A stretch of DNA of 64,000 bases. Source: Antedon mediterranea (taxonomy: Eukaryota > Animalia > Echinodermata). The stretch spans positions 3,038,001 to 3,102,000 of the forward strand of contig NC_092680.1 in the NCBI RefSeq assembly GCF_964355755.1. Reading direction: 5' to 3'. This document shows, piece after piece, positions 1 to 64,000 of the stretch. Under the pieces are notes generated by a model. That model had not been told where the DNA came from. It saw nothing but the letters and a program-made list of their open reading frames with translations, and made no database searches. Position 1 is the first letter of the stretch. Each line of letters starts with the position of its first letter. A program made the translations under genes and the position numbers.

Positions 1-647
1 TGTCAGACATACACGTGTAAAGCTAAATACATTAAATAATCAGAAATAAATAAATATTTCTACAATTAAAAATTAACCCTTTTTGGTTTTGTTGTTGATT
101 AAGTTCATGACAGGCAAGACTTGACCACTTTATTTTTTAAGACTAAAAAGAAAACTATACTTTTATCGGTAATCTGAGTAGAATTACATCCTAACAATAT
201 AATGGACAAAATCAATGTTACCTTATATGGTATATGGTTTTAACATCCAAGGTTGTAGCGAGAGGTTAAAAAAAGAAGCAACGATACTTTAAATATAATT
301 ATTAATATAAAATATGACGATCTGTGCAGGGAAATTGTAGGAGGGGGGGGGGGGGGGCCATCAAAATTGAAAATTGCCGGCTGGCTACGGCCCTGACATT
401 ATAAACAGTTGAAATGATTTACATAGACTGACACTAGTATAACAAAAATCATTGATATACACAAAAATAGTTGAAATATGTTAACATGAACATCAAGATG
501 GGAATTAAAACGGATAAAACCTTACAACCTTGGGAAACGAGGCAATACTCAATGCTAGCTCTTTTAAGGGTAAACATTTTAAATGGGGTGAGATGATCTA
601 CATTTGCTTAGAAATTACACAAACCAATAGTTATGTTTGTAGTGCGA

Positions 648-738
648 GTGCTAGTTTACCTGGATAAACCGACAATAACTCTTTCTCCTTGAAATGCGAG
701 AAAGGGCTATTTTCGGTTTATCCAAGTGAACTAGGCAC
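648..738. repeat. Imperfect inverted repeat, ~40-bp arms with a ~10-nt loop
   Basis: gtgctagtttacctggataaaccgacaataactctttctc / gagaaagggctattttcggtttatccaagtgaactaggcac. Confidence 0.8.
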
Positions 739-1120
739 GAAATAGACTAGATAATACCATCACCATTTAAGTCCATAATACTGTGTACCAATAATTACTA
801 TTAAATACCAAATTAACCAAACAAGTATAATTAGTAGATATTCATTAATTTTCATCAACAGTTACAATTAATACCCAATCATAACATTTTTGGTACAATA
901 ACGATCTTAATTATTAGATGTGGATTTTTAAACATTTCAATACTAACACAACTTTCAAACTTAAGAGTTAGTAAGATGCAAATTTATATCACAATGATCA
1001 AGGTAATCTGGGTAAAAGTTGGTTATAATAAAGATTTAAGGAAAACAATTTAAAGTGGAAAACTAGAGAAATCAAAACAAGGCTTTAGTATATCCTGTGA
1101 AGCAGTCTCAATGTAACTTA

Positions 1121-1262
1121 AGCTCTGTCCACACTATCAAACTTTATGTGCCCATATATGGACATGATGATGTCATATCACTACCATATTTGGGCATATC
1201 ACTACCCTATTTGGGCACATCACACTTTTTTTAAACACTAGTTTGATAGTGTAGACAGAGCT
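1121..1262. mobile_element. Harbinger/Tourist-like MITE, family 1
   Basis: TIRs agctctgtccacactatcaaact / agtttgatagtgtagacagagct, TTA on both flanks, internal repeats atcactaccatatttgggc. Confidence 0.8.
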
Positions 1263-1559
1263 TTAAACTAGTCAACCGATCTGAATCTAACAAGATTTAA
1301 CTAGCTGCATATAGCAATTGGTTATGGCTTTATTCATCAGTCACACACAGTAAAATACACAGTATTTAAGAGATATATATCACTTTAAGTCAATACATTT
1401 TTTAATTCCTTTAAGCTCTATCAGAGATTATTAAGTTGTTATTATAACTATTAAGTGTAAACGGCCAATGGAAATAAACGCCACCAAGACTAAATGACAT
1501 TGAAATTGCTTCACATTGATGACACAAAGCCTACTGCAAGATTTTATTTATAACGGTTA

Positions 1560-4500
1560 CTAGAATACACCAGCAAAGATGGTAAGCACAAGCGACAAAA
1601 TGACGACAACGGCGCTAGCCGCAGCTTGACTGGATCCACTAACAGACATGCAGGTGACCGCTTCGTAGGATTTCAAGTATTCTTGCCCAGCCCATTTCTG
1701 ATAGGTATTCTTCTCGCCAACATCGACCAACTTGATGGTTGAATCCTTAAATATCAAGTCCTTGCCAGAATAGTCGGCCGAGTCAAATATCTTGAACCTT
1801 GAACCGGTTTCATCTGCAAACAGCCTCTGTAAAATTAAATAATTTCATCAGTATACATCTTTTAGATTTAGATTCAATTCAACATACAATGAAAAAGTAA
1901 ATATATAACTATCAAACTAGAGTACACTAAAACATTTAAAACAAACAACCACATATTAGGGAGGTTTCGAAACGCTAAGAATATGATAATGAAAACAGAT
2001 ACGCCACACACAGTACTCGTTTTTGTAAGCCAGTAAAAATCTATCTATCAAACTTTACGAGACAAAAAATGATATATCATCACTACGATATTTACAGTAA
2101 ATCACTACCATATTTGGGCACATCATACTTTTTTTGTCCAACTATAGTAATTGATCAAACCAGGATTTTCACTTTTACCTACCTGTCCATTATTAAGCAA
2201 GTTCCAGTATTCTTCTTTGTATGCAGTTGATTTGGAACCGGAAGTCATGACAGCATGCGAGGGAACACGAGCTAGGTTGCAATTCATCCACTCGTCAATT
2301 GACTTCCTTGTACCGTCTGGACAAAGTAGTTCATAATCTGCTTTATTTAATCCAGCAGCCCAAGAATCCATGTTGTTACCACCGGTGTTGTCGCCAACTG
2401 TGACATGCTTCACGAATGCAACTTCTCCGGCATCTTCTACTAAACACCTATGTATTAAGCAGCAGATAAAATGTTACAACAATACCAGATTTTTTAAATA
2501 AAGTAACTCCAAGTTAACAACTTTTAAAAGAGTAGTAACAATACTTTTTAAAATGGTGGCCAAACGATAAAGTATGGTGTTTTTTTTTAAATACATCTAA
2601 ACTTAGAGGTTGCTATTTAAACAAATCTTGGCAGATTGTGCGACATATTTCCCACCCAGTTAAATAAAAGGGGCCTAGTTTTTTTGTATATCCACAATAA
2701 TCGGGAATAATTAGCATAGAGATGCCACAAAACTACGCATTTATCGGGAGTCTTGCGAAGTCTGCTTACCTAAAAGAGCCAGTGTAACCACTGTACGGCT
2801 CAGCGTCATTGCGTACACAAAAGTTATCACCTTCACCAATACACAGTTCACACAAACTATCAGGATTAGTGCTGTGTGGATCATAAGTAGGAGTTTTAGC
2901 GCCAGGAACACAGCTTGCAGAGAAGTATTCACCTAATAAGGAAATAAGACATTTACTAATATACAGTATTATATTATGGCTCAAGCATTTAATGCCTAAT
3001 TGGCCACCACTGTGGTGTGCAAAACATTATTATTATTAATGCCCAACATCCAACAAATTCATATCAGTGGTGTAACAGCTATGAGCGCTCACTGGTTAAA
3101 CCCAGGGGCTCCAGAGCTTATAGGAGCCCTTTAGCAGTGCCCTGAGGAAAAAACAGACATTAATGAAAAAGGCTAAAAATGCCCAGCCTCTAGCGTTGGC
3201 AGGCAACTTAGGGTTCCTAAACCAAAGGTCTCAGACCTTTGAGTTACACCACTGATTCAAATGTTCATGTATTGTATTTATTGTTATTTAAGCCAGGAAA
3301 ATTATAGTGATTCTTTGCAGAAGCACATTTTAAACATAGTGTATGCCTCATGCATTGTCTTGTTTGTAAGAGTGGACTTCAATAACAATTAAATTTGTTT
3401 ATTTTTTAAGGAATATTTTTTTAGCTTACCAACAGCAGCAGGGACATTACAATCATCATGCGCAACCGAAATCTCTCCTTGATCAACGAGTGTTCCAACC
3501 GGCACAATCCAACCGGATGTCTTCATTATACCAGTATGACAAGATTTACGTCCTTTCAGATCCTTAAATCCAAACGAGGTGCTTTTCTTGGCTACAGCGA
3601 CAGCCCAGTAGGTTGCCGACTCGTCACCTGTACCATAGTCTTCTCCGGCAACAGGTTGTAAATTGTACATATTGCCGCCGGTGACAATATCAGCTCCATC
3701 TAGGGTAACAAGGTCTGCTTGCCCATCTAAAAGTAATCAATAAATATACCGTAATCTCCTCTCTCTGGCTTTCTAAATTATTCTCAAAGAGAAGCCGATC
3801 TCAAAATAAAGCCCACTGGACTTCTTTTTTAAAATAAACTTTATTTGAATGTCAAAAGAGTAGAAATGTGTATTTTATTTATTTGTGTATTTTAATTTGT
3901 CTCAAACCAACATTACAGTAATATATTGTTTGAAGGTTTTCATGGCAAAATCAGATGTTGATATAATTTGCAGTACACCCCGTATGTTAGTTCTGAAAAG
4001 AACTGTTGAGTTTCTCAACGTTTTGATCAATATGCTTTGATCGTCCTAATATACGTGGTGTACCGCAAACTTATATCAACAACATTACAGTACTTGTGCA
4101 AAACATAGCAATGCATAATTATGTCTCGCATATAAACGTTATGTATTATAATGATCATTTTCATTTGTTTTAAAACAGTCAAACATTTGTAATCAATCCA
4201 TTCACTTATTGGAGAATGACACATGCTTTGAAATTAACTAGGGTAAGAACAGAACTAGCATTAAAGGTCTTTTACACTTGCTCTGGTCAGGCTTCAGTTC
4301 AGGTTCGCATCATTGCGTCTACCGCATGAGCACCTTACATGCATATTAAGTAAAAAAATGATTGGGAGCCTAGCAAAACATTGAGATTCGATTAAATTCC
4401 TGGAGCAGGACCGGAGCTGGCGTGAAAGACGTTTTATTCATATACAGGAAAAAGCTCCTAGACATTATATGCTTAGCTTAGTTCCGCTTTGAATCAACTA

Positions 4501-7500
4501 TATGTTTATACCTTTTATCATTTTCATACACTGGTCATGATGGTCAGCCCTAGCACATGAAATATCCGGCTTTAAGTTCTCACTGGTAAAATTACTCCTC
4601 ATAGCTTGACATTTGTTATACTCCGCATCAGATATGACACAAAAACGAGCAGTTCCAGATGGACATGCTGTAAGGCCTATATGTAAATCAAGAAAACCAT
4701 TTATACCAATATTTAATAAAATCTTGTTATTTTAATATTTTAAAAAATAAGTAAAGTAAATAATTTTATTTGGAAATTAGTAAAATAATTTCTAAAGAGA
4801 AGGAGATATGCACCACTGGGAGATATGCCTGTGTATCATTTCACTATGAGTACTACTACTGTATCTCATCTGCTACGATCCTCTAGGTCATAGGACAACT
4901 AGAACTAGTAAACAAAACAAGGAATATTGCAAATGAATACTAAATTTGACATGGAATCATGTATATAATTTAATCTCTTTATTAAAACCTAATTACCAAT
5001 TAGTAACCATACATTTTAAGTTATTAATAAATAAACTTGCCTCTGATAGTAAGCAGATATGCTTCACCAAGATATTCCTCATAATCAGTGCTTTCTGTGT
5101 TCTTTAACATTATGGTGCTGTCTTTAAACATCAGATCTGTTCCTTGGTATGCCTCTGATTCAAACATTTCAAACAATGGATTGTCATCAGCAGCAAAAAA
5201 TACCTAAAAATAATTCAATATTTCATTTTCAAATAAAATCATCTTAGTTTAATAATATTACAGTTCACCCACCTATCTGAACACCAGAAAATCGCCCAAA
5301 AATTAGACATTTCTTTAGGTACAAAGGGCTTCAAATTCTTTTTTAGCATTAAAAGACATTGAGAATAACTGGAAAACCAATATTAAGCCAGCCCAAGTTA
5401 TATTGAGAGCGTCGACGGTATTTTTTTTTTTTTTTTGTATTTGCAAGAAAGCGGTCTACAATGAATTTCCATATGTACCAATAAAACATAACACTACACT
5501 TTATAGTAACAGTACTTCCTTTTTATGTTATACTTTAAGCCTGGTTTCCATAAATTGCTACATGACAGAGCATAGCGATTCTATGGAAACGCTAGAATAT
5601 ATCGGGGATCTAGTACGCGAGCGCTAAATATTCTTTGGTACGCGTATACGATTCATCGCCGACAAAATCGGCAAAGTTGAACATGGTTGAACTTTGCCGA
5701 TTTGACTGCGAAGAATCGGCGACATCTGCGCGTGTAGCGATTTTAATGGAAACACTGTAGCGATTTTAATGGAAAGCAGGCTTTACATGCACAACCTTTC
5801 TGCAAGGCCCAATAAAATGGAATCTTGCAAGTTACATTTTAATATTGTCTTTGTTTATTAATGCTGTATGGACACAATACCTTGCAAATGATTTATCCAG
5901 GGACCAATAATATGGAATCTTGCAAGTTACATTTTAATATTGTCTTTGTTTATTAATGCTGTATGGGCCCCAATACTTTGCAAAACCTTTCTGCAAGGAC
6001 CAATAAAATGGAATCCTGCAAGTTACATTTTAATATTGTCTTTGTTTATTAATGCTGTATGGGCCCCAATACCTTGCAAAACCTTTCTGCAAGGACCAAT
6101 AAAATGGAATCTTTCAAGTTACATTTTAATATTGTTTTTGTTTATTAATGCTGTATGGGCCCAATACCTTGCAAAACCCTTCTGCAATGCCCAATAAAGT
6201 TGAATCTTGCAAGTTACATTTTAATATTGTCTTTGCTTATTCATGCTGTATGGGCCTAATACCTTTCAAAACCTTTCTGCAATGCCCAATAAAGTTGAAT
6301 CTTGCAAGTTACATTTTAATATCATCTTTGTTTATTAATGCTGTATGGGCCCCAATACCTTGCAAAACCCTTCTGCAATGCCCAATAAAGTTGAATCTTG
6401 CAAGTTACATTTTAATATTGTCTTTGCTTATTCATGCTGTATGGGCCCCAATACCTTGCAAAACCCTTCTGCAAGGCCCAATAAAGTTGAATCTTGCAAG
6501 TTACATTTTAATATCATCTGTGTTTATTAATGCTGTATGGGCCCCAATACCTTGCAAAACCTTTCTGCAATGCCCAATAAAGTTGAATCTTGCAAGTTAC
6601 ATTTTAATATCATCTTTGTTTATTAATGCTGTATGGGCCCCAATACCTTGCAAAGGATTTCTCCAGGGACCAATAAAATGGAATCTTGCAAGTTACATTA
6701 ATATTTTCTTTGTTTATTAATGCTATATGGGTGCAATACATTGCAAGGAATCTCTGTAAGTACCAATAAAATCTAATTTTGCAACTTTACTACTAACAGT
6801 ACTACATTTTTTTTTGGACATTGGCAGAAAGTCAACTACCCAAATATTATGGCCAATTTGAGATTTAAAACATGTGGCAGACAAATCAGGTTTTCTAAAA
6901 CAGGAATCTTCAAACAATCTTTATTATTTCACCTTGATTACTTTGGCTACGATTCAAACTTTAATATATCCGATTGTTTCACCAAAGGGAATTTACCTTT
7001 TTTAAGGATTATTTTGAGACAAGGAAGATTGTATCTACAATTTCTATTTTGAATAAGCTAATTTATTAAACGGAGAATTCTTATCACCAAACAGTCATGC
7101 GAGATCGTTATTAACTGACTGATCTCGCATTCGGCCGAGAACTTTCTATGATCTGATTGACAGAATGTTGTCATCAATGTTCCTTTATTTTACTTGCATC
7201 CATAGCAAGCAAATAGCTTATAATTACAGATACCTGCATAAGGCTTGAATTTTCTTCAAGGTGATAATGTGGGACCATATCGGTTCTCTCATACAGGTTA
7301 TATAGTATAATATTATACTGCATCTGTAGAACGTTTTGTGGGTACCCATTTTGTGTTAGACAGATGGCAATGAACAATGGATACCGATTTCGAATAAAAA
7401 CTGAAATGTATTTGTTAAACGTTTTCGTATTGTTATGACTTAAACCATAAAGAAAATACAGTTTGTCATTGCCGATTATTAAGCAAGGTCTACTATTTAG

Positions 7501-10500
7501 GCCTAGCCATAGCGCGGCTAGTGAGTGGGCCTAGGCCTAGCATTTTTTTTACAAATCTGTAAGTCGAAGTTCGCATACCTCAAATTTTTATACCGGTCCC
7601 ATTAGATTCGACTTAGGCGGAGTCGACTGTATTATTTCTAAACAGGACTCTGACATTGGTAAATATTTCAACCACTATTGTCCTTAGTTTTAGCTACAAC
7701 ATAACTTTTGGTTTATTGATTTCCAATGTTAAAAATGCATTTAAAATGTATTAAGAGTGTAGACTTTAATGCACGTTACAAATAGGATTGTTCCATTACC
7801 TGAGCATCAGTTAAAAGTTTACGGTATGAATTGATGTCATCCATAGTAGCAGATCGAGAGGTGACAACAGCGTGACCTGGTACCTGTAAAGACCAAGACC
7901 AAAACCATTAAATTCACTAAAGGTATGTTTACAAGAACAAGGCACTACAGCATTTCCAGCAAGAATGTACAAATTTGCATTCATTCTCAATGTGTAAAAT
8001 AAAAAAGTAATTGTTGCCTATTGAGACAATAAAGGCATTAACAAATAATGCTTCCCAATCACCAATGAATCAGGTCAAGTTAAGTTAATTGGTCAGATGT
8101 TTGGCCTATAAAAACAATTTTGTCAGAGAAGAACTTTTCTTACAGTTTATAACTGCTCATGTGGTTTTATAGCCAAGAATTACGATTAGATTCATAGCTA
8201 TCAAATTAAAGACATTTTGATTACAAACGATTAAATCTAAAGCTCTAGTTTGACAAAATAAGTGTGATGTGCCCAAATATGGTAGAGCTATGACATCATC
8301 ATGTCCATATATATATAAGCACATCACAGTTTGATAGTGTGGCCAAGGCTTAAAATACCCAAGCAAGGTTGCAGGCTGCAAACTCTTCTACGGGTTTCCT
8401 GGTTCCATCAGGACACAGGAGAACATAGTCTTCAGATCGGAGATCCTGTGCCCAGGCTAGAGGACTTTTGCCATCTGTGTAAGCTGGAACAGTCAGGTGT
8501 TTTACAAAGGCAACATCACCGCCATCTTCGGCCAAACATCTGAATAGAGAGAAAAAATATATGCGGCTTCAACAATCTGCAGTGGCTAAAAGGCTTTTAG
8601 GGGGTGCTTCTATTTTTAAAAGCGTAGTTTAAAAGAGCAGTATTTTGCTTACAAAAATTGATTAGCTTTAAAAAAACACAATTAAAGGAACCATCTTAGA
8701 CATGGTTTTTAAAGCTCTGTCTAAAATAACGAACTTTATGTGCCAAAAAAATGTGCCCATATATAGACATGCTGATGTCATATCACTACCATATTTAAGC
8801 ATCACACATTTTTTTTTCAAAACTAGTTTGATAGTGTGGACAGAGCTGGGAGCCAGTCCCCATCTAGCACTCCTCACATGCTGGTTATATAGTAAAATAG
8901 CATGGAAAGCTTACAAAACAAATAATAATTTTACCTAAATGCACCATGGTAATTGTAATATGGTTCGCTTGAGGATCGATCACATTTTAAATCGCCAACC
9001 CCAATGCATGATTTACAAAGAGATGCTGGGTTATCATTATTTGGGTTGTACTTCGACGAAAGAGCACCTAAAAAAGCAAATAATAAAATGTTAAATTATT
9101 GATTAATAACAATATTATGATACTCTTTTTAACAAGATAAAACATTTGAAATAGAATATAGAATTTGTAATCAATAAAAACGCAGGGCATTTAGTAGTTT
9201 CATGTCTTTATTACGAATGTATAAACCATGTGACCGGATTTGCAAGCTATAAAGCAACTTTAGAGGACAACGGAAATTCTACTTTTCATAATTCCCAACT
9301 AATACATATGCATGACACATGTATATTTCCTTTGTGTTTGTTCAAACCTTTTTTTTTGTGGTAATACTTTGTTTTTCTGTCGTGCTTTAGTTCTCTTAAA
9401 AGTATATGCATTAAATCTCATTACATAGGAGATGCTCTCCTTTCAAGTTGACTTGGGGTCAAGAGACTGTAAGTATCGGAATGAAAATTCAGCCCGCTCA
9501 ATCATGAATAAATAGTTTCAAATTGCGTTCTGGGTAAATCATATGAAGTAAAACCGTGTAATGAATGTAATGAATTCGTATTAGAAATTGTATTTTGTCC
9601 GAGGTATATTCTATCTAACATTCACTAAAGCCTTGTTTACACTATCAAGCTTTATTTGACAAAATAATGTGAAGTGCCCATATATAGACTTGTCATCATC
9701 ACTACCAGATTTGGGCATACTACCAGATTTGGGCACATAACTACTAGATTTGAGCATATCACTACTATATTTGGGCATACCACTACCATATTTAGGCACA
9801 GCACACTTTTTTGTTAAACTAGTTTGATAATGTAGACAGAGCTTTTAAACAAACATACATTATATACAGTTTTATCTAAAAGATGTTACCTGGTGCACAG
9901 CTCTGACTAAAAAATTCGCCAGCTGATCTGATATCGCTATTACAGTCCACTACATCCATCAAACCTTCCCCAAGTAAGTATCCAACAGGAACGTTCCATC
10001 CAGCTGTCTTTTTTACGCCCGTATGACACGATTTTTTTCCTTTCAGAGAGTTTATGTTCACGCTTGTGTCACTCTTTTTGGCAACAGCCACTGCATAGTA
10101 ACCCAAACCTTTGAAAGAGAATTCATTAATGTAGTACAGTATTGTTATCAACATTCCAATATGTACCCCTGCGACACAAACACAAATTATTATTAATGTA
10201 CAGTAATGCTTTCAATATGTAAACCCATACACAAATGGCCTATACAAATTTAAACATAGTAATTTGTAGACAAAATAAAAAAGCAGGAATTTTAACAACA
10301 TACTGTACTATTATTTAATGTTATAAATGTTAATATTTGAGCAAATGAATTTCTCAATTTTTTTTATTCAAGATGTATTGTCCCCCAAAAACATGCACAA
10401 TAAAGATTAATAAAATCAGACTTTGAATAGACCATTTTGTAGTTTTAATCAAGTTAATCACTTCCGTATAAAAAAAAAACCGAAAAAATAATGTTTTCAC

Positions 10501-13500
10501 TTATAAAACGACAAAATAAACGGATTAATTAAACCAATTTGATCATTTTTGGCTTTAAATTACATTTTTTTTTCAGGTAAATACATTTTTTTTTCGATCC
10601 AATTTTTTTGTCAAAGTGGATAACTATTATTTTTTCAGGGGGACAATACATCTTTAATAAAATGTACTGATTATATACCAATTACTGATTTTTCTTGGAT
10701 AATTTTCACTGTACAACAAGGCAATATTTTAAAGCAATTTCTATTAGTAATTGGTCTAATAAATTAATAATAAATTACAAACATAAGTTTACAAAAAAAA
10801 AAAAAAAAAAAAATGAATGTTAAAGAATGCTAAAGAAACCAATTGAATTTTAAAACGGATATCAAACCATTATATTAATAATTATTTGTTTAAGAAGAAT
10901 TTGTTTTTTTAAGTTAATAATTAATTATGAATTTTCTTTGTTGGCACACTGCATTATGATTACAATATATTAACTTGAACTATCTTAGTCAACCAAGGTC
11001 AACTATGATATAAATCAAACAATTCCGAATATAAAATACCATCATTATATTGTTCAGCCATAACAGTCTTTACGTCATATTCAACACCAGCTCTGTAAAT
11101 GTCACCACCATCCAATGTGATCAAGTGTGCATCATTCCTATGAATCATCTTCAAACAATCCTAAAATTAGTCAAATAACAGGTTTTATTAAATAACTTTA
11201 TGGTCAAGATGCTCCAATTCAATTCAACTTTTATTTCAGATAATTGTCCATATGGTATACAATACTAAACCATTATCAGTTATCTCAGAATGCTTTAATA
11301 AGATTTAGCATGGGATGCCATTGTCATTGTCTACAGTACATAGTTTATTAAATTAGCACAAGCCGCATACTGTAGATCAAATCCATTCAACATTCAAAGG
11401 CTGTATGATTTGACATATGGTGTGCTGGCAAAACACAGTACTGTAATGTTGTGTTTGATAGTACATTACCGTACTTGTTAAGATATAGTCTCTTGTGGTA
11501 GGATGTCACACAGTCACAGAATATAAATTCAATACAACCAGCAAATATGGTTTGTCCAGAAACAGTTTTTATTCAATATTCAATGTAATACAGACTGTTC
11601 TGGCTATAACATATCAATAAAAAATAATAACAATTATAAATTCTACAAAGTTCCAATCTATCTCTTTTCTTATTCAATTTTTCTTATATCTTCTTCTTCA
11701 GTACATCCATATTTAAGTAATGGTCCTAATTAATATGCATGTACTGGGAGGGGACTATTTAGAAAAGGGAACATTCCTTGATGATGAGAAAACAGTGATT
11801 GATTAAGGATGTGGGTTATAGGAAAGTGAATAAAGAGTAGCTAGGGACAGGAAGAAACCACTAGGAATGTTAATAGATGGAGTAGGGAGAAATCAAGGGT
11901 TGTTGGCCTGATGGTCAGAGTGTTACATTATGATTGTGTAATAATAGTAGACATGAAAATAAAGTGAAAACTGGAAGCTGGACATAATAAAACAAAAATC
12001 ATCTTTTCTTCAAATCTATTTTAGGAAAAAGTAGTAACAATAACATTATACAAAACTGTTTCCAAAAGTATTTGTTTTTTGAAATTATAAATAGTATAAA
12101 TAATATTCAGAACATGATTTACAGTTGCATACAGTAATGTTTATTTCATAAGTATCCCATCGGGTTTACTAATCTTTGTCTGGAAACCATTATAATCATT
12201 CACGCCTTTGTTTTCTTCTAATTTATGACGGGGAAATTATCCAAATTACACAAACTGTTTCCTACAGGAGCAAACACAAACTGGACAACAGTTAAAAAGT
12301 CCCCTTTTTTCAACTGGGAAGATAGCCAACAATATTATACACAGAAGAGGATTATATACTTTTATTTAATTAATTTTTTTATGGCTAACGGATGTTGATG
12401 TAGTTCTGAAATTAAGTCAACAAGGGCTTCAAGAATGTTGTTTATATTCAATTTTCTTCCTATATATTGGATATATGCCATATGCACTTAACCTGAAAAG
12501 TCATAAACAGATCATCCTGTTTCTAATAGGACCTGTTTCTCGCACAAAAGGATGGTACAGTATTCCTCAAAACCAGTTTTGCTAGTTTGTTATATCAAAG
12601 ATCAAGATTCATGTATTTTAAAATAAGGATCTAGAAAAATGTTAAATGATGGGCCCATCGTTTGCACTGTAATTTTCAAAATTTCTGTAGATATGAAAAC
12701 TTTTTGTAATTAGCAATGTATATTTTTGTAGTCCGTTTTGTCATTATATTTTACCATGCTTGTTTTATTATTATGTAAAAAGCCTTTGAACATGTTCAGT
12801 CATGAAAAGACAGTATACATACTGTATATGTGGTATTTTAAATTCTAAAATAAATAAATATGAAATATTAAAATTTTTAATTTTTCAGTTGGAGATTCTA
12901 AACAAATCATTTTATTATTTGTGCACGATTTTATGTAAACTCATTGTACGACATTGGTATCCAAGATATGTGGACATTAACTGGTTGAATTGAGGTAGAA
13001 TCATGATCAGTATAATCAGAAACAGCTGCTATGCAGAAACAAGACAAATTTTGAATATAAAATATCTTAATCATTAAATCATTTTATTTTGCACAATGTT
13101 ATGTATCTGAATAATATGTGGATATGTGGACATTGCTCAAGCCTTGTCAACACTATCAAACTTGGCATGCTCATGATACTACCATATTTGGGCATACCAC
13201 TACCATATTTGGGCACATCACACTTTTTTGTCAAACTACTTTGATAGTGTAAACAGAGCTTTTAGTTGATTCGAGGTAGAATCATTATCAGTATAATAAT
13301 CAGCTGACATCAGCAACTGCAATGCTTCCCTGTACTTGAAAGATAACTTTAAACAATTAATTTTATCGATTACACATTTGGATAAGTAATAAGTAAACAT
13401 ATGACATTATTGCTTTGTTACTCATTATTGAATATCTTTAAAATTTACCGGAAAAATTATTTACTTTACAGTACTATCTTTTATTAATAATACAGTATTA

Positions 13501-16500
13501 TCTGGCAAAATGTATTTATTGTGCAAAGTAGACTACAGTATCATCTGTCTTCCATACTGTGTACATATGTCCCTCTCAAAGAATATGATAAGAGGTGGGC
13601 CTAGGTAGCGGCGAACACTCAAAAGCGAAAAACAGTTTAGATGGAAATTATATCACCTGTTATTGTTAAACTGTGTAGAGCCACTCCCAGATTAAACTTT
13701 TAAAAAAAACTTTGGCTTTAGCGAATCAAGGAAGTAGTTTAAAATTACACAGACAAACGTCGGCAAAATTGTTATCAAGGTACTGTTCGACAACCACACA
13801 AAGGATGAAAGAAAATCTTGAAATTGTAACCATGTTTGTTAGTAGAAAAGTAAAGAAACACGACAATGTATACAATACTGTACTTTCCGCCAGTTTCTAT
13901 CTAGGGTCCTGTTTCTACTGCATAAAAATAACCGGTTAAAAACGGTGTGAATAAATTAACCCCAATGTCTTGGGAGCAGAAACAAGACAATTGACACTCT
14001 CACTACTAAGGACGATTAAAGCATATTGATTGAAACGTTAAGAAACTCAACAGTTCTTTTCAGAACTATTATATGTGGTGTACCGCAAACTTCATATCAA
14101 CAAACAAAGGTTGAAAGAAAATCTTGCAATTTTTAAGAATTTTCAACCAAAAACATGAAAAATAAGACTTTGAATAGCCCACTTCACAAATCAATAATTT
14201 GTCTTTATTACAACTTACATCAATATCGGATCCTTGTACACAATCCAACGCTGGTGTGAGATTCTTGCCTGCAAAAGCTGTTTTCATTCCCTCGCATTTT
14301 GCCTTTTCATTTGTTGAAATAGTACACCATGTAACTAAATAGATCAACAATCAAATTAATTGGAAATATATTTAACTACTAATGAAGTAAAAAACAAATT
14401 ATAAACACAGCCCTGAACAGTATTTTTTTAAGGATTTATTGAGTTTAAATAAAGAAAACAGACAATTTGAATGATATATTGTGCTGCTCATCACCAGTAG
14501 TAGCTTCCAATGAGTTTCTGCTGTTTTTGAGTATTTAAACTTTTATGAGTAAAACCATTATAAATAGGATTTATTTCACAGTTCAAACTAGTACAGTATA
14601 AAATCAAACTTAATTCTGTTTTAGTTACTGTAGTTATTCAATGTGATCGTAAGAGCAATTTTGGGATTTTTTCACTCGTTTAATTTTCACGTTGCTGTTC
14701 TATTGTTAGTCAACTGAAGCTATTGTTAATTGAAAGGCTTGTTAGAAAACCATTACATATACATACACATGCTTGTAGTGAAATTAGCTTAAATCAAGCA
14801 TTAAGACACACACTAAAATATATATATATTTTTTACCGGCGGAGGTATGCACTCTCGGAGTGGCTTTCTAGTTTAATAATATATTGTACATGGATGTCAA
14901 TTGTATCTACTGGTGAGTATTGCTATTGCATACAATTTAATTATCGTCCAGTTGGTGGAGTACCCGCTGCTTAGGGCTAGATATTTAACCTTTAGCCATC
15001 ATCAATTTGACACCATTTTTGCCATCATATTATATCAAAGACGGTTAATAATTTACAGTTTAAAACCTTGCCAGTACAATTCCGATTATGTAGATGTGTC
15101 AGTACAGTTAAAGCTAAAATGTGTATTTTAACAATGCAGAAATTATAATATCTTGGCAAGTACAGTAGGCCTATGCATTTATGCAGGCAGATTGTTTTTA
15201 CAATGGTGACATTAAAAATATGGTCATGATGGCAATTTCTTGTTGCTTTTTAACAGTCTATATGCAACAAATTCAAACTAAAATAGGTTTTCCAAACTAA
15301 AATCTAATAGAAAACTGGATTCCAGTTCGTGGAGTTGTGGCTTGGTGGTTATGATGCTTGGCTACCAATTCAAGGGTCCTGGGTTCAAGTCCTGTCATAA
15401 TATGTCAGGATTTTTCTAATGCCAAATTACAACTCCACTCCAAAATATTTGTAATAAGACTTTGTTTATGTAGAACAGGATTGCTACCTTTAGAAGGATA
15501 GTGAATGCATTCACTTATTATGGTTATCCTTGGCAATTTGCCTTAAATAATATAAAAAAAGTAAAAATTTTCTGCAAAAAATGACCATCCAACAACAAGT
15601 CTATTCAATTTACTGCTCTATTGCATCAATATCCTGTATTACAGTAGATCTCACTGTTCTTATTTCTTTATAAGCACAGCACCAAATTTGCATCAACCCT
15701 GTAGGGTCTTGGACGGGAAGCTACAACTTGCACATGGGGCCACAGCAGGAACTGAAAATGATTGGTTGATTTTTAATGCAGTCTAAAATAATGCCTTAAG
15801 CGGTAAAGATACAATGAAGCCATCAAAATGCGTGTAATCTTATTGTACTAAAAAAACTCGCTTAATAATAATATATACATCTTACATCGACCAATTTTAT
15901 TTTAACCTACAGGCTGTACTGTACCTCTTTCAGGGTTGTAGCTAAGAATTGTTGAGGGTGGAAAAAAAAATTGTGAGGGTGGTTTTTTACTAAGCTTGCA
16001 AGCCCCTGAAAAAATTTGCTATATTGACCTTTATAAGACTCATTTTAATGATGGTTTATATGTGTAATTTTTTACATTTTTTTATATTAATAATATTATC
16101 ATTGTTCAGGTGAATGATTTTAATAAAGCAAAACATTACTTTTACCATGGACGTAATTATACGTACCTCCCGGTTTATACCTCCATGTATGTATGTATGT
16201 ATGTATGTGTAGGCCTACCATTTGGACCTAAACATAACTGCCTTTGTGGTTACCTTGCCCCTGAAGAACGCCTAGGCCTAGCTAGCTTGCATGAATTAAA
16301 TAAATTTGTTCGATTTAGCCGAGAATATTTTTTCAAGATAAAAACCTCTTATTGATATTCATGCCGCACAACAACCACGTAGAAAAACATCACGATGTAC
16401 TTACATGAACGAACGTACATTTCGCCAGGTCTGCGGCCTGGGCGATGAATGATCTAGGCTATCATCCGAGCCATACTACAGTATACTCGCGCTAATGATG

Positions 16501-19500
16501 TAATTCACAAAATAAAAAATAATAACAGTACAAGATATATAGTATGTTTCAATTCAATGTTTTTTTAATAAATACACGTAGTCGGGAAGTTACTCCACAA
16601 AGCAGTCGGCGTGGAACGGTTGATTAGCCTACAGTTTAATTCGCCGTTTTTTTTAAATATTCTCCACGATTCATTCATACAGAGATGATAAGAAAATCGC
16701 GCACAGCATGCATGCAAAGCTAGCAAGCTGCATGCTAGCAAAGATAGTGTAGATGTTCACTCAAGTGGAACTTGGGCGTACCGTCCAATCAGCATTAAGT
16801 ACATGACAGTTCTGCTTGGTTGATTTTCAAAGCTGTGTGTTTTGTGTGCTAGGCTAGCTGCATTGTGTGATGTGAGCTTGCCCGATATTTCGCGGAAAAA
16901 AAAGGAATTTAGGGTGGGCGGACAGGTACGTCTGACGCTGGGCGGAAGGCCTTAAAATTAGCTTTAGACTGGGCGGGAGGCTTTTAGGCAGGGCGGCCCC
17001 GCCCGGCTCCGCCCTGCACAATTACATCCCTGCTCTTTAGAGAGTACAGATATATTCATGATGTAGTACATTGATAGGGAGTTTAAAAATATAACCATAA
17101 TGTTACTTTTACTTTTATTTGATTGTGCGCTTGCAACATGACATTGCAATTCTTTCTTCGTTTGATGGTTAATATTGGTATCCTATCCACACTACAGTCA
17201 ACTATTGTAGAATATAAATAATAATCAACAAATGAAATAATTGTACTTTGATGAGTTTGAGACCCACCAGTGAATTAAACTTGCATGTAAAATTACATGG
17301 CATTTGGTTGCAAAACTAACTAGTCTCTTGTCTTTTAAGGCGAGCAAGTGCGATCACTCACCTAATACACTCCTAAACTGCCCTTGTTTGAGGTGTGCGA
17401 TTTACAACACGCTTAAATTTGGTAAAATTCTACACACCAAAATACAAACAGCACACCTACAGCACTCCTGAATGTATAAGAAGTGCAATTTGTAGCACAC
17501 CTATAATTTTAAAAAGACAAGGCCTGAGTCTCGTTTAGTGTAGGCCTACCCAAAAGTCTCATTGCTATTATGTCTGCCAATGTATACTCTATCACTTTCG
17601 TGCAGAAATTTAAATTGATTGGTCAGCTTTTTGCCCTACTCAGTGGCAGATCTAGCGGGGGGGGGGGGGGGGCATGTGGGGCGTACGCCCCTATTTTTTA
17701 AAGATTTTTTTTTTTTTAAATTAAATAGATTTTAAAAACACGTATCGTTTCGACGGTCATTTTCATAGTGAAAATAGTACGTCGGAGCACATCGTCAGCT
17801 TGATCGCATGCCACCAAGCATGTACGTCGACATCCTTTGTGTACTATCAATCTCTAGCGTTACCAACGATCATTCACAGTTAAGTGTAAAAGGAGCAAGT
17901 TGATAAAAGCCACGTGGTGAGCTTGGTCGCGTCCTACTAAGCAGGTCGGCATCCTTTGTGATCGTCACTCCCGTATTGTAGAGTAGCGGTACCTCCGACG
18001 ATCAATAGAGTTTATGAAGTCACATGGTCAGTGCTACTATACTACAGTAGGCGCCCATTTATTAAGTACAATAAAAACAAAGGCTAGGACTGTAGTGCCT
18101 ATGAAAATTATCCCGTTATGTTTTAATAAAATATAGGCCTAACGGGCTACATATTACTATTAAAATATTAACAATGCTGCAGCATTTCATGACCCTTGTT
18201 GTTTTATTTGCTTTTCCGTCGATGATTCTCATAAACAAATCGCGATGACAAAAGGTGTTTTGTTTTTTTCAAATCACTAAATATAATGTAATGATGATCG
18301 AGCCGGACCGCTAATTTTTAAATGATCGTCGGTCGTTGAATATGCCGTGATTTTATTTGTCAAAAACATGATCGTCAGTCGATGGCTCGGAGTTTCGATA
18401 AATCTCGCGTCGCATGTGTTACGTGGTGGTGGAAAACACTCTCGGCAAGTTTCCTTCATTAATATGCATTAACGTGACGTCATTTTACTTTAGCTGCATG
18501 GATGGATGCGAAGAAGTAGTCGCCGTGATCGACCCGGCGCACGTGTAAGAAAATAATACCGGCCTAGGCTAGGACAAGTTTATGCTTATATAAAAGCTGA
18601 AAAACATCGTCGCGTTGTAAAAATATAGATGTAAAGTACAGGCAAGTTGTTAGCTTGCTTTGGTGGCCTAGGTAAGTATCAGCTGCATGTTCCACATGTC
18701 GTAATTTGCGAGCTTTAGAGTGTTTGGTAAATGACATTACGAGATGTTTGTAAATCGTTTTAAACGACTTACAATGCGCTAGAACGCCAACGCTTCGCTC
18801 GATAAGCTACGCCACCCCTATTTCAAAATCCTGGATCCGCCCCTGCTACTGTGACGCAAGTTTAGTTCGATGAGTTCAAGACCCACCAATGAAAATATAT
18901 GGTATTGGGTTGCAAAGATATATTGTACTAGAAAGTGACTCGGCAATTTATGTATTGTACGGTACTCTCTTAAACATGCTATGGTCCATTCAATTTCAAC
19001 TAAAGACAAATGCTATCCAATACCTTTTCTAGGAAGGGCCAAGGAAAAACTATTATGAATGTATGGATAAATTCACTCAACCAAATAAAAGCAGCTTCAA
19101 TATGGCATTTCCATCAGTTCTTGTTCAGTGTATGTGTGACATCGCTATTATTCTGCTAATGATAATCTCTCAAACCTTTCATATTAAACATTTAGGAAAC
19201 TATGTAATCCTTTTCCAGAATTTAAATTGTAAAATAGTAGATCTAAATTAATTTATATATATGTATATATCCAATCTGCAGACAGTACTGTTTCGATCTT
19301 ATAAGATCTCGTCAGTGCAGCTTAGGTTTCGAAATGAAATGTACCGCAGAACTGGCACAATATATAGGCCGAGCAACGAGCGTGCTTTGCAAAATGCTAA
19401 TAGTATTCACAACAAAAATGCACCGTATAATAATATATTATCCAATCTGAATTTTTGCTTAATTTAACATTTCAATTATTTTCTATATTTCAAATTTTCT

Positions 19501-20600
19501 TATTCAAATTTTTAGTCTTGTGTAATTAATTTTATTTGTTGGTTTTGGTTTTTCTTTTACTTTCTGTTTTTGTTGTATTTTGTATATTTTATCTGTTCTG
19601 AGGGTCCTAAATGATCAGCAAATGCTGGATGGATCACCATCATTAAATATGGTTAAAATAAAAGTAAATAAAATAAATAAACATAAGTTTCAACAGGCAC
19701 TAACACATCATACACACTGATAAACTTGTTTGTGTTGTAGATTAATTCTGTACATGAATCTATTATGTTTAGAGAAAATGTTCACATGATCAAAACATGA
19801 CAATAAATGTTCAGTTTATAATTGATTTTTTACTTGCTGACGTTTACGTGCTGATCATTTTTACTTTAATTAATATGAGTTAAGTAGATTGATTACACAC
19901 TGAAACACACATACTGATGCAGATTCATTCTGTACATTAATCTATAATTATGTTTAGTAAAAATGTTCACATGATTAAAACATGACATTAAATGTTAAGG
20001 AATTTTTTTTAGAAAATGGCTTACGTGCTGATCATTTTGACTTTATCAATATAATCAGTTAAGTAGATTACACTGAGTATTTTATGAATATGAACTTGAG
20101 TCAGATTCAGGGGCCATGCCCCAAAAAACAACAAAGGAAAAGAGAAGAATGAAATAGCTAGAAAGTGGAGGAGAAAGAGAAACATACAAAATACTTGTAT
20201 CACCATAAACATAATTTTACAGGACACATTATCTTATTAAATGTTTTTTTTTTTTTTATTGTGCTGAAAAACACGTCTGCAGATTCTAGGCCTAAATTAA
20301 TAGAATAGAGATGCTTGAAAACTACGTACCTACACAACCAGGCCCAACCACGTTCATAATAGCTACTAAATAGTGATCACCATGTCACATGTGGTGATAC
20401 CGGCCGGGCATAAGCATGATTGGCCGGTTCGGTACTTGCAAGGATTGTTGTCTACAGACTGCAGCAGCAGTCTAGTAGTGAGAGGCCTAGCAGATATTAA
20501 ATTGAAAATTAATTAAACAAACGTTAACCTTACCTGATTGAGTTACTTTTACATGAATCAGACCCAGACAGAACAAGATAACCAAACAATGCTGCATCAT
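1560..20600 (-). CDS. MELTF: Melanotransferrin-like, bilobal GPI-anchored transferrin (~746 aa, 13 coding exons)
   Basis: Phase-consistent exons: 20534-20600 (signal peptide [22 protein letters not shown]), 14219-14334 (VTWCTIS), 11040-11160 (ITLDGGDIY), 9890-10108 ([14 protein letters not shown]), 8935-9067, 8359-8539 ([14 protein letters not shown]), 7800-7883 (VPGHAVV), 5041-5203, 4512-4676, 3430-3726, 2770-2932, 2183-2447, 1560-1826. Total 2241 nt. Two transferrin lobes plus a C-terminal small-residue/hydrophobic GPI-type signal ([26 protein letters not shown]). Confidence 0.93.
2038..2165. mobile_element. Degenerate MITE family 1 copy
   Basis: ctatcaaacttta...atcactaccatatttgggcacatca; ends degraded. 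Confidence 0.55.
3065..3254. mobile_element. hAT-like MITE
   Basis: TIRs cagtggtgtaac / gttacaccactg; flanks attcatat / attcaaat (7/8 match to an 8-bp TSD). Confidence 0.7.
5538..5782. mobile_element. Harbinger-like MITE, family 2
   Basis: tta|agcctggtttccat...atggaaagcaggct|tta; internally palindromic. Confidence 0.7.
5795..6785. repeat. Intronic minisatellite, 96-bp unit, ~10 copies (MELTF intron 7)
   Basis: Unit aatcttgcaagttacattttaatattgtctttgtttattaatgctgtatgggccccaataccttgcaaaacctttctgcaaggaccaataaaatgg; copies start at 5821, 5916, 6012 and onward. Confidence 0.95.
8241..8350. mobile_element. MITE family 1 copy, inverted and partly deleted
   Basis: ctagtttgacaaaa..gtgtgatgtgcccaaatatggtag..gtttgatagtgtgg. 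Confidence 0.65.
8713..8847. mobile_element. MITE family 1 copy
   Basis: agctctgtcta...agtttgatagtgtggacagagct. Confidence 0.75.
9629..9843. mobile_element. MITE family 1 copy with an expanded internal repeat
   Basis: Same TIRs; five internal actaccatatttgggcat-like units. Confidence 0.75.
10371..10653. mobile_element. MITE with ~16-bp TIRs, possibly Kolobok-like
   Basis: ttca|agatgtattgtcccc ... ggggacaatacatct|ttaa. Confidence 0.55.
13140..13260. mobile_element. MITE family 1 copy
   Basis: agccttgtcaacactatcaaact...tttgatagtgtaaacagagct. Confidence 0.75.
15330..15560 (+). mobile_element. tRNA-derived SINE-like element
   Basis: Box A-like tggcttggtgg and box B ggttcaagtcc ~45 nt apart, A-rich end, no intact cloverleaf. 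Similar degenerate heads at ~37965-38035 (+) and ~45350-45422 (-). Confidence 0.5.
17641..18845. mobile_element. Non-autonomous DNA transposon (hAT-like termini, 5-bp TSD) in MELTF intron 1
   Basis: ctact|cagtggcagatctag ... ctggatccgcccctg|ctact. A shorter relative lies at ~26614-26733. Confidence 0.65.
19690..20080. repeat. Local tandem duplication, ~180-bp unit
   Basis: ttctgtaca..atctat..atgtttag..aaaatgttcacatgat..aaaacatgaca at ~19746 and ~19928; ttacgtgctgatcatttt at ~19843 and ~20021. Confidence 0.7.
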
Positions 20601-20679
20601 GCCTTTGAGACAGTTCCCAATCACTAAATAACCTCTTAAGTCTGTGTTATATTAAAAATGCAAGAATGTCAGGTCCACA

Positions 20680-20717
20680 CACGTGCTTTTATCAGCGTCT
20701 GAACACGTGTTCAGACG
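20680..20717. promoter_or_regulatory. Two CACGTG E-boxes, one inside a perfect 22-bp palindrome, ~80-120 bp upstream of the MELTF ATG
   Basis: CACGTG at 20680-20685; CGTCTGAACACGTGTTCAGACG at 20696-20717. Confidence 0.45.
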
Positions 20718-21840
20718 AAGACTCCTCCCCTTTTTGGTAGCGTATCTCTATCTCCGCCGTGGGCTAATTTAAGATGTTGGTTGAAACCATTTTGTTATAG
20801 GGTGCAGTGATTTCTAATGGGCAAATATTTAAGTAGCCATAATTATGCAGGCTGATAGTAGGGAGTAGGCCTATATGTTTAATTAAATTTCATATTATCA
20901 TCACCATTTTCAACACAATCCACTAGAGACTAGATGAGGGATTAGTTAAGTATTAAAAGATTATGGATAGACTGTCAATAGACAACTCCTTGTAACTATG
21001 AATCCGGATAGCTCTATGCTTAGTCAGGAAATGATATACATGATCCGGGATAGACTTGGACAGGGAGACCTGGAAGTTTTGAAGTGAAGGCCATGAAGAC
21101 ATATCACACTATAGATAAATAAACCTGAAGGGGGACATCAGCTGTATACAAACTCTAGTGTGATGTCCTGCTTATTGGATAATGATCCAGATCCAGATAC
21201 TAATGCTTTTCCAGTTTGTTATGGGTGGGGGTTATTTATTTATTAATTTCAGTGAAACATAAAAGGGAACACTGTGGAGAGACCAGAGCTGTCAAAGGCG
21301 ATAGCCAAAGGGTGTAAAAACTACATTATATGAAATAACTCAACATGAGAACAAAAGAAAATACCATTAATTATAATAATTATAATTTATTACCAAAGTA
21401 TCATATATTATATTTTACATTTATTTAAAATCGAAAACCTTTTGTATCACTCCATAAATGTTCCGTCATCATTTTGTACATTTTTCTACTGGCAAGATTG
21501 ATTTCTTTGACCCAAGGAAGCGAGTACATGTAGGGCAAAATATATGACCAATTAATTTAGCCCTCTGACCCAAAGCTACTTTTACAACAGTGGTTGACAG
21601 GTATGAACACCAGGCTTATAATCTAGAGGCCATGGGTGCGAGCCCTACCCGAGAATTACTTACAATATTTCTCAATTAAGTGTTCTCAATGTCAGAGTTG
21701 GGCAAAACATCTAAAACATTGACTTACTGCTCCGATTTAAACCTACTTTCTATACGAATTCTGAATTGGCGTAAAGAAGTATATTAAAGTGTAGTGCATC
21801 TACCATTATTTAGTATGTACTATACATTATATGTTAAATT

Positions 21841-31486
<9,646 letters not shown>

Positions 31487-32795
31487 GTTTTTAACCAAAT
31501 CGTTCTTGACTGTCTTCTTGCCAACAATAGTGTAGTCTAGTAGCTACTACACTATCTTTGATCGCATGCATGAGCGGACACACACGTGCGAGACGTACGT
31601 TTCCCTGGAACTATGGAACGCCAGGAGAGCTGAACATTAGAAGACGAGGCAGGCCTACTACCAACATCACTTGATTAGGCCAAGTGCAATTTATGAGGAC
31701 CAAGCAGCTCTAAATTTTCTTAGCTCCCAAACCACGACCACCTTATCCCCAAAGTGTTAGCCAGCGAGGCATGCAGTTCATGCATTTAACTCGAGCCATG
31801 ATGACGGTAATTCACTGAACAGAAATCTAAAATACAAACAGTGCGAGCCATACACAAAAGCCTAATTTTAATATTTGTACAATTCATAAAACAATTACAA
31901 TAACAGAGATATAATAAATAATATAATTAATATCTCTATGCAATAACGAATCAGTCGACTGATTTAACCGGTCATCTTGTTTTAGCAGGGCCTACATTAA
32001 ATAGAATGCCAAATGGTTAAATGAACCAAAAACCAATTTGAGGCTAATTAATTTTGATGTGACAGAAGACCTTTTTGATAGTGTAGACATAGCTTTAGCC
32101 TGGCGCCTATAAAAGCTATAAAGATCAGTTTTTTAATATTTCTATCACTAATTTGCAGGGTTTATCGATCCGTTAGGTCATCAGCATTTTAGTAAACTTT
32201 TAGCTAAGTTATAATTGTTCCCTAATGTTCCTAGATCGTATACGATATCGCAATTTGATCATAATGCTTTAATAAATTATTGGTAAATTACGGTACGTGA
32301 TATCACCTTTCAACTTTTAGACCATGAAATTTCGCACTTTTATATATACAATAACAATAATATGTATTAATGACGTTTAATGGGTGGTGACAATATAAAA
32401 TTATAACAATACGGTATATTATTATTAACTAATTCATTACTTTATTTTGTATAGTTATCAGCAGTATAGTGAACTATCTTTTTCCGAGTTATAATTGTGC
32501 ATATTGTCCCAGTACTATAAAATACTGAAATTCGACCATGTTATTAGTAAATTATTTGTTAATTACAAATACACAGCCTTACTTTACTTACATACAATCA
32601 TACAGTGATATCGGTATCGTGTACGTTGAGTTATTAATTATGATAGTAATATAATTATAGTCTTTATTAGTTTGAAAATAATGTAAGCCTACAAATTTGA
32701 TTTATCACTATTTGCTTATTTGGTTACGTTAGTCGTTTCATCTGCTCTTTGTCGAAACATTTTTTCAGAGCTAACAAGTCGTCAAACATTGCATA

Positions 32796-35700
32796 ATGGT
32801 CGATCATTTATCAATAAATATGCATATTTGTCGCCTATTTTGTATTTCTATAATTCTTAGTGTTGACTTTCGTATTTGCAGTGGTAAGTTTGTTGTATTG
32901 TTTTATAAAATTATTAGATCGTTTTTACGCAAACATTAATCGTTTTCTGCTTCTTGAAAATGACTTAATTCCATCTGGCCTGTTATCGGAGATTCCGCTA
33001 TAATAATACCTTAGGTACCTTAGTGATTTGTATTGGTTTTTTTAAGTTATCAACACGCATGCATGTGAAAAATAGTAATCGATTAAATAAAATTAAAAAA
33101 ATAAATAAATAAAAAACATAATCCCGACTAAAATGCCAAAGATTTAAAGCATTTTATTATTCACTTCGAACAAAAATGTTCCAAGTTTTTATATCAAGAA
33201 AACGCACATTCTAGTATTAATTCGATCCTTCTATTTCTTTTTATAGGAGAGTGTTTTTCTCAACTTGGGATGGAATCAGGAGACATTCAAGAACAACAAA
33301 TCGTTGTATCAAGCGCCTTTCAGAATGACGCATCTTTTGGTCCACAAGGTGCAAGGCTAAATTCCGTTTCCCATAATGGTAATGGCGGCGGATGGGGCCC
33401 GTCAATAAATGACACCGACCAACCATGGATTTACGTGGATCTTGAAGAAACGATGAGAGTTACTGGAGTCATAACACAAGGACGACATAGTTCGAGTGAG
33501 AACCAGTGGGTCAAAACATTCTTGTTTTGCTATAAAGAAACACTTCCTAGTTCGCATCCATATACCATTATTACTAGTGAAGATTGTTTCAATGTAAGTA
33601 AAAAATGAAACAAAATTGCACAAATAAAACATGATTGATTATTATATGCCTATCATATCAGGCAAATAAATTTGATCATGTCTCTCCTATGCTTGCACAC
33701 CTTCACTGGTTGCCTGTCAAAGAGCGTATAACAGTACAAGATTGCAAGTGTCTTTATATGCTCTACGTTATCGTAACAAACGTATTAAACAATGTGTCCC
33801 ACTATGCAAAGGTCTGTGTTCTGAAACGGGTCCTTTTATTAAAACCACCTAGAACCAATCTAAAATCCGTGCCTAATGCACTCACGCACCAGAGATATGG
33901 AACCAACTTCCTCGTTCCATCCGTCAATTCAAATCCCTCCTGAAAACTCACCTATTTCAATAGTTATTATGTTGCGCTGTGAGACTCAGGTAAAGAGCGC
34001 TTTATTATTATGTTTTGTTTGAAGGTTTGCATGGCGAAATCAAATGTTGAGATATAAAGTTGATAGAGGTTTTCTCACTCCTGCGGACGATCAAAGCATA
34101 TTGATTGAAACGTCGAGTAACTCAACAGTTCTTTTCAGAACTAATATACGTGTACCGCAAACAATTAATATATAAAGTTTACTGTGAGGTTAAAACGGGT
34201 ATAATCGAACAATCACTATTATTATGTCATTGAACGGCAAACGCATGAATGTGTGATATTGTTTTTGGTAGATATTTACTGGCAACACCGACAACAATAG
34301 TCCAGTTGTGAATTTTCTTCCTTATGGAATCGAAGTCCAACTCGTCGTTATCATCCCAACGATATGGTCAGACCACCCTGTAATGCGATTTGAAATTCTA
34401 GGCTGCTCAGGTAAATATAACAATTATTATACGAATGCAAACGTTTCGTATCATTTCAAATAATGTTTATTTTAAAGAAAAATATTTGAGAAGAAAAATA
34501 TGTGAGAATTTATGAAATGAAATTTTATGTGTTCTTTTAATTTATTATGTTATGTTTTATTTAGTATATACTCTAGGCGTTGATTTTAGTTCTGATGATT
34601 AGAATAGTACTCTCGACATATGTCACGGTATTTTAAAACAGTTTGCCTGTTCATCAAATGCCTTACAATTTCTATTTTAACCCGAAAGTTTGGTGGCCTA
34701 TCTACGTGTTACTCTACTTCTTTCTAGATGACTTGCGGTAGTCAGTTAAACTCTATCTAGTGAAAACTTCAGAATCGGGTGTTTTCGACATATCTATCTT
34801 CGTTCTTAAAGCCAATCATTATCGGCTTTGATTTCATCCGCACCTCTGTTGCTATAATTTGTTTCAGTTTCAGAATATAATGATGACTTTATTGAAGAAA
34901 ATTCGATTCAATCAACAGTAAATTACATTGATAATGTTAAGGAAATGAAGCGTTTAGAGTTTATGGAGATAGATAGAAAAGTTGGCGGCGAAAAGCGTTT
35001 TACTGAACCAGGTAAAAATAATATTTTGTAATAACGTTTCACACACTTAAGATATGACGTCATTTACAGAACGAAAGACGGCATCGTGTTGTTTTAAATA
35101 ATGGAAATCGTCTTCCGTTCCGTGACAGAATACGAATGTAGCCCGGAATGTAGCTTGAAGCAGTAAAGAACAAACATGGTTAAACAATATACCTGCACGA
35201 AGGAATATAGTGCTTTCCAAAAGCTTGACACTCTCCTTTTCGTCTGGTCTAACATGAAGGTATAAAACCCCATTCAGATCCTGTCACTGGTACTTAAGGC
35301 AAAAAAAGTAGGCCCTATTGTCATTTTTTACAATAATTTGCAATTGGAATAATGTTTTTGATATATTCACAGTGGAGGAAGTTTTGCTATGGACATCTAG
35401 TAGGTCTACTGATGATGGAATTGTTTCATTGAATATAAGCGAAACATTAATTCAACTCGATCCTGCTAGTCTAGATGGTACGGTAAAGGCATCCTGTTAC
35501 TGAAAATTAGACAGGGACATGTTTGATCATGGACAAATTAACTTATTTCTCCATAGTTTGATTAAAATCTCAATATTCTATCAAATCAATTTTTTTAAAT
35601 TTGATTTTTAAGAACTTTTTATTGTAGGCCTAACTTAAATTATTTTAATTACTGTATTTTAAATACTTTTTAATAATTCATTATCACCTTCGTACTATTT

Positions 35701-38700
35701 TCAGAATCTTTTGGCGTGATTATCTTTGTTATTAACTCCAGTGAAGTCGAGGAAATTCAGAGCTTGTACGATTTACAACAAAATGGCTAAATATAGGCTC
35801 CTTACTCGATGTGTATTCAAAGCCCGTTTATAAGCAACTAGGATAAACGCATGAAAGAACAATATAATTGTTAGGATGCAATGATTTCTAGACTGAAAAC
35901 ATCCAGTTCCGTTTGTTTTCTGTGAAACAATGTACACTTATTATCGTCGTAATTCGTTATCGTCATAAACAGTCTTTTATATTTATTAAGCTCTGTCTAC
36001 ACTCAAACTTTATGTGAGAAAAAAACGATGATATTTCTACCACATTTGGTCGTATCACTACCATATTTGGGCATATCACTACCATATTTGGGCATATCAC
36101 ACTTTTGTCACATATACATTGAGAGTGTAGACAGAGCTTTAGAAACAATTCGTCACACTGGATATAAAATGTCCTAAAATGGCATAAAGGCTCTGTTATA
36201 ATTAAACAAAGTCGTGTATAGAACATTGCTTAAATAACATTATTATTGTTGTTATTATAATTATTCTAATTATTGTTGTTGTAATTATTTCATATCAACA
36301 GATCTGGCATTCCGATGACACTAATCAGCGATATCATATCTATAAATGTGTATGACGCAAATTTAGATGAAGTAACGGATGTGAACGTCAACATAGCATT
36401 GCCAACAGTAAGTTCTTTCTGTATTATTAATCAGGATAGATGTAGATGTAGATTTCAGGTCATTACAACATTTTAATGCATTCACATTTGGGACATCACT
36501 TCTTAACAGCTATATCAGAAAAAAAAAATATCTATACTTCTACTTTCCATTAGCCTATAGTACAAATAATATACTAGAACTTCCAAAAGCTAAGAAGACG
36601 TATTTTCCTAAAATATAAGTAAAGTTTGTGTTGGAAAATAATAAACATAGTTTGTTAATAGAAGGATAAACACGAATGAATGTTGGAATACATTTTTTTT
36701 CTTAAATCATTATATTAGAAGGGCATTTGCTTACGTTGCGTAGATTGCGTTACGTTGCGTCGCTAGTGGGAACCACGCTTAACTATTGGAGTTTATTTTC
36801 TGATGCAGGACTACTGTTTAGTTAATAGTAAACCTTTTTCTTGTAGTTTGCAAAAACAAGCCAACAAAATCTAAATGATACGTGCTCTTTCTTAGATACA
36901 ACATCAAACACCTCGTAAGTGTATATACATTTTCCTAACTAAAAGAGGGATAAAACACATTAATAAGTAACTAAACAGCTCATTTGTAATTGTTCTTTGT
37001 AAGATTTTGGTCAACAGAAGGCTGTTCAATTCAAACGGATAACAACCAAGCGACAAGTGTCACGTGTGTGTGCAAGCATTTGACTTCTTTTGCGATTCTC
37101 TTGCAAGTAGAGAGCAGTGGCAGTGAGGTAAACAAAGTTTATAGCGTAGCCTAAGCATGATCTGTTCTATACCTAATCATTTTCTATTGTTTCTCTGCCC
37201 CTTTTGACTAGAATATATTCTTCTTAGATTCATATGGGCTGTTTTTATTTTAACGGGTGGTTAATTAGACCAGTGCTTTTTAGAGTGCGGTTTTAAATTG
37301 GTTTAGATTTTGAGATTCTATCACATTTTTTGGCAAAGAGGTCCAACAATTTATAGTTCTTTATAATTATAGAGAACATATTCTGTCTTGCTTTTGATTT
37401 CACTTTTGTTTTAGGAGGTACAGATAATGAGCATACTAACTATGATTGGAATTTCAATTTCAACTAGTTTTAATCTTGATCATGATACAAATGCTACCGT
37501 AAGTTGTGTTTACAATAATATTTTTTCAATATTTACAAAAATGAGGTTGAACAAAGGTTGTAGAGCAAAATTAAAACGTAATCAGAAGAACATGTACCAA
37601 TTATGTATCAAAATACACATTGATGTTCGATTTTCTAGAATGTTTTTTTTAGTGTAAAACGGTACAATACATAAAGAGACAAAACGGACCTTAAATGCAA
37701 TATTATAAACATAATTATCGAATAATGTATCTATATGTTTGTTAATATGATTTCTTAGCCTGTGGGTTACACAGAAACTTAATATAAACGTGATTGTTTG
37801 TGATAAAATGTGAACAATACCATAAAATCATAATAGTCTATGTTAAGATGATATCTGACATATCAGGCAGAAGATTCGGGTTCGAATATCGGTTTCTCAC
37901 AAATTTACTCAACTAATATAAATTAATTAATTTCCATACGATTTAGAGTTTCCTTGTAAGATGAAATGTCAGTGGTCAAATGGTTAGGATATCCTATCGA
38001 GCAGAATGTTCCAAGTTTCGAATCTCGGTTGGGGACGGTTTTTCTCAATCTCAGATATAGTCATCTTTACCGTTTACAAATTGATTAATTAATGTTAAGT
38101 CGATTTACAATTTCGTTTATGCCTGTAGAATATATTGTATGTAATATTAATTATATTGCAATTGTATTTCTAGAGAATTGCGTAATAATGAACGTTTTGT
38201 TATTTTGCGGCATCTCGTGATTTCTCTTCTCTGCGTAAACACTTCGTTCACTTGTTTGTCACTGAATATCCAACATCTTGTAAGTAAATTATTGTGTATT
38301 TTATTAAAATGAATTAATGTAATACATGAATTACGTTCATCATGCTACGTCATCAATATGTGAGTGTAATCCTCTCTAGCATTTTCTATTTCCCCTTCAC
38401 TAAAGCGTGGTTACCACTAGTGGCGCAACGCAGCGACGTATCGACGCAAAGTGCTGTATTGCGTAATTATAAGTGGAAACCGACGACGCAATAGTGCTGC
38501 AAACATCGCATGTTTGTTTTCACGCAGGCGGGGAAAACGCAATGATTGGAAGGGCATTTTCTTACGTTGCAAAAGTTGCGTTACGTTGCGTCGCTAGTGG
38601 GAACCAAGCTTTAGTAATTACATGTTGTTTAGGTACTTTGTATTGCCATAGCTGCAAGCCTTCATTACAGTCTGCTCGTAGCCTTTCTGTGGATGATTCT

Positions 38701-41700
38701 CTGGTGTACAGAACTGTACTGCAAGATTAGACACCCGTTTGCAGATTACCAGAAACGTTTTAAATACTTTCGAGTGATTGGTTGGATGCTGCCTCTCGTA
38801 GGTGTAGCAACGGTAGTTGGTGTTACGAGAGAGGAATACGCATCATCCAGGTAAAAGTTATTTACTAAAGCCCTGTCTACACTAAACTAGTTTGATTTTT
38901 TAATGTGCCCAAATATGATATTGCTATTGCCAAATATCGTAGTGATATGACATCATCATGTCCATATATGGGCACATCACACTATCAAAGTTGTTTGATA
39001 GTGTAGACAAGGCTAAACATGGTGTACCAATAATCTTGTTTGTATATTGAGCAGAGCGTCGGTTCAATGTGCTCCTTTTTCCAAAAGATTCAAACTAGGC
39101 AGCAGAACTTTGTATTCGAGTATGAAACATTCAACAAATGTTGACTGAAACTTGCATGTGTTGGTATATTGACATGCAAGAGAAGGCCTAAATGGTTACA
39201 ACTTTTATCAAATTATTCACAAAGAAATTTAAATATTGTACATGTTTGGTTTTTCTCATTTCAGTTGCTGGTTGAATACAAGTAATCGTGTGATCTTCAC
39301 ATTCATTGTACCAGTTGTTACAACGATTCTGGTAAATTACATTACATACACTACTGATACACTACATAAGGAGTATACGAAGTTTTTCCTAATTTCTACT
39401 TTTTCACAGCCTATTTAAAATCGAAAAAAAAAAGTTTAGTTTTTAATACATTTTAACAAATGTATCTTAATGGTAGGCGGAAACAGAAGCTTTATCGTTA
39501 TATTTAGAATTGATTATTTTTCTTCGATGCTATACATAAAAATACAACTTTCAATATTAAGGAATTGAATTTTAAATGAATTAAACATTGTGGTAGATGT
39601 ATTGTATTTTTCAGACTGTATCAATTCAATTAATGGTTGTCTTCTGCGAAGTATATAAGAAATCAATATCAATGCCTACCAGCGAACACGATGAACATCT
39701 GAAGTTGAAGAAACTAAGGTAAGACAGGCTGATAAGCATTGTTAATAATATAAAGTATATATATACACCACGTATATTAGTTCTGAAAAGAACTGTTGAG
39801 TTTCTCGACGTTTCGATCAATATGTTTTGATCGTCTTCAGGAGTTAGAATGGAAAGCATTGTAATTGGTATCTTCACCAAATGTATAAAGTAACATCACA
39901 TCATCCTTCTCCTTATCCTTATTACCACCCATGCTGACTGGGTTATGTGTCTGAAGCGATGTTTTCAAGAAGTGGGCCTTCACTGAAGCCACGCCTATTT
40001 TTGCTAAAGCGTGGTTCCCACTAGCGACGCAACGAATTGACCAATCACAAGCGATGGCTTATTCGCTTGTGATTGCTAACTGTCTATAACTTCGCTTGTC
40101 ATTGGTTAAAACGCTTGCGTTGCGTTTACGTCCTTGCGTTACGTTCTAGTGGGAACCAAGCTTAAGCGACGACTACTGCAGTATATAACCATACTAACCA
40201 GATTTCTATTTAGTTCATTAAAAAAAATTATATTTTCTAGATCGATATCATACAGAGTGTTGTTGTTAGCTCCAGTGGTTGGATTGCCGTGGGTGACGGG
40301 CTTCTTCGTCATTCTTAATGATTCAATGTATACTCAATTTATCTTCATAGTTTCTGCTGCATTTCAGGGTTTGTGGATCTGGATCACACAGTTTTGCCTA
40401 AGCCGAGAGGTAGGCCTCTGTCATTATAAATTATATAGGCCTACAATACACTCATGAATCAAACAGTTTGCCAAAGCCAAGCATTAGTATATCATTATCC
40501 ATTCGATGGCAAGAGCGAATTCATTCAATCAATGTTTGAACAGTGAACATAAATTTAGTTCTCAAACCGCATAATCCTCAGGAATTATGGAATTGATATT
40601 AGTACTGATTAGACATAAGTATGTCTAATATAAAATATACAGTTTAAACCAATAACTCCAATTGCTTTCCAGTGGAAGTGCAAGTTGTCAAAAATCCGTA
40701 AAATTCGTGAAAATTATTAATACTAGATAGCACGCTCGCTTCGCTCGCGTACCATCTAGGGGTGCTCACAGATGGTTCTCGAATACAGTAGAATCCACGG
40801 ACGGGGACTTTTTTGGGACACTAAACAAAAACGGAAGTGTCCCCCTAATTGGGGTATTCAGAAATAGAGACAACAAAACCAATACTGGATTCCATAAAGG
40901 ACAATTAATTTATGTGGATTAAAGAAATTAGGGAGAAATGGAAATGTATGTACGGGAATTGGGCGGCAGCACGTGGTGGTGGTGATGGAACCGCAGTAAT
41001 AAAGTTGATTGTATTTATATATTATAAGAACCAAACTAAATAAATAGACCTAGACATTCTGCGAAATGGAAATCGGAAATTCATGCTCCTATTCAGTGAA
41101 AAATTAAACTGTAGTCTACCTAAATATTTAGGGCAAATCATCGGTTGTGGTGTTGAACTTCCTGTAAACATTTGTGTGAACCAAACTGGGTCGAATTTCT
41201 GTCATGAGTACTGATTTGTTGGCCTGTGATTTATGACGCCTAAGGGATCTATCTAGACTTATTTTTTAGAATAATGTACGTACCTGTCAGATACAATTGT
41301 CTTGTGTCGTATAATAAATAAGTACTGTAATAGTTACTGAAGTTACTATTACAATCTCGTCAATGAAAACACGAAAATGTATATGCGCTTACTTATGAAA
41401 ACGTATACAGTATTATACTCATTTATTGAAACAGTAGGTTTAAAAAAGTTTCGTTTGTCTGTAAAATGATGTAATCAAGCTGTTTACATGAGTCTTAATT
41501 TATAAGCACATAAACTTACAGAGAAAGTAGGGTATCATAAATTTGGCCTTAGCACTCGGGGGAGTGGAGATGAAGTCCGTGGGACTACTAAATATAAATT
41601 GTAATGAACCTCGAGGGACATAAATAGGAATATTTCATGTTTCATTATCAATGTATAATAAATGGAAACTGTTTACCGATTCAAATAATAGAAATTGGTT

Positions 41701-43787
41701 TTTAACATTTTCCGAACCTATTGCAAGTTTATTCTCAAAGGGCCCATATATTTACCTACCGTATGTGTTAAACCAAGGGCTCATAAATTTACCTACAGTA
41801 CTTGTGTTAAGCCAAACTCTGGCAGACTGAGAGATTGGGATGTTCCATTCATCGCAAATCAATACATTTGTATAATCGTATATTAAATCTATCAAAATAG
41901 TATTTTTTAAAGAAAATCGGCCTGTCTTCAACATTATGATGGTGTACTCTAGCAATCTATCAAAATAGTATTTTTTAAAGAAAATCGGCCTGTCTTCAAC
42001 ATTATGATGGTGTACTCTAGCTGTTCAACCGGTTTTCAGCTATTAAAAACAATTATCGTAGGAGGAGATAGGAAAATGCGAAGCCTCCTCGCTATGTAAC
42101 ATTAGGGTTGAGGGATGGGAAAGCGGATAGGTACAAAGAGGAACAATTTTTAAATATATTCTTTATCCACTGAGTAACGAAATATTTTGTTCATGTTTTA
42201 TAGGCCTATAAATAATATACCTCTAAATACAGTAGGCCTAAAACATTTGCGATTTAATACTTTGTTAAAACTGTCACTTCGATTGAAATATTAAAGTACA
42301 TGTCACGATACACCACTACGACGTTTATATTTTTGGTAATTATTAATTAATACAAACGTTGAGAAGGAACTGTCAGTATAAAGTTTATTTGTATATCTAA
42401 CAGTAGAGCCTATCCACAGTCTCAGTAATAAAGTTTATTTGTATATATTTTTATATTACATCTAACAGTACGAACATTCACAGTAAGAAATGTTCGATTC
42501 AAATGAAAAATAGTTAATAGGTATTTACAGTATTGTCAAAGTATTGCAAGTTTATTCTCAAAGGGCCCATTATATTTACCTACCGTATGTGTTAAACCAA
42601 GGGCTCATAAATTTACCTACAGTACTTGTGTTAAACCAAACTCTGGCAGACTGAGAGATTAGGATGTTCCATTCATCGCAAATCAATACATTTGTATAAT
42701 CGTATATTAAATCTATCAAAATAGTATTTTTTAAAGAAAATCGGCCTGTCTTCAACATTATGATGGTGTACTCTAGCTGTTCAACCGGTTTTCAGCTATT
42801 AAAAACAATTATCGTAGGAGGAGATAGAAAAATGCGAAGCCTCCTCGCATTTTTTTGGCGGGTATTTTTCAAGATGGACATCCATTAGACAGTGTATTCC
42901 ACGATCGGAAAACACCCCTATTTGGGGCAAATCGTTGAACCTAAATTCGTTTTAATCGTCAATAACTAATTATCTAACTCAATTTAATTAGTAAACAGGG
43001 TTACATCAGGCGGTTAAAATCAGTACCGAAAGTACGAACCATCTTTACATACCATCGAGTGAAAATTCTAGAAGTAAGGCGCGATTTACCGAATTTTGCC
43101 CTTACGTAAATTTATATATAGATACCAGGGAAGAGTGAACACACTCTATCCTGATATACCGTTATGTAAAAACATCAAAAAACAAATCAGTTTCAGATTT
43201 ATTTCACACATAAATATAACACAATACCTACATTTTTCTTTTTTTTAAATATAAATGATAATGATGTGTATGGAGATTGCATTAAGCCAATTTGGATTTA
43301 GGTCTGAACCTCGAAATGAATCAAATTTATAGTATATAAATGTACTTTGAATGTACGATAAGAAAAGAGATTGTTGTACATAGAGCTTCCTCTTTTTCTT
43401 TTGTCAATGAATTAAATTTATGTCATTTTGTTGACGCCCAATCGATTGTCTAGTTTGTTGTAAATAATCTTAGCTTTGATATATATTGTAGGTACGATAT
43501 GCTTTTAGGAAGCACTGTAAATGTTGTAACAACCAGATATCGTCGGGTAAAACTATAACCGTAACAAGTACGAGGGTAAGTGGTAATTAATATTAGGATA
43601 TGTTTTATAGTTAAGTTTCGTTTCCACTAGCGACGCAACGTAACGCAACATAGGAAGAAATGTTATTGAAACTGCTAACAAAAAATTACCTGTAAGCACG
43701 CTGATCGTCACGAAATATATTGTTTTTTAAAGTATATCTTTTATGTTTTTATTCTTCCAGACTGATCTTCAGCCTTCTTTTACCTGA
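32796..43787 (+). CDS. Adhesion GPCR: signal peptide, F5/8 type C (discoidin) domain, GAIN/GPS, secretin-like 7TM; apparent frameshift in TM1 exon (possible pseudogene, null allele or assembly error)
   Basis: Exons 32796-32883, 33247-33593 (LGMESGDI..VTGVITQG), 34272-34410 (FTGNTD..MRFEILGC), 34868-35011, 35373-35477, 35705-35765 (weak donor), 36302-36407, 36847-36914, 37004-37127 (WSTEGC..CVCKHL|TSFAILLQ), 37415-37498, 38174-38279, 38633-38850 (LHYSLLVAFLWM, IGWMLP), 39265-39331 (CWL), 39615-39718, 40241-40409 (GLPWVTGFF, FQGLWI), 43492-43575, 43761-43787. Confidence 0.85.
33640..33990 (+). mobile_element. L2/CR1-group LINE 3' fragment
   Basis: Translation KFDHVSPMLAHLHWLPVKERI, typical of the C-terminus of L2-clade ORF2; degenerate. 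Confidence 0.7.
35989..36138. mobile_element. MITE family 1 copy
   Basis: tta|agctctgtctacactcaaa...ttgagagtgtagacagagct|tta; TTA TSD. Confidence 0.8.
38404..38610. mobile_element. Harbinger-like MITE, family 3
   Basis: agcgtggttaccactagtggcgcaacg...cgttgcgtcgctagtgggaaccaagct; fragments also at ~36720-36780 and ~43615-43650. Confidence 0.75.
38869..39015. mobile_element. MITE family 1 copy (inverted)
   Basis: agccctgtctacactaaact...tttgatagtgtagacaaggct. Confidence 0.75.
39765..39850 (-). ncRNA. Minimal type I hammerhead ribozyme motif within a dispersed repeat (Penelope-like/retrozyme-type relic)
   Basis: Minus strand: CUC-CUGAAGA-C-GAUCAA-aacaua-UUGAUC-GAAAC-GUC-GAG. Degenerate copies at ~3972-4070, ~14000-14092 and ~34070-34162. 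Confidence 0.6.
40008..40162. mobile_element. Harbinger-like MITE, family 3
   Basis: taa|agcgtggttcccactag...ctagtgggaaccaagct|taa; TAA TSD. Confidence 0.78.
40723..43122 (-). mobile_element. Non-autonomous Helitron (~2.4 kb) in an aGPCR intron
   Basis: Minus strand begins A|TCTATATATAAA at 43122 and ends with hairpin TAGATGGTACGC-GAGCGAAGCGA-GCGTGCTATCTA and CTAG|T at 40723; no TSD. Internal ~300-bp duplication (41719-42088 vs 42543-42847). Confidence 0.75.
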
Positions 43788-44639
43788 AGTTATTTGACTG
43801 CATATGTACTGTGAATCCACCTACAAAATAACCATATTGGTTAAGGCCCGCATTTAGTTTAGATCAGCGAGAATAAGTGGATGAACGACATAATTAGAAT
43901 AACTAAATATTAGATGTGGTTGTTTAGAATTTACCAATGTATATTATTTAATATAAAATCGTTCCACCATATCACTGGTACCAGAGTCTCTATTTAAATA
44001 ATGTCTGTTTAATCATGTTAGAAATTGAGTAACAATTGTGCGAATTCTTACATATTTGAACATTTATTTATTTACTATCTCACATTATTAATACAGGTAT
44101 TACTTTTTTTGTTGAGCTGACTTCTCATATTCTTGCAGAGAAATTTAGAATACTTGTATCTCTATTGAACTATAGGCCTATAATCGTTACGTCATTAATA
44201 TGCATATTCATGAACATCATTTTGAAAATAACTAGCAACACCATCTTCATTTGCATGGTATGGAACAGATTTTTAACTGAATTTAGTGTTTTTTAATCAA
44301 ATACAATTGACCAAGGAAAAACAACTTTTATTGCTTTTTTGAAAACCTTATACTGCATAATTTGCATCGGACAAGTTCAATCTGTCTTCTTGTTGGGTGT
44401 CCTTTTTTAGGTAAAATCAGGGAAGAGTGAATTTCTCTCGTCGCTGATTTTGTGAACCAAAAAACTACAGGAGCAGGCTTTATATACTAATATAATATTA
44501 ATAGCTAGCTTTATAGACTACACACAAAAACATAAAACAATTTTCACATCACTCAATATTTTTTTTTCAAATAAACATTTAATTAAATCATTTCAAACTA
44601 TCCTCAATTCAAATGTTTAAACAAGTTGATAAATCATTG

Positions 44640-44878
44640 GTTGTTGGTATTAGGTATTCAAAAACACTGCAGATGAAGTGTAGGTACTGTTACTATGAAC
44701 AAAAAGATATTCATGATATCCCTACACTATTATGAATAAGTTGATCGCACATTGATTGTTGGCATTAGGTATTCATAAACACTGCAGGTGAAGTGTACTG
44801 TAGGTATTGTTACTAGATCATAGAGATATTCATAATATTTCCACACTATGATGAATAAGTTGATCGCACATTGATGTT
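44640..44878. repeat. ~118-bp tandem duplication in the probable COX5A 3'UTR
   Basis: ttgttgg.attaggtattca.aaacactgcag.tgaagtgta ... atgaataagttgatcgcacattgat occurs twice. Confidence 0.75.
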
Positions 44879-45516
44879 GTGTGGTTTTTGCCAGGATTCC
44901 TGCTGTTCAAATGATGGTACAATTGTATCCCATTTTCCTTATACAGAGTATTGTATCCATAAATATTCTATTGTTACATAGCAGCAAACTTTTAAATCAT
45001 TTTCTGTAAGCATCCATGTTTATTCATTATGGATTTAGTCTATTATTTCAATTTACCAAATTGTCAGGAGATTTGTCTAGCTTTCATACACTCACACACA
45101 CTAATTTCATCTGAAAAAAAAAAACAATAATTGTTTAATATTAGTCAACTGTGAATAACGTAATCTTTGTCAATTAGTATATTTTCATGGTTTTCTATTG
45201 AATTTTATCTACAAAAAAGATTGCAGAATCAGAATATTTACAGAGAAATTTATCAATTATTAATTGAGGCAAATTGTATCTTCTTGAATTATAAAGAATT
45301 TAAGCTATTAAGTGCACACAAGCATTTCTACTACCAGAACCATAAAGCAAGTGAGCCTCGAACCCTTGCTGATGTTATGGCTAATGGATTATGGTTCCAC
45401 TACTCGGCCACTCACCTACGTGAACATTTTTCCCATATTTTTGGTGATCAGTACAACAGAGTGAGTGGATGGTGCATCGTATAAGCACTAATTTTCTCTT
45501 TATACAACTTACTTGA

Positions 45517-46582
45517 TTAATATATTTTATCTTGTTGTGGTTGATCTAGGCCTAATTCCTCTGGAGTTTGAATGCCCAATTCATCAAGTGTCGGTCTTAC
45601 TTCTTGCAAAATATATGGGTAGATATTCTTATGACCTCTAGATTTGTCCTGCAAAATTAATTAATTATTAATTAATAGTATCAATTATTTGTAACAACTA
45701 ATTTGATTAATGTGATGTACTACTACACTACATTTTCAACCGGTACACACTACAGTATTTAGTAGTACTAGTAGAATTTTAAAAAAGACTTTTAGGAAAG
45801 AGAAAAAGAATTTATGATTTGGAAAGTGTATTTTTGTGAAAGTATTGCTGATTACTAACTTTGACAGCTTCTAGGATACGGATTGCCATAGCTGTATCAT
45901 TAAGTCTTCTGCAAGCTTTGAACGCTGCAATTAAAATCTTAGGCTCTGGGACAAGATCATGGCCATGAAGCTCATTTAAACCTCTTCGCAATTCCCAATC
46001 ATCAATCTCGGGCCGATTGAAATACGCCTCCCATCGTGCATCAAATTGCTCATCTGTTTCTTGTACTTTTGAAGAGAAAAGCCTGACTGATGCTACTGCA
46101 AAAGATAAAATGATTAAAATATAATTATTTATTCAGCAGTTTTCTGTATTTGTAGGCCTAATAGTAGGCCTAGGGTGGTACTGTAGGCTGTGGAATTATG
46201 AATGTTACATTGCGAAATTTAATTGTCACAAGTTCCTGGGGACACACTTTCAGCTCATCATCATAGCAGCCAGGCTAGCTACTACAGCACTATACTAAGC
46301 AGTCAATCCTTGCCCCCACCTCCACAACCCAATACTAGCTAGGCCTAGGCCTACACTCGGTCCCTACCAAGCTCCCGGCAAAATGATGTTCTTCGCCCTC
46401 TGTGAGTTTATTTAGTGCATGTTGTGTAGGCCTAGCTAGGCCTACTAGATTCTATAATGTGACCTCAATAATACATTAAAGAAGAGACCTAACCAGCACT
46501 TACCTGCAGGTCTATTCAAATATTGCGCTTGTAGTACAGATCTACATACAGGATTTAGCCGGAGAACAATCTGACGAAACAT
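45517..46582 (-). CDS. COX5A: Cytochrome c oxidase subunit 5A, mitochondrial precursor (148 aa)
   Basis: Exons 46504-46582 (presequence [14 protein letters not shown]), 45860-46095 ([44 protein letters not shown]), 45517-45648 ([24 protein letters not shown]). A likely 3'UTR intron lies at 45111-45512. Confidence 0.96.
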
Positions 46583-47049
46583 AATGCTTATTATTTGCTG
46601 CTTTACAGCGATATTAGTTAAAACGTTGGATTGAGTTCTTGCAACAAAAACCAAAATGGACGAACCGGCAACAATTCCCACAATTCCCAATGTTAAATAT
46701 GGAACGCCTCCTCTGCCTTCAGTGTACATTAAACATGCAGTTCACACCACCAATCGCCTCCCAATCGTACGTCATGCAGTACATACCAATGGTCATGCAG
46801 TACATATGGAACGCCTCCTCTGCCTTCAGTTCACATTTATCATGCAGTACTATTTAGGCCTATATTTGTTATTAAACTTTGTTTACAGATGGTGACCATA
46901 CAAGCAAATGCGGACAATAAAGGGTCCCTCAAATATGATTTTTTGATTTAGACAGTAAGCCCCAGGGCTGAGTCACAGAATTCAGCGCACACATGCAGCT
47001 GGCCAAACCCTGGCACCACTTTCCCTACACAAACAAACACATATAATGA

Positions 47050-47345
47050 AATGTAATGTTGTTTGAATTATATAGCGCTTATACAATCAAAAGATTGTCT
47101 ATAAGTGATGAGAGAAAAAACAGAAAGAAATTACAAAGAAGACAGGTTTTTAAGAGTGTTTTGAAAACTATAGGATGCATTTTTAATAGGATCAGGAAGA
47201 TTGTTCCACAGTTTAGGAGCTGCAACTGCAAAAGTTTGATATATGTCTTAAGGCGGCTGGGAGGAACAAAAAGTGCAGATGGATTAGTAATCGACCTAGG
47301 AGATCTTTTGCAAACTGAAGGTGTGAAAGGAAGATTGGAAATTTA
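47050..47345 (-). mobile_element. L2/CR1-group LINE 3' fragment
   Basis: Minus strand encodes FAVAAPKLWNNLPDPIKNAS, the typical ORF2 tail. Confidence 0.65.
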
Positions 47346-48159
47346 AGAAGTTTATTGATTTTCTTTCGTGATTGGTGGACAGTTTTTAAAATTATTTTAT
47401 TACCCTATTAATGCTGTTAAATGCATTTAATATTTAAAAATTGTGCACTCAAGATTTTACTCTTGATGACTATTTTGTTTATGTGTTTAGTTTCGAACCC
47501 AAACCAGTATATGACCCGGGAACATGTTCTATTAATGACTGTGTGTGTTCTCTGGTTCCAAATGGAACCCATGTTTTAGTATGAATTACCTATGAAAATG
47601 AAATAGATTTAATACTATTCCAACATATTATCAATAATAATAAATCATTCTGTAATTTCATTAAAGAAACAATACATTTATAATATTTGTTATTAATATC
47701 ATGTACTGTACGTTGCTAAATGTATTATATTATACAAAATTAAGATCATCATTAGTCTGGCTTCCATATTGGAAACACGCAAGCCTCGCTACCACGTCAA
47801 GGTTGATGATCACAGCGAGGACTTACCTGTGGTTGGTTCCATGTCAAAAACTGTATCTTCCTGTTTTTTCCTGCAATTCCACCATTCATGTATATCTGTT
47901 AGATGGGCTGGTCCGGATATAATCTTCTATGCCACCTACTATGAAGTATCATATCATGTTGAAACCTGCTTAAGAAAAACTATAGTCACCTTAAGGGAAA
48001 GCTTACAATACCAATGCCATCTTACACATTTCCAAAAAATAACCAATATAAAATGCATTAAAACCTAAACCTGTATATTCTTAGCAACACACACAACCTG
48101 CAGTGAAAATTTACAATACCAAGATATAATGCCACCTTACACATTATATAGAATACATT

Positions 48160-49830
48160 TTCTAAAAAAAAACAACTTAAACCTGTAGATTCTTGGCTAC
48201 ACACAACCTGCAGTGAATATTTTTTTATACCAAGATATTCAATTCACTAAAAATAACCTGATTTGAAGTGCATTGCAACTTAAACCTGTAGATTCTTAGC
48301 TACACACAACCTGTAGTGAACATTTTTTAAACCAAGATAATGAATTTATTAAAAATAACCTGAAGTGCATTGCAACTTAAACCTGTAGATTCTTAGCTAC
48401 ACACAACCTGTAATGAACATTTATTATACCAAGATAATGAATTTATTAAAAATAACCTGATTTAAAGTGCATTGCAACTTAAACCTGTAGATTCTTAGCT
48501 ACACACAACCTGCAGTGATAAATTTATTATACCAAGTTAATGAATTTATTAAAAATAACCTGATTTGAAGTGCATTGCAACTTAAATCTGTAGATTTTTA
48601 GCTACACACAACCTGTAGTGAACATTTATTATACCAAGATAATGAATTTATTAAAAATAACCTGATTTAAAGTGCATTGCAACTTAAACCTGTAGATTCT
48701 TAGCTACACACAACCTGCAGTGAACATTTATTATACCAAGATAATGAATTTATTAAAAATAACCTGATTTGAAGTGCATTGCAACTTAAATCTCTAGATT
48801 TTTAGCTACACACAACCTGTAGTGAACATTTATTATACCAAGATAATGAATTTATTAAAAATAACCTGATTTAAAGTGCATTGCAACTTAAACCTGTAGA
48901 TTCTTAGCTACACACAACCTGCAGTGAACATTTATTATACCAAGATAATGAATTTACTAAAAATAACCTGATTTGAAGTGCATTGCAACTTAAATCTCTA
49001 GATTTTTAGCTACACACAACCTGTAGTGAACATTTATTATACCAAGATAATGAATTTATTAAAAATAACCTGATTTAAAGTGCATTGCAACTTAAACCTG
49101 TAGATTCTTAGCTACACACAACCTGCAGTGATAAATTTTTATACTAAAATAATGAATTTACTAAAAATAACCTGATTTAAAGTGCATTGCAACTTAAACC
49201 TGTAGATTCTTAGCTACACACAACCTGCAGTGAACATTTTTTATACCAAGATAATGAATTTATTAAAAATAACCTGATTTGAAGTGCATTGTAACTGAAA
49301 CCTCTAGATTCTTAGCTACACACAACCTGTAGTGAACATTTTTTAAACCAAGATAATGAATTTATTAAAAATAACCTGATTTGAAGTGCATTGCAACTTA
49401 AACCTCTAGATTCTTAGCTACACACAACCTGCAGTGACCATTTGTTATACCAAGATAATGAATTTACTAAAAATAACCTGCTTTGAAGTGCATTGCAACT
49501 TAAACCTCTAGATTCTTAGCTACACACAACCTGTAGTGAACATTTATTATACCAAAACAATGAATTTATTAAAAATAACCTGATTTGAAGTGCATTGCAA
49601 CTTAAACATGTAGATTCTTAGCTACACACAACCTGCAGTGAACATTTATTATACCAAGATAATGAATTTAATAAAAATAACCTGATTTGAAGTGCATTGC
49701 AACTTAAATCTCTAGATTTTTAGCTACACACAACCTGTAGTGAACATTTATTATACCAAGATAATGAATTTATTAAAAATAACCTGATTTGAAGTGCATT
49801 GCAACTTAAATCAATAGATTTTTAGCTACA
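48160..49830. repeat. Tandem satellite C, 103-bp unit, ~16 copies, related to the 157-bp B unit
   Basis: Unit aaacctgtagattcttagctacacacaacctgcagtgaacatttattataccaagataatgaatttattaaaaataacctgatttgaagtgcattgcaactt; period 48481->48584. Confidence 0.95.
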
Positions 49831-50218
49831 CACACACAACTAAAGCTTATAATACCAAGATATAATGCCACCTTACACATTATATATAATAATTTACAAA
49901 AAATATTTAAAATTATTTGAAATGCACTGAAACTTAAACCCCTAGGTTTTTTAGCTACACATAATTCAGTATATCTTAGCAACACACATACCTGTAGGAA
50001 AAGCTTACAATACCAAGATATTGCCACCTTACACGTAATATATATAATAATTTACAACAAATATTTAAAATTATTCAAATACATACCTGTAGAGAAAACG
50101 CAAACCAAATGTATCTTAAATGTGTTTAGTTAGATTTGTATTTGTAGATGCATATAATAATGCTATCTGAAATGAGTAATAGTAAAGAACAATTATTATG
50201 TGCAGGTTGTGTTGTATG

Positions 50219-53200
50219 CTTACCTGTGATTGGTTCCAACAGCCTTGCATCAGTATCTCCATATCTGAAAAGGGAAAATGTGAAAAAATTTAATTATACC
50301 ATTGCATAGGCCTTGATGTTTCTTACCTGTGATTGGTTCCAACACTCTTGCATCGGTATGGCCATAACTGAAAAGGGAAAATATAAAGAAATTTAATTAT
50401 ACCATTGCATAGGCCTTGATGTTTCTTACCTGTGATTGGTTCCAACAGCCTTGCATCAGTATCTCCATACCTGAAAGGGAAAATATAAAGACATTTAATT
50501 ATACTATTGCTTAGCTTTTGATGTTTCTTACCTGTGATTGGTTCCTACAGTCTTGCATCGATATGTCCATATCTGAAATGAGAAAATTTAAACAAAATTA
50601 TTATACCATTGAATAGACTGGATATTTCTTACCTGTGATTGGTTCCAACAGCCTTGCATTGGTATGTCCATATCTGAAATGAGAAAGTTTAAAGAAATTT
50701 AATTATACCATCCATAGGCTATGATATTTCTTACCTGTGATTGGTTCCAACAGCCTTGCATCGGTATGTCTATATCTGAAAAGGGAAAATATCAAGACAT
50801 TTATTATACCATTGCATAGACTTGATATTTCTTACCTGTGATTGGTTCCAACAGCCTTGCATCGGTATGTCCATATCTGAAAAGGGAAAATATCAAGACA
50901 TTTATTATACCATTGCATAGGCTATGATGTTTCTTACCTGTGATTGGTTCCAACAGTCTTGCATCGGTATGTCCTTATCTGAAAAGATATTCTTAGCTAG
51001 CTACACATAATATATCTTAGTTACACACAAACTTACTAAGATATAATGCCACCTTAAAATGAATTTACAAAAAGTAACCTGATTTGAAATGCATAGAAAA
51101 CTTAAACCTCTATTCTTAACTACACTTATATTTCCTAACTACACACTGCAGGGAAATCTTACAATACTAAGATAATGCCACCTTACACATTATAGATAAT
51201 AATTTACAAACACATGTTTAACATTTTTTTAAGGCACTGAAACTTAAACCTCTGCGTTCTTAGCTACACTTAATACAGTATACCTTAACAACAAACATAC
51301 CTGCAGGAAAAGCTTACAATACCAAAATATAATGCCACCTTACACATAATATATCATAATTTACAACACATATTTAACATTATTTGAAATGCACTAAAAC
51401 TTAAACCTCTACGTTCTTAGCTACACTTAATTCAGTTATCTTAGCAACACACATACCTGCAGAAAAAGCTTACAATACCAAGATATAATGCCACCTTACA
51501 CATTATAGATAATAATTTACAACACATATTTAACTTTATTTGAAATGCACTGAAACTTAAACCTCTACGTTCTTAGCTACACTTAATTACAGTATATAAC
51601 ACACATATCTGCAGAGAAAAGCTTACAATACAAAAATAATGCCACCTTATATCATAATTTACAACAAATATTTAAAATTATTCAAACACATACCTGTAGA
51701 GAAAACGCAAACCAAATGTACCTTACCTTTGTTTAGTTAGATTTGTATCTGTATAGGTGCATGCTATCTGAAATGAGTAAGAGTAAAGAACAATTATTAT
51801 TTGCAGGTTTTGTTGTACTTACCTGTGATTGGTTCCAACAGTCTTCCATTGATATGTTCATAGCTGAAAAGAGGAAATATAAAGAAATTTAATTATACCA
51901 TTGCATAGGCTTAGATGTTTCTTACCTGTGATTGGTTCCTACACTATTGCATCGATATGTCCATATCTGAACAAGGGAAAATATGAAAAAAATTTAATTA
52001 TACCATTGCATAGGCTTTGATATTTCTTACCTGTGATTGGTTCAACAGTTGTGCATCGATATGTCCATATCTGAAAAGGGAAAATATGAAAAAATGTAAT
52101 TTTACCAATACATCTTTGATGTTTCTTACCTGTGATTGGTTCCAACAGTCTTGCATCGGTATGCCATATCTGAAAAAGGAAAATATAAATAAATTTAATT
52201 ATTCCATTGCATAGGCTTTGATTTTTCTTACCTGTGATTGTTTCTAACAGTCTTGCATCGGTATGTCCATATCTGAAAAGGGAAAATATAAGAAATTTAA
52301 TTATACCAATACATCTTTGATGTTTCTTACCTGTGATTGGTTCCAACAGTCTTGAATTGGTATGTCCATATCTGAAAAAGGAAAATATAAAGAAATTTAA
52401 TCATACCATTGTATAGGCTTAGATGTTTCTTACCTGTGATTGGTTGCAACAGTCTTGCATTGGTATATCCATATCTGAAAAGGGAAAATATAAAGACATT
52501 TAGTATATCATTGCATAGCCGTTGAGATTTCTTACCTGTGATTGGTTCCAACTGTCTTGCATTGGTATGCCCATATCTGAAAAGGGAAAATATAAAGAAA
52601 TTTAATTATACCATTGCATAGGCTTTGATGTTTCTTACCTGTGATTGGTTGCAACTGCCTTGCATCAGTATATCCATACCTGAAAGGGAAATATAAAGAA
52701 ATTTAATTATACTATTGCTTAAGTTTTGATGTTTCTTACCTGTGATTGGTTCCTACAGTCTTGCATCGATATGTCCATATCTGAAATGAGAACATTTTAA
52801 GAAAATTATTATACCATTGAATAGACTGGATATTTCTTACCTGTGATTGGTTCCAACAGCCTTGCATTGGTATGTCCATATCTGAAATGGGAAAATATCA
52901 AGACATTTATTATACCATTCCATAGGCTATGATGTTTCTTACCTGTGATTGGTTGCAACTGCCTTGCATCATTATGTCCATACCTGAAAAGAGAAAATAT
53001 AAAGAAATTTAATTATACTATTGCTTCGGTTTTGATGTTTCTTACCTGTGATTGGTCCAACAGTCTTGCATCAGTGCGTGCATATCTGAAATGAGAAAGT
53101 TTAAAGAAATTTAATTATACCATTGCATAGACTTGATATTTCTTACCTGTGATTGGTTCCAACAGCCTTGCATCGGTATGTCCATATCTGAAAAGGGAAA

Positions 53201-56200
53201 ATATCAAGACATTTATTATACCATTGCATAGACTTGATATTTCTTACCTGTGATTGGTTCCAACAGCCTTGCATCGGTATGTCCATATCTGAAAAGGGGA
53301 AAAAAATAAAGACATTTATTATACCATTGCATAGACTTGATATTTCTTACCTGTGATTGGTTCCAACAGCCTTGCAACGGTATGTCCATATCTGAAAAGG
53401 GAAAATATCAAGACATTTATTATACCATTGCATAGGCTATGATGTTTCTTACCTGTGATTGGTTCCAACAGTCTTGCATCGGTATGTCCTTATCTGAAAA
53501 GATATTCTTAGCTAGCTACACATAATATATCTTAGTTACACACAAACTTACTAAGATATAAAGCCACCTTAAAATGAATTTACAAAAAGTAACCTGATTT
53601 GAAATGCATTGAAAACTTAAACCTCTATTCTTAACTACACTTATATTTCCTAACTACACACGACCTGCAGGGAAATCTTACAATACTAAGATAATGCCAC
53701 CTTACACATTATAGATAATAATTTACAAACACATGTTTAACATTTTTTTAATGCACTGAAACTTAAACCTCTGCGTTCTTAGCTACACTTAATACAGTAT
53801 ACCTTAACAACAAACATACCTGCAGGAAAAGCTTGCAATACCAAAATATAATGCCACCTTACACATTATATATAATAATTTAAAACACATATTTAACATT
53901 ATTTGAAATGCACTGAAACTTAAACCTCTGCGTTCTTAGCTACACTTAATACAGTATACCTTAACAACAAACATACCTGCAGGAAAAGCTTACAATACCA
54001 AAATATAATGCCACCTTACACATTATATATCATAATTTACAACACATATTTAACATTATTTGAAATGCACTGAAACTTAAACCTCTACGTTCTTAGCTAC
54101 ACTTAATACAGTATACCTTAACAACAAACATACCTGCAGGAAAAGCTTACAATACCAAAATATAATGCCACCTTACACATTATAGATAATAATTTACAAC
54201 ACATATTTAACTTTATTTGAAATGCACTGAAACTTAAACCTCTACGTTCTTAGCTACACTTAATTACAGTATATAACACACATATCTGCAGAGAAAAGCT
54301 TACAATACAAAGATAATGCCACCTTACACATCATAATTTACAACAAATATTTAAAATTATTCAAACACATACCTGTAGAGAAAACGGAAACCAAATGTAC
54401 CTTACCTTTGTTTAGTTAGATTTGTATCTGTAGAGGTTCATGCTATCTGAAATGAGTAAGAGTAAAGAACAATTATTATTTGCAGGTTTTGTTGTACTTA
54501 CCTGTGATTGGTTCCAACAGTCTTCCATTGGTATGTCCATATCTGAAATGAGAAAGTATAAAGAAATGTAATTATACCATTGCATAGGCTTTGATGTTTC
54601 TTACCTGTGATTTGTTCCAACAGTCTTTCATCTGTATGTATGTCTGAAAACAGAAAATATAAAGAGATTTAATTATACCATTGCATAGGATTTGATGTTT
54701 CTTACCTGTGATTGGTTCCAACAGTCTTTCATCTGTATGTCCATATCTGAAGAGGGAAAGTATAAAGAAATTTAATTATACCATTGCATAGGCTTTGATA
54801 TTTCTTACCTGTGATTGGTTCCAACAGTTGTGCATCGATATGTCCATATCTGAAAAGGGAAAATATGACAAAATGTAATTTTACCAATACATCTTTGATG
54901 TTTCTTACCTGTGATTGGTTCCAACAGTCTTGCATCGGTATGCCATATCTGAAAAAGGAAAATATAAATAAATTTAATTATTCCATTGCATAGGCTTTCA
55001 TGTTTCTTACCTGTGATTGGTTCCAACAGTCTTGCATCGGTATGCCATATCTGAAAAAGGAAAATATAAATAAATTTAATTATTCCATTGCATAGGCTTT
55101 GATTTTTCTTACCTGTGATTGTTTATAACAGCCTTGCATCAGTACATCCATATCTGAAAAGGGAAAATATAAGAAATTTAATTATACCAATACATCTTTG
55201 ATGTTTCTTACCTGTGATTGGTTCCAACAGTCTTGAATTGGTATGTCCATATCTGAAAAAGGAAAATATAAAGAGATTTAATCATACCATTGTATAGGCT
55301 TAGATGTTTCTTACCTGTGATTGGTTGCAACAATCTTGCATTGGTATATCCATATCTGAAAAGGGAAAATATAAAGACATTTAGTATATCATTGCATAGC
55401 CGTTGAGATTTCTTACCTGTGATTGGTTCCAACTGTCTTGCATTGGTATGCCCTTATCTGAAAAGGGAAAATATAAAGAAATTTAATTATACCATTGCAT
55501 AGGCTTTGATGTTTCTTACCTGTGATTGGTTGCAACTGCCTTGCATCAGTATCTCCATACCTGCTGAAAGGGAAATATAAAGAAATTTAATTATACTATT
55601 GCTTAGGTTTTGATGTTTCTTACCTGTGATTGGTTCCAACAGTCTTGCATCGATATGTCCATATCTGAAATGAGAAAATTTAAAGAAAATTATTATACCA
55701 TTGAATAGACTGGATATTTCTTACCTGTGATTGGTTCCAACAGCCTTGCATTGGTATGTCCATATCTGAAATGGGAAAATATCAAGACATTTATTATACC
55801 ATTCAATAGGCTATGATGTTTCTTACCTGTGATTGGTTGCAACTGCCTTGCATCATTATGTCCATACCTGAAAAGAGAAAATATAAAGAAATTTAATTAT
55901 ACTATTGCTTCGGTTTTGATGTTTCTTACCTGTGATTGGTTCCAACAGTCTTGCATCAGTGCGTGCATATCTGAAATGAGAAAGTTTAAAGAAATTTAAT
56001 TATACCATTGCATAGACTTGATATTTCGTACCTGTGATTGGTTCCAACAGCCTTGCATCGGTATGTCCATATCTGAAAAGGGGAAAAAAATAAAGACATT
56101 TATTATACCATTGCATAGACTTGATATTTCTTACCTGTGATTGGTTCCAACAGCCTTGCATCGGTATGTCCATATCTGAAAAGGGAAAATATCAAGACAT

Positions 56201-59200
56201 TTATTATACCATTTCATAGGCTATGATGTTTCTTACCTGTGATTGGTTCCAACAGTCTTGCATCGGTATGTCCTTATCTGAAAAGATATTCTTAGCTAGC
56301 TACACATAATATATCTTAGTTACACACAAACTTACTAAGATATAATGCCACCTTAAAATGAATTTACAAAAAGTAACCTGATTTGAAATGCATTGAAAAC
56401 TTAAACCTCTATTCTTAACTACACTTATATTTCCTAACTACACACGACCTGCAGGGAAATCTTACAATACTAAGATAATGCCACCTTACACATTATAGAT
56501 AATAATTTACAAACACATGTTTAACATTTTTTTAATGCACTGAAACTTAAACCTCTGCGTTCTTAGCTACACTTAATACAGTATACCTTAACAACAAACA
56601 TACCTGCAGGAAAAGCTTACAATACCAAAATATAATGCCACCTTACACATTATATATAATAATTTAAAACACATATTTAACATTATTTGAAATGCACTGA
56701 AACTTAAACCTCTGCGTTCTTAGCTACACTTAATACAGTATACCTTAACAACAAACATACCTGCAGGAAAAGCTTACAATACCAAAATATAATGCCACCT
56801 TACACATTATATATCATAATTTACAACACATATTTAACATTACTTGAAATGCACTGAAACTTAAACCTCTACGTTCTTAGCTACACTTAATACAGTATAC
56901 CTTAACAACAAACATACCTGCAGGAAAAGCTTACAATACCAAAATATAATGCCACCTTACACATTATAGATAATAATTTACAACACATATTTAACTTTAT
57001 TTGAAATGCACTGAAACTTAAACCTCTACGTTCTTAGCTACACTTAATTACAGTATATAACACACATATCTGCAGAGAAAAGCTTACAATACAAAGATAA
57101 TGCCACCTTACACATCATAATTTAAAACAAATATTTAAAATTATTCAAACACATACCTGTAGAGAAAACGGAAACCAAATGTACCTTACCTTTGTTTAGT
57201 TAGATTTGTATCTGTAGAGGTGCATGCTATCTGAAATGAGTAAGAGTAAAGAACAATTATTATTTGCAGGTTTTGTTGTACTTACCTGTGATTGGTTCCA
57301 ACAGTCTTCCATTGGTATGTCCATAGCTGAAAAGGGAAAATATAAAGAAATTTAATTATACCATTGCATAGGCTTAGATGTTTCTTACCTGTGATTGGTT
57401 CCTACACTATTGCATCGATATGTCTATATCTGAACAAGGGAAAATATGAAAAAAATTTAATTATACCATTGCATAGGCTTTGATGTTTCTTACCTGTGAT
57501 TGGTTCCAACAGCCTTGCATCAGTATGTCCATATCTGAAAAAGGAAAATATAAAGAAATTCAGTTATACTATTGCTTAGGTTTTGATGTTTCTTACCTGT
57601 GATTGGTTCCAAAAGTCTTGCATCATTATGTCCATATCTGAAATGAGAAAGTATAAAGAAATGTAATTATACCATTGCATAGGCTTTGATGTTTCTTACC
57701 TGTGATTTGTTCCAACAGTCTTTCATCTGTATGTATGTCTGAAAACAGAAAATATAAAGAGATTTAATTATACCATTGCATAGGCTTTGATGTTTCTTAC
57801 CTGTGATTGGTTCCAACAGTCTTTCATCTGTATGTCCATATCTGAAAAGGGAAAGTATAAAGAAATTTAATTATACCATTGCATAGGCTTTGATATTTCT
57901 TACCTGTGATTGGTTCCAACAGCCTTGCATTGGTATGTCCATATCTGAAATGAGAAAATTTAAAGAAAATTATTATACCATTGAATAGACTGGATATTTC
58001 TTACCTGTGATTGGTTCAAACAGCCTTGCATTGGTATGTCCATATCTGAAATGGGAAAATATCAAGACATTTATTATACCATTCCATAGGCTATGATGTT
58101 TCTTACCTGTGATTGGTTGTAACTGCCTTGCATCATTATGTCCATACCTGAAAAGGGAAAATATAAAGAAATTGAATTATACTATTGTATAGGCTTAGAT
58201 GTTTCTTACCTGTGATTGGTTGCAACAGTCTTGCATTGGTATATCCATATCTGAAAAGGGAAAATATAAAGACATTTAGTATATCATTGCATAGCCGTTG
58301 AGATTTCTTACCTGTGATTGGTTCCAACAGTCTTGCATCACTGCGTGCATACCTGAAATGAGAAAGTTTAAAGAAATTTAATTATACCATTGCATAGACT
58401 TGATATTTCTTACCTGTGATTGGTTCCAACAGCCTTGCATCGGTATGTCCATATCTAAAAAGGGGAAAAAAATAAAGACATTTATTATACCATTGCATAG
58501 ACTTGATATTTCTTACCTGTGATTGGTTCCAACAGCCTTGCATCGGTATGTCCATATCTGAAAAGGGAAAATATCAAGACATTTATTATACCATTGCATA
58601 GGCTATGATGTTTCTTACCTGTGATTGGTTCCAACAGTCTTGCATCGGTATGTCCTTATCTGAAATGATATTCTTAGCTAGCTACACATAATATATCTTA
58701 GTTACACACAAACTTACTAAGATATAATGCCACCTTAAAATGAATTTACAAAAAGTAACCTGATTTGAAATGCATTGAAAACTTAAACCTCTATTCTTAA
58801 CCACACTTATATTTCCTAACTACACACGACCTGCAGGGAAATCTTACAATACTAAGATAATGCCACCTTACACATTATAGATAATAATTTACAAACACAT
58901 GTTTAACATTTTTTTAATGCACTGAAACTTAAACCTCTGCGTTCTTAGCTACACTTAATACAGTATACCTTAACAACAAACATACCTGCAGGAAAAGCTT
59001 ACAATACCAAAATATAATGCCACCTTACACATTATATATCATAATTTACAACACATATTTAACATTATTTGAAATGCACTGAAACTTAAACCTCTACGTT
59101 CTTAGCTACACTTAATACAGTATACCTTAACAACAAACATACCTGCAGGAAAAGCTTACAATACCAAAATATAATGCCACCTTACACATTATAGATAATA

Positions 59201-60569
59201 ATTTACAACACATATTTAACTTTATTTGAAATGCACTGAAACTTAAACCTCTACGTTCTTAGCTACACTTAATTACAGTATATAACACACATATCTGCAG
59301 AGAAAAGCTTACAATACAAAGATAATGCCACCTTACACATCATAATTTACAACAAATATTTAAAATTATTCAAACACATACCTGTAGAGAAAACGGAAAC
59401 CAAATGTACCTTACCTTTGTTTAGTTAGATTTGTATCTGTAGAGGTTCATGCTATCTGAAATGAGTAAGAGTAAAGAACAATTATTATTTGCAGGTTTTG
59501 TTGTACTTACCTGTGATTGGTTCCAACAGTCTTCAATTGGTATGTCCATAGCTGAAAAGGGAAAATATAAAGAAATTTAATTATACCATTGCATAGGCTT
59601 AGATGTTTCTTTCCTGTGATTGGTTCCTACACTATTGCATCGATATGTCCATATCTGAACAAGGGAAAATATGAAAAAAATTTAATTATACCATTGCATA
59701 GGCTTTGATGTTTCTTACCTGTGCTTGGTTCCAACAGCCTTGCATCAGTATGTCCATATCTGAAAAAGGAAAATATAAAGAAATTCAGTTATACTATTGC
59801 TTAGGTTTTGATGTTACTTACCTGTGATTGGTTCCAACAGTCTTGCATCATTATGTCCATATCTGAAATGAGAAAGTATAAAGAAATGTAATTATACCAT
59901 TGCATAGGCTTTGATGTTTCTTACCTGTGATTTGTTCCAACAGTCTTTCATCTGTATGTATGTCTGAAAACAGAAAATATAAAGAGATTTAATTATACCA
60001 TTGCATAGGCTTTGATGTTTCTTACCTGTGATTGGTTCCAACAGTCTTTCATCTGTATTTCCATATCTGAAAAGGAAAAGTATAAAGAAATTTAATTATA
60101 CCATTGCATAGGCTTTGATATTTCTTACCTGTGATTGGTTCCAACAGTTGTGCATCGATATGTCCATATCTGAAAAGGGAAAATATGACAAAATGTAATT
60201 TTACCAATACATCTTTGATGTTTCTTACCTGTGATTGGTTCCAACACTCTTGCATCATTATGTCCATATCTGAAAAGGGAAAATATAAAGAAATTTATTT
60301 ATACCATTGCATAGGCTTAGATGTTTCTTACCTGTGATTGGTTCCAACACTCTTGCATCGGTATGTCCATATCTGAAAAGGAAAAATATAAAGAAATTTA
60401 TTTATACCATTGCATAGGCTTAGATGTTTCTTACCTGTGATTGGTTCCAACAGCCTTGCATTGGTATGTCAATATCTTAAAAGGGAAAATATAAAGAAAT
60501 GTAATTATACCATTGCATAGGCTTTGATGTTCACCTGTGATTGCTTTCCTTGTATTGTCAAAACTAGAT
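50219..60569 (-). repeat. Compound tandem array: ~67 copies of a ~103-bp exon/intron-like unit (A) in five blocks, separated by ~0.85-1.0-kb spacers of 157-bp units (B) plus a linker
   Basis: A blocks ~50219-50985 (8 units), 51818-53500 (17), 54497-56285 (18), 57281-58668 (14), 59506-60530 (10). Measured period 54701->54804 = 103; B period 53761->53918->54075 = 157. The junction 'gatattcttagctagctacac' recurs at ~50985, 53500, 56285 and 58668. Confidence 0.95.
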
Positions 60570-61894
60570 CTGAAAAGAGAAGAAACATTATTTTATATGA
60601 ACATGTGATTTCTTTGTTTTAAGTGAAGAATTATACACTTTATTATAATTCTTTCTACAATTTGTCGAGGTCTCCCAAATTTATTTTGCATGCTTTCTGT
60701 AACATTTTACATTTTACACAATAAACAATTGATGTGTTAGTATACATGTAACACTTATAGCTGTGTCTGCATTAACTAATAGTTGTCCCAAGAAACCTAA
60801 ATTGTCTGAAAAAAAAAAGAGAGTGCAGGGAAAAATTATTCTTATTATGTGCATACATAAAAACAGTAAAAGGCCCATATAAATGACAAAACATTTATTT
60901 GTGTAAATCTAAAATGTTACAGAAGTACGCGCAGAAACAAAAGCTACCTAAAATCTAACTGCAAAGTACAAGAAGTATAAATATTATGTGATTTAAACCT
61001 AAACATTCTTACTTGGAAATATAAGAATATAAAATAATATTACTTATCTGTCATAAGTGTAGAGAAGCACAACAGGAATAATAATACCAGTCAGCAGTCT
61101 GAGGACTGGAAGTAAGACCTGCAAAAAAAAATCTAACATCAAAAAATAAACAAAAAATAAATAAATATTTGTCCTTAAATAAGACAAGTACACTTAAATT
61201 GTATTATTATATTCTATAAAAGATTTAACCTATTCAATTCAACAATAAATGTTCCCGTATTAAAATTATACATCTCCCGAGGCCCCGAGACTCCTTTCCC
61301 GCTAGTAGATTGGGCTGAGTAGAAAATCAGACGACGTACGCAATGAACACCTGTGACGTCACAGTGACCGGGAACCAGTGAACGCGCTAAGCAGACGATA
61401 ATAACGGTTCGCGGTGATTTACTTTTACAAACCATAGCTCAATGTAGGCTCAGTTATTTTCGCTAAAATTGAAAAAAATAAACTATCTTGATGAAATCAG
61501 TGTTGTAAATAGTAATAGAATATATTGAAATTGAAAATTGGCAAATTTGTAGGCCAAAGTAGCATCAGGCTTATGCCTAAAATTTCAAACGAGTTGATCG
61601 AGGGCCTAGGCGAAGAAGTGGTTCATAAAATCAACATTTTCTGTATAAAAATGTGTCATTAAATAAGATAAAGAAGTAAATTATGAGCTAGGGCCTACTA
61701 AAAGACTATATTATAATTGATAACTCGTAATATTTTGTATTAGTGCATATTTTTAAACAAATAAAATACTTACCTCCTCTACGGTCCTTCTCTCTCTTGA
61801 TGTTTCTTCGTCGCCGCCAACTTACGAAATGACAACGTAAGTCGCCGAGTCGGTAACGTGACGAAAACTATCCAAATTGTTAGATGAACTTATT

Positions 61895-62010
61895 CTAACT
61901 GTGATTGGCTAAATCTTCGTTACTGTTTTTGCTGCAACTCGTTGATTGGTTAATCAATAATTACTGTTGCCCCCGCGTATTCTGAACTATCTCGGAACAA
62001 CGATTGGTCA
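61895..62010 (-). promoter_or_regulatory. CCAAT-box promoter candidate
   Basis: Three ATTGG motifs (ctgtgattggct ~61899, ttgattggtt ~61942, cgattggtc ~62001) just upstream of a CpG-containing exon that ends in a perfect GAG|GTAAGT donor at 61774. Confidence 0.45.
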
Positions 62011-62999
62011 ACTTTTTCACAGAAACACGTGTCTCCTGCATGCTACACACCAAACTCCGCCCAGAGGAAGTTTTAAGAACTTTTTTACTAGAGGGAGCTA
62101 TTCATGGTTGAAGAGTTGCCAGGATCATACAATAATGTTTTATGTTGTTATTATGTATAAGGACTTCAAAACGCATGGACAATTAGGTTATCAAAAGTTA
62201 TTAGCTTAGGGTGTCTAGATGATTGAATTTACGTTAGGTGGCAGTGTGATCGACGTTTCATGTCAAGTTAATATAGTAAACTTGTTTTAATCCATAAGAT
62301 TTAAACTTGAAGTTGATACTTATTAATAGATTAATTTGCTGAATGCATAAATCTAAAGCTGTACTTATTCGCAATATTTCAAACACCATAATATGAATAA
62401 CTAGAGCCTATAATAAAAGGCAACATGAACATTTTTTACCATAATAAACAACTAAACTAAATTAATATATATATTTGGCGGCAAGAACAATTGTATAATC
62501 AGTACAATACTACTACAGATTGTATGAATATTATGATTTTAAAACAAATTTGTTTAGAAATATATTAATAACGTGAAATGCTAGATGTCATAAATTAATA
62601 AATCTAATGTTTTAACAGTTATGAATTAACCGTATCTTATTTTTTTAATCATAATGTTATATGTTATTATTTCAATATGTTAAAATTAGTTACAGATGTC
62701 AGGATAGGCTTTTATGTTAGAATTAAGGCAAAAATAATTATTAGTCCTCTCTCCATGACGGTTGTCACATAATGCTTTCTATTATTTTTTATTGTATTTA
62801 TATGTTTCATATGGACAGTTTGTCTGAAATAAAGTTGAATTGAATTGAATTGAATAGTAATACTTTTTACATTTTATCTTCATTATACAACGACGAGACA
62901 ACTAAATTACGTAAACAGTTCACCGACATTTTTAGTATTATTACTGAAATTTGGAATGTGCAAAATCTATTCTAACCCGTGGTTAATTTTTATTCGGAC

Positions 63000-63040
<41 letters not shown>

Positions 63041-64000
63041 AAATATTATATATAATATACAGGATAAAACATATCAGATAACAGTGTATCTGTTTTACAT
63101 TGTGGTCCTGTCTTAATCAAAATATACAAAAGAGAAACTTAATTAAATATAATACAGTTTTTATGAAAAGAAATAAATAGTAATTAATACAACGATAATT
63201 AAATAAGAACAATTTTATAATAATCATTTATTTCAATTACCATATCTGCTATTTGTTAGTACATTTTTTACCAAATTGTGAACCACGATGGTGGTGAGTA
63301 TGTGTTTAAACATCGCGCTTCTCACTTTGTTTACTTACTTGTTTAAAAAAAAACATGTTTTCTGGAACAGTTTGGATGCCGTGTACGTTGTTATATGCAA
63401 ATGATTGCAGAGTGGGGAAGATGGTATTGTTATAGTCATTCGCGGTCAACACGCCACACTGTTAAATTTTGATGTTGTTAATCTTTACATTAGAAGATTA
63501 TTCAAATCATGTAAAGAAACAATTTTCCGAGCGGGAACCTAAAAGCTCCACTCTTAGTTTGCAAAAGTAATCTCGAAAAGAAGTCCATCTGGTTTGTCTC
63601 CGTTCTTGAATGGGGTTAATGGGAACTGATGAGATCAAATATAGAACATTTGTAAAGATGCCGATGCCTAGACCAGGCTTCGAAATTGGACTAATTCCCC
63701 GGCTGTGCTAGGCCTTAGGTATAATGTGATTATTGTAATTGTTTTATGAAAATTGGACAATTAAAATTGGTAACTAAAACGGCACTCTGAGTGCATACCT
63801 CCTCCTACTGTAAAATTCTCCTACATAAGATTTCATCGGGAAAAAAAATTAAATTTTTTATGTCTTAATGTGTGTGATTAGGCTAATTTCACTACAACCA
63901 TGTGTATGCGAATTTGGTGTAGGCCCTAATGGTTATGTAACCAGCCTTTCAACTAAAAATAGTTTAATTTGAATAACAATAGAACAGCCAACAACAAACG

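Follow-up and report, generated by a model that had tools for sequence, protein, structure and literature searches.

The question raised by this locus is whether a tandem repeat whose unit resembles an exon with both of its splice sites forms part of a working gene or is a silent satellite. The window (the whole stretch of DNA that was analysed, 64,000 nucleotides of the feather star Antedon mediterranea) is AT-rich animal DNA. Its minus strand carries 67 canonical units of about 103 nt, each composed of an exon and both splice sites, and the downstream neighbour of this array is COX5A. The second exon of the latter is 92% identical to the protein of the crinoid Anneissia japonica, and the first 75 residues of an A. 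mediterranea protein match the window at 100%, which identifies the host as a feather star.

Organization of the array and of the predicted host gene

Exons were located by anchoring the search on the exon end and the donor, which rendered 71 exons in 50224-60475, 67 of them canonical and four diverged. The unit exons measure 39-41 nt, the unit at 55520 being ambiguous (a CAGCAG acceptor gives 41 or 44 nt), and the within-block intervals, i.e. the introns, measure 58-64 nt in 62 out of 62 cases. These figures agree with an earlier note on this DNA, which had described about 67 tandem exons of some 41 nt, with a length range of 39-41 nt, separated by introns of about 62 nt. The exceptions listed in that note are all present: the loss of GT in the unit at 59614, GTACG in the unit at 56032, and the acceptor variants TAG at 58455 and AAG at 60476. 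The exon given as its example (54706-54746) exists, although it is a variant and not the consensus quoted for it. The array had also been viewed as a single run, but it is actually divided into five blocks of 10, 14, 18, 17 and 8 units with spacers of about 0.75-0.92 kb between them (Table 1).

Pairwise identity among units averages 86% (range 76-100%). Distinct sequences account for 44 of the 67 exons and 44 of the 62 introns, so that a collapse of the assembly does not explain the array. For most units a partner only 0-3 changes away exists in another block; therefore, units were duplicated first and multi-kilobase blocks afterwards. In the DNA runs, depth on the unit is several hundred times the summed depth on the flanks, a figure that does not represent a copy number but is consistent with a genuine multi-copy repeat. 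Strong donor matches reach 34-40 per 4 kb in the array versus 1-8 elsewhere. The origin of the unit is clearly an exon together with its two splice sites.

Blocks 1 to 4 are each closed by a diverged exon (A'), after which come a 33-nt GT..AG piece and a number of repeats of 152-157 nt from a second, unrelated family (B). The three A' exons compared have kept the 41-nt length and both splice sites, while the identity of their bodies is 8-9/29 and the CCAAT box has been lost. The B repeats are joined mostly as CAG/GTATGT, where the slash marks the putative splice border (16 junctions counted; some borders are devoid of GT). At such a border the acceptor directly abuts the donor, as dual-specific or recursive splice sites require, and these borders can be regarded as putative dual-site-like elements. 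A further array of 102-nt repeats comes after block 5. The alignment of the 157-nt and 102-nt B repeats scores 79, a value reached by none of 500 shuffles, and homology between the A and B repeats is not significant (scores reached by 314 and 120 of 500 shuffles).

The exons flanking the array were predicted by eye. With a region of three CCAAT boxes on one side and a terminal exon upstream of COX5A on the other, the array has the appearance of a long non-coding RNA (lncRNA) gene body, and it likely belongs to a minus-strand non-coding gene. The contigs of one DNA sample include at least three versions of the 5' flank (three of 61433-61654, at similar depth), which suggests a small family. For the 3' end of the locus, too, DNA contigs show a second version. 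If the animal is diploid, these versions point to at least one paralogous locus.

Table 1. Features of the locus, ordered along the minus strand (positions in the window; a slash marks a splice border).
Feature	Positions	Strand	Basis and remarks
Promoter-like region, three CCAAT boxes (62009, 61951, 61910)	61895..62015	minus, same orientation as array	Motif scan; predicted
Predicted first exon, ends GAG/GTAAGT at 61774; 5' end guessed	61774..61850	minus	By eye; little or no cover in X1
Predicted exon 2, strong acceptor, AA/GTAATA donor	61044..61118	minus	By eye; no cover in X1
Predicted exon 3, strong acceptor, weak uncertain donor	~60755..60805	minus	By eye; no cover in X1
Diverged relative of the unit exon, 35 nt, donor CAG/GTGAAC	60535..60569	minus	Sequence
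Block 1, 10 exon/intron units	59511..60475	minus	Anchored unit search
Diverged 41-nt exon A'	59415..59455	minus	Retains both splice sites and the length; identity of the body no higher than background
Spacer 1: 33-nt GT..AG piece and 152-157-nt B repeats	58660..59414	minus	CAG/GTATGT joins
Block 2, 14 units	57286..58659	minus	Anchored unit search
Further A' copies	57190-57230, 54406-54446, 51727-51767	minus	Same diverged 41-nt exon
Other copies of spacer 1 type	56278-57189, 53494-54405, 50979-51726	minus	Sequence
Block 3, 18 units	54502..56277	minus	Anchored unit search
Block 4, 17 units	51823..53493	minus	Anchored unit search
Block 5, 8 units	50224..50978	minus	Anchored unit search
Decayed A' copy	near 50120-50165	minus	Sequence
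102-nt B-family repeat, 16.3 copies	48173..49834	minus	CAG/GTTGTG junctions; 21 AATAAA on minus strand (1.67 kb)
44-nt relative of the unit exon, CAG/GTAAGT donor, without CCAAT box; predicted penultimate exon	47827..47870	minus	No RNA joint among those listed
Predicted terminal exon, acceptor 47590, AATAAA near 47400	47390..47589	minus	By eye; variant abundant in X1
COX5A, downstream neighbour; context and RNA control	45520..46582	minus	Protein match, spliced joints in X1

Conservation of the splice signals and evidence from RNA

To assess conservation, the 62 complete units were placed on a tree and changes were counted by parsimony; the splice signal was defined as 12 columns (-3..+6 and -3..-1). 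The signal columns show four changes versus 20.2 for base-matched columns (p=0.0002), and GT and AG alone show one change when 6.1 are expected (p=0.03). Five of the six G/C columns of the signal are invariant, compared with one of 29 elsewhere. The comparison of signal positions with other unit positions, which the earlier note had proposed, is thus answered in favour of the signals. Because columns are not independent of each other, the splice mask was also shifted round the unit: it ranks second of 103 circular shifts, and independent shifts give p=0.027. Taken separately, the donor comes no higher than rank 12 among the 103 shifts, and the result for the acceptor is marginal (p=0.06). The conserved zone is wider than the splice site described in the earlier note: it extends from exon position -12 to intron position +8 and includes the CCAAT box; exon positions -12..-4, which contain this box, show three changes versus 16.3 (p=0.0014) and are conserved equally with the donor. 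In the tract, the bias towards keeping pyrimidines does not reach significance (8:6 versus 15:30, p=0.13). An additional AG in the last 30 nt occurs in one of the 62 introns, precisely a CAGCAG, and one unit copy lacks the donor GT. The conserved exon end has no exact match among the YB-1 motifs in the available part of PMC3458536. Altogether, the array is a genuine and well-formed structure, and it is probably under some selection.

The stretch is contained in five sequencing runs, none of which is recorded as RNA. Runs were compared on two edges of the locus, 60376-62300 (which includes one unit) and 44900-48170, with three runs each. These data consist of contigs only, so that strand, level and rare junctions are not readable from them. 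X1, a single sample, was taken as RNA solely from its COX5A joints: its contigs connect COX5A exons over two CT..AC gaps, one of 402 nt (depth 1354) and one of 408 nt (depth 1134), and these are the COX5A introns with RNA support. Among the joints listed for the 65 X1 contigs on one unit and the 5' flank, none connects an exon end to an exon start; those on the unit are genomic continuations from one unit to the next. Depth is alike on exon and intron positions (about 220-300), and there is no cover over 60571-61285, where exons 2 and 3 are predicted. The X1/DNA depth ratio is 0.017-0.023 on the unit versus 0.06-0.13 for the comparison set, a COX5A intron plus six bins of dispersed repeats; this is a crude measure that draws on different DNA runs. 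Since the ratio on the unit is the lower one, array RNA is not enriched in X1, and the array contigs of this sample are unspliced and at background level. A terminal-exon variant, which exists in DNA as well, is found on an X1 contig of depth 455. Going by the depths in bins, this contig ends near 47586, some 3 nt or less from the predicted acceptor, where DNA contigs continue; this is a weak contrary hint from one study. A single sample such as X1 cannot show silence in other stages.

Possible functions and rival explanations

The reading that we tentatively prefer, with a confidence somewhat short of even, is that of a repeat-built lncRNA restricted to certain stages or tissues, which would be densely loaded with splicing factors and spliced by skipping, its introns probably being too short for neighbouring exons to be joined. 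Branch-point candidates are found at intron positions 33, 37 and 46. A branch-point-like T-N-A triplet with its A at -17 (position 46) is intact in 62 out of 62 introns, a weak indication as A/T columns are often invariant. The donor-to-branch distance is about 32-45 nt, so adjacent exons would probably be joined poorly; in vertebrates the minimum for this distance is about 50 nt. In the available part of PMC6157073, the first mode of intron length is about 86 nt in vertebrates, and its supplement gives about 106 nt for Saccoglossus and about 526 nt for sea urchin, as we interpret the column. An intron of 62 nt therefore appears short for the clade, for which these figures cover Saccoglossus and sea urchin. 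The only intron-length figure in the accessible text of the crinoid genome paper (PMC13079724) is a mean, and in human data canonical introns are a minority below 70 nt (PMC5435141, as far as its available part goes).

The activity of this minus-strand lncRNA would be confined to certain stages or tissues, with transcription from the CCAAT promoter near 61900. The nascent RNA would offer a donor and an acceptor every 103 nt and could stall with U1 and U2AF bound or, alternatively, be spliced by skipping from exon n to n+2 or further, with jumps of 165 nt and longer. The outcome would be a chromatin-held ribonucleoprotein rich in splicing factors, in the manner proposed for the chicken repeat LL2R (see below), and the function would be exerted through dense loading of splicing factors and not through coding or the release of small RNAs. 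By analogy, oocytes might be the most plausible site. Among the alternatives of the earlier note, we thus propose a spliceosome sponge as the preferred one. A bolder version, which we deem unlikely, is an echinoderm stage-specific lncRNA of about 75 exons in which selection would keep the 41-nt exons, and introns below the minimal size, so that neighbours are unjoinable; this member of a small paralogous family would act as a locus-bound spliceosome depot and yield combinatorial skipped isoforms from balanced sites, unlike the donor-rich LL2R.

In X1, no spliced array RNA appears among the listed joints and the array is not enriched, which makes neutral, silent amplification a strong rival of the sponge, even if we lean against it. 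In this case one exon, along with short remnants of the introns on either side, would have been duplicated in a decaying or duplicated gene; its splice motifs would be inherited, and their conserved look would be due to chance, to block duplications of recent date and to gene conversion. The blocks are nearly identical copies of recent origin that represent few independent events, the shift-based p values are modest (0.02-0.03), and breakpoints in two flanking introns would automatically yield a 62-nt interval. However, neutrality does not account well for the contrast in invariant G/C columns described above, for the retention of splice sites in A' and in the flanking relatives while the exon body decays, or for the intact promoter-like and terminal elements. 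Selection might also act on DNA: the CCAAT box and the CAGGT core (which we take to be NF-Y and E-box-like binding sites) would make up an enhancer or an element of chromatin, and the splice-like appearance would be inherited from the ancestral exon. The minus strand of the array contains 61 CCAAT-box matches, and the best-conserved 20-nt window is centred there; moreover, CCAATCAC occurs six times outside the array when about one occurrence is expected. A 17-mer scan of metagenome contigs gave 71 loci, which is by estimate about chance level, and in all of them the likeness ends at the core; in three of the 71 (L026, L033 and L043, representing two distinct repeats) this core forms minisatellites without acceptor. 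A 22-mer scan of the same kind of contigs gave no match. We regard such a DNA element as rather improbable, since it leaves the acceptor and the AG-free tract unexplained, and the A' and 47827 exons are devoid of CCAAT yet keep both splice sites.

Stalled spliceosomes are linked to RNAi in fungi, and a repeated layout dense in splice signals could likewise feed piRNA or siRNA production through stalled splicing on short introns, or its excised introns could persist as stable RNAs. Exon and intron share a complementarity of 10 pairs, with 91% of cells paired, but this hairpin shows no covariation (the value is reached by 2614 of 5000 shuffles). The 44 distinct introns have a mean minimum free energy of -4.1 kcal/mol and a mean z of 0.11, and their ends are paired in only one; a mirtron host, as suggested earlier, is not sustained. 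The folds of six whole units and one intron-exon phase are no stabler than shuffles (z from -0.75 to +0.84). An Rfam scan of 46000-64000 with E up to 5 gave one chance-level histone stem-loop match, outside the array, so the suggestion of a SNORD-like host fails as well. A source of small RNAs is therefore improbable, and a miRNA hairpin overlapping the splice site was rejected on the fold and covariation results. Sliding folds (220 windows with 20 shuffles each) contain a few low-z windows with weak energies of -12 to -25 kcal/mol.

The least credible reading, which we consider highly improbable, is a bank of coding cassettes, as in Dscam or a micro-exon gene, in which the choice among exons would give rise to variable peptides. 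The consensus exon, like many copies, is open in all three frames, but 41 nt is not a multiple of three and does not preserve the frame, and 39 of the 67 exons contain a stop in some frame. Joining the 71 exons in order gives 20-24 stops per frame, and the longest open stretch has 199 codons versus a mean of 206 with shuffled exon order. A protein search with a 153-codon genomic frame found no real relative; the lone match, a translated repeat with a period of 110 residues (pairwise E 3e-4), was judged spurious. Hence, the doubts about protein coding expressed in the earlier note were justified and its Dscam-like bank fails as a coding device, steric skipping being plausible as a splicing outcome. 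On the whole, its view of an exon-derived unit with conserved signals stands, but its mirtron/SNORD and coding Dscam-like readings do not.

Comparison with known systems

By its sequence, the array can be seen as a variant of repeat-built non-coding genes. The FIRRE lncRNA resembles it in having locally repeated exons (RRD), but these repeats are far fewer and longer and are separated by ordinary introns. According to the available part of PMC11028025, the SNORD115/116, SNORD113/114 and rat Bsr hosts are likewise non-coding genes of tandem exon-intron units, a likeness that concerns the array at the sequence level; their introns carry box C/D snoRNAs, whereas the 62-nt introns of the array contain neither an Rfam family nor a fold. 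The B spacers, with one YAG/GT junction per unit, are similar to the UBC tandem repeats, which, in the accessible portion of PMC10809524, have dual-specific AG/GT sites. However, UBC is coding and its sites are demonstrably used, and those of the B repeats are sequence-level candidates only.

A search confined to the open-access literature turned up no description of an echinoderm array of this kind. If transcribed, the array would be a natural experiment in which 67 variant copies probe the minimal exon/intron spacing for a deuterostome spliceosome, as well as an invertebrate candidate for an architectural RNA loaded with splicing factors. A silent array, too, would be of interest, as it shows with unusual clarity how a satellite arose from an exon and its splice sites.

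The closest parallel considered here is the chicken LL2R repeat, described in the available part of bioRxiv 10.64898/2026.03.19.712899 as a single-strand tandem array with a monomer identity of about 86% and dense splice signals. In oocytes, snRNPs and SR proteins gather on its nascent transcripts, and it has been proposed to recruit spliceosome parts via incomplete splicing. LL2R has 446-bp units, a retrotransposon promoter and demonstrated transcription in oocytes, whereas the array has 103-nt units within a predicted ordinary gene frame and is known from sequence. In LL2R donors are in over threefold excess and poly(A) signals are few; the feather-star unit has one donor and one acceptor, and AATAAA occurs 18 times in the 10.35-kb array (2.2 per kb elsewhere) and 21 times in the 1.67-kb downstream repeat. 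Since the array shows neither the donor excess nor the poly(A) depletion of LL2R, it may share the mode of action of LL2R and yet not be a repeat of that type.

The 5' flank and the unit exon

The 5' flank of the array locus (window 61433-61865) appears within one DNA sample in at least three sequence versions of similar depth and, for this reason, paralogous copies of the flank are suggested. Judging from its motifs, the segment with a CRE-like palindrome (see table) could act as a second promoter on the minus strand. Contigs of depth 5 from the RNA run X1 are found at 61344-61593.

Within the unit exon, positions 12-14 are among the most changed columns when all blocks are considered (7, 8 and 5 changes, respectively). 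These positions constitute the sole consensus CpG and its neighbour, and the high level of change at this CpG is consistent with germline methylation.

The 3' end of the locus

The B family, the second repeat family of the locus, forms a downstream array whose units carry up to two AATAAA hexamers, frequently mutated, with a GT-rich stretch after the second one. From its sequence, this array looks like a series of tandem poly(A) sites closing the locus. An RNA contig of depth 455 covers a variant of window 47321-47586, also found in DNA runs, and continues into unrelated sequence. This variant would be either an expressed paralogue or a diverged allele.

Other repeats and features

Location of features in the window and in metagenome loci
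Feature	Position	Strand	Remarks
96-nt tandem repeat, 10 copies	window 5788-6772		intron of transferrin-like gene (identified by eye)
21-nt coding repeat, 14 copies	window 25627-25917	-	large exon of TGS1-like gene
COX5A 3' untranslated region intron	window 45110-45513		RNA-supported
102-nt B-family array	window 48173-49834	-	
CRE-like palindrome, additional CCAAT	window 61300-61365	-	predicted first intron
Minisatellite	L026 1940-2310		
Minisatellite	L033 1890-2240		
Minisatellite	L043		

The gene carrying the 21-nt repeat is presumably TGS1, and the COX5A intron begins a few bases past the stop codon. The minisatellites of the metagenome loci L026, L033 and L043 are animal-like and unrelated. 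Their 71-74-nt units, which contain two or three donor-like motifs and no acceptor, are built on a CCAAT plus CAGGT core, as is the array unit.
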